From UHGV virus genome UHGV-1882326: 64,000 nt of DNA; one strand, 5' to 3'. The position numbers and the translations under genes are program-made. Of the stretch, positions 1 to 64,000 are shown piece by piece. The notes beneath the pieces were generated by a model. The model was not told the origin of the DNA, did no database searches, and worked only from the letters and a program-made list of their open reading frames with translations. The stretch comes from a virus. Each line of letters opens with the position of its first letter. Position 1 is the stretch's first letter.

Positions 1-130
1 AAAGGTATATAGACTTTCTTGTTATGCGGAGTATGATGATAATTTTTGCTATCATATTTCAATTTTTGATTCCGCAGAAAGTGCGGAAAATCAGCTTAAA
101 GAGTTTAGTTGCGGTAGTTTTAGAAATATT

Positions 131-370
131 TTGGAAATCATGGTAGAAAATATTCTTGCAGGTTTTGACGAAAAATTTAAGAACTCAATTTATGAAAGTC
201 GAAAATCTATGAAAAATTTTTTAAAAAAATACAATCGCACTGATAAAGATGAATGTATTGATAGAATTAAAAAAATTGTAAACGATTTAATTAATCGTTA
301 TGAAATAAGTTATGAAGAAGCAATGATATTATTTGATTATATTTGCGGAAAAGAAAAAACAAGATATTAA
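131..370 (+). CDS. hypothetical small protein (79 aa)
   Basis: ORF in track; no recognisable motif. Confidence 0.3.
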   Translation: MEIMVENILAGFDEKFKNSIYESRKSMKNFLKKYNRTDKDECIDRIKKIVNDLINRYEISYEEAMILFDYICGKEKTRY

Positions 371-537
371 TGATATTAAAAAATTCAAATTGCTTTTTAT
401 TTTTTAGACTTTGAAAAAATTAAATGTTGTCCAAAATTCAGAAGTTGGATTATTTACATGGTTTGACTTCTGATTTTTTTGTATTTGATAGAGAAAAAAT
501 ATAAATCAAAAAAATATAAAAAACATAATGAAAAGTA

Positions 538-575
538 TTGACTTATTTATATATATGTGGTATATTATAACCATG
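538..575 (+). promoter_or_regulatory. sigma-A-type promoter, extended family P1 (TTGACT-17-TATATT followed by ATAACCATG)
   Basis: -35 TTGACT at 538-543, 17-bp spacer, TG-extended -10 TATATT at 561-566; same GTGGTATATTATAACCAT block as at 2942, 3310, 4716, 5689. Confidence 0.55.
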
Positions 576-634
576 TTAAACATAACATAGTTATATCAAA
601 ACCAAAGATAACAAAAAGAAAAGGAGAATGAATT

Positions 635-1222
635 ATGGCAAATTGTTACAATCTGGACGGAGTTAAAAAAAGTATTGAAAAAGAAATTGATAGGTACCAG
701 TGTATGAAAAAAGAATGGGAAAGTGTAAAATTCCCAACAAAGAAAAACGGCGAACCTTTTTCAATAATGAGTAAGAATTTTGAAAACGCTACTTATTTTG
801 GTAGCACTTACTTAGAGCAAGGATATAAAGGTAAAGTATTAAATCCAACTTTAAAAGTTTGTTTTAACACTAAATTATCTGGATATTGTAATGATGAATT
901 GTTTTTATATAAATATGTAAAATACATGGATAATAACAAATTTATTGATAAAAGAGAAAAAAATACTTTTAACGATGTTTATGTTTATGATTTAGAGGAT
1001 ATTAAACAGGCTGTAAATGATAGAATTGATTACCTTGAAAAATATATTGTTTCTTTAAAAAGGCAACTGGAAATTGCTGATAACGCTTATAATACTTTTA
1101 GAGAAGCATATAAAAACGCTATGGAAGTATTAAACAATGTTACAGAAACAACAGAAGATACTTATAGCACGTTAAAAAGTAATATTCGTGATACAATAAA
1201 AGAGCATTATCCATATTGCTAA
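635..1222 (+). CDS. hypothetical protein (195 aa)
   Basis: Strong RBS AAAGGAGAA upstream of ATG; no motif recognised. Confidence 0.45.
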   Translation: MANCYNLDGVKKSIEKEIDRYQCMKKEWESVKFPTKKNGEPFSIMSKNFENATYFGSTYLEQGYKGKVLNPTLKVCFNTKLSGYCNDELFLYKYVKYMDNNKFIDKREKNTFNDVYVYDLEDIKQAVNDRIDYLEKYIVSLKRQLEIADNAYNTFREAYKNAMEVLNNVTETTEDTYSTLKSNIRDTIKEHYPYC

Positions 1223-1231
1223 AAAATCATA

Positions 1232-1573
1232 GTGATATATAAAAAATCAGAAAAGGAAAATAGAAAAATGGATTTTAAAAATATAACAGTAAAAAGTTAC
1301 AATCTTACCAACAATCAAATTGTAACAGAAATTAAAACAATAGGAAATAAAACGTTAGCTTATTTTTTTAGTAGTTATGATTCTACGATTTGCAAGTTAG
1401 ATATTGTAAACAATGTCATTTACGTCCATAAAAACTGGAATTATTCAACAACTACAACAAAGTGGTTTAACAAATTTCTTTCCGTTGTTCTGGAAGAAGA
1501 AGTCAAATTTAAAAAACAGAAAGAAATCAAAACAAAAAATAATATATTTACTGTAATAATGCTTGACAAATAG
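1232..1573 (+). CDS. hypothetical protein (113 aa)
   Basis: ORF with RBS-like GGAAAATAGAAAAATG context. Confidence 0.35.
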   Translation: MIYKKSEKENRKMDFKNITVKSYNLTNNQIVTEIKTIGNKTLAYFFSSYDSTICKLDIVNNVIYVHKNWNYSTTTTKWFNKFLSVVLEEEVKFKKQKEIKTKNNIFTVIMLDK

Positions 1574-1638
1574 TAAAAAATACTATATAATTTATTACAG
1601 AAACAAAGAAAAACATTTATAGAAAAGGAGAAAATAAT

Positions 1639-2865
1639 ATGTATACAATCGCAAATACACAGTGGAGTTTAAAAAAAATTGCACAAGAGATTAAAAAAGG
1701 AAGTATTGATTTTAAATGTGGAGGAGTACAAAGAGGAGATGTCTGGGATAATGCAAGACGTTCTTTACTTATTCAGTCTAGTTTAAAAGGTGATATTATC
1801 CCTTGTCTTTATATCCGCAGAAATGGTGAAAATAAAGATAAATATGAAATGCGTGACGGTAGACAGCGTTGCACAACAATAGCAAAATTTATCAATGATG
1901 GTTTTGTAACATCTGGTATTCCAGAGTATGAAGAAGGTGATAAACTTGATTATCGTATTTGCAGGAATGGTGAAATGGTATCAGCAAACGGTATTAGTTT
2001 TGAAAGTCTTTCAGATGATGAAAAAATGGATTTTCTTACAAGAAATATTACAGTTTATTATATTGACGGTGCAACGGATGCAGAAGCCGATATGATTTTT
2101 TTGAAACTTAACAACGGAAAAGCATTGACTACAGCAGAAAGAAACAGAGCAGAAGCAAAATCAAGAAGTGAAATCATTGATATTGCGAACCATGATATTT
2201 TTAAGCTGATGTTTAGCGAAAAAACGTTAGATAATAACGCATTTGATACCGTTGTAAAATCTTATATTATGTTAAATAATGATAATCCGTCACTGCTCAA
2301 TAAGGACGTTAAACCGTTAATGAAATCTATTGATATTACAGAAGCGGATAAAAAGGAGTTAAATGGTATTTTTGATTATATTTTAGAAACTTACAACGTT
2401 CTGGAAAGTAAGAAAGTTAAAAAAAGAATTGTTGGCAAGACAACATTTTTATCTTTAATTCCTGTTGCAGAACAGGCAATGAATGACGGAAAAATTGCAG
2501 AAGAATTTGCAAGTTTTCTTGATAAGTTTTTCTCTGGAAAAACAACAAAGGAACCAACAATTAGTGCAACTTATAATAATAACTTCTTTGATTCTTCCGC
2601 TAGTCGTATGAAGATTAGATTACGTCATAATGCATTAATGAATGAATATGAAAAAATGTTTAATGGCGAAACTGAAAATGTGTATAGTGAAAACGCAGAA
2701 GATTTACAAGAGGAAATTGATGAAGCGGAAATAGTGGAAGATTATATCAGCATTGACGAATTAAGTAAGCCTGATGAGGAAGTAGCAGAAGATTCTATAT
2801 CAGAAGAACATACAAAGGAAAGCAAACCAGATACAAAAACAGATGAAGAATATCTTAACAATTAA
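1639..2865 (+). CDS. DUF262 / ParB-like nuclease-fold domain protein with long acidic C-terminal tail
   Basis: N-terminal GGVQRGDVW ... IIPCLYIRR ... YEMRDGRQRCTTIAKF matches the DUF262 (GmrSD/DndB N-domain) signature including the DGQQR-type motif (here DGRQR). Second conserved block FLKLNNGKALTTAERNRA. C-terminal roughly 80 aa extremely D/E-rich. No DUF1524/HNH motif seen. Confidence 0.6.
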   Translation: MYTIANTQWSLKKIAQEIKKGSIDFKCGGVQRGDVWDNARRSLLIQSSLKGDIIPCLYIRRNGENKDKYEMRDGRQRCTTIAKFINDGFVTSGIPEYEEGDKLDYRICRNGEMVSANGISFESLSDDEKMDFLTRNITVYYIDGATDAEADMIFLKLNNGKALTTAERNRAEAKSRSEIIDIANHDIFKLMFSEKTLDNNAFDTVVKSYIMLNNDNPSLLNKDVKPLMKSIDITEADKKELNGIFDYILETYNVLESKKVKKRIVGKTTFLSLIPVAEQAMNDGKIAEEFASFLDKFFSGKTTKEPTISATYNNNFFDSSASRMKIRLRHNALMNEYEKMFNGETENVYSENAEDLQEEIDEAEIVEDYISIDELSKPDEEVAEDSISEEHTKESKPDTKTDEEYLNN

Positions 2866-2877
2866 TCTATATGAAAA

Positions 2878-2909
2878 AAGGATATGTATAAAAGCATATC
2901 CTTTTTTAT
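2878..2909 (+). terminator. rho-independent terminator after the DUF262 gene
   Basis: AAGGATATG-loop-CATATCCTT stem followed by TTTTTAT. Confidence 0.5.
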
Positions 2910-2941
2910 TGTAAAAAATATAAAAAAGTATAAATAAACCA

Positions 2942-2979
2942 TTGACATTTTAATGTTTATATGGTATATTATAACCATA
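2942..2979 (+). promoter_or_regulatory. promoter P2 (TTGACA-17-TATATT-ATAACCATAG)
   Basis: consensus -35, TG-extended -10, conserved downstream block. Confidence 0.55.
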
Positions 2980-3006
2980 GAAATTACAACAAAGGAGAAC
3001 AAAGAT

Positions 3007-3282
3007 ATGAGAAAGATTTTATTAACAATTTTAGGAACAGTAGGATTTATTGGAATGTTTGCTTATTGCTGTACGCTTGCAAACAGAACAGAAGTAATGA
3101 CTTGTGTTTCCTGTGAAGGTAATGACATTGTATCAACCTTTGAGGATGCAGACGGTAACTTGTGGGAATATGATCACTACTATGCAATTGTTGGTGATGA
3201 TTACAAGGTTACAATGCACGATAATGATACAATCAATATTTATGACGATTTTATCGTTAAAGTTGTGCCAGTAGAAGATTAA
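3007..3282 (+). CDS. small membrane-anchored / secreted protein (91 aa from internal ATG)
   Basis: RBS AAAGGAGAA at 2991-3000. N-terminus MRKILLTILGTVGFIGMFAYCC is a signal-anchor-like hydrophobic segment. Confidence 0.35.
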   Translation: MRKILLTILGTVGFIGMFAYCCTLANRTEVMTCVSCEGNDIVSTFEDADGNLWEYDHYYAIVGDDYKVTMHDNDTINIYDDFIVKVVPVED

Positions 3283-3309
3283 AAAATCAAAAAAAGTTAT
3301 AATATACCA

Positions 3310-3347
3310 TTGACAAAACTATAAATCAGTGGTATATTATAACCATA
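3310..3347 (+). promoter_or_regulatory. promoter P3 (TTGACA-17-TATATT-ATAACCATAAG)
   Basis: same conserved architecture. Confidence 0.55.
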
Positions 3348-3391
3348 AGATTTAAACCACTAAAGAGAACAATTAAAAAGGAGAAAAAATT

Positions 3392-4027
3392 ATGAAAGTT
3401 GTAACAAGAGAATATGAAGTATATAGTTTTGAGGAATTGGATGTAGAAGCAAAAGAAAGGGTTAAAAGTTGGTATCTTGATGATGAAATAAGAGTAGATA
3501 TGCTAACAGAAACATATGAAGAAAATTTAAGACTTGCGTTTCCTAACAGTGATTTAAAAGTACAATGGTCTTTATCAAGTTGCCAAGGAGATGGAGTTAA
3601 TATTTTTGGAACACTTAATTTAGAAGATGCTTTTAAACTTCCAGAAAGTAATTTTTATGATTTTTTGGATGAATATAAAGGATATTTTACAGAAAAAGAA
3701 AAGAGGACTATTAATTTTTATAATAGTTTATGCGGTAATGATATTACTTTACCAATAAATAGATGTTATACTTATTGCAATGTATCACAAGTTGAAATTG
3801 CATATAATATGGTTAACATATTAAAAAATGAAAATATTAGAAATATTAATATACGTGTTATAGATAAGTTAGAAAAATATATCGTTGATATGATTACAGA
3901 TATTTGTAAAAAAATGGAAAATATGGGATATGATTATCTGTATAATATTGAAAACGATGATTTAAAAGAAATTTGTGATTGTAATAATTGGTGCTTTTTA
4001 AAAGATGGCACATTTTTTACAGAATAA
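3392..4027 (+). CDS. hypothetical acidic protein (211 aa)
   Basis: Good RBS. Acidic, Cys-containing C-terminus. No confident family assignment. Confidence 0.4.
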   Translation: MKVVTREYEVYSFEELDVEAKERVKSWYLDDEIRVDMLTETYEENLRLAFPNSDLKVQWSLSSCQGDGVNIFGTLNLEDAFKLPESNFYDFLDEYKGYFTEKEKRTINFYNSLCGNDITLPINRCYTYCNVSQVEIAYNMVNILKNENIRNINIRVIDKLEKYIVDMITDICKKMENMGYDYLYNIENDDLKEICDCNNWCFLKDGTFFTE

Positions 4028-4058
4028 AGCATAAAACAAAAAGGAGAATAAAAAAACA

Positions 4059-4307
4059 ATGGCAGTATTAAAAAATGATGAACTGGAAACATTACAGAAA
4101 ATAAATAACATCTTGTATTTAACAAACTATGAACATGCTGTATTTTACGAAAGTTTAACAGAAGAACAAAAAACAGATATTGCAAAGTTTACCGGACTTA
4201 TAGGCAAACTGGAAAATGACAGAGATATACAAAGAACAAGAACAAAATTAGCAAATAGAGAAAAGCGAAAAATCAATAAAGATTATGGAAGAAGAAAGCA
4301 GGCGTAA
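4059..4307 (+). CDS. hypothetical protein (82 aa), basic C-terminus
   Basis: RBS AAAGGAGAATAAAAAAACAATG. Confidence 0.35.
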   Translation: MAVLKNDELETLQKINNILYLTNYEHAVFYESLTEEQKTDIAKFTGLIGKLENDRDIQRTRTKLANREKRKINKDYGRRKQA

Positions 4308-4395
4308 CGCTTGCTTTTCTTTTTGATTTAGTACAAGCTAAAATAATAGTGTTTATGCTTTAGGTGATAAATGTATCATGTAATGTGTTAGAATT

Positions 4396-4505
4396 GCTTG
4401 TAGTGGCTTGTAGTGCGTTGTAGCTGTATTCCAGATCGGGTTTATCTGATTATTTAGTTAAGTTATCTGGTTTATCTGTATCTAGTTATCCGGTTATAGT
4501 TTATT
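4396..4505. repeat. iteron-like direct repeat cluster: 3 x GCTTGTAGTG then 4 x GTTATCYG(G)TT
   Basis: 4396-4426 GCTTGTAGTG GCTTGTAGTG CGTTGTAGCTG. 4438-4500 GTTTATCTGATTA / GTTATCTGGTTT / TATCTGTATCTA / GTTATCCGGTTATAG. The same GTTATCCGGTTATAG GTTATCTGGTTTAC motif recurs at about 6377-6410. Confidence 0.5.
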
Positions 4506-4546
4506 TATAATCATAATAAAAATCATTACATTTTTTAAAACGACTA

Positions 4547-4668
4547 TTGACAAAATATATAAAAAGTATTATAATTAAGATAGTTAAAAAAGAATAGTTG
4601 TGGTGAAGAGTCCTAGCCCAGATATAGGAAAAACATGGAAGATACAATTTTTTAAATGTCAGAATATT
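4547..4668 (+). ncRNA. promoter plus roughly 90-nt non-coding module A, paralogous to 5722-5800; candidate small RNA
   Basis: TTGACA (4547-4552), 17-bp spacer, TATAAT (4570-4575). Downstream segment ...TCCTAGCCCAGATATAGG...TACAATTTTTTAAATGTCAG aligns with the segment following promoter P5. No ORF. Confidence 0.3.
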
Positions 4669-4715
4669 TAAAGGAAATTATAGAAAAGTAATATAATTTA
4701 GTTTTAAAATGATGC

Positions 4716-4752
4716 TTGACTTATCGGGGAAAAGTGGTATAATTAAACCATG
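4716..4752 (+). promoter_or_regulatory. promoter P4 for ardC (TTGACT-16-TATAAT-TAAACCATG)
   Basis: consensus hexamers, TG-extended, conserved AAACCAT block. Confidence 0.55.
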
Positions 4753-4792
4753 TTATTAATAAACCAATTACAGAACAAAGGAGAATAAAATC

Positions 4793-5626
4793 ATGGCAAA
4801 AAATGTATACGAAATGGTAACAGATAGGATTATTGAAGAATTAGAAAAAGGCGTTATTCCATGGAAGAAACCATGGAAAAGCATTTCTAATGGTGCGTAT
4901 AACAGAGTAAGTAAAAAACCTTACAGCTTACTTAATCAGCTTATGTTAAAGCATGAAGGGGAATATGCTACATTTAAACAATGGCAGGAAATGGGCGGAA
5001 AGATTAAAAAAGGAGCAAAGTCTGAATTTGTAGTATTCTGGAAAATGTTAGCAGTTGAAGAAGAAAAAGATGGTGCTACTATTACAAAGACAATTCCAAT
5101 GTTAAAATATTACAATGTTTTTCATATTTCACAGGTTGAAGGAGTTGAACCACTGGAAACTGTAGAAGCTACTCATAATGAGCCAATAGAAAAAGCTGAA
5201 AAACTGAAAAATGGTTACAGTATTCGTGAAAATATTCAGATTATAGAAGAAGTTGGAAACAAGGCTTTTTATAGTCCTAGTGGGGATTATATTTGTATTC
5301 CGTGTAAAGAACAATTTGAAAAGATTAATAAATACTATAGCACAGCTTTTCATGAAATGATACATAGCACAGGACATAAGAAAAGACTTGATAGATTAGT
5401 CAATGCAAAGTTTGGAAGCGAAAAATACAGCAAAGAAGAATTAGTTGCTGAAATAGGTTCTGCAATGATATTGAATGAATTAGGAATTGAAACACCAGAT
5501 ACATTTGAAAACTCTACAGCTTATATACAGAGTTGGTTACAGGTTTTAAAGAATGATAACAAGTTTATTGTTAGTGCTTCTGGAAAAGCGGAAAAAGCAG
5601 TAAAATATATCATGGGAATTGAATAA
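4793..5626 (+). CDS. ardC: anti-restriction protein ArdC-like (N-terminal ssDNA-binding DUF1738-like domain plus C-terminal HExxH metalloprotease-like domain)
   Basis: N-terminus ...RIIEELEKGVIPWKKPW... typical of ArdC/COG4227. C-terminal FHEMIHSTGH zincin HExxH motif. Confidence 0.65.
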   Translation: MAKNVYEMVTDRIIEELEKGVIPWKKPWKSISNGAYNRVSKKPYSLLNQLMLKHEGEYATFKQWQEMGGKIKKGAKSEFVVFWKMLAVEEEKDGATITKTIPMLKYYNVFHISQVEGVEPLETVEATHNEPIEKAEKLKNGYSIRENIQIIEEVGNKAFYSPSGDYICIPCKEQFEKINKYYSTAFHEMIHSTGHKKRLDRLVNAKFGSEKYSKEELVAEIGSAMILNELGIETPDTFENSTAYIQSWLQVLKNDNKFIVSASGKAEKAVKYIMGIE

Positions 5627-5636
5627 TGAGCAGGAT

Positions 5637-5668
5637 AAAAGGACTTGAAAAAGTCCTTTTATTTTTTT
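5637..5668 (+). terminator. rho-independent terminator after ardC
   Basis: AAAAGGACTT-GAAA-AAGTCCTTTT followed by ATTTTTTT. Confidence 0.6.
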
Positions 5669-5688
5669 AAAAAATATTATAAAAGTTA

Positions 5689-5727
5689 TTGACAAAACTA
5701 TAATAATCTGGTATACTTAAACCATAC
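5689..5727 (+). promoter_or_regulatory. promoter P5 (TTGACA-17-TATACT-TAAACCATAC) driving module B
   Basis: same family as P1 to P4. Confidence 0.5.
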
Positions 5728-5805
5728 AAAAGATGTGGGGAATCCTAGCAGAGAAGTAACAGAAGATAGGGCAAACAGCTAACGTACAATTTTTTAATTG
5801 TCTGA
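5728..5805 (+). ncRNA. non-coding module B (paralog of 4582-4668) ending in the perfect palindrome ACAATTTTTTAATTGT
   Basis: shares the TCCTAGC, GATAGG and TACAATTTTTTAATTGTC blocks with module A. No ORF. Confidence 0.3.
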
Positions 5806-5919
5806 TAATTCTAATGTTTTCTTTATAGTATTCTAAACATTTATTTATGATATTCCATTGACTTTTATATATAAATTTGTTATACTTTATATAATTATAA
5901 AAAAGAGGGAAGTGAAAAG

Positions 5920-6066
5920 ATGTATTTTACAAAGGACTACAGACAACTTGATACTGTAGCATTGTATTTATTGTATAATAAGGATAGAAAACAGTATAAG
6001 ACAGTATACAGCTTTAAACAGTGGTTAAACAAGTCTTTATTGACCGGAAGTATTAAAAGGCTGTAA
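5920..6066 (+). CDS. small ORF (48 aa), hypothetical
   Basis: ATG at 5920 with RBS AAAAGAGGGAAG and a promoter TTGACT-17-TATACT upstream. Below the track length cutoff. Followed by a strong terminator. Confidence 0.25.
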   Translation: MYFTKDYRQLDTVALYLLYNKDRKQYKTVYSFKQWLNKSLLTGSIKRL

Positions 6067-6114
6067 CAAGGTTTACAATCGCATATAAAGCCGATATAAA
6101 GCGAATAAAGCATA

Positions 6115-6162
6115 GGCATAAACATAGGAATAAAATTTCTTGTGTTTATGCCTGTTTTTTAT
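6115..6162 (+). terminator. rho-independent terminator
   Basis: GGCATAAACA-loop-TGTTTATGCC followed by TGTTTTTT. Confidence 0.6.
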
Positions 6163-6299
6163 TTCAGAAAAATCAAATACAGAAAAGATCGTAGTTGTCC
6201 AGAATAAACCTATTAGAATAGTATGAATTATTACAAGCTAAAACTAGACGTTTTAACACGTCAATAGTAATTTATTCAAATAAGTATGTAAAACGGCTA

Positions 6300-6760
6300 G
6301 AAACGGCTTGTAGCATGTTATAACATGGTTTAAATAGTTTTTAATCGGTCTGGAAGGTTGAAAACGGGCAGATTATCCGGTTATAGGTTATCTGGTTTAC
6401 TGTATGGGAGTTTTTTAGTAAATGAAAAATACTGTTCAATTTTAAATGACTTAAGGGAAATTTGAACTGAATTGTCAAATTGTTTGAAACAATTCACAAT
6501 CGAACAAGTGTTCGGTGATTATCTTTCAGAATTTTCTGAAATTTCCCAGAGGTAAGAAATTCCCCCAGAATATGCGAGAATAATTTTTCCCCACGAAGTT
6601 AGTGGGGATTTTCGTTTTGGTAATAGCGAGATTTAAAAATTCCCCACGGAGTTTTTTAATTTATTTTTTTATTTTCTTTTATTTTCTTTATTGTTTAAAC
6701 ATTTTCTTTTATAATTTTTATCTTATCTATTGACAAAATCTAATGTTTATGTTATTCTTT
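6300..6760. promoter_or_regulatory. ORF-free repeat/palindrome/AT-rich region; candidate replication origin or regulatory hub
   Basis: GCTTGTAGC at 6310, GTTATCYGGTT iterons at 6377-6410, clustered palindromes at 6440-6540 (GAATTGT..ATTGTTTGAAACAAT..ACAATC, CGAACAAGTGTTCG, TTCAGAATTTTCTGAA), three AATT(T)CCCCAC(G/A)GA repeats with hairpin CCCCACGAAGTTAGTGGGG at 6560-6650, then a 100-bp A/T tract (TTTATTTTCTTTTATTTTCTTTATTG). Confidence 0.4.
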
Positions 6761-6804
6761 TGTATAGAAGTTATTAGTGTATAACGAAAGGAGAAAAATT
6801 TTTT

Positions 6805-7290
6805 ATGAAAATGGAAATAGTTTTGACTGAGAAAGAGATTGAAAATTTACCATATATAAGTAAGGGTGAGATTATTAATAATTGTGATTTTTGCATTGAA
6901 ATCAATAAATTTTTAAGACATATAATACCTATTGAAATTAATAAAGAAAAATATTGTAGGTGTAATGGTTGTAATGAAAATATTAATGTTGCTTTTTATG
7001 TAGAAAAAGAACTTAGCAAGAAAGAATATTTCCGTAGATTTATTGAAGAACCTTTTTATAAAAATATTTGCGATTCTTATGTAAAGATTTTAAACTGTGG
7101 TGTTATATTTATTGATGAAACAAGTTCAGACAAAGAAATAAAGTATTTTATTAAACAAGCTATCAATCCAGAAGTAATGTTTGAAGGAAATTTCAAAGAT
7201 TTTAAATTTAACGAGCAACTTGATAAAACTTTAGACCTTACTGAAACTGTTGAAAAAAGATGGTTCGTATGTGTTGAAAGCATATTATAG
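6805..7290 (+). CDS. hypothetical Cys-rich protein (161 aa)
   Basis: ORF preceded by promoter TTGACA at 6732 and RBS GAAAGGAGAAAAA. Several CxxC pairs. Confidence 0.4.
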   Translation: MKMEIVLTEKEIENLPYISKGEIINNCDFCIEINKFLRHIIPIEINKEKYCRCNGCNENINVAFYVEKELSKKEYFRRFIEEPFYKNICDSYVKILNCGVIFIDETSSDKEIKYFIKQAINPEVMFEGNFKDFKFNEQLDKTLDLTETVEKRWFVCVESIL

Positions 7291-7356
7291 AGTATATAAG
7301 ACATTAAGAAATCCAAAACGGTTTTTAATATAAAAAGTATGAAAGGAATATAAAAA

Positions 7357-7932
7357 GTGGAAACTACCCCCTCTATTGATAGAAAGAAACTAGCAGAAGA
7401 AAACCACAATCTTATCTATTGGTTTTGTTGGAAAAATCATTTAGATATAGAAGAGTGGTATGATATAATTGCTATTGGATATATGAAAGGTATTAATTCT
7501 TATGACGAAACAAAAGGTGTTAAATTAAGCACTTACTTAATTAAAATAATGAAAAATGAATATCTGCTAGTATTAAGAAATAAAAAATATGCTAAGTATA
7601 TTCCAGACGAAGAGATTTTATCTTTGGATTTTGAATATAAATTTGATAAAGATAAAGAGAGTTATAATATTTTAGATTTTATTGTAAATGAAAATTCGTT
7701 TTTTGAAAATGATGTTTGCTTTAAGATTGATATTAAAAAAGTATTTAGTGAATTGAAAATTTCAAAACGAAATTATGAAATTTTCATAATGAGATTACAA
7801 GGTGATACATTAGAGAAAATAGCTTCTGAATTTGGAATAACAAGAGAAAGAGTTAGAATAATATGTAAAGATATAGGGAAAAAATTGAAATGTAAATTAG
7901 ACGAAAATGGAGTTGATTATTTTGAAAACTAA
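7357..7932 (+). CDS. sigma-70 family RNA polymerase sigma factor (small, group-5/ECF-like size)
   Basis: Region-2-like HNLIYWFCWKNHLDIEEWYDIIAIGYMKGINSYDE and region-4 HTH KISKRNYEIFIMRLQGDTLEKIASEFGITRERVRIICKDIGKKL. GTG start with RBS GAAAGGAAT. Confidence 0.6.
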   Translation: METTPSIDRKKLAEENHNLIYWFCWKNHLDIEEWYDIIAIGYMKGINSYDETKGVKLSTYLIKIMKNEYLLVLRNKKYAKYIPDEEILSLDFEYKFDKDKESYNILDFIVNENSFFENDVCFKIDIKKVFSELKISKRNYEIFIMRLQGDTLEKIASEFGITRERVRIICKDIGKKLKCKLDENGVDYFEN

Positions 7933-8368
7933 AAAAAGACCTTTGAATTTTGATAGTGCTGATGAATATTTAAGTTATAAACGTAGACTATTAGATGAAA
8001 AAGATGAAGAAGAGCAAAAAAAGAATCCGACTTTTAATGTTTATTCTTTTTATTTTAGTTATCTTGATAGTGAAACCAATCGTAGGCGAGTGGCAAAACC
8101 TATTAATATTGCCGCTGAAACTCAATATGAAGCAGAACAGATATTTGAAATTTGGGCTGAATTTCACAGTATAAAAAACGTAAGTTTTAGAAATATCACA
8201 GAAGTATTTTGGGTGACACGTAGTTCTGATACAGCAAGTCAGAATATTAATTTTGCTTACGATTATAGTAAAAAAGAAATCACAGAGGTTTATCAAGATG
8301 ATTACTTAGAATGGTACTGGAATCATGTAGACACTTGGAATACGGAAGGAGATAAATTTGGCAGGTAG
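7907..8368 (+). CDS. hypothetical protein (153 aa; start uncertain)
   Basis: ORF overlapping the end of the sigma gene. Confidence 0.3.
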   Translation: MELIILKTKKRPLNFDSADEYLSYKRRLLDEKDEEEQKKNPTFNVYSFYFSYLDSETNRRRVAKPINIAAETQYEAEQIFEIWAEFHSIKNVSFRNITEVFWVTRSSDTASQNINFAYDYSKKEITEVYQDDYLEWYWNHVDTWNTEGDKFGR

Positions 8369-8933
8369 AGCATTAATGGCTAGGCGTAGAGCAAATAAAA
8401 AACGCAGTGAAACAATGAAGAAGAATAGGAAATATACAGTAGACGTTAATAGACGTATTGTACTCTTTTCTACTTATTTATATCCTAACTTTTTATGTTT
8501 TGTTTTAAAGTCAAAGAAGTATGATGATACACATTTACTGTTAAAAGTGGCAACACTTAACTCAGATTATAGTGTTAAACTTGATGAAGAAGTAAAAGAT
8601 TTAATTGTGGAAACAGAAAAAATAAAAGTTCTCTGGCAAGGTGAAGCTAAATTAGCAAGGGAAAAATTAGACAAGATATTTAGATATGTTGAAGATATAA
8701 CTTATAAAGAAAAGGCAGAAGCTAGACGAAAAATGATGAAACGTCTGAATAATTTATACTGCCCTAAGTGCGGCAAACGTAGAGTGTCTATTACTTATCC
8801 AATGTATAATAATGCTTATCTTCATTGCAAGATTTGTGATTATGATATTACTAGGATATTTATTGCAGAAATTCCTTTAATTAGAGAATTTCTTGAAAGA
8901 AATAAAGATAAGAAAGATAAAAAATGTTTTTAA
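8358..8933 (+). CDS. hypothetical protein with C-terminal Zn-ribbon (CPKCG...CKICDYD)
   Basis: TTG start with RBS AAGGAGATAAA. CxxC...CxxC pair. Confidence 0.35.
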   Translation: MAGRALMARRRANKKRSETMKKNRKYTVDVNRRIVLFSTYLYPNFLCFVLKSKKYDDTHLLLKVATLNSDYSVKLDEEVKDLIVETEKIKVLWQGEAKLAREKLDKIFRYVEDITYKEKAEARRKMMKRLNNLYCPKCGKRRVSITYPMYNNAYLHCKICDYDITRIFIAEIPLIREFLERNKDKKDKKCF

Positions 8934-9034
8934 CAAAAATGTAATACTTTTTATAAGAAAATGTAGCATAGGTATTGACAAAAATCAGTATCTATGCTAT
9001 TATTTATGTATAAAAACAAAGGAGAATAAAAGTT

Positions 9035-9838
9035 ATGACAAATATTACAAGATTTTTAAATGGTTTAAAGAGTGAACATACAAAGGTAGCATACGAGAAT
9101 GATTTAAAACAGTTCTTTGATTTTACTGGTAAAGACGAAACTGAAATCACTTATGCTGATATTTACGATTACAAAGTGTCTATGAGTGAGTACAGCAGTG
9201 CTACAACAGCACGTAAACTGACAGCTATTAAATCCTATTTCAATTTTCTTTCTGACATGGAATTTATTTCTACTAATCCTTCTGCTAAAATCAAAATTCC
9301 AAAAGTAAAGAATCACGAAAAAGAATATATCCCTATGGACGAAGCAAAGAAATTATTAGGCGTTGCTAAATCCCCTAGAGATAAAGCTATCATTGCATTA
9401 TACCTTTCAACTGGTATGCGAGTTAATGAACTGGTAAATTTAACTGTAGAGCAGTATGAGAAAGATGAAATCGTATTCGTTGCTAAAGGTGACAAGGAAA
9501 GAAAAGTATATCTTAATGATAAATGCAGAGGATATATTGACGAATACTTAAAGGTTCGTAAAGATAGTGGTATTGATAATCTGTTTGTAAGCAATTATGG
9601 CACTCCTATGCGACATGATTTAATTGCTAAAATGTTAAAGAAAAATGCTAAAAAAGCAGGGATAAGTGAGGATATAACTAATCATAGTTTACGCCATTCG
9701 TTCATATCGGCTGTAACTTTAACAAGTGGTGTTGCTGTAGCAAGAGAGGTTGTGGGGCATGTAAATCTTTCTACGACCCAGAGATATGTGCATAATACTG
9801 AGGAAACTATTAAAAATGCCATGGTATCTGTTTTTTAA
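9035..9838 (+). CDS. tyrosine site-specific recombinase, XerC/XerD-like (267 aa)
   Basis: N-terminal core-binding-like FLNGLKSEHTKVAYENDLKQFFDF. Catalytic box HSLRHSFISAV (HxxR) and GHVNLSTTQRYVH (catalytic Tyr). Consensus promoter TTGACA at 8976 and RBS AAAGGAGAATAAAAG. Confidence 0.75.
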   Translation: MTNITRFLNGLKSEHTKVAYENDLKQFFDFTGKDETEITYADIYDYKVSMSEYSSATTARKLTAIKSYFNFLSDMEFISTNPSAKIKIPKVKNHEKEYIPMDEAKKLLGVAKSPRDKAIIALYLSTGMRVNELVNLTVEQYEKDEIVFVAKGDKERKVYLNDKCRGYIDEYLKVRKDSGIDNLFVSNYGTPMRHDLIAKMLKKNAKKAGISEDITNHSLRHSFISAVTLTSGVAVAREVVGHVNLSTTQRYVHNTEETIKNAMVSVF

Positions 9839-10096
9839 GAGGTGAATATGACACGAGATTATGAAAAATTATTAAGAGCAAAAATGCTTTTAGTTAAAGT
9901 ACAAAACATTGTTTTCTTTTTTTCTGATGAGATAATTTCACCAGAAGAAAAGAAAACTTTGATTAAAAGCATAGAAAATTTAATTCAATTTTTGGAACTA
10001 AAATGTGATAAGTTTGGTGAAAGTAGGTGAACCTATATATGGAAGTTTATGAATTGTGGTATGAGTTAGTAAAAAAGAGATAAAGGAGTTTGAATA

Positions 10097-10558
10097 TTGA
10101 AGTCAATAATTTATAAGATGAAACTACTTGTAGCCGTTTTAACCATGTGCTACTTGTTTGTAACTACGTCATTTGCAGACGAAATGACTAAATTGAATCC
10201 GTATGACGAAATTGAAATTTCAGAAGAAGATATAGACCTAATGAGCCGCTTGGTCTACTGTGAATCAAGAGGCGAAAGCACTGAGGGCCAACGTGCAGTA
10301 GCAGAAGTGGTATTAAATCGTTGCCTTAGTAGTGATTTTCCAGATAACGTGAATGATGTTATTTATCAGAGAAAACAGTTTTCTACAGCTAAAATGTTAA
10401 GTAAGACAACGCCTAATGAAGAAAATATTGAAGCTGTAAGATATGTTTTAGAAAATGGAAATACATCACTATCAACAACTGAATATGTTTATTTTTCTAC
10501 GGGTAAATCTAATGGTCACGGGTTTACTAAGTTAGGTAATCATTGGTTTTCTAAGTGA
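10097..10558 (+). CDS. secreted cell-wall hydrolase, SleB-like (spore-cortex-lytic enzyme / Hydrolase_2 domain)
   Basis: N-terminal signal peptide MKLLVAVLTMCYLFVTTSFA. Domain LVYCESRGESTEGQRAVAEVVLNRCLSSDFPDNVNDVIYQRKQFS is characteristic of SleB/CwlJ. TTG start after RBS AAAGGAG. Confidence 0.6.
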   Translation: MKSIIYKMKLLVAVLTMCYLFVTTSFADEMTKLNPYDEIEISEEDIDLMSRLVYCESRGESTEGQRAVAEVVLNRCLSSDFPDNVNDVIYQRKQFSTAKMLSKTTPNEENIEAVRYVLENGNTSLSTTEYVYFSTGKSNGHGFTKLGNHWFSK

Positions 10559-10565
10559 GGACAAT

Positions 10566-10814
10566 ATGGAAAGAATATATTATAGAGTAAAATTTAACAG
10601 TAAAGATGATTTGTTTCAGTTTAATAAGTGGGCTGATAGTTGCAATTATAATATTGATATTAGGTACAACAGTAAAGTTTTAAATGGTAAATCCTTAATT
10701 GGTCTTATGGGAACGGATATTTCTAATCCTATTATTGTTATTTTGTATACCGATAATGCTAATGATTTTGTTGAGAAATTTAGTAATATTATCCTTGACA
10801 AAATTGTAATGTAG
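10566..10814 (+). CDS. hypothetical protein (82 aa)
   Basis: ORF, 8 nt after previous stop. Confidence 0.3.
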   Translation: MERIYYRVKFNSKDDLFQFNKWADSCNYNIDIRYNSKVLNGKSLIGLMGTDISNPIIVILYTDNANDFVEKFSNIILDKIVM

Positions 10815-11131
10815 TGGTATTATTACTATATAAATCAATAGGAAAGGAGAAAATCAATTTGCCAAGAACCAGTAAAAAGCAGAAAGTAATCAATCAAATT
10901 ACAGAAAACTTAAAGCAAAAAGAAAAAGAAATTGCTATCAATGCGGCTATGGGTGGTTATTATTCTGCAATTAAAATTGTACAAGACATGATTACAAAAG
11001 GTAAAACCATTGCAGACCTTAGTACATTCTGTGCCGCTGAGTTGTCAAGAAAAGAAATAGTAGAACAGGGAACTAAAAGTAATTATTTAAAATCAAATAA
11101 AGAAATCAAAGGAGGAAAGATAAGTAACTAA
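10814..11131 (+). CDS. hypothetical protein (105 aa; true start possibly TTG at 10858)
   Basis: ORF; RBS GGAAAGGAGAAAATCAATTG. Confidence 0.3.
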   Translation: MVLLLYKSIGKEKINLPRTSKKQKVINQITENLKQKEKEIAINAAMGGYYSAIKIVQDMITKGKTIADLSTFCAAELSRKEIVEQGTKSNYLKSNKEIKGGKISN

Positions 11132-11576
11132 AAATACAATTAAATGTGAACAAATAGGTTCAAATATACTCAAAATCCAGAGTATTCGTTTGTGCTAACG
11201 TCAAAGCAGTCGGAAACGTCGAGAAGTAACCAGTGCAAGTTGGAACAGCCTTGCTAATTATAGGATAGAACCTTGATGGTGGCGTTTGGACAATGGTAGA
11301 AGTCTACGAAAACCAAGTAGCAAAACATAAAATATTAAGAAAGGAAAAGCTACTTAGATGAAATCTGTATCTAATCAAATATAAGAATTTACAGATATGT
11401 ACCGATGGCTAAGTCGGGAATTAACGACTGTGGAGTGTACAAGAACCTGTGAGTAGCGTATTACTTGTAATCGCCAAAGCATACACAATGAAGCAGTAAC
11501 TATAAATCGTGAGATTATAGCAAATCATCTAGCATATGCACATTTGTATATGTTTTTAGTAGCAGATAACTAAACT

Positions 11577-12587
11577 ATGAAGAATGTAAGACAGACAACT
11601 AACACAGGACTTTTAATTGGTACTCTTTCTGAAAAGAATACAGAGATTAAGCAGATTGAATTAACAAAAGACGATAACACCAAGTTTAAGTGCAATGCTG
11701 TACAGGGAAATATTGTAGTTTCTACTGTAAACGGTGATTTTAATTTAAGAGTTAATTGTCCAGAGTGTAAGAAAGATGGTACAAAGACCAAGCTGTATGC
11801 AAATTTTGAAACACTTCATAACAGCTATGTATCTGCTGTAGAAGCCGCAAAAGATAAATCACTTACACCAAGTATTATTGGTGCTACCGTAGGACTTAGC
11901 TGTTGGGATAGATATAACCAGAATAGTGGTAAAATGGTATCTTCACCACAGATTAGATTAAGAGTTGTAAATAGAGAAAATTCAGATGCAGAATCTCAGA
12001 CAGATTTTTCACTTGAAGGTGTTATTCGTTCTATTAAACCAGAAACGACAATCCCTAAGAGCGATACAGAAGAAGCAGAAGAAACAGGTAGATTACTTGT
12101 AGAATTTATTACAATTAATTTTAACAGCGAAGCAGAGCCTTATAGTTTAATTGTTCCAGAAGATTTAGCAGAAGCATTTGTAAATGGTTGGACTGATGAT
12201 GATGGAACAGTAGTAAACGGTTATGCTGTAGGCGATACTTGCTGTTTAGGTGTTGAACTTGTTATGCGTCATGTAGGTGGCGAAAAGAAGAAATCTGCGG
12301 GATTTGGCAGAAAAGCAAAGGTAGCAGAGGGATTTGATGTATTAGAACTGGTTGTAATTGGTGGTGAGCCTGCTTATACAGATGATACCGAGGACGAAAA
12401 GAAAAAGCCTTTCACACCAGAAGTAATGAAAGAACTTATGAATGAGCGTAAGATGAAACTTGAAAAGATTGAAAAGGACGCAAAAGAAAATAAAGACAGT
12501 GGTTCTTCTCAGAAATCAAGTGGCAAAGGTCTTGGTGGACGTAAGCCAAATGTGAACATGGCTGATATGGGTGACGCTCCTTTCTAA
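11577..12587 (+). CDS. putative ssDNA-binding protein with CPEC zinc motif and SSB-like C-terminal tip (...MADMGDAPF)
   Basis: C-terminal acidic tip ending D-A-P-F resembles the conserved SSB-Ct (DDDIPF). N-terminal GLLIGTLSEKNTEI resembles an OB-fold start. Next to a Sak4-like ATPase. Confidence 0.4.
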   Translation: MKNVRQTTNTGLLIGTLSEKNTEIKQIELTKDDNTKFKCNAVQGNIVVSTVNGDFNLRVNCPECKKDGTKTKLYANFETLHNSYVSAVEAAKDKSLTPSIIGATVGLSCWDRYNQNSGKMVSSPQIRLRVVNRENSDAESQTDFSLEGVIRSIKPETTIPKSDTEEAEETGRLLVEFITINFNSEAEPYSLIVPEDLAEAFVNGWTDDDGTVVNGYAVGDTCCLGVELVMRHVGGEKKKSAGFGRKAKVAEGFDVLELVVIGGEPAYTDDTEDEKKKPFTPEVMKELMNERKMKLEKIEKDAKENKDSGSSQKSSGKGLGGRKPNVNMADMGDAPF

Positions 12588-12747
12588 AAAATAAGTAGTT
12601 ATGAGTTAGTATAAAGTGGTTACAAGCGGTTAGGATAGGTTAGATGATAAATTGGTAGTCTAAAAAATTCAAGCCGCTTGTACTAATTTGTCAAGTAAAA
12701 AAATGACAGGAATAAAACATAATGATTTCATATGGAGGAATTAAATA

Positions 12748-13782
12748 ATGGCAGACGAAAAGAAAAGAAACAACCCACTTTTAGACCTTGAAATTGAAGA
12801 AATGGTAGGAGGTTTAGCTGGTCAAAAAGCATTAGTTTATGGGTCAAATTCATTGGGGAAGAGCTACCAAGCAATGCATTGTGAAAGACCTTTACTTTTA
12901 ATGACTGAGAGTGGTGGTAATGGTCTTAAAGGATATAAAATGCCTATCAACTCTTGGGCTGAGTTTGTAACCAATGTTGGTTATCTTACAGCACCACAGA
13001 CTAGCGAAGCTATGCACAAAAAGTTTTTTACTATTGTTATTGATACTACAGAAAATCTTGTTGACCTTTGTGAACAGTCTGTATGCAAAGAGTTTGGTGT
13101 AAGAGATTTAAGTGAAATTGAAGGAAAATCTAACGGTTATAAGATTGCTAGACGTAAGTTTGCGGCTCAGATTAATAAACTTACATCACAAGGATATTTT
13201 ATTATTTTCATTGCTCACGAAGAAGTTGACGAGAATCACGTTGATGAATTAACAGGTGAAACTACAACTTTTGTTCAACCTAAAGGTTCTGGAAATGTTA
13301 AATCTTCTATGCGTATGATTAGAGATATTTGTGATTTTACAATTTATCTTAAATCAAATGGTATTGACCCAGAAACAAATGAAACAATTATGTCTACTGG
13401 TATTTGTAAGCAAACTTCTCATGTATTTGCTAGAAGTAGATATGCTATGCAAGCATTTATCGACCCATTTACTGCAAAGAATATGTGCGATGCAATGGAA
13501 AAAGCTATTAAGAAATCTGCTGAGAATGAAAATGTAGGTCTTACTACATTTAAGCCTTATGAAAACGTAACAACTAAAGAGGAATGGTTAGCTTTAATTC
13601 AGCCATATGTACAGAAACTTTGGAAAACTTATCCAGAGTATATTAATCAAGTTGTTGCCGACCAGTTAGGTAAAGGTAGGAAGATTAGTTCTGCTACAGA
13701 TGATGAACTTGCTTGTCTTGAAAGTATTTATAATAATTTTGTGGACTTCTGCTGTGACAGAGGAATTGTTGTAGAGGTATAA
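12748..13782 (+). CDS. RecA-fold ATPase, Sak4-like / AAA_24-type phage recombination-replication ATPase
   Basis: Walker A GSNSLGKS. Walker B-like YFIIFIAHEEVDE. Size about 340 aa typical of phage Sak4/AAA_24. Confidence 0.5.
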   Translation: MADEKKRNNPLLDLEIEEMVGGLAGQKALVYGSNSLGKSYQAMHCERPLLLMTESGGNGLKGYKMPINSWAEFVTNVGYLTAPQTSEAMHKKFFTIVIDTTENLVDLCEQSVCKEFGVRDLSEIEGKSNGYKIARRKFAAQINKLTSQGYFIIFIAHEEVDENHVDELTGETTTFVQPKGSGNVKSSMRMIRDICDFTIYLKSNGIDPETNETIMSTGICKQTSHVFARSRYAMQAFIDPFTAKNMCDAMEKAIKKSAENENVGLTTFKPYENVTTKEEWLALIQPYVQKLWKTYPEYINQVVADQLGKGRKISSATDDELACLESIYNNFVDFCCDRGIVVEV

Positions 13783-13784
13783 AA

Positions 13785-14096
13785 ATGCCGTTTCAACCTA
13801 AAAAGAAATCCAGATACAAGCAAGTAAAAATAAGTAGAGAAACTTTTATCAATCAGTATATAATGAGTATGAATACCGGGTTCAAATACATTGCTGTACT
13901 GATTAGGAATGATGAAGAAATAAAGCCGGACATTCATATTATTATGAACGAGAACCAAGAAGAACGATTTAAAAGTTATCTGGACGATTATGATAGCAGT
14001 TTAAGAGAGAAAAGAAACAAGGCTAATCGGATTGTCGGTATTACGGCTTTTGATGAATTTAACGAAAATATCATTTCTCCATCAATGTTAAGATAA
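13785..14096 (+). CDS. hypothetical protein (103 aa)
   Basis: ORF overlapping previous stop (TAAAAATG). Confidence 0.3.
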   Translation: MPFQPKKKSRYKQVKISRETFINQYIMSMNTGFKYIAVLIRNDEEIKPDIHIIMNENQEERFKSYLDDYDSSLREKRNKANRIVGITAFDEFNENIISPSMLR

Positions 14097-14206
14097 TAAA
14101 ATTTATAATGAAACTCTTTACTTTAATCGGTAAGGAGTTTCATTTTTTTATATTGACAAATCATATAATTTGTGATAGAATTTATATATATTGAAAGGGA
14201 AATAAT

Positions 14207-14857
14207 ATGGAAGAAAAAATTAAAAAAGGTGATACAAAAGTAAAATGTAGATACTGTAAAAATAGTATTTATAAGAGCAAAAGTTTTACAAGCCCAGATA
14301 AACCAAGAATGTATTATTGTAATGAAGAATGTTATAACAGCGCAATAAAAGAATTATCGGCAAAAAAGACAAACAGTAATAATGCTGATAAGACAGCTAC
14401 TTGCCGTTATTGTGGTAAAAAGATACAAAAAGATAAAGCTTTTATGACAAAGCAGGGCTACTATTATTGTTCGGAAAATGAATATAACAATAAATATGTT
14501 GGTAGTGAAGCATATTTTGAAGAAACATTTCTTGATTATATTTATTTCGATATGAGCAATAAACAATGTGATTTTCCTTTACTACAAAGGCAAGCACCAC
14601 TGATACATGATAAGTTTGGATATAAGTGGACTGGTATGATAATGACATTGAAATTCTTCCATGAAACTTTAAAACTAGACTGGAATAATGAATGGGGATT
14701 AGGACAAATTTTCCCAAAATATTATATACAAGCTAGAGATTTTTGGAATCAACAAAGAAAAATCAAAGATATTACAGATAAAATTGAAGAAGATGAAACA
14801 GTGTTTATTGAACGAAAGAAAAAAGAAACAAATATTCCTAAATGGGAGGAATTGTAA
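14207..14857 (+). CDS. zinc-finger protein (two CxYC...YYCxExxY repeats), possible replication initiation / helicase-loader factor
   Basis: KCRYCKNSIY...YYCNEECY and TCRYCGKKI...YYCSENEY tandem TRASH/MYM-like repeats. Promoter TTGACA at 14154. Immediately upstream of the helicase with TAAATG overlap. Confidence 0.3.
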   Translation: MEEKIKKGDTKVKCRYCKNSIYKSKSFTSPDKPRMYYCNEECYNSAIKELSAKKTNSNNADKTATCRYCGKKIQKDKAFMTKQGYYYCSENEYNNKYVGSEAYFEETFLDYIYFDMSNKQCDFPLLQRQAPLIHDKFGYKWTGMIMTLKFFHETLKLDWNNEWGLGQIFPKYYIQARDFWNQQRKIKDITDKIEEDETVFIERKKKETNIPKWEEL

Positions 14858-16363
14858 ATGCTTTATTCAGCGTCAGATGCTTCAATGTGTTTGGGGGTAT
14901 TATTACAGAATCCCTCTTTAACAATCAGTAAGAAGTTTCCTATTAATTCAGATGATTTTAAACCCATTTTATTCCATGAGATTTTATATAAATCTATATC
15001 ATGGTTGTTTAAAAATGGTGCAGAACAAATAGACGAAATTGTTTTAGATAAGTTTTTACAGAATTATCCAGAACAGTTAGAAGTTTGTACAGATAATAAT
15101 TATCTTGAATTTATAACAACTATTAAGAAATTGGTTAATGTAGATAATTATGAACTGCATTATAATATTATTAGAAAATATAGTTTGCTTAGAAAAGCTA
15201 AAGAATTAGGTATTGACATTACAGAGTTTTATGACGAAACTAAACCAGAAGAAACAGAAGTAGAAAAGTTCAATCGTTTTTCTATGCAAGAAATTCTTAA
15301 TAAGATTGAGGGTAAAATGACCACTCTTAGAATGGAATTTAATACAGAATTATGCAGAGAAACGTTAAGAGCAGGTGATAAATGGGAAGATACTTTAAAC
15401 GGTTTTGAAAGTGAACCTGTTATTGGTGCTATACTTCAAAGTAAATATTTAACTACTTTATACAGAGGTTGGCAAAGAGGACATTTATTATTAAGGTCTG
15501 GTTCATCTGGACAAGGAAAGACAACAACTTCCATTGGTGATTTATGTAATGTATGTGCTAATCGTTATTGGGATTTTGATGAAGAAAAATATGTTGATAA
15601 TCCTTATAAATCTGGTGATGGATTTATGATTAATACAGAAATGGATTTATCAACTGAAATTCAACCTAAGTTTATCTCATGGATAAGTGGTGTTCCATAT
15701 CATAAAATCCTTGACGGAAAATATAACAAATTTGAAAAAGAACGTTTGATTGAAGCAGGAAAAATTCTTTATGAAAGTCATATTGAATTATTTGACCAAC
15801 CAGATTTTACGGCTACAAAGTTAAAAGAAATATATCGTCAATGCCATTTATGGGGAGCGAGTTATTGCTTTTTCGATTACATTTGGGATAATTCAGAGTT
15901 TGGAACTGAATATAAACAAATGACAAGTATTCCTATCCGAGAAGATAAAGTTCTTTTCCAGATTACAACCACGCTTAAAAGTTTATCTGAGGAATTTAAT
16001 ATAGGTACTTGTACAGGTAGTCAGTTAAATGGTAATGAACAAGTCAATGAACTTTTAGATGAAAGATGTATTTATGGTTCTAAACAGATTAAAACTAAAC
16101 TAGATGATGGTGCTATATTATCTTATCTTAGACCTAAAGAATTGGAACTTGTAGATACATTAATCAATCGGAAGGGGTTCGGAAGTAAAAAAAGACCTAC
16201 TCATATTCTTCATAATTTTAAAACAAGATTTTCACGTTATGGACAGAATATTAAAGCATGGGTTAATGTAGATATGGGAACTGGCAGAATAAGTGATTGC
16301 TTTTGTACAGACCAATATAATCAGCCGATTAATGTGGATAAGACAGATATAAAACTAGGATAG
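14858..16363 (+). CDS. dnaB: replicative DNA helicase, DnaB-like
   Basis: N-terminal DnaB-N-like domain. Walker A LLRSGSSGQGKTTTS. RecA-like C-terminal domain. 501 aa. Confidence 0.7.
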   Translation: MLYSASDASMCLGVLLQNPSLTISKKFPINSDDFKPILFHEILYKSISWLFKNGAEQIDEIVLDKFLQNYPEQLEVCTDNNYLEFITTIKKLVNVDNYELHYNIIRKYSLLRKAKELGIDITEFYDETKPEETEVEKFNRFSMQEILNKIEGKMTTLRMEFNTELCRETLRAGDKWEDTLNGFESEPVIGAILQSKYLTTLYRGWQRGHLLLRSGSSGQGKTTTSIGDLCNVCANRYWDFDEEKYVDNPYKSGDGFMINTEMDLSTEIQPKFISWISGVPYHKILDGKYNKFEKERLIEAGKILYESHIELFDQPDFTATKLKEIYRQCHLWGASYCFFDYIWDNSEFGTEYKQMTSIPIREDKVLFQITTTLKSLSEEFNIGTCTGSQLNGNEQVNELLDERCIYGSKQIKTKLDDGAILSYLRPKELELVDTLINRKGFGSKKRPTHILHNFKTRFSRYGQNIKAWVNVDMGTGRISDCFCTDQYNQPINVDKTDIKLG

Positions 16364-16504
16364 GGGTTAGTAACATATGGTAACAGACGTTCTAAGACTT
16401 GTAGGCATACAGGTTATCAAGCTGAATCTGAAAGCAGTCCGTAGTTGGATTTGTTTTTTAGAAAAAATATATAGTAAGATTAAATAAACAAGGAGGTTTT
16501 ACAA

Positions 16505-17017
16505 ATGGCAGTAACAGGAACTTTAAGGGAAATCACAGGTGATATGTTACAGTTAATGATTATGCTTGAAGATGAACCAGATTCAGATGTATTAAAAGAT
16601 ACATTAGAAGGCTTGTCTGGGGAATTAGATACCAAAGCAGAAAATTATGTGTACGTCATCAAAGAGTATGAGGGTCAGATTGAGAATATCAAGAAAGAGA
16701 TTGATAGATTGACTGCAAGAAAGAAAACAGCAGAAAACGCTATCGAAAGACTTAAAAATGCATTATTATATGCTATGCAGACTACAAATATTAAAAAGTG
16801 TGGCGGTAATTTGTATACTATTTCAGTAAGAAATAATGCACCGCAGTTAGGACAATTAGACGAAAGCCGTATTCCAGAAAAGTATTTCAATGTAGTAACA
16901 GAAAAGAAACTGGACAAGAAAACTTTGTTAGCTGATGTAAAAGTCGCAGAAAAAGAAGGAAAACATATTGATGGTGTTGACGGTTTAAGAATTAGTCAGT
17001 CACTTTCAATTAAATAA
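16505..17017 (+). CDS. hypothetical coiled-coil protein (170 aa)
   Basis: RBS ACAAGGAGG. Confidence 0.35.
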   Translation: MAVTGTLREITGDMLQLMIMLEDEPDSDVLKDTLEGLSGELDTKAENYVYVIKEYEGQIENIKKEIDRLTARKKTAENAIERLKNALLYAMQTTNIKKCGGNLYTISVRNNAPQLGQLDESRIPEKYFNVVTEKKLDKKTLLADVKVAEKEGKHIDGVDGLRISQSLSIK

Positions 17018-17039
17018 TTTATATAAAGGAGAATAAAAA

Positions 17040-17336
17040 ATGATTCATGTAATTGACGGTTTTTATATTTTAGTAGACGCTTATCAGTATATCGCACAGG
17101 AAGATAGTGGTGCAAAATTATCATCTAAAGGTAAAGAATACATCAAATGGAATGTACTTGGTTATTATTCTTCTATTGATAAAGCTGTAGAAAGAATTAT
17201 CACAGAACTGATTAACAGAAGAACAAAAAAGAAAACTTATGAATTGGCTGATTATATTGCTGATTATAAAGCTGAAACGTTAAGATTAAAGAAACTGATT
17301 AAAGATTCAATGAAAGAAGTAAGCAAGGCAAAGTAA
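17040..17336 (+). CDS. hypothetical protein (98 aa)
   Basis: RBS AAAGGAGAATAAAAAATG. Confidence 0.35.
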   Translation: MIHVIDGFYILVDAYQYIAQEDSGAKLSSKGKEYIKWNVLGYYSSIDKAVERIITELINRRTKKKTYELADYIADYKAETLRLKKLIKDSMKEVSKAK

Positions 17337-17354
17337 AGACGAAGGCGGTCAAAC

Positions 17355-18482
17355 ATGGGTATTGACGCAAAACGCTTAACTAAACAGCTAACTATAGACG
17401 ATTATAGAAAAGTTGCTGTATCATTAGGTGCTACAGTGATTCACGAAAATGACAGAGAAATATTATTTACTTCTATATGCCATGAGAGAAATCCAGATGG
17501 TAAAAAGAATAAACTTTATTTCTATAAAGATAAAAAGATATTTCTTTGTTATATATGTGACGTTTCTTACTCTGTTTATAGCTTAGTTCAGAAAAGAAAA
17601 AAACTTCTGGGAGAGGAATATACTTTCCCAGAAGCATTACAATATGTTTGTGATGTTTGTAACATTCCGTATGATGATATACAAAGGATTCATAAGAAAA
17701 GTACAAAAGTATATAATTGGGAAGATGATTTAAGTAGATATATTCGTATAAAAAACGGAGATTCACTCACACAAACTTATGATAAAGCTATCTTAGATTT
17801 TTTCCCAAAAATATATCACACTTCTTTTCTTAATGATGGTATAAGTATTCAGACTATGGAAATGTTTGGAATAAGATTTTATCCATATGCTCAACAAATA
17901 GTGATTCCTGTTTTTGATGAGAATGGAGAACTGGTTGGATTACATGGCAGAAATCTCAATCCAGAGTTAGTAGAAATGGGTTACAAGTATCTTCCAGTTA
18001 AACTTGTAGAGAACAATGCAGAATACAGATTTAATGCTTCTACTGTCTTGTACGGACTGAATTGGACAAAAGCAAATATAGAAAATACCAAAGAAGCCAT
18101 TTTATTTGAAGCACCAAAGAGTGTAATGCAAATGGAAGATATATTAACAATCAATAATACTGTTGGTATGTTTGGAATGAATTTGCAAAACGCTAAAAGA
18201 AATAAACTTATCCAATTAGGTGTTGAAAAAATTGGAATTGCTTTAGATAAACAATATCATACGGTATACGATGATAATGGTGAACTTACGGAAGAATACG
18301 TTAAATGGAAAGCAAAAGTAAACAAAATCATTGATAAGTTTAAAGGTTTTGTAAAAGAGATTTATGTTGTCTATGACGATAATGATAAAGAACCTTTGTT
18401 AAGCTATAAAGATTCTCCTTCGGATAAAGGCAAGGAAGTATGGGAAAAATTATATGAAAAAAGAGAAATTGTTGAACAGTAA
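17355..18482 (+). CDS. DNA primase, DnaG-like (Zn-finger plus TOPRIM)
   Basis: N-terminal CHC2-type zinc finger CHERNPDGKKNKLYFY...FLCYIC. Central TOPRIM-like region. Sits in the replication gene block. Confidence 0.55.
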   Translation: MGIDAKRLTKQLTIDDYRKVAVSLGATVIHENDREILFTSICHERNPDGKKNKLYFYKDKKIFLCYICDVSYSVYSLVQKRKKLLGEEYTFPEALQYVCDVCNIPYDDIQRIHKKSTKVYNWEDDLSRYIRIKNGDSLTQTYDKAILDFFPKIYHTSFLNDGISIQTMEMFGIRFYPYAQQIVIPVFDENGELVGLHGRNLNPELVEMGYKYLPVKLVENNAEYRFNASTVLYGLNWTKANIENTKEAILFEAPKSVMQMEDILTINNTVGMFGMNLQNAKRNKLIQLGVEKIGIALDKQYHTVYDDNGELTEEYVKWKAKVNKIIDKFKGFVKEIYVVYDDNDKEPLLSYKDSPSDKGKEVWEKLYEKREIVEQ

Positions 18483-18690
18483 AAAAGAATCATATAATTG
18501 GTTAAGATTTTTTGGTGAATTGATATTGGTTGTTTTAATCTCACCGATTTTAATTGTATTAACTATTGTATTTGTTATTGCAGAATGGTTAATAAAATTA
18601 TATGAGAAACATTTCAAAAAGCATTGACATATCGTACAAAATATGTTATGATAAATCTATCAAATTAATAACGAAAGGAAAATATAAACA

Positions 18691-19515
18691 ATGGCAGAGA
18701 ACACAACTGAATTAAAAGAAGTAGAGTTAGAACTTAACAAGGTGGTTTTAACAGGAACTATCACAGAGGATTTTACTTATCATCATTCCACAAAAGGAGC
18801 AAATATTTATAAGAGTTTCATTTGTGTAAAAAGAGATAGTGGTACTGATGATGTACTTCCTATCATGGCTTCTGAAAAACTCCTTAAAGAAGCATTTTCA
18901 CTTACTGAGGAAAAGTCCTACGGCTCACAGAATTACACAGTCTGCGTTGAAGGAATTATGGCTTCTTACAACGAGCATATTGAAAACGGCAAGAGTAAGT
19001 TAATCTTATTTGTTAAACCAAATAATATCTTAATCGTTGCTGACAATACAAAACCAAGTAATAACATTGAAATTACTGGTTATATTGTAAAAGATGTAAT
19101 TGTAAGAAAAACCCCCGGTCTTAAAGATGAGAAAGGTATTTGGGTTAAGCAGGAAAGAACTATTGCTGATGTTATGTTAGGTGTTAATATTAATACAAAT
19201 AAGCGTAGTGTATCTTATTACATTCCTTGTATCTTTTGGGGCAAAGCCGCTTCTGCTATTGGTAAATTAGGAATTGGTACACAGGTTAATATTCATGGAC
19301 GTGTTCAGAGTAGAAAGTACAATAAGCGATATGAAAACGGTAATGTTGAAGAAAAGATTGCTTATGAAATTTCTGTAGCAGATGCAATGTTAGTTAGCAA
19401 AAACGGTGAAGTAAGCAATTTAGTGAAAGTTGAACCAAAGAAACCTGTAAAAGAAAAACGTAATAAAGTCACAGTAAAAACTAGACATAATCCAAATGGA
19501 TTCAACTTAGATTAA
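18691..19515 (+). CDS. putative OB-fold ssDNA-binding protein (two OB-like repeats)
   Basis: LNKVVLTGTITEDFTYHHSTKGANIYKSFICV resembles an SSB N-terminal OB fold. Second repeat ITGYIVKDVIV...IPCIFWGKAA. No acidic tail. Confidence 0.3.
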   Translation: MAENTTELKEVELELNKVVLTGTITEDFTYHHSTKGANIYKSFICVKRDSGTDDVLPIMASEKLLKEAFSLTEEKSYGSQNYTVCVEGIMASYNEHIENGKSKLILFVKPNNILIVADNTKPSNNIEITGYIVKDVIVRKTPGLKDEKGIWVKQERTIADVMLGVNINTNKRSVSYYIPCIFWGKAASAIGKLGIGTQVNIHGRVQSRKYNKRYENGNVEEKIAYEISVADAMLVSKNGEVSNLVKVEPKKPVKEKRNKVTVKTRHNPNGFNLD

Positions 19516-19575
19516 TTCAGAAAAAAGTAAAAGCACTCTTATATAAGGGTGCTTTTATTAGTATAAGGAGTATAT

Positions 19576-21291
19576 ATGCAAGTAAAAGAAATTTTGCCTA
19601 ATATTGATTTGTCAAGATGGGAAGAACAATATTTAGAAGCGTTTGGTATTAAAGATGTTGAAGAATATTTGTATCCTACTTACAAATACGTAGAACGCCC
19701 AGAACGATATGATAATATGGAAGAAGGAAAAGAATTATTACACAAGATATTAAGCAATCAGACTAATCATATAGGAATTGTACAAGATTGCGACTGTGAC
19801 GGTTTGTTTTCTGCTGTTATGATGTATAATTTTCTTAAAAACGATTTAAAAGTTAAGAATCCTATTTTCATATATTTTCATTCAGATAAAAAACATGGTA
19901 TTACAGAAAACGTACAGAACTGGGTACTGCATAATGAAATTAATTTGTTAATTGTGCCAGATGCAGGTAGCAATGACTATCAAACACAAGAAGATTTGAA
20001 TTTCCTTAATACCCATATATTGATAATAGACCATCACAAGATTGCTCCGTATAAAAGGGAATATATTAGTAATTATGAAACAGTGGTGATTAGTAATCAG
20101 CAAGGTTGGGTAAAGAATAAATGCCTTAGTGGTACTGGTGTTGTGAATAAATTTATTAAATATTATTGTAATAATACTCAAAGTTGTAAAACAAGTGTAA
20201 GTGCAAAATATGTAGACTTGGTAGCATTTAGTTTAGTGTCTGATAATTGCAATATGCTTTCACAAGAGAATAGAGATTTTCTAATGGTAGGCACTTCTAT
20301 AGCAAATATGCAGAATGAATTTTTAGCTTATCTGAATGAAAATTTAAACTATACTAATGAAGTTACTTGGAAGTCGATAGGATTTATGATATGTCCTTAT
20401 CTTAACGCAGTATGTAGGAGTGACAACCAACAATTGAAAGCTGAATTGTTTTTCTGTTTTACTGATAGTCATTCAGAAATGTTTGAAAGCGTACTAGCCA
20501 AAATTAAAGACCAGAAAGCTATACAGGATAAGATTGTCGCTGAAACGGTTAAAGACGGCTGTAGCATGGTTCTACGCACTGATAACGTACCGTTGTTAGG
20601 TATCAAGTATCTTGAAAACGTGGAACAGTACCCTTACACTGGTTTGATTGCCAATAAACTGAAAGATGAAACTCCGATTGTATTTGCTACACATGAAAGT
20701 AATGGTTGTGTAACTGGTTCTTGCCGGTCTGATTATGAAATCCTTGAACTATGTCAAGATAGTGGGTTATTTGAAATTGCACAAGGACACGATAAAGCCT
20801 TTGGAATTGAATATAAAAAAGAAAATGAAGAAAAGATTTATAAATATATTCAAGATAAATTTACTAATGAAAAGATAGAATTACCGTCAATTCCAGTTGT
20901 AAAAAGTTATGATTTGGAAAAAGATAATTTGCCAAAATGTTTGTTTGGGTTTGCAGACCAATGGGAATGTATTTGGAATAATGATTTAATTAAACCAGTT
21001 TTTGCCATTGATTTTAAGTTGAATGTTTCTGATGTAGAGGTAATTGGAAAAGACAAAAAGACGCTACGGTTTAGTAAAGATGGGGTAACATTCATTAAGT
21101 TTAAAGAGAGTGAGAACTGGTTAGATGATATGTCAGAACGGCTTGTACTGGCTTCTACTATTTGCAACCTATCTATAAATTATTGGAATGGTCGGAAATA
21201 TTATCAAGTCATTATTGAAGAATGGGAAATTAAGGAAATTCCACAAGAAGTAAAAAAAACTAAAGCGATTTCATGGGACGATGTATGGTAA
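19576..21291 (+). CDS. recJ: RecJ-like DHH-family ssDNA exonuclease / phosphoesterase
   Basis: DHH motifs IGIVQDCDCDGLFS, PDAGSND, HILIIDHH. Confidence 0.6.
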   Translation: MQVKEILPNIDLSRWEEQYLEAFGIKDVEEYLYPTYKYVERPERYDNMEEGKELLHKILSNQTNHIGIVQDCDCDGLFSAVMMYNFLKNDLKVKNPIFIYFHSDKKHGITENVQNWVLHNEINLLIVPDAGSNDYQTQEDLNFLNTHILIIDHHKIAPYKREYISNYETVVISNQQGWVKNKCLSGTGVVNKFIKYYCNNTQSCKTSVSAKYVDLVAFSLVSDNCNMLSQENRDFLMVGTSIANMQNEFLAYLNENLNYTNEVTWKSIGFMICPYLNAVCRSDNQQLKAELFFCFTDSHSEMFESVLAKIKDQKAIQDKIVAETVKDGCSMVLRTDNVPLLGIKYLENVEQYPYTGLIANKLKDETPIVFATHESNGCVTGSCRSDYEILELCQDSGLFEIAQGHDKAFGIEYKKENEEKIYKYIQDKFTNEKIELPSIPVVKSYDLEKDNLPKCLFGFADQWECIWNNDLIKPVFAIDFKLNVSDVEVIGKDKKTLRFSKDGVTFIKFKESENWLDDMSERLVLASTICNLSINYWNGRKYYQVIIEEWEIKEIPQEVKKTKAISWDDVW

Positions 21292-21297
21292 AATGTA

Positions 21298-21780
21298 TTG
21301 ATTTTATATAAATTCTATGATATAATAGAGAATATGAAAGGAGAAATTATGGAAAAATTTAAAGACAAAACTTATGTTGTAGTTTGTAGTGATTTTGAAA
21401 AAGCTAGAAACGCCATGAGAAAAGAAATGTATAAGCATTATCAAAGAGATAGTGACGAACCAAGTATTACCAGAGAAATTAAAAGTACAATGATTAATGG
21501 TAGTAAAATCAAAGAAACTTGCAGAGGGAATTTAAGATTAATGGAAAATGTTGATAAAAATTATCTTTTTGGATATATTTATTCCAGATTAAATCCTTTT
21601 GAAAGTATTAAGATTTCATGGCTGAATATTGGTGAATTTAAGAATCCGTCAAAAGGTAATTTTGGATTTTATGATGATGTTGTAAAAATTATTATTGTAG
21701 GTAATGACGGTTTATCGTTTTATCTTGATAATTTAAAGAAAAGTTTTGGTGCAGACGTAGAAATTGAAATTGTGATGTAA
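21298..21780 (+). CDS. hypothetical protein (likely start at MEKFKDK, 21349)
   Basis: RBS GAAAGGAGAAATTATG. Confidence 0.3.
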   Translation: MILYKFYDIIENMKGEIMEKFKDKTYVVVCSDFEKARNAMRKEMYKHYQRDSDEPSITREIKSTMINGSKIKETCRGNLRLMENVDKNYLFGYIYSRLNPFESIKISWLNIGEFKNPSKGNFGFYDDVVKIIIVGNDGLSFYLDNLKKSFGADVEIEIVM

Positions 21781-21794
21781 AAGGAGAGAATGTT

Positions 21795-22190
21795 ATGATT
21801 AATGATGTAACTTATGAACTGATTAGAATTGTAAAGAAAATTGATTTAAACAATAATCTGTTTGAGAGAACGGAAGAAAGCAACATTAGTAAAATTGTAA
21901 ATAAGGATATTGAGAATGTTATTAAAGAAATGGTGGAAACTGATAGCCAGTTCAGATTTAAGAAAAGCATTTTCGATAGACAATACAAAATGAGTGTTGA
22001 TTATTCAAAATGTGGTGAAGTGGTTATTAAACCTAAAGAAGGGTTGGGGTTGGTAACTATTATGGAGATTGATGAATTTTTAGAGGTGCTGAGTTTTAGG
22101 ATTTATAAAGGGATTGAGAAAGCAAAAGAAGAGCATGAAAATTGGAAGTTATGGAAAATGAATAAGGTGAAGTTAGAGAAATATATTTAA
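21795..22190 (+). CDS. hypothetical protein (131 aa)
   Basis: RBS AAAGGAGAGAATG. Confidence 0.3.
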   Translation: MINDVTYELIRIVKKIDLNNNLFERTEESNISKIVNKDIENVIKEMVETDSQFRFKKSIFDRQYKMSVDYSKCGEVVIKPKEGLGLVTIMEIDEFLEVLSFRIYKGIEKAKEEHENWKLWKMNKVKLEKYI

Positions 22191-22212
22191 GTTGTACTAA
22201 AGGAGAATTAAT

Positions 22213-25200
22213 ATGATTGATACTTATACTACTTTGCATTGCCATTCAGAAATAAGTTCGGCTGTATTAAGATTTGCTGATGCTATATGTCATATTAAAG
22301 ATAGTATGGAATGGTGTTATGAAAATAATCTTAGAGGTTATGCCATTACTGACCATCAAAGCTGTAGCGGATATGTCACTCTTGAACAGAGTTACAATGC
22401 TTTAAATGTCGAAAGACCATTTCAGCATATCTTTGGTAATGAATGTTATTTAATTTCACAAGACGAAGATAATTTAAGATTCTCAGAAAATCAACGTCCT
22501 TATTATTGGCATTATTTAGTAAATGTACTTGACCCAGAGGGTTTAAAGCAGATGTATGAATTATCTGCTAGAGCATGGCTACGGAGTTATACTTATAAAG
22601 GTTTACTCCGTAGACCTAATTTCTATTCAGATTTTGAAGAAGTAGTAGGAAATAACCCCGGACATTTAGTTGTTTCAACAGCTTGTGTTTCTGGATATTT
22701 ACCACATTGTATCTTAACAGATGATATGGTAAACGGTGATAAATTTATTAAATGGAATCAGCAAGTATTTGGCAAAGATAATTTTTATCTTGAATGTCAG
22801 CCTTGTTATTCTGATAATGAAGAACAGATAAAAGTAAATAAAGCGTTATGGAAAATTCACGAAGAAAAAAATATTCCTATTATTGTTACTACTGACGCTC
22901 ATTATCAAAGACCAGAAGATAGATTTATTCATACTACGTTTTTAAAAAGTAAAGACGGCGGTGATAGTAGAGAACCAGAAAAATTTTATAAAACTACTTA
23001 TTTATTTACACCACAAGAATTAAGAGAAAGATTATACGATAGTGGTTTTAACGATAATCAGATTGATATAATGTTTCAGACCACTAATGAAATCGCAAAT
23101 AAAGTACAACCTATTATCATTAAGAAAACTACCAGAGTACCAAGCTTACCTAGTTTACCAGATTTTGAGATTAAGCATAAATATAAAGAATATTACGAAA
23201 AATACGAATATATAAAATATTATGCTAATTCAGACGATATAAAAGAACGCCATTATTATTACGAAATAGAAAAAGGCTTGATTAAGTTATTTGATAAACA
23301 CCCAGAATATGATTTAGAGAAATATTTGGCAAGAGCAAATATTGAAATGAAGCAAGTCTATGAATTAAGCGAAATATTCAAAGGTAGAATGTCTGATTAT
23401 TTTACTGTTGTACAGAAAGTAATTGATTTAATTTGGACTGAGGGTGATAGTTATGTAGGGATTGGCAGAGGTAGCGCAGGAGCGTGGCTTACAAACTATT
23501 TACTTGGTGTTACTGGAATAGACCCTGTGCCAGATAACATAAAGGATTTCTATAGATGGTGGAGATTTTGTAGCACTTCTCGCTCCTCTTCGCTGATGGA
23601 CATTGATATAGATATTCAAAGCTTTAAAAAAGAAAAAGTTATAAAAGCTATAAAGAATTACTTTGGCGAAAGAAGAGTTTGTCAATGTGTAACATGGGGA
23701 ACATTATCTTCTAAGACAGCTTTTGAACGAGCAGGTAAAGGTTTAGGTATTCCAGAAGAGCAAATTTCTTACATTAAGGCACTCATACCTGTTAAGAGGG
23801 GGTTTATATATTCTATAGATGATTGTTTAAACGGCAACAAGAAAAAAGAAAGAGAAAAAGTTCCAGAATTTATAAAAGAAGTAAATAAATATCCAGAACT
23901 ACTTAGAGTTGCGAAAGCTTTTGAGGGAATGATAGTTTCTTCGGGAACTCACGCAGGTGCTGTAAATATTCTTAAAGGTGATTTTACTGAAACTGGTTCA
24001 TTAATGGTTTCTACAAACGGAAGTATAGTAAGTCAATATGATTTACACCAAGCAGAATACGCCGGTGATTTAAAATTTGATTTACTTTCTATTGATTGTC
24101 TTGAACTTTTAAGAGCGGAAATGGATAGTCTTTTAGAACATGGCTATATTAAATGGCAAGGTAATTTAAGAAATACTTATAACTATTATCTTGGATATGA
24201 ACAATTAGATAAAACTAATAAATCAATGTGGAATGAATTACCTAAAATGTTAAAAGCTTTTCAGTTTGATAGTATGGCAGGTAATCAAGCTTTAAAAAAA
24301 ATTAATCCACAAAATTTAACTGAATTAACATTAGCAAATGGTTTAATGAGATTGCAGACCGCTGAAACAGAACAGCCTATGGATAGATATGTTCGTTATA
24401 AAAATGATATTAATGAATGGTATAAGGATATGACTGCTTATGGTTTAAACAAAGAAGAGCAATCTATATTAAATGAATATTTATTTCCTTATTGTGGAAT
24501 GTGTATTTCTCAAACTACAGTAATGTCTTTACTTATGGACAAAAGGATTTGTGGGTTTAATTTAAAAGAAGCTGACCTCGCCAGAAGAAGTATAGCCAAA
24601 AAATCAGCAGAAGCTTTAGCTAGAACAGAAACTAATTTATATGAAAAAGGTAAGGAAATTGGTAACAGAAAAGTATTTTTAGACTATATTTGGTTAGTAC
24701 AAATTGCTATGTCTTGGAGCTACAGCTTCGATTTTTCTCATAGTTTTTCGTACAGTTCTGAGTGTTTACAAGAAATGAACCTTTATACAAAATACCCGAA
24801 AGTATTTTGGAATTGTGCTGTAGTAACAACACAAGCCCAGTCAGAAGATGAAAGAGAACGTGCTTCTAAGACAAAAAATTATAGTAAAATTGCTCAATCT
24901 ATTTACAAAGCAAAAGAAAATAATGTATTAGTTGATACACCAGATATTAACAAGTCTGAATTATCTTTTACGCCTTTAGTAGAGGAAGATAAAATTTTAT
25001 TTGGACTTGGTGGTGTAACTAAAATCAATCGTGATGTTTATTCAGATATTTTATCTGGTAGACCATACAATTCATTTAAGGAATTTTACGATTATCATAA
25101 AACTCATAAATTTTCTACAAACGAAGTTGACGAAAACGGTAATATAATTTATCGCAATTCGTCAGTAACACGCAGTATCATGGTTGTATTAATCAAGTCT

Positions 25201-26190
25201 GGGTGTTTCAATTATTACTCTACAGATAGGGTATCCATGGTTAAATGGTTGGTAACTTGGGAGTTTCCTGCTAAGACGGAACTTTCTACGTCTAATCTTC
25301 CTAAAGCCTTAGAATTGGGTTGTACTTTTTCACCTACTCTTGTAAAAGCATATAGGTTTAGAAAATATGTATTAAGTCCACAGTTCTTTTACAAGAAGAA
25401 TGATAATTTTAAATCCAAAAAAGATTATATATTAGAGCCTAAGTTTGCAAGACCTTACTTTGAAGAAAAATATATTGATAGGCTTACCGAGGATAAAGAT
25501 TACTACTACGAAAATGATATGCTTATTGTAGTGGACAAATCTTTAGATAAAGTATTAAAACCAGAACTTGAAGCGTTATCAAAAGAAATGAATAACGAGA
25601 GTATTATAAAGGAATTTAATAAGAAAAATTGGCAGAATGAATATCTCAATCTTGTTAAAACTGAAAATCAAGAAATGTGGTATTTTGATACTGTATCTTA
25701 TTTTCCAGAAAAACATGTGTTATGGGGAATCGATAAAAACTTTTATAATATTCAAGATTACAAAGATTTACCGCAAGAGCCACAGTTTATTGAAAAATCT
25801 GATAAGTCTGGTAAACGCACTTGGCGAATTTATGATTTATCTAAAATAGCAGGGTGTGTTTTATCACGTCAAGATGATAAACATTATCTTAATGTTTTAA
25901 CAACTGACGGAAAAGTTGTTATCGTTAGATTTAACGCAGGACAATATGCTTATTATAAACGTGATATTGCGGAAACAGACGAATACGAAGCAGACAAATC
26001 TTGGTTGTCAAGAGGAAGTATATTGATTATCAGTGGCTATCGTAGAGGTGAGGATGAATTTGTAGCAAAAAAATATCGTAATTCTATTTATCGTCACAGT
26101 GTAATCAAAGTAACCAATATTAACCCAGACCGTAGTTTAGATTTACAGTTTGATCGTATTGATAAATTGGACGAAGGAGATGATATTTAA
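22213..26190 (+). CDS. dnaE: DNA polymerase III alpha subunit-like replicative polymerase (PHP domain plus DnaE/PolC core)
   Basis: N-terminal PHP motif LHCHSEISS...ITDHQS. 1325 aa. Multi-domain C-family polymerase architecture. Confidence 0.75.
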   Translation: MIDTYTTLHCHSEISSAVLRFADAICHIKDSMEWCYENNLRGYAITDHQSCSGYVTLEQSYNALNVERPFQHIFGNECYLISQDEDNLRFSENQRPYYWHYLVNVLDPEGLKQMYELSARAWLRSYTYKGLLRRPNFYSDFEEVVGNNPGHLVVSTACVSGYLPHCILTDDMVNGDKFIKWNQQVFGKDNFYLECQPCYSDNEEQIKVNKALWKIHEEKNIPIIVTTDAHYQRPEDRFIHTTFLKSKDGGDSREPEKFYKTTYLFTPQELRERLYDSGFNDNQIDIMFQTTNEIANKVQPIIIKKTTRVPSLPSLPDFEIKHKYKEYYEKYEYIKYYANSDDIKERHYYYEIEKGLIKLFDKHPEYDLEKYLARANIEMKQVYELSEIFKGRMSDYFTVVQKVIDLIWTEGDSYVGIGRGSAGAWLTNYLLGVTGIDPVPDNIKDFYRWWRFCSTSRSSSLMDIDIDIQSFKKEKVIKAIKNYFGERRVCQCVTWGTLSSKTAFERAGKGLGIPEEQISYIKALIPVKRGFIYSIDDCLNGNKKKEREKVPEFIKEVNKYPELLRVAKAFEGMIVSSGTHAGAVNILKGDFTETGSLMVSTNGSIVSQYDLHQAEYAGDLKFDLLSIDCLELLRAEMDSLLEHGYIKWQGNLRNTYNYYLGYEQLDKTNKSMWNELPKMLKAFQFDSMAGNQALKKINPQNLTELTLANGLMRLQTAETEQPMDRYVRYKNDINEWYKDMTAYGLNKEEQSILNEYLFPYCGMCISQTTVMSLLMDKRICGFNLKEADLARRSIAKKSAEALARTETNLYEKGKEIGNRKVFLDYIWLVQIAMSWSYSFDFSHSFSYSSECLQEMNLYTKYPKVFWNCAVVTTQAQSEDERERASKTKNYSKIAQSIYKAKENNVLVDTPDINKSELSFTPLVEEDKILFGLGGVTKINRDVYSDILSGRPYNSFKEFYDYHKTHKFSTNEVDENGNIIYRNSSVTRSIMVVLIKSGCFNYYSTDRVSMVKWLVTWEFPAKTELSTSNLPKALELGCTFSPTLVKAYRFRKYVLSPQFFYKKNDNFKSKKDYILEPKFARPYFEEKYIDRLTEDKDYYYENDMLIVVDKSLDKVLKPELEALSKEMNNESIIKEFNKKNWQNEYLNLVKTENQEMWYFDTVSYFPEKHVLWGIDKNFYNIQDYKDLPQEPQFIEKSDKSGKRTWRIYDLSKIAGCVLSRQDDKHYLNVLTTDGKVVIVRFNAGQYAYYKRDIAETDEYEADKSWLSRGSILIISGYRRGEDEFVAKKYRNSIYRHSVIKVTNINPDRSLDLQFDRIDKLDEGDDI

Positions 26191-26432
26191 TGCCTAATCC
26201 AGTAGGTAGACCACCAATCTATCCAAAAGAAAATTGCTCAGATTGTGACCATTGTATCTATGATAAAAACCATAAATTAGATACTTGTATATTCACATTT
26301 AATTTCTTTGAAGCAAGGAAAACCCCTAGGTGTGAAAACTTTACTAATGAATATGGTAATCCATACCGTAAGAAAAAGGTTATTAAAACTACAAAGAAAT
26401 TAAGAAAAATTAAAAGGAAAAGAGAGATTTAG
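26190..26432 (+). CDS. small Zn-ribbon protein with basic tail (80 aa)
   Basis: CSDCDHC...C...C pattern. Lys/Arg-rich C-terminus. Overlaps the polymerase stop (TAATG). Confidence 0.3.
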   Translation: MPNPVGRPPIYPKENCSDCDHCIYDKNHKLDTCIFTFNFFEARKTPRCENFTNEYGNPYRKKKVIKTTKKLRKIKRKREI

Positions 26433-26534
26433 TTCTCTCTTTTCTTTATTTTCTATTGACAAAATGCTTGAATTATGCTATAATTTTCCTAGAGTTGAGA
26501 TAATATTATCAAATTTAAATAAGGAGAAAACATT

Positions 26535-28895
26535 ATGGAGAATATCATTAAAAATGTCAAATGTAAAATTGTTAGACAAATTTACGCTTCTAATAATTTT
26601 CGTACATTCGGTTGTATTTTAACAGACAACAAAGACGAAGATAAAATTGTATTAAACAAATATGGTAACTTTACTATTTCTGGTGATTTACCTTTCCTTA
26701 ATGAAGGTGAAGAATATACTTTAGACCTTAAAAAAACTACTCACCCTAGATTTGGTGTTCAATACACAGTAGATAAAGTTGCTGACTATGAAATGATGAG
26801 TGACTTAGACCATATGCCAGTTGAACAGTCTAAGGAAATTCTTACAAAATTCACCACAGAAAAACAAGCTGATACATTACTTTCGGTTTATCCTAATTTC
26901 ATTTCCATGATTATCAATGGTAAAGCAAATGAGATTGATTTATCTAAATTGAAAAACATTAAAGAATACCGTATGAATTGTTATATTAGAGAAATCAATA
27001 CACGTTTCAAATACTACTATATACTAGCCAATAACAAGCAGTACAAGCTGACTATTAAGGATTGTCAAGAATTAGATAACCTTTATGGTACTGTAGAGCA
27101 TGTAGATGAAAATATTCAGAAATACCCTTATAAAGTATTTATGGACAATTTACATAGGAGCTTTCCAACGGTGGATAAAATGCTTATGGAGATTCGTCCA
27201 GAATTAAAAGAAACAAATGATAGAATTGAACACTTGGCACTACACATTCTCAATCTTAACGAAGAAGATAACAATACTTATATGGACGCAAATACTATGG
27301 CTATGTATTGTGCCGAAATAGATAAAGATTGTATTAAACATATTAAGGATATTTGTGTTAATAGTCCACTTATTTGGTATGATGATGAAAGTAAGCGTAT
27401 CGCAAAAGCAGAAACGTATATAGCTGAAAGTAATATTGCTAATTTTATCTTGGATAAGATTAAAAATAATAAAGAGTTAGATTTGCCTTGGGAAAGATAT
27501 AAAAAGATTAAAGATGGTGAATTGACGGAAGAACAGAGTGAATTACTACATCAATTTTGCAAAAAGTCAATAGTAATGCTTACTGGCTCTGGCGGTACAG
27601 GCAAATCTTCCTGTGTAATGGCATTGCTTTCCATGTTAGACGATAACGGAATTTCATATACTCTTCTCGCTCCGACTGGTCGCAGTTCTAAGAGATTAGC
27701 TGAACAAACTAATAAAATGGCTTATACAATTCACAAAAGATGTTTAACTAATGAGATAGATTCTGATGTAATCATAGGAGATGAAATTAGCATGTGGGGA
27801 CTAGAACATTATAATATGGTAATAAAAGCATGTACAAACCCTAAAGTACGTTTGGTTCTTTTAGGTGATGAACATCAGCTACCGTCTATTGCTTTAGGTA
27901 ATGTTATGAATGATTTTATTAAAGCTGATATTATTCCTAATATTAAACTTACCAAAGTATTCCGTTATGGACAAGGCGGCTTATCAGCAGTAGCAAAAGA
28001 CATTTACGATAAAAAACTTTACACAACACAGCTTAACCCAGATAAACTTATCAATACTCTTGGTGCTAACAAAGACTACACTTTAATCAAAGCTGATGGT
28101 ACACCAGAACAGATTGTAGATGTTTATGTAGAGAAAATCAACAAAGGTATTAAACCTATTGATATTGCTGTTATTACCCCGTGGAATGTTAAAGAACTTG
28201 GCACTTACAATCTTAACAATATGATACAATCGGCTATCAATCCATCTAAAGCAAATGAACGTAGTGTTACAAGGCAGTACAGCAAAGTAACAATCACTTT
28301 TAGAAAAGGTGATATAGTGATGAACACTAAAAACAATTACTCCGTTCCTACTTATGAGGGCTATAAAGAAATGTTAGACGAGGGTAATAACGATACTACA
28401 CTTATCACGAAAACGATTGCGGTATTTAACGGTGATATTGGAAAAGTCCTTGAAATCGACCAGTTTAACAATATTATAATTCAGTTTAATGAAGATATGG
28501 TAGTATTTGATTATTCTTTAGCCCAGAATCTTGTACTTGGATATTGTGGAACTATTCATAAATATCAAGGTTCGCAGTGTCCACATATCATCTTACTTAC
28601 GGAAACTTGCCATGAAAAGAGTTATAATAACAATTTGCTTTATACTGGTGTTTCAAGAGCAAGTAAAGAAGTAACTCATATTGCTGATATTGGGCTTGTT
28701 AATCGTTGTATACCTATTGATGGAAACGAAAATAGACAGACACAGTTGAAAGACCTTTTACTTGACGGTTACAAGAAAATTTCAGAGGATTACAACTCAG
28801 TAACAGACAGTACAGACGTTTCTGATACGGAAGATGAAGAAGATTACGAAGATGAAGATGATAGCTTAGATTTAGATTTTGATGATTGGGATTAA
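26535..28895 (+). CDS. SF1 ATP-dependent DNA helicase, RecD2/AAA_30-UvrD_C-like, acidic C-terminal tail
   Basis: Walker A IVMLTGSGGTGKSS. Motif II LLGDEHQLPS. C-terminal LVLGYCGTIHKYQGSQC. Terminal DTEDEEDYEDEDDSLDLDFDDWD. Confidence 0.65.
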   Translation: MENIIKNVKCKIVRQIYASNNFRTFGCILTDNKDEDKIVLNKYGNFTISGDLPFLNEGEEYTLDLKKTTHPRFGVQYTVDKVADYEMMSDLDHMPVEQSKEILTKFTTEKQADTLLSVYPNFISMIINGKANEIDLSKLKNIKEYRMNCYIREINTRFKYYYILANNKQYKLTIKDCQELDNLYGTVEHVDENIQKYPYKVFMDNLHRSFPTVDKMLMEIRPELKETNDRIEHLALHILNLNEEDNNTYMDANTMAMYCAEIDKDCIKHIKDICVNSPLIWYDDESKRIAKAETYIAESNIANFILDKIKNNKELDLPWERYKKIKDGELTEEQSELLHQFCKKSIVMLTGSGGTGKSSCVMALLSMLDDNGISYTLLAPTGRSSKRLAEQTNKMAYTIHKRCLTNEIDSDVIIGDEISMWGLEHYNMVIKACTNPKVRLVLLGDEHQLPSIALGNVMNDFIKADIIPNIKLTKVFRYGQGGLSAVAKDIYDKKLYTTQLNPDKLINTLGANKDYTLIKADGTPEQIVDVYVEKINKGIKPIDIAVITPWNVKELGTYNLNNMIQSAINPSKANERSVTRQYSKVTITFRKGDIVMNTKNNYSVPTYEGYKEMLDEGNNDTTLITKTIAVFNGDIGKVLEIDQFNNIIIQFNEDMVVFDYSLAQNLVLGYCGTIHKYQGSQCPHIILLTETCHEKSYNNNLLYTGVSRASKEVTHIADIGLVNRCIPIDGNENRQTQLKDLLLDGYKKISEDYNSVTDSTDVSDTEDEEDYEDEDDSLDLDFDDWD

Positions 28896-28914
28896 ATTGA
28901 AAGGAAGTGATAAT

Positions 28915-29244
28915 ATGTTTGAAAGGTCATATGCTATTACTATTAAAGATAAACAAGGTAAAATTTATTACCTTACAGAAGAAATGACTTCTAATATTTG
29001 GTCAAGAAAAGACGGAAGTAAAAAAAGTAGTAACGAATATAATTATTTCTTTAGAAAAAGAACAGAAGATGTATGTTTACACAATGTTAAACTTTTTTCA
29101 ACAAAACAGATTGCTAAAGATTTTTGGAACGAAAAATTTGAAAACAATGAAAATGTTTGGAACCAGATTTACAGTTGCTATGATACAAACACACTTGCTG
29201 TTTGTAAAATCGTCCTTGTTAGAAAGGTTGAAGAACTGTTATGA
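28915..29244 (+). CDS. hypothetical protein
   Basis: ORF (track 28879..29244), probable start at MFERSY. Confidence 0.3.
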   Translation: MFERSYAITIKDKQGKIYYLTEEMTSNIWSRKDGSKKSSNEYNYFFRKRTEDVCLHNVKLFSTKQIAKDFWNEKFENNENVWNQIYSCYDTNTLAVCKIVLVRKVEELL

Positions 29245-29546
29245 AATATTATATTAAAACATTCTGTGATATTTATGAAGATGAACAAAAACCCCTTACG
29301 CTAGTTTGGTGTAAGGGGGAATATTACGAAGTATATAGTGAAAGTGATAACTATATATACTGTGATAACGAATATTTAAGAAAACTCAATCAAGATAACT
29401 TGTCTTTAAATAATTATATAGCAAAAGCGTGGTTAAATATTAAAGGCATTGCAAAAGTTAAAGGCAGATTACCATTAAATTTCATTAAACTTTCAGAGGA
29501 AGAAGTTAGTGCAGAAAAGGAGAAAAGTAATGTTAGAGAGAATTAA
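29241..29546 (+). CDS. hypothetical protein (101 aa)
   Basis: ORF overlapping by 4 nt. Confidence 0.3.
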   Translation: MKYYIKTFCDIYEDEQKPLTLVWCKGEYYEVYSESDNYIYCDNEYLRKLNQDNLSLNNYIAKAWLNIKGIAKVKGRLPLNFIKLSEEEVSAEKEKSNVREN

Positions 29547-29994
29547 AAATTGGATAATCAAAGTATGGGATAAGCGTAAGGACAATTTAGAGCCAGAAGA
29601 ATATAATTTATCACATGATAAATTTGCAAAACTTATATTTAATGATATACTTACAATAATACCATCACTTATGCAGTCGGAATATAATACTATTTCAGTT
29701 AATTTTTGCAATATAAAAAAAGAAAGGCTTATTATTCAAGTATTTTGTAATATTTACAGAAATAGCAAAAATTCTAAATTTCAAAGAGAACGTTGTAATA
29801 GAAAAGATTATTATTGGCATTTTGATTTATATATTGATAAAAACAACTTCGGTAGTAGTTATCAACAATTAGTTACTGCTAGAAATATTTTAAAAAGTCT
29901 TACTAAAGAAGAAACACATTATTCACAAGATGAAATAAACAAATTAATGGAAAAAGCTAGGGAATTAGATAGAGAGAATATCGAAAAAATGTAG
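29509..29994 (+). CDS. hypothetical protein (start probably internal MLERIKNW)
   Basis: ORF; RBS AAAAGGAGAAAAG. Confidence 0.3.
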   Translation: MQKRRKVMLERIKNWIIKVWDKRKDNLEPEEYNLSHDKFAKLIFNDILTIIPSLMQSEYNTISVNFCNIKKERLIIQVFCNIYRNSKNSKFQRERCNRKDYYWHFDLYIDKNNFGSSYQQLVTARNILKSLTKEETHYSQDEINKLMEKARELDRENIEKM

Positions 29995-30001
29995 ATAACT
30001 C

Positions 30002-30091
30002 TTGACAATTCAACATATAGTATGTTATAATAAAAACGTGCCTAAATCTAGTGGTTTTATTTAAAATCCGATTAGGCACGTTTTAGTTTTA
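30002..30091 (+). promoter_or_regulatory. nrdD promoter plus palindrome/hairpin leader
   Basis: TTGACA (30002-30007), 18-bp spacer containing palindrome ACATATAGTATGT, TATAAT (30026-30031). Then long inverted repeat AACGTGCCTAAATC (30035-30048) / GATTAGGCACGTT (30070-30082) followed by a T-rich run. About 130 nt more of leader before the ATG. Confidence 0.45.
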
Positions 30092-30221
30092 TGGTAACAC
30101 TTAGTACAAGCGTTCCCGGTTCACAAATGATAAAGTTATCGTGTAAGTAGATTAAATAGGAGTTAGCATGGTTGTAATGCTTGATAACCTATTGCAAAAT
30201 AGAAAGTGAGGTCTTTGTAAA

Positions 30222-32423
30222 ATGGTAATTAAACGAAACGGTCAAAAAGTAAAGTTTGAAAAAAGTAAAATAAGAGAAGCTGTAAAAAAAGCATGGATAG
30301 AAGTTAAAAATGGAATCAATAATAAAGGTAATTCTATTTGTGATTATATTGCAGATGAAATTGAAATTGAATATAAAGAATTAAAAGATGAAATATCTGT
30401 AGAAGAAATTCAAGACAGAGTTGAAGATTTACTTATGGATAGTGGTGAAAAGCAAGTTGCTAGAGCATATATCAGATACAGATATAAAAGAGAACTGGTG
30501 AGAGAACCAAATGAAGAATTATATAAAATGATAGGTGAAAAACTAAACCCTGTTGAGCCAGATAGACAAAACGCCAATGTAGATGGTGAAAGTTTTGGTG
30601 GCAAAGTTGGTTCTATTTCAGACGAAGTATTAAAACAATATGCTTTATATAATTGTATGTCTAAAAAAAGTAGAGAAAATCATTTAAACAACGAAATTTA
30701 CGAACATGATTTAAATTCTTATGCTACTGGTAGTCATAATTGTATAACAATTCCTTTTGATGATTTATTAGCAACTGGATTTACCACTAGACAGACAGAT
30801 GTAAGACCTGCTCAATCTGTTAGTACAGCATTTCAATTAGTAGCAGTAATCTTTCAATTACAAAGTCTAATGCAGTTTGGTGGTGTAGCCGCTTCTCATT
30901 TAGACTGGACAATGGTTCCTTATGTAAGAAAAAGTTTTGGAAAACATTTTAAAGATGGACTTTTATATTGCGAAGATAAACTTTATGATACACCATGGGA
31001 CTATACAGAACATTCTATTGACGAAGAAATTTATAATACTTATCCAAAAGCATATAAATATGCTATGAACATGACTACAAAAGAAGTGTATCAGGCGGTA
31101 GAAGGTATGTATCATAATCTTAATACTTTACAATCAAGAAGTGGCAACCAACTGCCGTTTACATCAATTAATTATGGTACTTGCACATTACCAGAGGGTA
31201 GAATGATTACAAAAGCATTACTTGACACTTCTATTAAAGGTATTGGTAAACTTCATAGAACCTCAATATTTCCTTGTGGAATTTTTCAGTGTATGAAAGG
31301 AGTAAATCAAAAAGAGGGTGAACCAAATTATGATTTGTTTAAACTTGCTTTAAAATCTACGGCACAAAGATTATATCCTAATTACGCTAATGTTGATTGG
31401 AGTGGTAATTTTGGATATGATAAGAATGACCCTAGAACCTATTTTGCAACGATGGGATGCAGGACAGCAAACGGTTGGGATATTAATGGTTTTGGTCAGT
31501 TAAAAGACGGACGAGGAAATATTTGTCCTGTTACAATTATTATGCCAACATTAGCAATGCAAGCAAAAGAAAAAACAAATAACACTTCTGACACAATAAA
31601 AGAATTTATGAAAATACTTAATACTAAAATTTATGAAGCTAAAGATATGTTACTTGAAAGATTTGAATGGATTTGTTCACAATCTCCTACCTCAGCCAAA
31701 TTCATGTATGAAAATAATGTTATGGCTGGGTATGTTCCCGAAGAAGGAATACGTTCGGCATTAAAACATGGAACATTAGCCGTAGGACAAATTGGTTTAG
31801 CAGAAACTCTTCAAATTTTAATCGGAAAAGACCACACAACAGAAGATGGCATGAGATTAGCAAAAGAAATTGAAGGACTTTTTAAACAAAGATGCGATGA
31901 ATTTAAAAAGAAATATATGTTAAATTTTGGAGTCTACCTTACTCCTGCCGAAACGCTATGTTTTACTTCAATGCAAAAATTTAAAGAAAAATATGGAATA
32001 ATTCCTAATGTTTCTGATAAAGAATTTTTCACAAACTCAATTCATGTACCTGTATGGAAAGAAATGACACCTTTTGAAAAAATTGATATAGAATCACAAT
32101 TAACTGGATATAGTTCAGCAGGTTCAATCACTTATGTTGAATTATCTGGTTCTGTAAAAAATAATATAGAAGCATTGGAAACTATTGTAAAATACGCAAT
32201 GGAAAAAGACATTCCTTATTTTGCTGTTAATGTACCTAATGATATGTGTGCTGATTGTGGATATACAGATGAAATAGGAGAAGCTTGTCCTATTTGTGGT
32301 GGTAAGCATATAAAAAGATTAAGACGAGTGACAGGTTACTTAACAGGGGATTATACAACAGCATTTAACAAAGGCAAACAGCAAGAAGTAAAAATGAGAG
32401 CAAAACATATGAAATTTAAATAA
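30222..32423 (+). CDS. nrdD: anaerobic ribonucleoside-triphosphate reductase (class III RNR) NrdD with N-terminal ATP-cone
   Basis: ATP-cone MVIKRNGQKVKFEKSKIREAV. C-terminal Zn-ribbon CADCGY...CPICGG. Glycyl-radical motif RRVTGYLTG. 733 aa. Confidence 0.85.
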   Translation: MVIKRNGQKVKFEKSKIREAVKKAWIEVKNGINNKGNSICDYIADEIEIEYKELKDEISVEEIQDRVEDLLMDSGEKQVARAYIRYRYKRELVREPNEELYKMIGEKLNPVEPDRQNANVDGESFGGKVGSISDEVLKQYALYNCMSKKSRENHLNNEIYEHDLNSYATGSHNCITIPFDDLLATGFTTRQTDVRPAQSVSTAFQLVAVIFQLQSLMQFGGVAASHLDWTMVPYVRKSFGKHFKDGLLYCEDKLYDTPWDYTEHSIDEEIYNTYPKAYKYAMNMTTKEVYQAVEGMYHNLNTLQSRSGNQLPFTSINYGTCTLPEGRMITKALLDTSIKGIGKLHRTSIFPCGIFQCMKGVNQKEGEPNYDLFKLALKSTAQRLYPNYANVDWSGNFGYDKNDPRTYFATMGCRTANGWDINGFGQLKDGRGNICPVTIIMPTLAMQAKEKTNNTSDTIKEFMKILNTKIYEAKDMLLERFEWICSQSPTSAKFMYENNVMAGYVPEEGIRSALKHGTLAVGQIGLAETLQILIGKDHTTEDGMRLAKEIEGLFKQRCDEFKKKYMLNFGVYLTPAETLCFTSMQKFKEKYGIIPNVSDKEFFTNSIHVPVWKEMTPFEKIDIESQLTGYSSAGSITYVELSGSVKNNIEALETIVKYAMEKDIPYFAVNVPNDMCADCGYTDEIGEACPICGGKHIKRLRRVTGYLTGDYTTAFNKGKQQEVKMRAKHMKFK

Positions 32424-32440
32424 AAGGAGAACAAAAATAA

Positions 32441-32995
32441 ATGAATTATGGTGGAATTTATGAATGTGATATTGCCAATGGAATAGGAAATAGAACAGTA
32501 TTGTTTGTATCTGCTTGCGATCATAAATGTGTTGGTTGTCAAAACAAACAAACATGGAATCCTAATTTTGGCAGTCTTTTCACAAAAGGAACATTAGATT
32601 ACATTTTAAATTGTTTATCAAAGCCTTATATAGACGGTATCACCTTAACAGGTGGCGACCCTCTTTATGAGGGTAATCTTGAAACTGTATTAGATATTAT
32701 ACAAACAATTAAAAAACAATTTCCAAACAAAACTATTTGGCTTTATACAGGATATACTTGGAAAGAATTAGAGAAAAATTTTAACGAATATAAATATACT
32801 CCTTTTAGTCCAAGTGCGGATGAATGGCTAACACGTTGGGAAATTGTTAGTTTATGTGATGTTTTAGTAGATGGTAGGTTTGAAAAAGATAAAAAAGATT
32901 TAACATTACCGTTTAGAGGAAGTTCTAACCAACGAGTAATAGATGTAAAACAGACCCTCTCAACTCACACCCTAACACTTTATCAACCAAACTAA
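32441..32995 (+). CDS. nrdG: anaerobic RNR activating protein NrdG (radical SAM)
   Basis: N-terminal GGIYECDIANGIGNRTVLFVSACDHKCVGCQN (NrdG-type Cx3Cx2C cluster). Immediately downstream of nrdD. Confidence 0.75.
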   Translation: MNYGGIYECDIANGIGNRTVLFVSACDHKCVGCQNKQTWNPNFGSLFTKGTLDYILNCLSKPYIDGITLTGGDPLYEGNLETVLDIIQTIKKQFPNKTIWLYTGYTWKELEKNFNEYKYTPFSPSADEWLTRWEIVSLCDVLVDGRFEKDKKDLTLPFRGSSNQRVIDVKQTLSTHTLTLYQPN

Positions 32996-33071
32996 CCAAA
33001 CGCCTGTTACCATGGTTATACTGGTTAGTAACCATATCAGAACAATATTCAACTAAGTAAGCACATAAAAT

Positions 33072-33103
33072 AAACCCTCCGACTTATTGGAGGGTTTTTA
33101 TTT
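33072..33103. terminator. bidirectional rho-independent terminator between convergent nrdG and minus-strand Zn-ribbon genes
   Basis: AAACCCTCC-GACTTATT-GGAGGGTTT flanked by A-run and T-run. Confidence 0.65.
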
Positions 33104-33143
33104 AATCTGTATGAAATTTTAAATCAAAATATTTGTCAATATC

Positions 33144-33416
33144 TTAATCCTTTCCTTTATTTTCGTACATATAAACGCTATGTTCTTGATATATCTTAAT
33201 ATTGTGATTTTCTTCAACTTCTAAATCACAATTAGTATGAAAATCACAAAAAGTACAACTTATAAATCCGCACTCCATAGAGCAACTATCACTTTTCTTA
33301 AATTGCTTAGATAATGTTCCGTCTAGTTTTATTTTATAATCCTCAGTAAATTGCATTATATGATGATATTGTAGTCTACCACCACAAATAGGACATTTGT
33401 TTAAAATCTTAGCCAT
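33144..33416 (-). CDS. Zn-ribbon protein (90 aa)
   Basis: CPICGG...CSMECGFISCTFCDFHTNCD. Confidence 0.35.
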   Translation of the reverse strand: MAKILNKCPICGGRLQYHHIMQFTEDYKIKLDGTLSKQFKKSDSCSMECGFISCTFCDFHTNCDLEVEENHNIKIYQEHSVYMYENKGKD

Positions 33417-33427
33417 TTATATCACCT

Positions 33428-33982
33428 TTAATTAAAATATTTCATTTTTACAATAGTTCCACCTTTTTTAGCACTTTCACTAAAAATTTTATGACAATTA
33501 TCACACACTGTATTTTTATTATCTTTATCTAAAGGTAAACCACAATTATAACACAAATGATTTTCTAATCTATATTGTCTGTTTTTAGTTAGGTCTTTTA
33601 ATTCATTGTTTTTTAAATTATGTCTTTCCCTATCTTTAGCAAGACAAATACCACAACGCACTCTGTTATTCATTGCTTTTCTTTTACCACATTCTACACA
33701 TAAACCTTTTTCTTTTCTTTCTAATTTAACCTTTTTCTTTTGCTCTAAATCTTTGTCACGATATTTTAACTTAAATTCTTTATATTCTTCTTCCGACATT
33801 GATTCTTTTCTTTTTTGTCTACGTTCATATGCTTTTGCCCTACATAATAAACACATTCGTTCATCACCATAAGTACGTTCTTTAAAACAACATGTACATA
33901 AATGATGTTCTAAAGCAAATTTTCTACTATCTTTGCCCCATTGCCTACAATATTGAAGTCTTTTTTCTTTATCTTTATACAT
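33428..33982 (-). CDS. Cys-rich multi-Zn-ribbon protein (184 aa)
   Basis: Repeated CxxC pairs: CTCC, CLLC, CVECGKRK...CGIC, CYNCG...CDNC. Confidence 0.35.
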   Translation of the reverse strand: MYKDKEKRLQYCRQWGKDSRKFALEHHLCTCCFKERTYGDERMCLLCRAKAYERRQKRKESMSEEEYKEFKLKYRDKDLEQKKKVKLERKEKGLCVECGKRKAMNNRVRCGICLAKDRERHNLKNNELKDLTKNRQYRLENHLCYNCGLPLDKDNKNTVCDNCHKIFSESAKKGGTIVKMKYFN

Positions 33983-34161
33983 TCTCTATTCTCCTTTAGT
34001 ATGTTATTTTATATAATAATATTAACACTTTTCATATAAAAAGTCAATAAGATATTAATGGATTTTATTAATAAAAACACTATTGACTTTCGCATAAAGT
34101 AGTGATAAACTTTTAATGTCACAGTAAATATTAATAAAGAAAAGAAAGGAAATAAATTTAT

Positions 34162-34878
34162 ATGAAATATGTAGGTTCTAAAGCAAGATTAGTAAAATAT
34201 ATTGCTCCGATTATTCAGTCTTATATTGACGAAAATAATATAGAAAAATACTGGGAACCATTTGTAGGAGGAGCAAATCTTATAACGCATATTAAATGTA
34301 AAGAACGATTTGGTTCTGATATTAACCCATATCTTATCGCACTTCTTAAACAAACGCAAATTGACGCTTCTATATTTCCTCAAACCGTTTCAGAAGCCGA
34401 ATACAAAGCAGTACAAACAAGTAGAAACGATTATCCAGACTGGTATGTAGGATTTGTTGGATTCGGTTCGTTTGGCGGCAAGTTTTTTGGTGGTTATCCA
34501 AGAGAATTTAAAAATGATGGCATAACACCAAGAAATCTTTTTAATGAACATTATAGAGCATTAATAAAACAAGCACCTTTACTTAAAGATATTCATTTAT
34601 CTTGTTGTGATTTTAGAAGTGCTAAACCTGTGGAAAACTTTGTTATCTATTGTGATATACCCTATAAAGGCACTACAAAATATTCTAATAAAGACCCTTT
34701 TCCTTATAATGAATTTTATAAATGGTGTTTGGAACGTGCTAAAAATAATATAGTTTTAGTTAGCGAGTATTCTATGCCTAAAGATTTTACATGTATTTGG
34801 GAAAAAGAAGTTAATACTATGTTAGATAGTAAAGGAAACGGCAAACCTAGAACAGAAAAATTGTTTATTGTAAAATAA
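34162..34878 (+). CDS. DNA N6-adenine methyltransferase, Dam / D12-class-like
   Basis: N-terminal MKYVGSKARL (YxGSK motif of D12 class). Motif IV-like DIPYKG. Promoter TTGACT at 34084. Confidence 0.6.
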   Translation: MKYVGSKARLVKYIAPIIQSYIDENNIEKYWEPFVGGANLITHIKCKERFGSDINPYLIALLKQTQIDASIFPQTVSEAEYKAVQTSRNDYPDWYVGFVGFGSFGGKFFGGYPREFKNDGITPRNLFNEHYRALIKQAPLLKDIHLSCCDFRSAKPVENFVIYCDIPYKGTTKYSNKDPFPYNEFYKWCLERAKNNIVLVSEYSMPKDFTCIWEKEVNTMLDSKGNGKPRTEKLFIVK

Positions 34879-34879
34879 A

Positions 34880-34912
34880 AGAGAGGAAATATCCTCCCTT
34901 TTATTATTTTTT
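34880..34912. terminator. bidirectional terminator between the two convergent methyltransferase genes
   Basis: AAAAGAGAGG-AAATAT-CCTCCCTTTT. Confidence 0.45.
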
Positions 34913-35425
34913 ATCAATTTCTTTAAACATAATTTTCTTTGGTAACATATTATGACAAATATAAACAGAACTAAAAGGTGGATTTAAACTTGGTTTTTGT
35001 TCGTTATAATCTTTAAAATAAGCAACTCTTTTATTAAAATACATTATTTCAAATTCATTATCTCTAAACATTTCAAAACGTTTTTTGCTTTCAAATAAAC
35101 CTACAACTCCTAATAACATGGCAAAAGGAATATTAAATTCAAACAATCTTTCAAGAACTTCTGTTTTCAAACTGTAGGGTGGATTTGAAATAATATATTT
35201 TGTATTTTCTGGAACTTCTATTTCAAAAAAGTTCTGACCATTTAATAAACTAGAATATACAACCTCATTTGTTTTACTTAATTCTTTTACAAATAAAGAT
35301 TGCTCAGTATCAAAAGGACACCATACCTTCACTGAAGGTGGAATAAATTCTAATATTGGTTTAATAGCATATAAAGGTGTGTAAAACTCATCATTATGGC
35401 TATTTGCAACTTTATCTAATTTCAT
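34904..35425 (-). CDS. small orphan DNA N6-adenine methyltransferase (173 aa)
   Basis: Motif I-like DEFYTP and motif IV NPPY (ISNPPYS). Confidence 0.55.
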   Translation of the reverse strand: MKLDKVANSHNDEFYTPLYAIKPILEFIPPSVKVWCPFDTEQSLFVKELSKTNEVVYSSLLNGQNFFEIEVPENTKYIISNPPYSLKTEVLERLFEFNIPFAMLLGVVGLFESKKRFEMFRDNEFEIMYFNKRVAYFKDYNEQKPSLNPPFSSVYICHNMLPKKIMFKEIDKK

Positions 35426-35476
35426 TTTTTAAATCTCCTTTTAATTTATTATATTTATATATAAATAGCAATACTA

Positions 35477-35794
35477 TTAAGCACCACCACCATATAAATT
35501 TCTATTATCTACTTTTCTATATTCCCAACCAGAATCAACATTATATATTAATTTATCTAAACAACATTTATACTGTGGTTTTAATATATCATAAGAAATA
35601 TCATTGCACCAACCTAATTCAAAATCTCTAATATCAACATAAGTTCTACCTTTAGTTGTTTTCTCTTTAAACCAATTTATTTTTTCTTTCTCTAATATTT
35701 TATCAAATTCTTCAATTACTTTTTCAAAATATTTTATAATATCTGATTCAAAATATTTTACAATAATTTCTCTATCTGCTGAATTATCTTTCAT
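35477..35794 (-). CDS. hypothetical protein (105 aa)
   Basis: ORF. Confidence 0.3.
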   Translation of the reverse strand: MKDNSADREIIVKYFESDIIKYFEKVIEEFDKILEKEKINWFKEKTTKGRTYVDIRDFELGWCNDISYDILKPQYKCCLDKLIYNVDSGWEYRKVDNRNLYGGGA

Positions 35795-35973
35795 ATAATT
35801 TTTCTCCTTTTATATATTTTCTTTTTCTGATTTTTCCACCCATAATCAATTATTCTTTTTACATTATTGGTGTATTTAGGTTTATTTGTATTATATATTA
35901 CACTAATATTTCCTAAATTTAATTCTAAGTTTAATACTTCCACTTTACTATAATTTTCTGTACCAGTTTTCAT
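35791..35973 (-). CDS. hypothetical small protein (60 aa)
   Basis: ORF overlapping by 4 nt. Confidence 0.25.
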   Translation of the reverse strand: MKTGTENYSKVEVLNLELNLGNISVIYNTNKPKYTNNVKRIIDYGWKNQKKKIYKRRKII

Positions 35974-36177
35974 ATACTCACCACCTTTCTTATATAGGAA
36001 TTATACAACACTTCCTATGTAAAATCAATAGTAATTTCACCCCAAATAGTCTGAATATTTAACATTTTTTATACAAAAGTCTAACACATAATTTTATAAA
36101 AACCATTGACTTTTCCTATAAAATATATTATGATTAACATATCAAAGCAATACAAAATAAATCAAAGGAGATTAGAT

Positions 36178-36900
36178 ATGAGTAAAAAATCAACAAGGTT
36201 AAAACCAAAATTCAAAGTAGGTGATATTGTCATAATTAGATTATTACCAGGAATCATTGAGAAATTAGAAAATTGTGGCATATGTTATTGGTGTTCGGAA
36301 AATTTATTGAATATCAATGGTGAAATTATTAAAGTGAACTATAATACCAATTTACCTTATTATGTACGTTTTGATAATGATAAAAAAGATTGTTATTATT
36401 TACCAGAGGACTTACTTGAATTAGCCACAACAGAAAAACTTGTAGCGACAGTTGCAAATGTTAAAAAAATCAAAATCAAATACCATGAACCTATCACACC
36501 ACTTGAAAATATCAACGGTGCAAATTCAGATTGGATTGACTTAAGATGTGCCGAACCTAACGGAGTTGACTTGAAAAATGGTGAATTTAAACTTATATCT
36601 CTTGGTGTAAGTATGGAACTTCCAGATGATTATGAAGCACACATTGTTCCAAGAAGTAGTACATTTAAGACTTGGGGATTATTACAGACAAACCCACATG
36701 CTGTTATCGACAATAGTTACTGTTCAGATACAGATGTGTGGAAATACCCAGTATACGCAACCAGAGATACACATATCGACTTTAATGACCGCCTTTGCCA
36801 GTTCCGTATTGTAAAGAAACAACCTATTATTATTTTTGAAAAAGTAAATCATTTAGATGGAAAAACAAGAGGTGGTTTTGGTAGTAGTGGTGTTAAATAA
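36178..36900 (+). CDS. dut: dUTP diphosphatase (trimeric dUTPase) with roughly 85-aa N-terminal extension
   Basis: dUTPase motifs: motif 3 AVIDNSYCSDTD, motif 5 TRGGFGSSG. ATG 36178 after RBS AAAGGAGATTAGAT. Promoter TTGACT at 36106. Confidence 0.75.
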   Translation: MSKKSTRLKPKFKVGDIVIIRLLPGIIEKLENCGICYWCSENLLNINGEIIKVNYNTNLPYYVRFDNDKKDCYYLPEDLLELATTEKLVATVANVKKIKIKYHEPITPLENINGANSDWIDLRCAEPNGVDLKNGEFKLISLGVSMELPDDYEAHIVPRSSTFKTWGLLQTNPHAVIDNSYCSDTDVWKYPVYATRDTHIDFNDRLCQFRIVKKQPIIIFEKVNHLDGKTRGGFGSSGVK

Positions 36901-36930
36901 AAAATTCTATAAAAAAGGAGAAAAAACATT

Positions 36931-37485
36931 ATGACACTTTTAGAAGCAATCAAAGAAGCAGAAAAGAAACAGAAAAGTTTAGATGCTTGTGGCAAAGTTT
37001 ATATTCGTAGAAAAAGTTGGGAAAATTTAATTGACCCAGTTAGCTTTAGATGGTTTTATGGTGAGCCGCTTTTTAAAAAAGCTGATATTAGTTATACTCC
37101 TAGTAAAGAAAGTTTATTAAGCAATGACTGGGAATTATTTACACGTTATTATTATTCAGAAACAAAAGAAAAAGAGCCTAAACTAGAAACTACAACTATT
37201 TCAAAAGAAAACATTACAAATTCTATTGAGCAGATTATGCTTGTTAAAGGACTCCTCAAAGAAACACTTAAAAACGCAGATTTGATTGTAAAAGTCTTTC
37301 AAACTCGATATGGCATTAATTTTAATGACTTTGTGAAAAAACCAGAACTTATTACAGATAACGAAACAAGATTTTTATACTTGTTCACTAAACTTACAAT
37401 GGAATGTATTGAGAATGTAGGGGGTTGTTTAAATAAAGTTATTGCAGAACTCAGTAATCCAGAAGTAGACGAAAAAACCGAATAG
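36931..37485 (+). CDS. hypothetical protein (184 aa)
   Basis: RBS AAAGGAGAAAAAACATTATG. Confidence 0.35.
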   Translation: MTLLEAIKEAEKKQKSLDACGKVYIRRKSWENLIDPVSFRWFYGEPLFKKADISYTPSKESLLSNDWELFTRYYYSETKEKEPKLETTTISKENITNSIEQIMLVKGLLKETLKNADLIVKVFQTRYGINFNDFVKKPELITDNETRFLYLFTKLTMECIENVGGCLNKVIAELSNPEVDEKTE

Positions 37486-37496
37486 ATACGAATAAG

Positions 37497-37532
37497 TAAA
37501 GAGGGGGCTAACAACCCCCTCTTTTATTTTTG
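37497..37532 (+). terminator. rho-independent terminator
   Basis: AGAGGGGGCT-AACA-ACCCCCTCT followed by TTTATTTTT. Confidence 0.65.
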
Positions 37533-37623
37533 TTAATCAAGTTATCGTTTTTAATGTCGTAATCTTCCTAACTCTTTGTTACTAACTGATACCATGTAAT
37601 TTAATTATGACATTCTGTATAAT

Positions 37624-37652
37624 AAAAAAGAGGGCTGTTTAAACCCTCTTAA
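37624..37652 (-). terminator. rho-independent terminator for the minus-strand lysis operon
   Basis: AAGAGGGCTGTTTAAACCCTCTT preceded on plus strand by A-run (T-run on minus). Confidence 0.55.
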
Positions 37653-37656
37653 TAAT

Positions 37657-37845
37657 TTAACAAAATTTAAAAATTAGCACAAGTAAAACAATTATTATTA
37701 ATATAATTCCTATTATAGATAACAAAGCCTGTGGTTCATTTAAACCAAGGTCTACTATAAAAGCAATAAATATTACAATTAAGAAAAATATAAATATCAC
37801 TGCCACTGCTAAGAGCATTAAACCAACGATTGATAACATACTCAA
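37657..37845 (-). CDS. small two-TM membrane protein (62 aa), holin/antiholin-like
   Basis: Two hydrophobic helices; follows the endolysin and the other small TM protein. Confidence 0.35.
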   Translation of the reverse strand: MSMLSIVGLMLLAVAVIFIFFLIVIFIAFIVDLGLNEPQALLSIIGIILIIIVLLVLIFKFC

Positions 37846-37912
37846 AAGTTATTTCTCCTTTAAACCTTTATTTATTGAACCTCACACCACTAAAGTAACG
37901 AGTGTTCTCGCC

Positions 37913-38104
37913 TTATTTAATAAAAACAGCTATAAGCATTGTCACCGTAGCAAATACTGATAAATAAGTAACAGCCTTTGCAAGTATAACAGCATAGTCA
38001 TAATTACGTTTAGAAGAACTAATCATAAATATAATTACAAGTAAAATAAATGCAAATATTAAACTTAAAATAGAAATTGCCGATAAAGTAGAAGCTGTAC
38101 TCAT
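37913..38104 (-). CDS. small two-TM membrane protein (63 aa), holin candidate
   Basis: Two TM segments with a charged loop SSSKRNYDY. Immediately downstream of the endolysin. Confidence 0.4.
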   Translation of the reverse strand: MSTASTLSAISILSLIFAFILLVIIFMISSSKRNYDYAVILAKAVTYLSVFATVTMLIAVFIK

Positions 38105-38131
38105 ATTTTTATTTTCCTTTCGCTTTTTATC

Positions 38132-39052
38132 TTAATCTTCTTTATTAGTAAGTCCACTAAATTTAAGACTTCCATCATCACTTGCGCTAAATTTAATATT
38201 AACGTCTGATACCATAGCACCGTTTTCATCAAGATAATACCAACTACCATTATCTTCTAACAGTCCTTTTCTCATAGCACCAGTATCGTCTAAATAATAC
38301 CATTTATTATGATACTTATACCAAGTGTTAGTTAAACAAACGCCCGCACCATCAAAATAATACCAATTATCTTTATATTCAAGCCATTGGTTAGAAATCA
38401 TACCACCATCACCAGACAAATAGTACCACTTTCCATCTTCATAAAACCATTGATTTGTGATTAATTTTCCCTCACCGTCCATAACGTACCAACGGTTATT
38501 ATCATTCACCCATGAATTTACTACAATAATTCCATTTCTATAATATCTCCATGAACCATTTACTTTAAAGAAACCGTTTTTATATTCAGTAACGGTATTC
38601 TCATAGATAATATCTTTAATCTTAAATGCTTTTTTCCAAGGCGTTGAGTTTAAGTTACTCTGAATAACTCCATAGTTGATACCTTTTGCTTCGATTACAT
38701 GGTTGCGGTCAAGTACAATGCCGATATGACCTTGCTTCCATACTGCATAACCCAATTTATCGTCTGTTAATTTAGACGGTGGGATTTTGCTGATACCAGT
38801 CTGTTCAAACTGACCTGAACCACGAATGATACCAGTATACCACGAAATCAATCCAGAACAGTCTACAGCTTCTTCACCTACCCACTGTAAAGCCTTATTA
38901 ATATAAGCCTGTGTATAAATATTTGGATATTGTCTAGCCCATGAATAAATCTTAGTTCTAGTAAGAATCTCACCTTTAGCACCATAAACGTAATGAACGC
39001 CTATCTTACTTTCGGCAAATTCCACTAAACCTTTTGCTGTTTTATTAGCCAT
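38132..39052 (-). CDS. endolysin: NlpC/P60-family peptidase with C-terminal choline-binding-type cell-wall-binding repeats
   Basis: Catalytic Cys context EAVDCSGLISWY and conserved His (HIGIV). Six or more tandem roughly 20-aa repeats (NNRWYVMDGEGKLITNQW / KWYYLSGDGGMISNQW / WYYFDGAGVCLTNTW ...) of the CW_binding_1 type. Confidence 0.75.
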   Translation of the reverse strand: MANKTAKGLVEFAESKIGVHYVYGAKGEILTRTKIYSWARQYPNIYTQAYINKALQWVGEEAVDCSGLISWYTGIIRGSGQFEQTGISKIPPSKLTDDKLGYAVWKQGHIGIVLDRNHVIEAKGINYGVIQSNLNSTPWKKAFKIKDIIYENTVTEYKNGFFKVNGSWRYYRNGIIVVNSWVNDNNRWYVMDGEGKLITNQWFYEDGKWYYLSGDGGMISNQWLEYKDNWYYFDGAGVCLTNTWYKYHNKWYYLDDTGAMRKGLLEDNGSWYYLDENGAMVSDVNIKFSASDDGSLKFSGLTNKED

Positions 39053-39346
39053 TATTCTATTTTCCTTTCATATGAATTTAGAAAGCTATATGCTTCTATT
39101 TACAATAATAACACATAGCTTTCTAAAAGTCAATAGATACACTTATGTTTTCTTCAATTCGTAAAGTGATATTGTTAATCATAAAAAATACGTCAAAAAA
39201 ATTTTTTCTTATATGAATTAATTACCGTATAACAAATTTAAAAAAATTCAAATATTTACTTTTTTGCCCTAAACAAATATAATTAAAACAAAAGCTGGCT
39301 TACCCGATAAAGTAAGTCAGCTAAAATCATAAGGAGGTATTATTCT

Positions 39347-39517
39347 ATGTTAATTATAGAAAACAAAACAACTCAAAAAATTTACCGTTATAATCTTGTT
39401 ATTGATAATTTAAAAGAATTGAGCAAATTTTTAAACGAAAATCCTGAAATGAAAAACTTAAATACATTTATAGACAAAGCAAATTTTCAAATTAAAACAA
39501 GGTTAGAAAGAGCTTAA
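39347..39517 (+). CDS. small ORF (56 aa), hypothetical
   Basis: ATG 39347 with RBS AAGGAGGT; preceded by a 10-bp hairpin. Below track cutoff. Convergent with 39514..39744. Confidence 0.25.
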   Translation: MLIIENKTTQKIYRYNLVIDNLKELSKFLNENPEMKNLNTFIDKANFQIKTRLERA

Positions 39518-39744
39518 ATAAAAAATCCGTACTTTTTAAATTCTTGCAATATATTATCAAAACATCCTTCACCATTTATTTCTGTTTCACTATTGCATAT
39601 TGGACAATTACAAACCATTTTTGATTTTTTAGTTAATTCTTGTGTTTTTATTGTAAAAATATGTTTGCATCCTTCTGTCTGGCACGGAATTTTAATTTCT
39701 GGTATCGTTTTGATAATGTCATTTATATTTATATCTCTGTTCAT
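39514..39744 (-). CDS. small Zn-ribbon protein (76 aa)
   Basis: CQTEGC...CNCPICN...C motif. Confidence 0.3.
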   Translation of the reverse strand: MNRDININDIIKTIPEIKIPCQTEGCKHIFTIKTQELTKKSKMVCNCPICNSETEINGEGCFDNILQEFKKYGFFI

Positions 39745-39801
39745 TTTTTTGCCACCTTTTTAATATTATTAGTATATACGTTTTAATTTTTAGTTTAAAT
39801 A

Positions 39802-40464
39802 TTACAAACCAGAATTATTTACATCTGGTTTGTAATTTATATCACGATATTGTATTACCATACCTACTTTATAATTTTGACTCGACATTGTAAGCATAAT
39901 TGATGTATTATCTTTTTTCCAAGTTGCTGTATATACAACATATCCATATTCTAATGCTTTTGAAGGACCGGCATGTTCAATTAGGTTTTCTTTTTCATTA
40001 GGCATAATTGTGTCTATACTAGGCGTTCCATATTTTTGAATAAGGGAATTTTTCAACGAATTATAAGCAGTTATAAATTGTCCACCGCTTGTATAATTCA
40101 AATTAAATAAATACAAACCCTCATATAATTTTTCATTTTCAAAATGATAAAATGTATAAGCATCATACCCACTTACGGTTGTTTCACCAAAAAGTCCACC
40201 GTTCTCCATAGGTTCCAAATTTATTTTGGTTTCATATTTTTTTACTGTGTCTGCATTATCACCCCAAATACTACTTCTAAATGTACATCCTTCTCGTTGT
40301 TCAATAATTTCCTCATCGGCTTCTGATGTAGGTTCGCTTTCTGTTTCTTCGGGTCTGGTAACAGTAGCTACCGTAGAAGTAACTCTTACGTTTGTTTTAG
40401 AAGAATTACAACCACCCAAAATAAATGTTGTACTCATCAATAATATTACAGCAATTTTTTTCAT
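39802..40464 (-). CDS. lipoprotein (220 aa)
   Basis: Lipoprotein signal MKKIAVILLMSTTFILGGC (lipobox LGGC). Ser/Thr/Glu-rich linker. Confidence 0.5.
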   Translation of the reverse strand: MKKIAVILLMSTTFILGGCNSSKTNVRVTSTVATVTRPEETESEPTSEADEEIIEQREGCTFRSSIWGDNADTVKKYETKINLEPMENGGLFGETTVSGYDAYTFYHFENEKLYEGLYLFNLNYTSGGQFITAYNSLKNSLIQKYGTPSIDTIMPNEKENLIEHAGPSKALEYGYVVYTATWKKDNTSIMLTMSSQNYKVGMVIQYRDINYKPDVNNSGL

Positions 40465-40475
40465 ACCTTTTTCTC

Positions 40476-41858
40476 CTATTTTAAAATATTTTCAAATAAT
40501 TTTTGTACATTCTTCAGTGAATGAGCATAAAACTCCATTAATTCAAATAAAGTAAGCACCCCAAATTCATAACCTGCATAAAGAACTACATAAGGTTGTA
40601 CTTGTGGCATATAGTTTTTTAATATAACAGGCAATGATTTTCCTAAATATTTTTCACCTTCTGGCAATAAGATATAAAGTTGATAAAACAGATAGCCAAA
40701 TAATACACATACAATATGAAATAAAATCATATTGAGTTTTGTACTCTTAAAATCTTCTATTTTCCAAAAATCTTTTAATTGCCTATAATCTTCTTCTATT
40801 TCTGGTCGCAATTCATAAATACGGACAATTTCCTTCGCTGATTTAGTAATGTCTGTAGTTATAAAAACAAAATAATTATCAAATTGTTTATCCCAAACAA
40901 CGCAGGTATTTATAGGAACATCATTTTCGGAAGTATCACTGTCCCAGTACATTCCCATACCTTCAACTAAAGATACAACTTGATTTTTTCTTTTAAAATT
41001 AGGGTGCGGTTTCCAGATGTTTTGTTCTTTTGCGCTTAAAATAGCTTGTTGATAAGCTACCATATTCTTCCTTAAAGGGATATATGTGTCTACGTTTCTT
41101 TCTACTTTAAGAAAATTCATCAATTCTCTTGACATAAAGCCTCTGTCATTAATTAAAATATCCCCAGGTTTCAATACAGGAGAAGTTCTAACCATTTCTT
41201 CACTTAGGTTTAGATCGTGGCTTTGGATGCTTCCAAAACGTATATCTTCAATTAAACCAACATCTTTAACAATTCCTCTAAGGGTAGCAAGTTTATAACC
41301 TCTTGTAAGTTTATTGTCACGCTTACTATGGCTTATTCCCGACATTTCATAATTGGAATTTTTAAAATTTACTTCTAAATCAGTACAGTCTAATATGTGT
41401 ATATTAGGTTCTATATTTAATAGAGGGAGAATACCTTTTTGAATTGTGTAAATATAACCATTTATAAATAATTCAGCGTCATATTTTCCTAATAAAAATC
41501 TTAAACTTCCTTCTTGCATTAACCCATTCTTTAAATTACCAGAGTCATCTATAAGAGTATATCCTAACTCAGCTAAAGTTTTATGGTCGTTAAGAGCGTA
41601 AGGAATGTCAGTAAGACTTGTCTGAACACGCATTTTAGCCGCAATAGCACTAGCCCAAATTAACTTATAAGGGATTGTTGTGTTATCTGCTCTGAAATCT
41701 GGTATATATTTTTCTAAGCAGTTAAAAATATTACATGAATTTATTTTCAATATAATATCGTCAATTAAATTTGTAGTGCTAAGGGCAACAGCGTCCAGTT
41801 GACCACTGCGTATTTTATCAAGGATATTTTCTTGATTATACTTGCACAATCTAATCAT
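40476..41858 (-). mobile_element. IS4-family DDE transposase gene (460 aa)
   Basis: DDE candidates HILDCTD, LINDRGFMS and the IS4 YREK signature IYELRPEIEEDYRQLK. RBS GGAGGTGAG. IS terminal inverted repeats not identified. Confidence 0.65.
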
Positions 41859-41987
41859 ATTCTCACCTCCTTCCTTACTTTTATTATACTATAAGTATAT
41901 CAAAAAGTCTACTATTAGAGCAACTTTCGATATTCCAACAGTGTAACAAATTCATTGTATAGTTGTACAATAAGGAGAGATAATCAT

Positions 41988-42431
41988 ATGGTTCTAATAG
42001 GGGCGAAAATCAAGGAATTACGCAATTCATGTAAATTTACACAAAAAGAATTGGCTGATTTAGTTGGTGTAACAAAATCTACTATTGCGGCATATGAGAA
42101 CGATAGTCGAACACCGTCTTTTGAAGTGTTAATAAAACTAGCCACTGTTTTTCATGTTACAACAGATACTATATTATTAAATCGTTCTGGTTCGATTTTA
42201 GAAGTTGACGGATTAACACCGGAACAAATACACATTATAAAAATTATTATTGATAGTTTTTGCAAAAGTAATCTTGTCACAAAGGCATTTGAGGATAATT
42301 CATTGGATATTCTTGAAACAATGTTGAATTTTAAAAGAATTGCTGACGATCAGGAACCTTTAATAGAAAAAAATATGTTGGAATTATCGTCTGACCTAAG
42401 TAAAATAATAAAAAAGAAGAAAAAGAAATAA
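41988..42431 (+). CDS. XRE-family helix-turn-helix transcriptional regulator (Cro/CI-like)
   Basis: HTH IKELRNSCKFTQKELADLVGVTKSTIAAYENDSRTPSFEVLIKLATVF. RBS AAGGAGAG. Divergent from the transposase. Confidence 0.65.
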   Translation: MVLIGAKIKELRNSCKFTQKELADLVGVTKSTIAAYENDSRTPSFEVLIKLATVFHVTTDTILLNRSGSILEVDGLTPEQIHIIKIIIDSFCKSNLVTKAFEDNSLDILETMLNFKRIADDQEPLIEKNMLELSSDLSKIIKKKKKK

Positions 42432-42464
42432 CTCCCCATTTTGAATATTAGGGAGTTATTTTAC
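42430..42464. terminator. bidirectional terminator between the XRE regulator and the tail-fibre gene
   Basis: AACTCCCC-ATTTTGAATATTA-GGGAGTT followed by ATTTTA; T-rich on the opposite strand too. Confidence 0.45.
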
Positions 42465-42486
42465 TTTACGAATTGAAGTTATGTTT

Positions 42487-44145
42487 TTACTGATTCTTTA
42501 TCCACACAAGTCTTACTTTACAGTTGCAAGTTTTATCATCGCCTTGGGATTTAAGATAAATTAAAGCGTTATAAGTGCCATCTGGTGTTATATCTAAAGA
42601 GCAATGACCTACAAATGGGTTAGTATCGTCAATAACCAAAGTAGCAGATATTGGAGTATAGCCACTTTGCATTGCTAAATCATAACTATACCATTGTTCC
42701 TCACCACTTGCGATTGTCAATTCATAAGCAACATCTGTATATTTAATAATAGAATTTACAGTATTTGCGACTTGATTTTCGTCAAAAGTCATTTTCCAAG
42801 CGTTCAGACTTTCAACGTCATGCTGACACCTTTCAAATGAATCTGCTAATGTTTTAAACTGATTATAATTTACTGCGTCATTTTTCTGTTGTCCTGCTCT
42901 AATACCTCTTAAAATCACGTCTTGATTTGTGTCACCAGTATGAACACCAGTAATAACTTTTACATATTCTGGAACTTTTGTATCAGTATTGATAGAAGCC
43001 TGTGAAGTTTCTCTAATAAAATATGTGTTATTTGCACTATCATTAATCCCACCATAAATCTCTACAGCAGAAGTATTGATTAATTTATACTGTTTCATAT
43101 CCAAGTCTTTATTTGGAACAAAATCACTTGGCAAATGAGTTTCAAAATACTTTTTATTAACGGCATCAGTATCTTGAATAGGGGTATCTACACCTCTAAC
43201 AATAACTGGATTGCCGTTTTTGTCAGTTAAATCTAATATACCACTTGCTTCGTCACCATTTACAGTAAGATTAATACACATATTGGCGTTATCAGCTTTC
43301 TGAATGGTAACTTGATTTTCCGTAACAGAATTTACAATATCATCAACATATTTCTTATTAACAGCCATATTATCACCAGTAGGTTCAGCAACACCATCTA
43401 TTTGAACTGGTGCAAGTGTTCCATCTTGAACGCCTTTAGGATAAGTACCAACCAGTAAATGATATTCCTCACCAGTCATGGCAGAAGTTATAAAAGGAAC
43501 TAATCTACCGTCTGTTAATGATACTGGGTCAGCAAAATAAAATCTATCCCCACTGTCCATTACCATAGAATTTTTAAATACATAAGCCAAGTCATTTTGA
43601 CCTAAAACAAACTCCTCTTGCCCGCTATCCAAAACTGGATTATGCTCAATTCCATATTCTTTTATGTTATCAGCATATTTCTTATTTACGGTATCATTAT
43701 CATTTGTTGGCGTATCAATTCCCCTAAGTTTAATATCTTTCTTTGTCTTAGGATTAGATAATTCAACAGTAGTTCCGTTATCAATTTCACTTGTAATTTC
43801 GTGAGGAATGATACCAACATATCCAGTTTCACCTAATGTCAATTCACTTGCATTTTCAACTTGATAACCAGACATATTTATAGCACCTTGCATAGTACCA
43901 CCAGATAACGGCAAGTAATCACCAGTAGCAGTCGTTCCACCACCCGTTGTAACAGAAGTAACAGAACTTATCTTTTTCCATACGCCATTTTCTTTATCCC
44001 AACGGTACTCTTGCATATTATTATCAACTTCATAAAAAGCACTACCGTTAGGAACATCTTCTGTTGGTTTTACATCTGTGGTATTGCCGTAAAATTCTGT
44101 AAAAATTGTGCCGTTAGCACCACCAACTTTGTTTACTGTTCTCAT
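42487..44145 (-). CDS. tail fibre protein with repeated D(A/T)VNKKY(A/V/F)D fibre motifs
   Basis: Three copies of NDxVNKKYxDxI-type motif (DTVNKKYADNI, MAVNKKYVDDI, DAVNKKYFETHL) typical of phage tail-fibre repeats. Gly/Thr-rich N-terminal part. Confidence 0.55.
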   Translation of the reverse strand: MRTVNKVGGANGTIFTEFYGNTTDVKPTEDVPNGSAFYEVDNNMQEYRWDKENGVWKKISSVTSVTTGGGTTATGDYLPLSGGTMQGAINMSGYQVENASELTLGETGYVGIIPHEITSEIDNGTTVELSNPKTKKDIKLRGIDTPTNDNDTVNKKYADNIKEYGIEHNPVLDSGQEEFVLGQNDLAYVFKNSMVMDSGDRFYFADPVSLTDGRLVPFITSAMTGEEYHLLVGTYPKGVQDGTLAPVQIDGVAEPTGDNMAVNKKYVDDIVNSVTENQVTIQKADNANMCINLTVNGDEASGILDLTDKNGNPVIVRGVDTPIQDTDAVNKKYFETHLPSDFVPNKDLDMKQYKLINTSAVEIYGGINDSANNTYFIRETSQASINTDTKVPEYVKVITGVHTGDTNQDVILRGIRAGQQKNDAVNYNQFKTLADSFERCQHDVESLNAWKMTFDENQVANTVNSIIKYTDVAYELTIASGEEQWYSYDLAMQSGYTPISATLVIDDTNPFVGHCSLDITPDGTYNALIYLKSQGDDKTCNCKVRLVWIKNQ

Positions 44146-44229
44146 TTACGAACCCCTTTCTAATTTATGATAACAAAAAGAGAGGAACTATTATTAATTC
44201 CTCTCCATTGTAATATATTTATTTAATTA

Positions 44230-44409
44230 TCAATCCTTAACAAGTCTTTGGGTCTGAGGTCTTACACGTTCATCTGTTTTACCAGTTGCAGGGCCAGTTG
44301 TTACATAGGTTGTATCCTGTGCGCCCTTTGGTCTTTTAGTCTGTGCTAAATCATTTGCCATCTGTTCCTTGGTTCTATGGTCTGCATGCTTTCCAGTTGC
44401 TACTGCCAT
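44230..44409 (-). CDS. small hydrophilic protein (59 aa from internal ATG with RBS AAGGAGGT); locally GC-rich
   Basis: MAVATGKHADHRTKEQ... with no hydrophobic core. GC visibly higher than flanks. Confidence 0.3.
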   Translation of the reverse strand: MAVATGKHADHRTKEQMANDLAQTKRPKGAQDTTYVTTGPATGKTDERVRPQTQRLVKD

Positions 44410-44589
44410 AATAATTACCTCCTTTAAGGTTAATATACAGAAATACATAATTTTTAAAATAGTTTTAGAACAATTTTTATAGCACTTTATTTTTCATTTA
44501 AAACAGTAAGTCTGTAAACTTTCTATATGAATTGTTCTTTATTTATAATACTACTTGTCACCTTATTTGTCAAGCGAATTTTAATCACT

Positions 44590-45150
44590 TTATGATAATT
44601 TTATCCATTTACTTGTAGTTGGAATTTCATCTTCAACACTTGTCAACATAATTCCATTATCATCATTCTCAAATGAATTAGTAACAGCCGTTTCCTCACC
44701 AATTTCCTCTTTATCCTTAGAATTGGACACATGAGTTACTACAGCCTTGTATAACTCACCGTACTCGTTAGTAACCCTATCTCCCTCTTTATATTCAACG
44801 CCCTCAGTCCATACTGGATAGAGTTCTGGAACTTCTACGGCTTGTTCGTCTGTGAAATTCTGTGCTGATAATTTAGCTGTTTTATAAAGGGTCTTATTAA
44901 TTTGTTGTAAAGTCGCAACTTGCTGTTCTTGTGTTGGAACGTAAGCAATTTCATTATCTTCTAAGTCATAAAACTTGCCGTTTTTATATTTGCAACCTAT
45001 AAAACAAGGGTATTGTAAACAGTCTACTGCGATAGCTTCATTGCCGTAAGTACCTCTTGCAATCTGATTAGCAAGTTCATAATTGTCGCATACAATAATA
45101 TTCTGTACAGTTTCCTCATGTACAATAGCAAAAACTTGATGTACAATCAT
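44590..45150 (-). CDS. hypothetical tail-associated protein with C-terminal CBM5/12-like motif
   Basis: YPVWTEGVEYKEGDRVTNEYGELYKAVVTH resembles a chitin-binding-domain-3 / CBM5_12 pattern. Own RBS GAAAGGA. Confidence 0.3.
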   Translation of the reverse strand: MIVHQVFAIVHEETVQNIIVCDNYELANQIARGTYGNEAIAVDCLQYPCFIGCKYKNGKFYDLEDNEIAYVPTQEQQVATLQQINKTLYKTAKLSAQNFTDEQAVEVPELYPVWTEGVEYKEGDRVTNEYGELYKAVVTHVSNSKDKEEIGEETAVTNSFENDDNGIMLTSVEDEIPTTSKWIKLS

Positions 45151-45175
45151 ATCATTTCTATCCTTTCATTCTATA

Positions 45176-45421
45176 TTAATAAGCGAAAATACTATTCACT
45201 GTTAAAGTGCCAGTTTGTTGGGCTTGTGGATTAGTGGTATAAAAAGTTGTACCAGTTAATACTTGATTTACATTGGCGTTACCAGTTAATTCAAGAGTTC
45301 CAATTTGTTCATCATCAGAACCTAAACCAAGAAAGATATAACCTTTCATAACTTCTGATTTGGTTGCAGTCAATTCAGAAGTATCAACGCCACCAGATAT
45401 AAAATTATTAATTATAGCCAT
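45176..45421 (-). CDS. 81-aa protein paralogous to the N-terminal module of the downstream 445-aa glycine-rich fibre protein
   Basis: Aligns residue-by-residue with 45437..46774 N-terminus (KGY.F.G..SDD.Q.GTLELTGNA....V..G.TFY.T). Confidence 0.4.
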   Translation of the reverse strand: MAIINNFISGGVDTSELTATKSEVMKGYIFLGLGSDDEQIGTLELTGNANVNQVLTGTTFYTTNPQAQQTGTLTVNSIFAY

Positions 45422-45436
45422 ATGATACTCCTTTCT

Positions 45437-46774
45437 TTATTTGAAACGGATAAGGATAATTCCAGAACCACCAGTACCACCGTCCCTACCACTATAAGCA
45501 TAGCCACCACCGCCACCACCTGCTCCACCACCAGTATTAGCAGAACCATTGCCGCCCGCACTAGCGAAAATGTAATCTGGTTCACTAGAAGAACCTCCAC
45601 TTCTATAGGTGCCATTACCACCATGACCGCCACCTATAGAACCACCAGAGCCGCCCCAGTTACCCGGTGTTAAAGCACCTAATCCTTGTCCACCAGAACC
45701 ACCACCGCCAGAATAAACAGTACCAGAACTTTCACCAAATGGGCGAGTTGTTGTTCCTTGACCTAATCCTTGACTATTTGTGACACCAGGACTATTACCA
45801 CCATTGCCACCATTACTACCGCCATTATTTCCATAAGTATATCCATACGTTGAACCACCTACTCCACCGCCACTACCGCCACAACTAGCACGATAATATG
45901 GTGAAGTAGTTTCACCGTCACCGCCATATCCACCAGAAGCAGTACATAATGTAGTTCCGCTTCTTGTTACAGAAGTAGTGCCACCAGTACCCCCATTAGC
46001 GCCGCCACCGCCACCAATAGAGCATACTAAAGTTTGTCCAGAAGATACACTAACATTAGAAGCAGTTTTAGTGTAGCCACCACCGCCACCACCGCCACCA
46101 TAAGTTGAATTTCTATCTCGACTTTCTCCATGCCCACCACCGCCACCACCACCAACACAAAATATATCAACTTGACTATATCCACTTGGTACAGTTACAT
46201 TTGTACTACTTGTAATCGTCTGTGTATATGTACTACCACTTACAATATTACCTTGTATTGGTGTTCCTATCAATTCCCCATTACTTGTCACACAATAACT
46301 ATACACACTTATGTAATACCTAGTTCCAAGATTAGGAAACCCCAAAGTAACACTACTTCTACCACCACTTGTAGTATTATTTCCAGTACCTTTATAAATC
46401 TGAGTACCACCAGTCCCAGGATTTCCACTTGTGCTATATTTAACATATACACCACTATAAGGTCTACCAGTAGTTTGTATAGGGTTAGACCAAGTAACAG
46501 TAATATTTCTACCACTAGAAACAGCTAAGTTTAAATTACTTACATTACCAACTTCCATTATGCCAGTAACCTTAATTTTAGCGTCTGTATTATAAAACGT
46601 AGCACCTTTGATAACATGACTTTCTATAGCGTTTCCAGTCAGTTCCAATGTGCCAGTTTGTATATCGTCACTATCTTTTCCTACGAATGTATATCCTTTT
46701 AATACATTATTTGGTTCAGCAGTTGCAATATCAGAACTACCACCACCAGTAGGAAATCTATTCATAATTGACAT
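45437..46774 (-). CDS. glycine-rich tail fibre / receptor-binding protein
   Basis: Conserved N-terminal docking-like module, then beta-rich region, then long Gly-rich C-terminal domain (GGGGGGGHGES...GGGGGGGGYT...GGSGGGVGG...). Confidence 0.45.
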   Translation of the reverse strand: MSIMNRFPTGGGSSDIATAEPNNVLKGYTFVGKDSDDIQTGTLELTGNAIESHVIKGATFYNTDAKIKVTGIMEVGNVSNLNLAVSSGRNITVTWSNPIQTTGRPYSGVYVKYSTSGNPGTGGTQIYKGTGNNTTSGGRSSVTLGFPNLGTRYYISVYSYCVTSNGELIGTPIQGNIVSGSTYTQTITSSTNVTVPSGYSQVDIFCVGGGGGGGHGESRDRNSTYGGGGGGGGYTKTASNVSVSSGQTLVCSIGGGGGANGGTGGTTSVTRSGTTLCTASGGYGGDGETTSPYYRASCGGSGGGVGGSTYGYTYGNNGGSNGGNGGNSPGVTNSQGLGQGTTTRPFGESSGTVYSGGGGSGGQGLGALTPGNWGGSGGSIGGGHGGNGTYRSGGSSSEPDYIFASAGGNGSANTGGGAGGGGGGYAYSGRDGGTGGSGIILIRFK

Positions 46775-46801
46775 AAAATCACCTCTTTTTGTTAATAAAA
46801 C

Positions 46802-47167
46802 TTATCCAATAATCAGCACTTGGATGGGTAAATCTTCCGTTGGCTTATTCTTATAAGCTGTAAGAGTAATCTGATTTTCTGCTTGTGCTGTACACTGAAT
46901 GATACATTTCATGGATAGTTTAATTTGGTCTAAGGTTGCATTTGAAGCTAAACCAACCTCAATATTATTCTCAGCCGTAACACCATTTACTGTTAAAGTT
47001 AATGTATATGGTGCATTATCACCTTGCCAATCTGCACTAGGAGCATTTACTTGCACACTTACAGATTTAAAAGCACCATTTTCTACATTTTTTATTTTAG
47101 TCTGAGGATATAATTGGTCATATCCAGTATCAGTTTTTACATTCATTTCTATGTTATAACTTGCCAT
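46802..47167 (-). CDS. hypothetical tail protein (start at internal MASYNIEM)
   Basis: ORF; internal start avoids overlap with the upstream gene. Confidence 0.3.
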   Translation of the reverse strand: MASYNIEMNVKTDTGYDQLYPQTKIKNVENGAFKSVSVQVNAPSADWQGDNAPYTLTLTVNGVTAENNIEVGLASNATLDQIKLSMKCIIQCTAQAENQITLTAYKNKPTEDLPIQVLIIG

Positions 47168-47187
47168 ATTTTCACCAACTTTCTTTA

Positions 47188-47877
47188 TTAAACTTCGATA
47201 GATAAAATTTTCCACCATTGACCACCAACTTCTAATTGTTCGTCAGTTGGTTCTGTTTCAGATACAATAACTCTTGCTTTTGGAAACTTCATAAATACCT
47301 GCCATGTGCTAGGTGTGGTATCTGGTTGAACATTTGTATTCGCTTTTAAAGCAATATACATTACATTTTCATAAGTAACAACGTCATTAATAGCATAATT
47401 TACTGTTTTATCCCAAACATCTTTTAACTGAACGTCAATACTTGTCGCACCAACCTCACCTTTTAAGCCAATCAACACCCAGTATTCCATATCAGTAGGC
47501 AGATTTCCAGTTGATTGTTTTAAACACATATAAACTTGTTTGTCATAAACAACAAAGTTATACATTTCATATTGTATATCAGCTTGATATTCTTTCTTAT
47601 TTATGTAATTATTAAGCATTGTCTGAAATAATTGTTCATCTTCTGCAAGTTTAACCTCTACTGCATTGTAATATAAATTCTGTAAATATTCAAGAGCCGT
47701 ATGAATCATATTGAAACATATTGGCATAACCGTTTCAGAATCAATGTCATCATTGTTCATAATTAACGCTAATGCTTGACTAAAATAACCCTCTCTAAAA
47801 TATTGAGAAAACTGTTGCATTAAGTTTCTATTACTTAATGATAAGTCTTGCCAACGTCTGACTTCAAAACTTGCCAT
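47188..47877 (-). CDS. tail protein with C-terminal CBM5/12 (ChtBD3)-like carbohydrate-binding motif
   Basis: AINDVVTYENVMYIALKANTNVQPDTTPSTWQV matches the W/Y...G..V.Y.G..Y.....N...P.....W pattern. Confidence 0.4.
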   Translation of the reverse strand: MASFEVRRWQDLSLSNRNLMQQFSQYFREGYFSQALALIMNNDDIDSETVMPICFNMIHTALEYLQNLYYNAVEVKLAEDEQLFQTMLNNYINKKEYQADIQYEMYNFVVYDKQVYMCLKQSTGNLPTDMEYWVLIGLKGEVGATSIDVQLKDVWDKTVNYAINDVVTYENVMYIALKANTNVQPDTTPSTWQVFMKFPKARVIVSETEPTDEQLEVGGQWWKILSIEV

Positions 47878-47891
47878 ATTTTTTTCCTTTC

Positions 47892-48623
47892 TTAGTTCAC
47901 AATTCTAAACCATAAATCACCAGTTTCTTGTTGACTTGGCGTTCCCCCTTGTACTGGAATTTCTCTAGGTCTAACAGAACCAATATTAACCCAGTATTGC
48001 GAACCCTCAAAAGGTGCTTGGTTATTATTAGCTTCAATACAAGCCCACACATAGTTACCGTATGTTACTACGTTCTGTGTGGTGTAATGTACTGTACTAT
48101 CCCATTCTCCTAAGAAAGACAATCCCTCACCAGAATCACCTTTTTCACCACGAATAGAAAGCACTCGCCAATAAGTTGTATTTGTGGGATCTGTTCCCAA
48201 AGGTGGATTAGTAACAGCAATATACACATAATTTACACCGTTATAGGTGTATGTTACAAAGTTATTCTTAGAATAGGTTATAGTAGGGTTATATATTCCC
48301 TTATAGCCAAATAAATTGATGATATTCTGCCATTCAATTTGCTTGCCCTCTACATAAGGTTGCACATCAGTTTTATAAAAATTTTCCAACGCTTCACAAG
48401 TATTGATAATCGTATTTAATTTTTGAGCATTGATAATCTTTTGATTACCGTTTGGAATTTGTGCAAATATATTTTGTGCGGTTTCATAATCATTAGACTG
48501 AATAGCTGTCTGATATTGCTGAATTAATTGTGCGTCAGAAGCCGTAATATCCAAAAAAGTTGTAAATGTTTGTACTTGATTAGGAAAAGTCGTACTCGGA
48601 AATTGAGGGTAACGTTCACTCAT
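47892..48623 (-). CDS. tail protein with two CBM5/12-like motifs
   Basis: NNFVTYTYNGVNYVYIAVTNPPLGTDPTNTTYWRV and TQNVVTYGNYVWACIEANNNQAPFEGSQYWVNIG. Confidence 0.4.
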   Translation of the reverse strand: MSERYPQFPSTTFPNQVQTFTTFLDITASDAQLIQQYQTAIQSNDYETAQNIFAQIPNGNQKIINAQKLNTIINTCEALENFYKTDVQPYVEGKQIEWQNIINLFGYKGIYNPTITYSKNNFVTYTYNGVNYVYIAVTNPPLGTDPTNTTYWRVLSIRGEKGDSGEGLSFLGEWDSTVHYTTQNVVTYGNYVWACIEANNNQAPFEGSQYWVNIGSVRPREIPVQGGTPSQQETGDLWFRIVN

Positions 48624-49129
48624 AAATCACACTTCCTTTCTATGTAATCTAAATATTATTATATATTATTCTTTATTTTATTACAACAAAAAAGAGTGAA
48701 TCTATTAAGAAACACTCTTTCTTGCTACCAAAAACGTATTACAGGGGGTTTAATGAAAATAAGAAAAATATGCTTAGTTCTTTTTTCCAAGCATTACGTC
48801 ACCATTCACCTTTTATCTCTCGCACATAAAAGGGTTCAGCTTTTTGTGACTAACTACCTATCTAACCATAGGTTAGTTTGAATTGTCACCATCACAGGCT
48901 TTTTTTCAACTTTAGCTGAATTAATTTCATTATCACTATGGCAAGTAAATGATAATGAAAATCCAGTTAAGAAAAGGAACGTTGTGGATTTTTCGCACAT
49001 GGATACGAACAACAATGTATACAATTTATAAGGAGAACATATATCTTTTATTTCCTTTCCTTAACTTAATTATATCTTACCATACTTTACGCCTTGTGTC
49101 AATAGTTATTTTGAAATATTTCCACTTAT

Positions 49130-50542
49130 TTAGAAACTTTCGTATTCTGGATAATAAGCAATCATACTTATATTCATTGAACCACTTTCTTGCATATCAG
49201 CACTAAAACTTTTTACAAGATACTGTTTTGGAACTGTAGAATCTTTAGGTGTGTATGAAACAACTATATTTACGTCAAGCCACCATATAGGGACACATGT
49301 CAAACTTACACTGTCATTCATTCTGGTTCGTAAATATAATTCATATTTAGCACGTTGTCTTGCTAAATCATTAGTATATATATTATCATATTCACCCCCA
49401 GACAAAGGAATTGCTATCTCACCTATTGTACCCCCTACATAATAAGGGCTTTGTGGATTATCGTCTTTAGCTTCACCGTATATCTGTTGATAGCCTAGGT
49501 ATATAAACTTACCATTCTGGTATCTGGCAACGTAATACTGGTTGTTACGGTCTAGTACCGCCGCTGTTCCGTCCTCATTAACCAAAGGTAATGCGCTGTT
49601 ATCATTCACTTTAATATAAGGACTTGCAACTGCTGTAGTAGCCGTCCAACCTACTGTGAAACTTGTATCTGCATAAAAAGTTGTTGGATAATCTGCAATA
49701 GTAAGAGTATAAGTATTTCCACTCTGAGTTATATTACTTGGATAATATGTTGGGTCGATTGATTTTCCAAATACTCTTACTACATTTTTAACGCTTTCAA
49801 AATCAGACGTAATACTTTCTGATGTTACAATATTATCCCATACATCGTCATCCAATAAAGACGGTTCATTATGACCACTTGGAATTTTTTGATACCTAAA
49901 TACTCCGTTCACATCAAAGAAAATTTCCATAGTTGCGTCTACATCTCTTAATTGAGAAAGTAATGAATAAACACTATCACCAACGTCTACTTGTATATCA
50001 TAAGGTAAAGCATATGGCAATTCTTCAAGGACATATTTAGTTACTCCTACTAACTTTAACACACTAATCATAGCGTTTCTTACGTTACTACCTTGTGGAA
50101 TCGTTGTTGGCATATCTGAAATATAACCATTTCTTGTACCATTCAGTCTTGCCATAAGGTCAAGTCCCTCAAATGATAATGAATTAGTAGAAGCGTCATA
50201 ATTCCATGTAGGGGTATTGATAAGATAAATACCTAAATTTACCCATTCCCAGTCTTTTGCAAGTATATCATATTCACCTATATAAATCTGAACATATCTA
50301 TCCAACCATATTCTTCCACCAGATTTTATCTCAAAATCAGCGGTATCTTTCAGTGCTAAAGTAATACTACATGAACGCCTTTGGTCATTGTTACTATCAC
50401 AATTTATATTACCACTGATAACATAACCCTGTATTTCATTTACGGTCTGATACTCATAATTGAGCAGATTTATCTTTATTTGACGTTCTCTCATTCGTTG
50501 TTTTGCGATATTGTATAAATTTTGCGTTATATTTAATGGCAT
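49130..50542 (-). CDS. tail-associated protein, Tal / prophage-tail N-terminal-domain-like (470 aa)
   Basis: Position after the Dit-like gene. N-terminal region resembles the Prophage_tail family (hub-like) in composition and size. Confidence 0.4.
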   Translation of the reverse strand: MPLNITQNLYNIAKQRMRERQIKINLLNYEYQTVNEIQGYVISGNINCDSNNDQRRSCSITLALKDTADFEIKSGGRIWLDRYVQIYIGEYDILAKDWEWVNLGIYLINTPTWNYDASTNSLSFEGLDLMARLNGTRNGYISDMPTTIPQGSNVRNAMISVLKLVGVTKYVLEELPYALPYDIQVDVGDSVYSLLSQLRDVDATMEIFFDVNGVFRYQKIPSGHNEPSLLDDDVWDNIVTSESITSDFESVKNVVRVFGKSIDPTYYPSNITQSGNTYTLTIADYPTTFYADTSFTVGWTATTAVASPYIKVNDNSALPLVNEDGTAAVLDRNNQYYVARYQNGKFIYLGYQQIYGEAKDDNPQSPYYVGGTIGEIAIPLSGGEYDNIYTNDLARQRAKYELYLRTRMNDSVSLTCVPIWWLDVNIVVSYTPKDSTVPKQYLVKSFSADMQESGSMNISMIAYYPEYESF

Positions 50543-50555
50543 AATTTATCCTCCC

Positions 50556-51488
50556 TTACGTTCCAGTAGTAGAAACTCCACTTACTACTGGTTCTACTAA
50601 TCCAAATTCCATAAGGTCTTTTTCGTTATTTGCGTCACCAACCTCAACGTAATCAAAGGAAATATCTACCTTTCCCATACCCCAGTTGTTGTCATATGTA
50701 ATGTTTGGTTCTGAACTTGGATAAACCAAATGTATCGAGTTATTCCAATCCTTTATGATTTTTGCTTTATTATTTGTGATATAATTCAATATTTCTTCTG
50801 TTAATTTATTGATTTCGTATCTATTCATTATCCTATTCTTTTCATAATCCAAAGGTAGGACAGTAAAACTGATACTATTGCTGTAATAATTCGTCTTAGC
50901 ATTAGCAACAATTACTGGATATTTACTACCATAAGGCTCAAATACACCTATCTTCTTAACACGTTTACCAGTACCATATGCTACCCCAGCGTAGAATTTA
51001 TATATACTATCCTTTTCACAAATGAATACGCCCTTGAATTGAGAAGTGATACTATTGGTAATATAATCGCCCTCAGCACCGTTCAATATAGGAACTAAAG
51101 CATATTCATAATCTGTATTATTAGCGGCTATATAATCATTAAAAGCAAAGTTTAAATCTTCAAATGCTTTTACTGTAACTGTCTTTAAAGTAACCCAGTT
51201 AAATGTACCTTTAATTCTACGTTTTACTTTAATAGCGGTCAAATATTGCAGTAAGAAATCTACATTACCGCCATTGATATTACCGTCAAAATTAGCAACA
51301 ATAATATCAAGATAAGCCCATTCAGTATTTTTAATAGGTGAATAATCACTAGTTACATTACTAGTTAAATGAAAATGGTCAAAGATACCGTTCTGAACTT
51401 GAACTGTTGTTACATTATTTACACTGGTAGGTGCAATATCTAGGCTGTTACCGTCTTGTACGAAATTGTACCCTAAGAAAGAAAACAT
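50556..51488 (-). CDS. distal tail protein (Dit / Sipho_tail)-like
   Basis: Size (310 aa) and position between TMP-proximal genes and Tal; beta-rich. Confidence 0.35.
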   Translation of the reverse strand: MFSFLGYNFVQDGNSLDIAPTSVNNVTTVQVQNGIFDHFHLTSNVTSDYSPIKNTEWAYLDIIVANFDGNINGGNVDFLLQYLTAIKVKRRIKGTFNWVTLKTVTVKAFEDLNFAFNDYIAANNTDYEYALVPILNGAEGDYITNSITSQFKGVFICEKDSIYKFYAGVAYGTGKRVKKIGVFEPYGSKYPVIVANAKTNYYSNSISFTVLPLDYEKNRIMNRYEINKLTEEILNYITNNKAKIIKDWNNSIHLVYPSSEPNITYDNNWGMGKVDISFDYVEVGDANNEKDLMEFGLVEPVVSGVSTTGT

Positions 51489-51524
51489 ATTATCCTCTCA
51501 CCTACTTTCTATTTGTTGTTATTA

Positions 51525-52649
51525 TTAATTTGTTGCAGTAGGAATTACGCTACCTAAATTTATCAAAGAAATATTATAAACATTTCCTATTCTTCTCACC
51601 CATAAAGTAAGATAATCTGTATTTTGTGGTAATGGAATATATTGAGAATATCTATAATAAACATCTTCTGCAATACCACTGTCCACAGTCATATCTACAT
51701 AGGCTTTAAGTTCTGTTTCGTTTCTATAATATCCGTTCCTATAAGTAAACGTAATCTTTTGACCTTGTGAATTAGTAAAAAATGAGATTGGTGTGTCTAC
51801 GTTCATATCTCTAAACCACCATTGAGCCGTAAAATCTCCGTTTAATTGGAAACCACTTGTCCACTTTGTCCAGTAACCGTCTGGTCTTAAATCAATTTCT
51901 TTACCGTCTACATTAGTAATATATATTGGTTCTTCTGGATTGCTTGAACCCTCAATAATACTAACAATACTTTCACCAGTGATATAACCATTAGTGCAAT
52001 CATTAGTCAAACCAAGAATACCAAACACAGTTGGACTGGAATATGTAACAGTGATTAATATTTCACCAGTTGTTACATAAGTTCCATAAATAGTATAACC
52101 CTTGATTTCAATGTAATAAGTTGCTTTATCATCTAATCCAGTCAATAAATAAGTTTGAGTTACTGGTGGTTTAATACTCTGACCACCATAAATCTCACCA
52201 CTGTTATTAATTTCAACATGGTTAGAATTATATAGAATCACATTATAATAGTTTAATAATTCACCCTCAATCTGATTATATGTAAACTCAAATAAAAAAC
52301 TTGAAGAATTGATAATATTATTTGCGGGTAAATTGGTAAACTCTATTGTAGGTTGAGTATAGCACCAAAACTGTATAGGGTCACTTGGACTACTTACTTC
52401 GCCTTGTGCGTCATAAGTAGTTACATAAGCGTTATAATATGTACCATTAGTTAATGTATTAGGTGGAACAGTATGCTCAAACTTAAATGAGTCCACAGAC
52501 TGTTGGTATACAACTTGGTTTGTGGTGTTGTTACGAATTGTTAATTGGTTCTTTACAACTTGATTACCACCAGTTGAATAGAATGTAAATGTTGACTTTT
52601 GAGAAGCGTCAAATGCATTTATTGAATATAATATCGGTTTAGTTACCAT
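51525..52649 (-). CDS. tail/baseplate structural protein (374 aa), beta-rich Thr/Asn-rich
   Basis: Position in tail module; no enzymatic motif. Confidence 0.3.
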   Translation of the reverse strand: MVTKPILYSINAFDASQKSTFTFYSTGGNQVVKNQLTIRNNTTNQVVYQQSVDSFKFEHTVPPNTLTNGTYYNAYVTTYDAQGEVSSPSDPIQFWCYTQPTIEFTNLPANNIINSSSFLFEFTYNQIEGELLNYYNVILYNSNHVEINNSGEIYGGQSIKPPVTQTYLLTGLDDKATYYIEIKGYTIYGTYVTTGEILITVTYSSPTVFGILGLTNDCTNGYITGESIVSIIEGSSNPEEPIYITNVDGKEIDLRPDGYWTKWTSGFQLNGDFTAQWWFRDMNVDTPISFFTNSQGQKITFTYRNGYYRNETELKAYVDMTVDSGIAEDVYYRYSQYIPLPQNTDYLTLWVRRIGNVYNISLINLGSVIPTATN

Positions 52650-52669
52650 AAAATTTAATCACCTACTTT

Positions 52670-53524
52670 TTAAGATGTTCTTTGCCAAATATAACAACAA
52701 AGATATGGCTGTACAGTTGAAATAGTTTGTGTTGTTAATGTTACATCTCCGTGTGTATGTCCTTGTCCTCCACCTGCACCTAATGTAGTTGTAATAGTAC
52801 CTTTGCTCCAATCATTAAACCAACCACCGTTATTATGAATTTGAAAACCATTATTAGCCGAAATTGGAGAAAACTCATTAGGTGCCGCAGAGCCATATTT
52901 TACTGCTATAATACTTGTATTGCCATCCATACCATGTTGATGGTCTGGAATTTCATTTATTGTTAATACATGATTTTGCGTTGTGTGTGCGTGAGTATAA
53001 TCATTACTATACACACCGCCCAGTTTTCCTGCTTGATTAAAGCTATCTTGATTAGTGTCAACGCCTACTAAAGTTCTTCCTTGTCCTATTAACAACCAAC
53101 TTCCACCAAAAAAAGTTGAAGGATTAGTAGCAACCAAAGAAAGATAAATTGAACCAACAGGGTAAACATCTAAAGCACTAATACCACCAGATTTGCTACT
53201 TCCACCACCGCTTATATACATATTACTTGCTTGATTTTGTGGGTATGTGACTTTTACAATATCATTTATCTTAAAGTTTGCGACAGAGTAACTAGGAACT
53301 CTGCTATATTCTTTATTATCTATAACAACATTATATGTACCATCAGAATTTAAACTTTTAATCAAACCAGTTTTAGTAATATCTCTAGGTGCTTTATTAA
53401 CTTCCTGTTTTGCAATAATTCTCATAGCTTCAAGTATTTCTTTATTTATATCCCATGTTTTAGCATCAAGGCTACTATTCCCTCGCTTAACATCGGTTCC
53501 TTTATTGTTGTATAAATTTTGCAT
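52670..53524 (-). CDS. phage tail-collar domain protein (short tail-fibre-like)
   Basis: PVGSIYLSLVATNPSTFFGGSWLLIGQGRTLVG...IPDHQHGM...GHTHGD: Collar domain (T4 gp12 C-terminal type) with metal-binding HxH motifs. Confidence 0.55.
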   Translation of the reverse strand: MQNLYNNKGTDVKRGNSSLDAKTWDINKEILEAMRIIAKQEVNKAPRDITKTGLIKSLNSDGTYNVVIDNKEYSRVPSYSVANFKINDIVKVTYPQNQASNMYISGGGSSKSGGISALDVYPVGSIYLSLVATNPSTFFGGSWLLIGQGRTLVGVDTNQDSFNQAGKLGGVYSNDYTHAHTTQNHVLTINEIPDHQHGMDGNTSIIAVKYGSAAPNEFSPISANNGFQIHNNGGWFNDWSKGTITTTLGAGGGQGHTHGDVTLTTQTISTVQPYLCCYIWQRTS

Positions 53525-53581
53525 AATTCAATTCACTTCCTTTACCAAAACAAACAAAATCTTTATAGTAAAAGGAGAGAA

Positions 53582-56500
53582 TTAATCTCTCCTTCCACCC
53601 ATCTGTAATGCTCTGTTTTTTAAATTCTTTAATTCGTCAATAAATGATTGTGCGTTGGTAACATTTGGTAATGTAAGATTTTCAAAAGCGTAGTTATAAA
53701 TAGGTGCAGACTGTCCACCCATTTTTCCTACAATACTGTTTAACCATTGTGTAGGTGAGAATTTACCAAGTTGCATAAGATTCTCAGTCAAATGATTAGG
53801 AATAATACCGTCACCCTCATTAGACCTTGAACCAAGAACTCTTAATTCTCGACCTTTTTCACCAACCATAGATAAACCATAACCTTTTGTTGTACCGTTT
53901 GCATAAGCCCCCGGGCCATGTGAAGTATCATCTTCATACCAGTTATCACCACCAGACCCATGAGAATAACTAGGTTCTTTATCAGAATAATATTCATCTG
54001 GGTCAAGTTCGTCACCAAAATCTTCATCGTCATCATCATCGTAACTTTTATATCTTGTCTTAAGTGTACTCATTATTTCATTGTATCTATCTACATAATC
54101 TTGAAGATTGCCAAGACGTTTCTCCCAGTTTTCACCCTCTAAACTGATACCTAATACTTGTTCAGCAAGAAGTTTATTCTGTTCAGTTGTATAATTATCT
54201 GTAACATTTCCCCATTCATCTTTATACTTTTGCCAATACTTTATCTGTTCTTCAACTGAATTAATTGTAGCGTCACGAATATCTTCTAATCGTTTTATCT
54301 CTTTCTTGGTGTCTTGCTCTTTCTTATATTGTGTAAGAGCAGTTTTAGCTTCGTCTACAGCAGATTGGTCTGTTTCGTAAACAAAACCTTGTCCCTCTCT
54401 ATATATTCTTACTTTCTTTTGTTGTGCTTTTGCTAAAGCATCTAACTTTTCTTGTAGTTCAATTTCGTCATTTGTTGCATCGTTCTTTTCGTTTATTTTG
54501 TCAATCTCAGCATCGTACTGGTCTTGAATAGCTTGTTTTCTTTCGTTAAGTGCATCAATTTCTTTTTGCGCTAATGAAGCAACATAACTAAACGCTGTTT
54601 CCAGATTAGATTGTTGTTCCTCATACCAAGCCTTTTCTTCCTCCCACTCTTCTTTACGTGCTTTCTTACGCTTTTCTGCTTCTTGCTCTGCTTTTCTTGT
54701 ATTTTCTTCTTCAAGTTTATTACGTCCAGAATAAATCTCTTCTTCAATTTTCCAACGTTGCTCTGCGTATTTTTCTTCATTACTATAGAACTCTTTCATT
54801 AATTCTTCAAGTTCGTCATAGTATTCCTGTTCAGAAATCATATCCATAGCAAGTTGATGTTTTAAGAGGTTATAACGCTCAGTATAAGCCGCATCATGGG
54901 CTTTTGTCATACCGTCTAAGGCTTTCTCATGATACTTGTTATATTCATCCTCATACCCCTCTTTATCTTTGTAGTATTTATTTGTAAGTTCTTCAAGCTG
55001 TTCATAATACCATTTATCTGTAGCGGCATTATCTTTCATTGAAGCCTTTTGTTTATCTAAAGCAGCAAGTTCTTTTTCAAATGCTTCTTTATATGCTTTA
55101 GCGTCTGCTTTTGCTTGCTTTTCTTCATCTGAGGTTGAGGACTTTTTGGAACCACCACCTTTACCGCCTTTACTACCAGAAGTAGAAGGTTTAAATTGTA
55201 ATCCTTTTCTCAATTCCTCTAAAAGTTTTTGATTTTGTTGATTACGGTAAGCTTGAACTTGTGCGTCAAATCCTTCTGAGTAAGATTGAACACCAACACC
55301 GCTACTGCCTGTTCTAGCTTTTGGTGCGGCACCAGATACAGCATCTAAACTAGAAGCAAATTGTAAAATTCCTTGCGCTCCTTGTGCAAATTGGTTACCT
55401 GTTGTTATAGCTGTATTACCAATCGTTGTTAAATAAGGATTTGCTTGTGAACTTGCTGTTCCCACTTGTTGAATAGAAGTTCCTAAATTATCAGAACCTT
55501 GTTTCCCTGTTTCTGCGTTTGTGCCAACTTTTTGCTCACTTTCACTAAAAGTATCTAATCCTTGTGAACTAGAAATAGCAGAAATCCCTCTTTCAGTAAA
55601 GCTTTGCGCCATTGACATTAAAGAAGCATCATTAACAACTAATTGACCATTTACCATTTGTAAAGAATTAAGATATTCTGGGTTTAAAGATAATAAATCA
55701 GCCATTGTATCTATTGTAACACTACCTGTTTTATTATATTCGTCTGCTACTTCATGTAAGGTATTATAAGCGTCTTGAACGCCTTTTAATTCTGATGTAA
55801 GACTTTTAATAGCTTTTTCAAATTCTTCTGTTTGGGAAGCGGCTTCACCTGCATCTTCACCATATTGATTTACACCATCGGCGGCTTCTTTTGCTTTATC
55901 ACCATTATCTTGTAATTCAATTCCTAATGCTTTTGCAAAATCTGGGAATTGCGTAGCAACAACTTCGTCTAACGCTTCTTTAAACAACGGAATCTGTGAA
56001 TTATTTTCAAGCAACGCATTGTATACACTTTCAAAAGAACTAAGGCTATCATATTGAGTGTTTATAAAAGATTGTGTCTTTTTATCAACATCAACTGTTG
56101 CGTCAGCGGCTTCTCTTGTAAGTGTAGCAGTTTTATTATATTTATCCTCTAATTCAACAAGAGTATTACTTAAGAACGCTAAAGTTTGCTGATGCAATTT
56201 TGTTTGATTATCTTCTTGTTGCATTGCGGTAATAGTAGTGTTTAAATCCGCTATTAATTCTTTATAACCACCTGCCGCTTCATAAACACCTTCGCCCAAA
56301 CTCTTTGTATATTTATTATAAAACGCCTTAAAAGATTCACTGGATTCAGTATCATAAGTAAATTTTAAAGGAATGTAAAATGAAGTTCTATTTAACATAT
56401 CCTGTGTTGCTTTTTGTGCTTTCTGAATTTCAGCTTGATTTCTGTTCAAAAAATCTTGTGATTTTTCAGCATTTTCTTTACTAAGTAAATCTAAACCTTC

Positions 56501-58243
56501 TGCTCTTGTTCCGTTCAAATTTGATAGTGCTTCTTCTTCAATACCGTAAGCCTTAGCAAGTTTAGAAATTGTAGATTTTAACTTTTGTTTATTTTCATCT
56601 TCATCACCTGTAGCTTCTTTAGCATTAATATATTCAAGTCTTAAATTATAAAGATTTTTTCTTTCATCTTCAAAACTACTACCTGCTTGTTCTGCGGCTC
56701 TTCTTGCGTTTTCTTGTTGAGTATTATAATAACTATAAGCGGCTACAAGTCCAGTAACAACAAGTGATACTGCACCTAAACTTGCAGTTAATAAACTACC
56801 TGCACCTGCCATAGCCGTAAATCCTTGTGCTAAAGAACCTGTAGCGGCATAAGCATAATCAAATTTAGCAATCATATCTAAAACATTTGTAGATATTTTC
56901 GCTATCATTTCTGGTATTTTATGTCCGTTAAGAGTAATAAAAGCACCTGTAATAGCAGTAAGTACAGTGGGCATACCACCTAAATCATTAATAAGTTTTA
57001 ATACTTGTGTACCAAATTCTACAAGGCGTTTTACACTATCTGAGGAAATACCCTCTGTCCAAAACTTTTCTAATTCAGATGTGAACTGAGATACTTTACC
57101 TTGTATACTATCCAAATAACGTGCATTTTCTTTAAGTGCTGAACCTTGGGAATCTAAAGCTAATTTATAAGCTTCTGTAGCAGAATTAAGGTTTGTCATA
57201 ACCGCACTAAATACGGAAAATTGGTTCTTACCTGCAAGTGCCAAACCCAATGATTGTTTTTCAGCTTGTGACATTTCATCCCAACTAGATTTTAAATCTT
57301 GAAAGACTTGATAAGTGCTTTTCATTTCTCCTGTAGATTGGTCAAATAAATCTATAGATTTTGTAACACCTTGTACTTTAAAACTTAATTCTCCTGCTTC
57401 ATTAGCCGCTTTTGCTATATTATTTCCCACCGTGGTCAATCCTCTTGCCACTTGCACACTTCTTCCAGTAAGAATCTCCGTACCTGATGTAATTAATGCT
57501 ATAGATTCTTCAAAGTCATTGCCTAATACAGAAAGACCTGCACCTGCAACAGTAAGACCTTTTGCTAAATCATTAGTTCCGACAGCCATGTTATTAGCAA
57601 CCTCGTTGGTGGCATCTATAATATGCTGTGCATCTTGTGATGTCATATTAAACGCTTTCATTTGAGAGTTTACAAAACTTGCACTATCTCCTGCGGAAAT
57701 TGCAGTATCTGCAATATTTTGAAACATAGTTGCTACTTTTCCTAATTGTAAACTTTCTTGGTCTGAATAACCCATTTTCTTGAACTGGGTTCCTGCTTCT
57801 ATAAATTCAGTAGCACTTTTTCCTACTTCAAGACCCATTTCTCTTGCTGTACTTACAAAACTTTTCATTCCCTCGTCTGTTAAATCAGACACTTTCTTAT
57901 ATTCAGTAACAGCGGCATCTAATTCTCTAACAGCATCTACACCGTCCATTAACGATTGTCTTAACTCATTAATAACAAGTGTTACGCCACCAAACTTAGA
58001 TACTTTAGTAAATATATCACCAATACTTTGAAAAGTTTTTTCTGCGCTCGTACTGGTATCATCAAATCCCACTTTTAATCCTTTAAGCCCACTTAACGCA
58101 TCACTAAGTTTGCTTGTATCAACATCAATGCCAACTTTCATAGTTGCGTATTTTTGACTTATCTTATCTAATTGTGCTTGAATATTTTTTGCATCTAATA
58201 CTGCATTTACAAGTATTTGAAAATTACTACTATTCAATGCCAT
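53582..58243 (-). CDS. tail tape measure protein (1553 aa)
   Basis: Very long alpha-helical / coiled-coil protein with internal hydrophobic TM cluster (GAFITLNG...LVVTGLVAAYSYY). TP901-like N-terminal core region. Glu/Lys-rich repeats. Confidence 0.85.
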   Translation of the reverse strand: MALNSSNFQILVNAVLDAKNIQAQLDKISQKYATMKVGIDVDTSKLSDALSGLKGLKVGFDDTSTSAEKTFQSIGDIFTKVSKFGGVTLVINELRQSLMDGVDAVRELDAAVTEYKKVSDLTDEGMKSFVSTAREMGLEVGKSATEFIEAGTQFKKMGYSDQESLQLGKVATMFQNIADTAISAGDSASFVNSQMKAFNMTSQDAQHIIDATNEVANNMAVGTNDLAKGLTVAGAGLSVLGNDFEESIALITSGTEILTGRSVQVARGLTTVGNNIAKAANEAGELSFKVQGVTKSIDLFDQSTGEMKSTYQVFQDLKSSWDEMSQAEKQSLGLALAGKNQFSVFSAVMTNLNSATEAYKLALDSQGSALKENARYLDSIQGKVSQFTSELEKFWTEGISSDSVKRLVEFGTQVLKLINDLGGMPTVLTAITGAFITLNGHKIPEMIAKISTNVLDMIAKFDYAYAATGSLAQGFTAMAGAGSLLTASLGAVSLVVTGLVAAYSYYNTQQENARRAAEQAGSSFEDERKNLYNLRLEYINAKEATGDEDENKQKLKSTISKLAKAYGIEEEALSNLNGTRAEGLDLLSKENAEKSQDFLNRNQAEIQKAQKATQDMLNRTSFYIPLKFTYDTESSESFKAFYNKYTKSLGEGVYEAAGGYKELIADLNTTITAMQQEDNQTKLHQQTLAFLSNTLVELEDKYNKTATLTREAADATVDVDKKTQSFINTQYDSLSSFESVYNALLENNSQIPLFKEALDEVVATQFPDFAKALGIELQDNGDKAKEAADGVNQYGEDAGEAASQTEEFEKAIKSLTSELKGVQDAYNTLHEVADEYNKTGSVTIDTMADLLSLNPEYLNSLQMVNGQLVVNDASLMSMAQSFTERGISAISSSQGLDTFSESEQKVGTNAETGKQGSDNLGTSIQQVGTASSQANPYLTTIGNTAITTGNQFAQGAQGILQFASSLDAVSGAAPKARTGSSGVGVQSYSEGFDAQVQAYRNQQNQKLLEELRKGLQFKPSTSGSKGGKGGGSKKSSTSDEEKQAKADAKAYKEAFEKELAALDKQKASMKDNAATDKWYYEQLEELTNKYYKDKEGYEDEYNKYHEKALDGMTKAHDAAYTERYNLLKHQLAMDMISEQEYYDELEELMKEFYSNEEKYAEQRWKIEEEIYSGRNKLEEENTRKAEQEAEKRKKARKEEWEEEKAWYEEQQSNLETAFSYVASLAQKEIDALNERKQAIQDQYDAEIDKINEKNDATNDEIELQEKLDALAKAQQKKVRIYREGQGFVYETDQSAVDEAKTALTQYKKEQDTKKEIKRLEDIRDATINSVEEQIKYWQKYKDEWGNVTDNYTTEQNKLLAEQVLGISLEGENWEKRLGNLQDYVDRYNEIMSTLKTRYKSYDDDDDEDFGDELDPDEYYSDKEPSYSHGSGGDNWYEDDTSHGPGAYANGTTKGYGLSMVGEKGRELRVLGSRSNEGDGIIPNHLTENLMQLGKFSPTQWLNSIVGKMGGQSAPIYNYAFENLTLPNVTNAQSFIDELKNLKNRALQMGGRRD

Positions 58244-58829
58244 TGTTTATGTACCTACCTTTCTTAGCATTTATATTTGGCTTCTTACCAAATCCCTTAC
58301 TTATTTCAGTAGGTTTAATCTGTGACCATGCTATTCCAATAGCATCTCCAATATCGTCATCATTTTTCACGCTTTTAGGTTTATCTAAATCATAAAACAA
58401 TTCCAACCCAAAAATATGATTGACTTTTTCTATAGTTTTCCATTTCATTACTGGACGTTTAGTTCCATTTCTAGTACCATCATAAACGCCCAAATCACTA
58501 CGCCATTTACTAGGCATAAGAAATTCTATTTTTACATTATGTACCGCACAAACACCTAATACAATTCCTTGTAACACTGATAATTGTTTTACTGTTTGTA
58601 CATTATTACCACATTCACCGCTTAAAATTGTATCTTCACAATAAATAAAAAACGGGGAATAAGTGTCCAATAGCGTGGATAACTCATTCCCCATATATAT
58701 ACAACGTTCTCTCCAAGCTATCTCTTGCTTCTGTTTCCAAACGCCAAATTTTATCAATTTACCATTTTTAAAAACTGAATATCCAGAACTTTTCGTTGAC
58801 ATATCCAGTCCAATTACAACATTTTCCAT
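58230..58829 (-). CDS. ruvC: RuvC-like Holliday-junction resolvase (phage type)
   Basis: VIGLDMSTKSSGYSVF (motif I Asp). FIYCEDTI (Glu). LQGIVLGVCAVHNVKIEFLMPSKWR. DDIGDAIGIAW (C-terminal Asp and DA..A). Overlaps the TMP start by 14 nt. Confidence 0.7.
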   Translation of the reverse strand: MENVVIGLDMSTKSSGYSVFKNGKLIKFGVWKQKQEIAWRERCIYMGNELSTLLDTYSPFFIYCEDTILSGECGNNVQTVKQLSVLQGIVLGVCAVHNVKIEFLMPSKWRSDLGVYDGTRNGTKRPVMKWKTIEKVNHIFGLELFYDLDKPKSVKNDDDIGDAIGIAWSQIKPTEISKGFGKKPNINAKKGRYINNGIE

Positions 58830-58849
58830 ATAATCCCCTTTTCCAAATT

Positions 58850-59359
58850 TTACCAGAAAGAGGATATATTTTTACCTCTTCCTACACTTCTACATTGTAT
58901 TCCTTGTTTCTGCATACCTTCAATAAACCATTTCTTTAATTCACCTTTGTTTAACTGTTCAATCAACGGTGTCCAAGCATCTCTTGGTTTATTCCACCAA
59001 CCATATCCAAATAAATCACCACCAAGACCTTGATATATAATTCCAGTTAATTCATCTCTTACATCACCATAAGTAGTATATAAACTACCATGTTGGAACA
59101 TTTCTGGATTATAAGACATAAAAGTAGGGTCTTGGGATAAAATCCCAGACCCACCTTGTCTTGTTTTTTGTGATTTTGTTTGCCAACTTTCCAGAAATTC
59201 ATATGTTCTTTCATATTCTTCTGGTATATGTGCATATACAATCTGATTGATTAAATGCTTATAATTCACCAATATTTGTTGCATTACATATTCAACAGCT
59301 TTAGAAACTGGTTCATTGTACAAGGAATAAAACTCACCTGCATTTTTAGCATAAGCCAT
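58850..59359 (-). CDS. hypothetical protein (169 aa)
   Basis: ORF. Confidence 0.3.
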   Translation of the reverse strand: MAYAKNAGEFYSLYNEPVSKAVEYVMQQILVNYKHLINQIVYAHIPEEYERTYEFLESWQTKSQKTRQGGSGILSQDPTFMSYNPEMFQHGSLYTTYGDVRDELTGIIYQGLGGDLFGYGWWNKPRDAWTPLIEQLNKGELKKWFIEGMQKQGIQCRSVGRGKNISSFW

Positions 59360-59368
59360 TTTACCTTA

Positions 59369-59881
59369 TCACTTCTTTCCAAATGCTTCTACTAACTTTT
59401 TACTGTCTGCTAACATGTCCTCAATCTGTTTATTGTTAGGCATTTTCTTAGCATATTTATCTAAAGTCTTATTCAATTGTTCTAAAAATTTATTCACGTT
59501 GGTTCTGATTGATAATTCATCTTCTACATAATCATCAATCTCACTAACGTTAAATATATTATAATCCACAACGTCAATAATTCCAGATTTAACAAGCATA
59601 TCATAATCTTTAACAATTCCCTCTGGAATATCAGTCATTAATTTAATAAGCATTGTATTTTTAACAACATTTCTTTCAACAGCATTTGAACATTTTAACA
59701 TATTATTTCCAATAAGTTCAACCTGTTCTGGGGTTAAATACTGTTTTACCGTATATTTTTCACCTTTTTCGTCCTCAGTATAAGGAATTGTTACCACTTT
59801 TTCTTTTAATTCAACCATTTCATTCCGTCCTTTCGTTTCGTTCCATAATCTATGTACAAAGGGTGCAACGAAACGTAACAC
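59369..59881 (-). CDS. hypothetical protein (170 aa; possible tail assembly chaperone)
   Basis: Position upstream of TMP region. Confidence 0.3.
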   Translation of the reverse strand: MLRFVAPFVHRLWNETKGRNEMVELKEKVVTIPYTEDEKGEKYTVKQYLTPEQVELIGNNMLKCSNAVERNVVKNTMLIKLMTDIPEGIVKDYDMLVKSGIIDVVDYNIFNVSEIDDYVEDELSIRTNVNKFLEQLNKTLDKYAKKMPNNKQIEDMLADSKKLVEAFGKK

Positions 59882-59944
59882 CCTTTTTAAAATTTACCCT
59901 ACCAATTTATCATGTAAACCATTCAAATCAGTGTTACCCTATTT

Positions 59945-60214
59945 CTACTTATCTGTAACCACTTTCTTTGCAACTTGGTCTACCCATGTGGAAGCCATTC
60001 CAGACACAATACCAATGGCAATAGCTGTCATAATATCATCAGCAGGAAAATCAACCATATATCTATAACCTAAAACACCTGCAATTCCACCAATCAGTCC
60101 AACAATCGGCAGAATCTTATTATTATCTAACTTAGTATAATTTTTAACAAACTGCCCTGCAAGATAAGCAATAACTACAATTACAGGTACACTTACAATT
60201 CCGAAATCTGGCAT
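59945..60214 (-). CDS. holin-like two/three-TM small membrane protein (89 aa)
   Basis: Hydrophobic helices IVSVPVIVVIAYLAG, ILPIVGLIGGIAGVLGY, IMTAIAIGIVSGMAS with charged C-terminal tail KKVVTDK. Confidence 0.4.
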   Translation of the reverse strand: MPDFGIVSVPVIVVIAYLAGQFVKNYTKLDNNKILPIVGLIGGIAGVLGYRYMVDFPADDIMTAIAIGIVSGMASTWVDQVAKKVVTDK

Positions 60215-60229
60215 AATATCAAATCCTTT

Positions 60230-60610
60230 CTATTTGAATCCATATTTAGTTGCTAATATATATCCTACAAAAGATATTGCAATAATTATTGTAGGGAAAT
60301 TTTTCTTTATGTATTCCATAATATTAAAATTAGATTCGTCTTTAATTTTATTAAAATCTGTCTTAATATCGTTTACTTGAAGTTTAACGTCTGAAACGTC
60401 ACTTTGTAAAGAAATCATTGTAATTTTAATATCTTGAATAGTTTCATTCAATGCTTTATTAGTTTTTACAACTTCCTCAGATAAATTCTGAATAAATTTA
60501 TGACTTTCTTGAAGTCTGGTAATATCTTGTGTATGTTCATCTACTTTTAACTTAACTTCTCTTAAATCCTCTTTAATTTCATGTGCTGTCATATCTTCCA
60601 CAAATCTCAC
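60230..60610 (-). CDS. XhlA-like protein (coiled-coil N-terminus plus C-terminal TM), phage lysis-associated
   Basis: Long coiled coil followed by a single TM PTIIIAISFVGYILATKYGF; organisation like PBSX XhlA-XhlB. Confidence 0.35.
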   Translation of the reverse strand: MRFVEDMTAHEIKEDLREVKLKVDEHTQDITRLQESHKFIQNLSEEVVKTNKALNETIQDIKITMISLQSDVSDVKLQVNDIKTDFNKIKDESNFNIMEYIKKNFPTIIIAISFVGYILATKYGFK

Positions 60611-60668
60611 CTACTTTACCATAAAATACCCTTCTTTCTTTTTTATCCGTCCATTCATTTCATTCCAA

Positions 60669-61043
60669 TTAATCACCACAAAGGTTAGCAAATACAATAC
60701 CAGTAATTGCTCTCAAATCAGCCTTATTCAAAGTTCCAATATAGTTCTTAAACCTTGACTTATCCACAGCACGAATTTGTTCAGCACAAGCAACGCTATC
60801 ATCTACAAGAAATTTATTTTTTTCTTTAGATAATGTATAGTGTGTAAGCAAATCTTCTCTTTTAACTTTAGAAGTTAAAGGTACTATGATTATGGTAGGG
60901 CTATAAAAATTTCCAGTATCATTCTGTAAAATTAATACTGGTCTTACTCCGCCTTGTTCTGAACCTTGGGTATTCCTTAAATCAGCATAATAAACTTCCC
61001 CTCTTTTGAATGTTCTTGCGTTATTGTTTATTGTTGTAAACAT
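60669..61043 (-). CDS. mazF: MazF/PemK-family type II toxin (mRNA interferase) homologue
   Basis: RGEVYYADLRNTQGSEQGGVRPVLILQND...TIIIVPLTSKVK aligns with the MazF core (GDLIWVDFDPTKGSEQAGHRPAVVLS...CVPCTT). C-terminal DDSVACAEQIRAVDKSRF matches the MazF ALADQVKSIAWRAR region. Confidence 0.7.
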   Translation of the reverse strand: MFTTINNNARTFKRGEVYYADLRNTQGSEQGGVRPVLILQNDTGNFYSPTIIIVPLTSKVKREDLLTHYTLSKEKNKFLVDDSVACAEQIRAVDKSRFKNYIGTLNKADLRAITGIVFANLCGD

Positions 61044-61125
61044 ATTCAGTTCTCCTTATGTACTATATTTTTATATAACTTTCATATAATATATATAGCA
61101 CTTTTTATTTACAAAGTCAATACTT

Positions 61126-61473
61126 TTATTTACCATAACCCTTATTTTTATTAATACCATACCCATTTTTTGTCTTATATAAAGTAACATATTTAGGTAC
61201 AAAATTAAAAGGATTTTTCAATGTAATCACCATATTGTTCTCAACTTCAATATACAATTCGCCTTTCTTTTCAAAACGAACCCTTGAAGCCTTTTCTGGA
61301 ACAATATATTCACTTTTTAACCTACAAGTATCTTGACTTGGTAATGGTTTCCAACAATCTGATATATTGCACCAACGAACAAAAGGACAAATATTACCAT
61401 TTTGTCTTTTACATAAAACCCTATTTCTATTATCTACTTTACCAATATATGAATCTGGACACAAAATAATCAC
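61126..61473 (-). CDS. hypothetical Cys-rich protein (115 aa) upstream of mazF
   Basis: ILCPDS...LCKRQNGNICPFVRWCNISDCW. Confidence 0.35.
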   Translation of the reverse strand: MIILCPDSYIGKVDNRNRVLCKRQNGNICPFVRWCNISDCWKPLPSQDTCRLKSEYIVPEKASRVRFEKKGELYIEVENNMVITLKNPFNFVPKYVTLYKTKNGYGINKNKGYGK

Positions 61474-61496
61474 TTCCTTTACAACAAAATTTAAAA

Positions 61497-61531
61497 TATG
61501 TAAAATGCGTAGAGCATATCACCCTACGCAT
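61497..61531 (-). terminator. rho-independent terminator after the Ig-domain structural gene
   Basis: ATGCGTAG-loop-CTACGCAT with T-rich tract on the minus strand. Confidence 0.5.
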
Positions 61532-61555
61532 ATAGATACAAACTAGTAACAGAGA

Positions 61556-62602
61556 TTAGCCAACAGTTACATTAGCATAACCTTCTACTGCTGTATTCTT
61601 AGTGAGAACAGCATGGATAGTAGTTGTACCAGTTGCTACACCCTCTACTTCACCAGTTGCATCATCCACTTTAGCAGTACCAGCAGCACCACTTGTAAAA
61701 GTAACAGCAGTTGGGTCTACTAACTTAGGTAAAGCATTTCTGATAAGAGCATAAACCTTAATAGTTTCTTTTTCACTTACTTGTAAATCAATATCAGCCG
61801 GAGTTAAAGCCAATGCGTAAGCGTCATTCTCCCACTGAGCAGTAGACAGAATTTCCTTAATAGTACCATAGATAGCTTCATCACTACAGCTAGAGGTTTC
61901 AGCAGATGCCAGAGCAGAACCATTAAGAGGCGTATTAGCCGCACCAGTCATACTCATAGAGATTTCCTGTGAGCCGTTTAACATTAAACGTGGAATGTCA
62001 ATCTGAACCTCGCCAACTTTAGTAGTAGACGCTTCATTTGGATTAGTGCTACTACCTGCAAACAGAGTACCAGTCATTACAGCATGAACGGTAGCAGGAA
62101 TAAAGTTAGCACCTACTGTCAGCACTCTCATAGAATCGTTGTTTACTACATACTTAACGCAATAAACATCACCAGACATAGCACCTGCAACAGTGATAAT
62201 CTTATTGTTGAAAGTACCTTTAACCCATGTAGAGCCATTAGGCTTTTTGTACCAACCAATAGTACCAAAGTTACCAAATGCTACAGGAGTACCACTTACG
62301 GTAATCTGTCCTGCGTCTGTTACAGTAACTTCCTCAGAAGTTAAAGCACTACCACCAATCGCAATATCAGAACCAATGTTCTTTGCGATAAATTCAAGAC
62401 GGAACATTACATCAGTAAGAGTTATGTCCATTGTAGAAGAATGTGCATATTTGCCATACAGTTTTGCACCTTGTCCACCACGAATATCTTCAAGAGATAC
62501 ATCAAAACTAAAAGTAGAATCTGTTAAAGTTTTTGCAGTAGCAAACAGTTCATCGCCTACAAAAAGGTCAACATTTGCTACACCAGCTAAAAAAGCATCC
62601 AT
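61556..62602 (-). CDS. putative major tail protein with C-terminal bacterial Ig-like (Big_2) domain
   Basis: C-terminal roughly 90 aa (TAVTFTSGAAGTAKVDDATGEVEGVATGTTTIHAVL...ANVTVG) is Big_2-like as in lambda gpV-type tail tube proteins. A capsid decoration function is not excluded. Confidence 0.4.
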   Translation of the reverse strand: MDAFLAGVANVDLFVGDELFATAKTLTDSTFSFDVSLEDIRGGQGAKLYGKYAHSSTMDITLTDVMFRLEFIAKNIGSDIAIGGSALTSEEVTVTDAGQITVSGTPVAFGNFGTIGWYKKPNGSTWVKGTFNNKIITVAGAMSGDVYCVKYVVNNDSMRVLTVGANFIPATVHAVMTGTLFAGSSTNPNEASTTKVGEVQIDIPRLMLNGSQEISMSMTGAANTPLNGSALASAETSSCSDEAIYGTIKEILSTAQWENDAYALALTPADIDLQVSEKETIKVYALIRNALPKLVDPTAVTFTSGAAGTAKVDDATGEVEGVATGTTTIHAVLTKNTAVEGYANVTVG

Positions 62603-62689
62603 TTATATTACTCCTTTCATATTTCAAACATTTTTTATATTTCAGACATTTGTGAACTACCCATCAGCTAAAGCTAATGGGATTTCTGA

Positions 62690-63490
62690 TTATATTTTTT
62701 TAAATCCTTGTCCAATATTCTTTTTATTTACAAAAGCATCTGCATATTTGCCTTTCTTATTCTTATATGCAAAATGCTCTATAGGCTTTTTAAACTTTCC
62801 ACCATTTGCTTCAAAATTCTTGTTCACAACGTAATCAATCTGTTCAACAACAGCATTAAACAAAGACGTAAAACTATAAAAAGTCATTTCAAGCAAATCT
62901 TTCTTTAACATGCCGTTATGTGCTGAAACAATAGATATTTTTCTTTCTAATGTTATAGGTTCTTTATTCTTATTCACCAAACTATAATATTCATCAACAG
63001 CTTTCTTATAATCTGGATTTAAATCTCTTTCATCTTCATAATCATAGATATTCTGATATTGTATAATTTGAATTATATTATCAAAATCCTTATAATCTAT
63101 AATCACGTCATTTATTTCAAGAATAAATTTACCTTTTTCATTAATCTTGATTTTGAACTGTTCTTCAATTTTATTAAGTCCAAAACATAATTCTATAATT
63201 CTGACAAATTGCCAATATCTCATAGAATGTTTTTCAACTTTTCCAAACAAATCTTGTCCTAAAACCATTTGCAAAAGAAATTGTAAATAAGAACTCTGAA
63301 TGATTTCTATATCTTCAAATGTGTTTTTATCTATTGTAAGCACGTTATAACAGTTTACAAAATCGTTAGCTTCTTTTAACTTAACTGGATATAATAATAT
63401 TACTTGTTTATGTCTAGTAACATAAGGGATAGGTTTGTCCATTTCAATATAGTTCTGATAAGGTGTTATATCAAACTTCATTAAACACAC
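62690..63490 (-). CDS. hypothetical protein (266 aa)
   Basis: ORF. Confidence 0.3.
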   Translation of the reverse strand: MCLMKFDITPYQNYIEMDKPIPYVTRHKQVILLYPVKLKEANDFVNCYNVLTIDKNTFEDIEIIQSSYLQFLLQMVLGQDLFGKVEKHSMRYWQFVRIIELCFGLNKIEEQFKIKINEKGKFILEINDVIIDYKDFDNIIQIIQYQNIYDYEDERDLNPDYKKAVDEYYSLVNKNKEPITLERKISIVSAHNGMLKKDLLEMTFYSFTSLFNAVVEQIDYVVNKNFEANGGKFKKPIEHFAYKNKKGKYADAFVNKKNIGQGFKKI

Positions 63491-63996
63491 CCCTCACTTA
63501 TACTACCAATCTGAACAGCCATAAATATACTTGCACCATTGTAGTTTCTTGTATTATTTAAAGCCGCCCTAGACCTACAATACTGTGATAGTTCTGCATT
63601 AAACTGAAATTGTCCAACACCGTCCATAGCATAAGAACCATTAAGTGTTTTCATAATTTCAGTTTCCATAACATCAGCCCTATTACAAGGAATACCATTA
63701 TATTCCACAATAGCAATTTTGTCCCCAAATAAAACATCAAATTCATACACAACAGTACATAAATAAGGGTTTATTGGATAACTGTCATACTTAAAACATT
63801 TTAATATGGTTGTTGCGTCATATTGCATGTTTTCAACTAAAGGATTTAAAAATATCCTATATTTTTGTTGTTGGTCTTGATTTTTATAAATCATTCCCAT
63901 TTTTTCCTCGAATGTAAGATTAGGTTTACTTAAACAATCATAAGTGCCATACTTAAGAAGTTTAAATATATTTTCATTATTTTGAGCCAATGTCAT
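63481..63996 (-). CDS. hypothetical protein (171 aa)
   Basis: ORF. Confidence 0.3.
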   Translation of the reverse strand: MTLAQNNENIFKLLKYGTYDCLSKPNLTFEEKMGMIYKNQDQQQKYRIFLNPLVENMQYDATTILKCFKYDSYPINPYLCTVVYEFDVLFGDKIAIVEYNGIPCNRADVMETEIMKTLNGSYAMDGVGQFQFNAELSQYCRSRAALNNTRNYNGASIFMAVQIGSISEGCV

Positions 63997-64000
63997 TATA

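Follow-up and report, generated by a model that had tools for sequence, protein, structure and literature searches.

The window analysed in this study is a stretch of 64,000 nucleotides from the virus genome UHGV-1882326, in which two repeat-rich non-coding regions flank the gene ardC. PMBT24-like phages (proposed 'Kielviridae') form a recently described family of about 100 kb in genome size, infecting Clostridia of the human gut, and we know of no prior work on their replication or gene control. The features needed below are as follows; P1 to P5 are predicted promoters, called from consensus matches.

4294..4318, + strand: intrinsic terminator belonging to the 82-aa gene upstream, forming the left edge of region 1 (terminator scan; kept in relatives)
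4324..4504, + strand: module A1, with TACAAGC at 4332-4338, tandem GCTTGTAGTG units and iterons at 4438-4500
4547..4575, + strand: promoter P1, TTGACA-17-TATAAT, 12/12 (promoter scan; invariant in relatives)
4583..4715, + strand: non-coding leader B1, with GTGGTGAA at 4600-4607 (inverted TTCNCCAC motif) and core TACAATTTTTTAAATGTCAGAATATT at 4643-4668
4716..4743, + strand: promoter P2, TTGACT-16-TATAAT, TG-extended, predicted driver of ardC (promoter scan)
4793..5626, + strand: ardC, an exchangeable cassette of the early genes, encoding an ArdC-N domain and a zincin metallopeptidase (Pfam, PHROG)
5637..5668, + strand: terminator-like hairpin and T-run 3' of ardC (read from sequence; kept in relatives)
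5689..5717, + strand: promoter P3, TTGACA-17-TATACT (promoter scan)
5725..5857, + strand: leader B2, with GTGGGGAA at 5735-5742 and core TACAATTTTTTAATTGTCTGATAATT at 5785-5810
5858..5886, + strand: promoter P4, 169 bp after P3, equal to the P1-to-P2 spacing (promoter scan)
5920..6066, + strand: 48-aa ORF between P4 and the next terminator
6112..6155, + strand: strong intrinsic terminator with a 19-bp stem (terminator scan; compensatory change in L035)
6224..6410, + strand: module A2, a nested inverted repeat (outer arms TACAAGC at 6232-6238 and GCTTGTA at 6306-6312) followed by iterons at 6372-6400
6469..6540, no strand assigned: palindrome cluster, with an AATTGT/ACAATT nest (6469-6501), CGAACAAGTGTTCG (6501-6514) and TTCAGAATTTTCTGAA (6525-6540)
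6540..6652, + strand: four to five TTCCCCA(C)-type repeats, two ~30-bp units among them (..AATATGCGAGAATAATTTTTCCCCACG.. and GGTAATAGCGAGATTTAAAAATTCCCCACGG), with homologous blocks in PMBT24 and CB457P2
6653..6729, + strand: T-rich tract, about 70% T and about 10% GC, directly 5' of P5
6730..6758, + strand: promoter P5, TTGACA-17-TATTCT, TG-extended (promoter scan; invariant in 9 relatives)
12621..12682, + strand: A3, a further TACAAGCGG...CCGCTTGTA hairpin (ssDNA fold z = -3.4)
~87-88 kb and 93.5-94.3 kb of PMBT24: homologues of the module

In addition, a third and fuller copy of the module, herein referred to as copy 0, was seen in relatives just 5' of the point corresponding to window position 1. 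The sequences listed in a first-pass annotation of both regions are real, all within a few bases of the positions it gave. Of the three tandem 10-bp repeats claimed for A1, two are exact and the third matches at only 7 of 10 positions, the segment 4396-4425 reading GCTTGTAGTG GCTTGTAGTG CGTTGTAGCT (TRF: period 10, 2.8 copies, 88% matches). The four direct GTTATCYG(G)TT repeats described next to them correspond to GTT(T)ATCYG(G) units, four to five in number, imperfect and irregularly spaced, at 4438-4500, and both motifs do recur in the second region (GGCTTGTAG at 6305-6313 and ATTATCCGGTTATAGGTTATCTGGTTTAC at 6372-6400). The 20-bp core GGCTTGTAGTGCGTTGTAGC of A1 at 4405-4424 is exact in seven of eight close relatives, and TTGTAGTGCGTTGTAGC from this core was found in PMBT24 as well. 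The number of A1 iterons varies from about five to about two, decaying among close relatives (with fewer units in L006 and L035), and several relatives have mutations in the left arm.

Module A2 carries the inner arms CTAGACGTTTTA at 6243-6254 and TAAAACGGCTAG at 6289-6300, and its ssDNA fold is more stable than that of shuffled sequences (z = -3.6). After tallying the pair tables of 14 sequences, 96.9% of the cells in this hairpin were found to be paired (96% for the inner stem), with two compensatory pairs, one in a G-C / G-U / A-U series and the second covarying, and with 22 G.U against 3 A.C cells, favouring the + strand. This asymmetric wobble hints at a possible single-stranded role, unexplained by a pure duplex-operator model. 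As for the GCTTGTA motif claimed to recur farther downstream, A3 is a genuine member of the hairpin family, of which the interior resembles A1 (TTAGATGATAAAT), whereas the occurrence at 30105 is a partnerless TACAAGC at the level of chance. A3 is located between ORF 11577-12587 and a Sak4-like/AAA_24 gene, in a polycistronic stretch without its own promoter. Together with the z-scores of -3.4 and -3.6 and the covariation and wobble of A2, this location would fit the idea that the A1, A2 and A3 hairpins are themselves the functional units on the (+) strand, either as RNA structures for processing or stability in read-through or weakly promoted transcripts, or as ssDNA signals, with the nearby repeats being secondary. 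We regard this idea as rather improbable: the covariation is marginal, being reached by 11-16 of 500 shuffles in a control that does not take phylogeny into account, the consensus fold reaches no more than -5.5 kcal/mol, the PMBT24 clade has lost the outer stem, and the basal stem of A1 is broken in several relatives, its fold being no better than shuffles. Moreover, A1 and A2 both lie 3' of strong terminators with no good promoter upstream, and palindromic protein sites also acquire symmetric changes. There was no match to an Rfam family, the window giving only RAGATH-18 at 11427-11499 and the segment 4200-7000 nothing better than E = 0.38.

The cluster of palindromes and the hairpin-forming repeats claimed for the second region were confirmed at 6469-6540 and 6588-6608, respectively, the latter hairpin being formed by an inverted TTCCCCA(C)-type copy. 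The nest at 6469-6501 contains the perfect core AATTGTTTGAAACAATT at 6478-6494, and the cluster as a whole (ssDNA fold z = -3.0) is kept in 9 relatives and has paralogous sites in copy 0. The second palindrome, CGAACAAGTGTTCG, is a perfect GAAC-N4-GTTC LexA-type box, the sole such match in the window, and copy 0 of L021, L023 and L024 carries two more (GAACAAGCGTTC or GAACAAATGTTT, plus GAACAGACGTTT); GAAC-N4-GTTY boxes are not enriched across the window as a whole, and PMBT24 has no LexA-type box at the corresponding place. GAAC-N4-GTTC is the consensus of the Firmicute LexA operator, or Cheo box (PMC4234289), but the candidate site CGAACAAGTGTTCG lies about 215 bp 5' of P5 instead of overlapping a promoter. 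Clustered palindromes of 14-17 bp, together with a DUF262 (ParB/Srx-fold) protein encoded 2 kb upstream, could also be taken for centromere-like partition sites, as one half of the proposed 'partition/regulatory' role. This possibility is hardly credible, because no ParA/ParB pair was found, and the one canonical Firmicute parS of the relatives is located elsewhere, at the late/early boundary, the window containing none even with 2 mismatches allowed.

At the 3' end of region 2, the segment 6655-6754 ranks fourth in 64 kb among the 100-bp windows of lowest stability. Tracts 5' of promoters make up the other top windows as well, and the least stable A/T tracts at strong early promoters are located at 496-595, 1540-1639, 2874-2973, 4495-4594, 5805-5904 and 6655-6754. 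The tract, once interpreted as a DNA-unwinding element, resembles those 5' of other strong early promoters. P5 is predicted to drive ORF 6805-7290 and the sigma-factor gene 7357-7932. In total, five (+) promoters scoring 10-12/12 and three terminator hairpins were detected within 2.5 kb by promoter and terminator scanning, and 13 such consensus promoters are present in 1-19 kb of the window.

A similarity absent from the first-pass annotation was identified between the promoter-leader modules 4518-4668 and 5649-5810 (E = 4.6e-10). On both sides of ardC, the B leader is organized as tandem promoters, in the order of a promoter, 67-69 nt, the invariant 26-nt core TACAATTTTTTAAWTRTCWGAWWATT and a second promoter. 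The core lies 67-69 nt past the -10 box in all 12 homologues examined, the distance being fixed across three diverged types; the sequence is conserved, but no consensus RNA structure was found for the leader. The core contains an AATTRTCNGATAATT-type palindrome, and GTGGNGAA is present 17-32 nt 3' of the -10 box at P1, P3 and their homologues.

The two A modules have three collinear blocks in common, far above chance, with a local alignment score of 31 against 14 +/- 2.4 for shuffles, a score of 31 or above being obtained with none of 1953 random genomic segments. The sequences GCTTGTAG and GTGGGGAA occur three times each in 64 kb, confined to the ardC-flanking region; within the window, GCTTGTAG and GTGGGGAA/TTCCCCAC are restricted to these promoter regions, and the same motifs are present in copy 0 and in non-coding regions of PMBT24 and CB457P2. 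A full module starts at its 5' end with a nested inverted repeat including the tandem site GGCTTGTAGTGCGTTGTAGC, followed first by iterons of the type TATCYGGTTTA and then by short palindromes (two or three), units containing TTCCCCA(C) (two to five) and a T-rich tract, and it finishes at a near-consensus sigma-A promoter. All full copies have a strong predicted promoter of this type at their 3' end, in the same orientation, that is, P5 in the window and, as judged by eye, those in copy 0 of L023 and in CB457P2; copy 0 of L023 carries up to six irregularly spaced TATCYGG units and ends at TTGACT...TATAGT (by eye).

The modules are kept in the Enterocloster phages PMBT24 and CB457P2 despite DnaE being only 47% identical. 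The non-coding stretch of L033-L035 has 83-86% identity to the window, against only 63-68% for the protein of the adjacent ORF161. One natural lineage (L001/L002/L021/L025, from two metagenomes) lacks 5510-7273 as a block, namely the module, the promoter and most of ORF161, and keeps copy 0. The repeats are phage-specific: a search of 185,579 species genomes with the triple TTGTAG motif gave 3 matches, each of them in a MAG from outside the Firmicutes (Betaproteobacteria, Ktedonobacterales and Nannocystis). A host repetitive element, which had been named as a possible objection, is not supported, this motif being absent from Firmicute genomes. The best explanation is that both regions represent paralogous copies of a family-specific composite cis-module, which is part of the early transcription units in a phage of the PMBT24 type, about 100 kb in size.

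As to the function, we tentatively favour the view that the A modules may be multi-site control modules of early promoters, doubling as recombination-prone cassette boundaries. The regulatory half of the 'partition/regulatory' proposal gains from the finding that every full module is immediately followed by a near-consensus sigma-A promoter pointing the same way, with the module motifs recurring at operator-like positions in the tandem-promoter leaders. The control of promoters is also suggested because the least stable A/T tracts generally coincide with strong early promoters, the conserved B leader has no consensus RNA fold and keeps a fixed distance between core and promoter, palindromes of this type are bound by dimeric regulators, and the non-coding DNA of L033-L035 is more conserved than the adjacent ORF161 protein. 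The motifs would then be binding sites for sequence-specific DNA-binding proteins, phage-encoded or possibly host LexA, which may set the strength and timing of early promoters, notably of P5 in front of the phage sigma-factor operon, and the T-tract may act as an UP-like or curved promoter element. In the search for a candidate binding protein, no HTH or repressor domain was detected in the ORFs scanned. An array of 450-600 bp of ordered conserved sites 5' of a bacterial-type promoter would be unusually long if it served simple operator control. A parallel in a large Firmicute phage is SPBRE, a repeated element of SPbeta to which the master repressor MrpR binds; it is a single 15-bp motif of a temperate phage recognized by a catalytically dead tyrosine-recombinase fold (PMC10516654). 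Both systems place short conserved elements at promoters, SPBRE being described in about ten early or regulatory operons, and SPbeta and this phage have a DnaE-type polymerase (YorL) in common, but several motif types form an ordered array here, and the Xer-like protein of this phage keeps its catalytic residues.

Known phage origins likewise combine iterons and tandem 10-bp repeats with an A/T tract and with promoters next to them. In the origins of lambda, P4 and SPP1, direct repeats in approximately helical phase and inverted repeats lie beside an A/T-rich tract with transcription nearby, and P4 and SPP1 have two separated iteron clusters per genome. The T7 primary origin (tandem promoters phi1.1A/1.1B) and T4 oriF/oriG consist of promoter(s) plus an A/T-rich unwinding region, and the ori of several Firmicute siphophages proved to be their non-coding region richest in repeats. 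The iterons could accordingly bind an initiator, the T-rich tract unwind and the strong or tandem promoters activate or prime replication as in lambda or T7, with the A hairpins as single-strand priming signals and the copies as alternative or cooperating origins, like P4 ori/crr, SPP1 oriL/oriR and the multiple T4 origins. In line with this are the 10-bp-phased tandem repeats with an inverted copy, the iterons and palindromes, a tract that is among the least stable in the window, the strong conservation across a family with such diverged DnaE, the phage-specific motif, and hairpins stabler than shuffles as ssDNA with wobble favouring the + strand. An origin, one of the roles proposed in the first-pass annotation, is nevertheless unlikely, though a serious candidate, because at least 3-4 copies are present within about 13 kb, all co-oriented with promoters, the second copy is wholly missing from a natural lineage found in two samples, the A1 iterons are decaying, and the A/T tract looks much like those at other promoters. 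No DnaA boxes were found in the region. No recognizable initiator gene adjoins the modules, the neighbouring ORFs giving no Rep, DnaA, DnaD or O-like domains and the ORFs 3' of copy 0 and of the second copy being unrelated to each other. The replication gene block, which the first-pass annotation placed downstream of the region, is 6 kb away from it, not adjacent, and contains only a weak 98-aa 'replication initiation' PHROG match (17040-17336). The cumulative GC-skew of a complete genome, proposed as a check, showed no inflection at the module homologues of PMBT24, turning only at about 9.5 and 52 kb (transcription switch points) and staying uniform over 87-99 kb, and the skew of the window is uniform from 1 to 24 kb, both being weak points as skew is confounded by transcription. 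The modules thus differ from the lambda, P4 and SPP1 origins in having no initiator gene at the repeats, 3-4 copies, one of them naturally dispensable, and an unstable iteron number, and from T7 and T4 oriF/oriG in that the A/T tract lies 5' of the promoter and not 3' of the transcription start. Taken together, a control region and cassette boundary is a likelier reading of the repeat stretches around ardC than a replication origin. We give little credence to a combined arrangement, in which multi-copy transcription-coupled origins would consist of iterons, a (+)-strand priming hairpin, the T-rich unwinding tract and tandem promoters, with the repeated promoter and leader sequences also driving the exchange of the anti-defence cassettes ardC and radC; if true, origin firing, early-promoter control and cassette shuffling would reside in one physical unit.

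The role as cassette boundary is indicated by the junctions between relatives. ardC (Pfam, 1.5e-28 and 4.6e-40; PHROG anti-restriction, 1.7e-75) is missing from L013 and L038, and in L013 the junction of the loss lies inside the B core, at TACAATTTTTTAA, while that of the radC insertion in relatives is the P2 -10/+1 sequence TATAMTTAAACCAT. As these promoter parts are present in several copies, early anti-defence cassettes (ardC and radC) are added and removed among relatives by recombination between the copies. The natural loss of 5510-7273 as a block, with copy 0 kept, is likewise in line with the favoured view; this replacement has no junction within the repeated promoter cassettes, unlike the ardC and radC indels. 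The exact location of the ardC-loss junction in an invariant core with an imperfect palindrome could alternatively mark a site for the conserved XerD/XerA-like recombinase (9035-9838), on an integron-like platform capturing anti-defence cassettes. The known Xer, Cre and FLP sites have an 11-13 / 6-8 / 11-13 layout, which the arms and spacer here do not fit. Site-specific recombination is also very improbable because B1 and B2 share no identical stretch longer than the core, so that short-homology recombination predicts the same junction, because radC joins at another repeated sequence, the -10/+1 region, and because direct repeats of an active site would destabilise the interval.

This organization resembles the PeSL (promoter-early stem-loop) regulatory cassettes of T4-type phages, repeated small cassettes of strong sigma-70-like early promoters and terminator stem-loops amid small non-essential genes (PMC2839356, PMC4122927). 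As with PeSLs, indels or replacements between close relatives, here of ardC and radC, have their junctions in the repeated cassettes, but host and phage lineage are unrelated, what is repeated here is a module of some 170 bp, in which tandem promoters are combined with an invariant 26-nt core, and at some of the promoters an iteron and palindrome array of 450-600 bp is added. The swapping of an anti-restriction gene in the early region via repeated promoter modules has parallels in the PeSLs of T4 and in the leading regions of plasmids, where anti-defence genes are located. The ordered cis-elements are now defined by exact sequence (the 20-mer GGCTTGTAGTGCGTTGTAGC, the ~30-mer GGTAATAGCGAGATTTAAAAATTCCCCACGG, the 26-nt core TACAATTTTTTAAWTRTCWGAWWATT and the LexA-type box), and those conserved in the family can be directly used as probes in cultured members, for pull-downs, EMSA, reporter fusions and origin mapping. 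Finally, the 48-aa ORF downstream of P4 is probably a real small gene: a comparable 44-aa ORF is present in CB457P2, with none in PMBT24, and the differences among relatives are, by eye, mostly synonymous-looking.

The repeat-rich region around ardC, which the first-pass annotation had proposed to be an iteron-type origin or a partition/regulatory site, contains all the sequence features listed there, and the observation of a repeat region could be both confirmed and extended. Every functional statement on it is read from the sequence. The most economical reading, which we favour tentatively, is that the region consists of family-specific early-promoter control modules, which would double as recombination-prone cassette boundaries. 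The ordered anatomy, including five consensus-matched sigma-A promoters (P1-P5), is as follows.

4294-4318, + strand reading: terminator, first element
4324-4504: repeat module A1, after the terminator and before P1
4547-4575, + strand: promoter P1 (12/12 consensus match)
between P1 and P2: B1, non-coding leader
4716-4743, + strand: promoter P2, followed by ardC
4793-5626, + strand: ardC
5637-5668: terminator-like hairpin, after ardC
5689-5717, + strand: promoter P3, followed by leader B2
5858-5886, + strand: promoter P4, followed by a 48-aa ORF
6112-6155: terminator, after the 48-aa ORF and before A2
6224-6410, + strand reading: repeat module A2
6469-6540: three palindromes, after A2
6540-6652: TTCCCCA(C)-type repeats, after the palindromes
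6653-6729: T-rich tract, before P5
6730-6758, + strand: promoter P5, followed by ORF 6805-7290 (ORF161) and the sigma-factor gene
7357-7932, + strand: sigma factor
9035-9838, + strand: XerD/XerA-like recombinase

The GC content of the window is about 30%, with + strand genes from 1 to 33 kb and - strand genes from 38 to 64 kb. Other identified + strand genes encode the DUF262 protein, SleB-like hydrolase, Sak4-like annealase, DnaB-like helicase, Gam, primase, RecJ, DnaE, RecD2-like helicase and NrdD. The nearest cultured relatives are the Enterocloster phages PMBT24 and CB457P/CB473P (DnaE 47% identical, gene order shared); the DNA search with 4200-7000 against cultured phages gave no match, and the PMBT24 homology was found only once synteny was located via the DnaE protein. 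PMBT24 is a 99,962-bp siphovirus of pac type, circularly permuted, virulent on isolation and predicted to be strictly lytic (PMC11035940). Many closer relatives were found on ~100-kb contigs in IMG/VR, ENA and Logan assemblies, human-gut samples included.

The 10-bp array at 4396-4425 is made of two exact units plus one 7/10 unit, and GCTTGTAG and GTGGGGAA/TTCCCCAC, each with three occurrences in 64 kb, are confined to this region. TACAAGCTAAAA, GGCTTGTAG and TTATCCGGTTATAG are common to A1 and A2, collinear and equally spaced, and the two modules align locally with a score of 31, higher than all 1000 shuffles (14 +/- 2.4) and every one of 1953 random genomic segments. The inverted pair at 12621-12682 proved to be a third hairpin of this family (A3) with an A1-like interior; the supposed recurrence at 30105 is a lone TACAAGC, indistinguishable from chance. 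A fuller module, copy 0, was found in relatives just ahead of the point homologous to window position 1 (L023, about 7060-7850), where several GGCTTGTAT/GCGTTGTAG repeats of 10-11 bp are followed by about six ATCCGGTTTA iterons, an ATTGT...ACAAT palindrome flanked by GAAC-N4-GTTY boxes, then AAATTTCCCCAGAG and TTTTTCCCCACGGA, and finally a T-tract with a promoter and gene behind it, the same element order as in the window. Per genome this makes two or more full copies, besides the partial copy A1 and the isolated hairpin A3. The L023 stretch 6900-7900 (IMGVR_UViG_3300045988_133818) holds this fuller third module, which is richer in iterons and carries two to three GAAC-N4-GTTY boxes; further long non-coding parts of L023 are 1808-2924 and 3586-5318. 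ORF161, whose homologues carry neither name nor Pfam domain, and the ORF that follows copy 0 were considered as paralogous autoregulators and rejected for lack of similarity.

Recognisable homologues of module parts lie at the syntenic place in PMBT24 and CB457P2, namely the B module (...AAACATGGAAGGTACAATTTTTTAATTATCAGATAATT...), the terminator, the A2 hairpin, the TCAGAAAATTCTGA palindrome and two AATGGCGATA...AAAATTYCC units, and the triple GATTGTAGCATGGTTGTAGTGCGTTGTAGCC is present in a different non-coding stretch of PMBT24. Compared with the window, L033-L035 show 83-86% identity in the non-coding region and 63-68% in the adjacent ORF161 protein. Of 8 A1 homologues, 7 carry the 20-mer GGCTTGTAGTGCGTTGTAGC unchanged, and it recurs in A2 of some relatives. 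Since the triple motif gave just three chance matches, all in unrelated non-Firmicute MAGs, among 185,579 species genomes, it is not a host repeat, and the possibility of a species-wide host element raised in the first-pass annotation does not hold. No small ORF in 6160-6800 appears conserved; the 27-aa frame at 6472-6555 seems, by eye, to stop early in L018. Tandem ATATAAAGCCG / ATAAAGC repeats at 6083-6134 continue into the terminator's 5' arm and are strongly conserved in relatives, partially in PMBT24. At 6192-6215, AGTTGTCCAGAATAAACCTATT is nearly invariant across 9 relatives and, read as TTGTCC-18-TAGTAT, could be a weak promoter starting transcription at the A2 hairpin.

The leaders B1 and B2 match each other as paralogues (E = 4.6e-10), and the distances P1-P2 and P3-P4 are both 169 bp. 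RNAalifold gave no consensus structure for the B leader, which is conserved at the level of sequence; its reading as a small RNA was dropped on this ground and because single-sequence folds were no better than shuffles. The sole small ORF in B1 encodes 6 aa (by eye) and is missing from B2. The 26-nt core TACAATTTTTTAAWTRTCWGAWWATT follows the -10 box of the preceding promoter at 67-69 nt in 12 of 12 homologues, which represent three diverged types, and lies 72-73 or 53 nt ahead of the next -35 box. At 17-32 nt past the -10 box comes GTGGNGAA, an inverted form of the TTCNCCAC motif. These placements are operator-like positions.

The promoter modules are also sites of gene gain and loss. ardC is missing from L013 and L038, and the L013 junction is a B1/B2 hybrid with the crossover within TACAATTTTTTAA. 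An additional radC gene (Pfam 3.4e-39) is found in four relatives (L001, L002, L006, L033), where its insertion point is the repeated -10/+1 sequence TATAMTTAAACCAT. One lineage (two metagenomes) lost 5510-7273 but kept copy 0; the loss takes out the 3' end of ardC, leader B2 and the small ORF, module A2 and the palindromes, the T-tract with P5, and the greater part of ORF161. This cassette exchange mirrors the PeSL-mediated shuffling of T4-type phages (PMC2839356). A cassette platform based on Xer recombination is a very unlikely alternative to the promoter-module reading of these junctions. For the recombinase itself, circularisation or concatemer resolution are conceivable roles, and its reading as an MrpR-like dead recombinase was dropped because the catalytic residues are present. 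In L006 (4001-4838) ardC is seemingly interrupted, with two ORFs of 116 and 140 aa instead of one of 277, and in L001/L002 it is truncated through the 5510-7273 replacement; together with its absence from L013/L038, this suggests that ardC is dispensable.

An iteron-type or transcription-activated origin is a serious rival, though a less probable one, and the tests made for it weaken it. The T-tract, earlier taken as a DNA-unwinding element, ranks 4th among the least stable 100-bp windows, and the other top windows all precede strong promoters. Neither DnaA boxes in the region nor an initiator-like neighbour gene were found. GC skew of the window is uniform from 1 to 24 kb, and in the complete PMBT24 genome skew is uniform across the module homologues (about 87-88 kb and 93.5-94.3 kb), the cumulative curve turning only at about 9.5 and about 52 kb, the switches of transcription direction, with which phage skew largely tracks. 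A T5-like injection-stop signal was rejected on the ground that PMBT24 is a pac-type phage with a circularly permuted genome (PMC11035940), and the modules as pac site because the PMBT24 pac maps to the record start.

A function of the hairpins as single strands is an improbable primary role, even though as ssDNA A2 (z = -3.6), A3 (z = -3.4) and the palindrome cluster (z = -3.0) fold better than shuffles; A1 does not (z = -1.1). Over 14 homologues the A2 inner stem is 96% paired, one pair spanning G-C, G-U and A-U and a second covarying, and where only one side of a pair has changed, the outcome is mostly G.U on the + strand (22 cells vs 3 A.C, own tally). Against this, the covariation is marginal by a shuffle control (11-16 of 500) that ignores phylogeny, the outer A2 stem is gone in the PMBT24 clade, and several relatives have mutations in the left arm of A1. 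The A hairpins are therefore plausible, unproven single-strand elements. An Rfam search of the region, at gathering score and permissive E-value, gave no match, and an integron attC-like reading was rejected because the cassette junctions lie outside the A hairpins, within promoter modules.

A partition site is the least probable alternative, as no parS was found in the window and the relatives have one canonical TGTT(T/C)CACGTGAAACA (parS) elsewhere. A single Firmicute parS (TGTTTCACGTGAAACA or TGTTCCACGTGAAACA) is conserved upstream of the window start in L023 (3628-3643), L024 (1724-1739) and L015 (25590-25605), bordering a C/T-rich 'cccac' low-complexity stretch, and the PMBT24 parS adjoins the pac site. 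This suggests that host ParB/Spo0J is recruited by a predicted-lytic phage. As to other host factors, CGAACAAGTGTTCG (6501-6514) is the sole perfect match in the window to GAAC-N4-GTTC, the Gram-positive LexA operator or Cheo box (PMC4234289), and two related boxes are in copy 0. The pattern has no overall enrichment, and no LexA-type box was seen at the corresponding place in PMBT24. The box is a hint that the sigma-factor operon promoter might respond to the SOS state of the host. A CodY-box resemblance at 6530-6544 was not significant.

At the early/late divergence point of PMBT24, at the minimum of cumulative GC skew, the first gene of the late operon (9612-12107) is annotated 'RNA-dependent RNA polymerase' and may encode a single-subunit RNA polymerase like YonO of SPbeta. 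In the window, ORF 11577-12587 gave no match against PDB. The non-coding stretch 11132-11576 contains a full-length RAGATH-18 RNA at 11427-11499 (73.5 bits, E = 7e-13), a family that supplies guide RNAs of IS607 TnpB nucleases (PMC11061315). Upstream there is no TnpB ORF, TnpB domains are absent from the adjacent ORFs (82 and 105 aa), and this RNA may be a stand-alone or relic phage guide RNA. Three near-consensus DnaA boxes at 29859-29998 are located just upstream of 30002-30221, where a consensus promoter (TTGACA...TATAAT), a terminator-like hairpin (ACGTGCCTAA...TTAGGCACGTTTT) and a 130-nt leader precede nrdD, an arrangement that looks like an attenuator or riboswitch-like leader.
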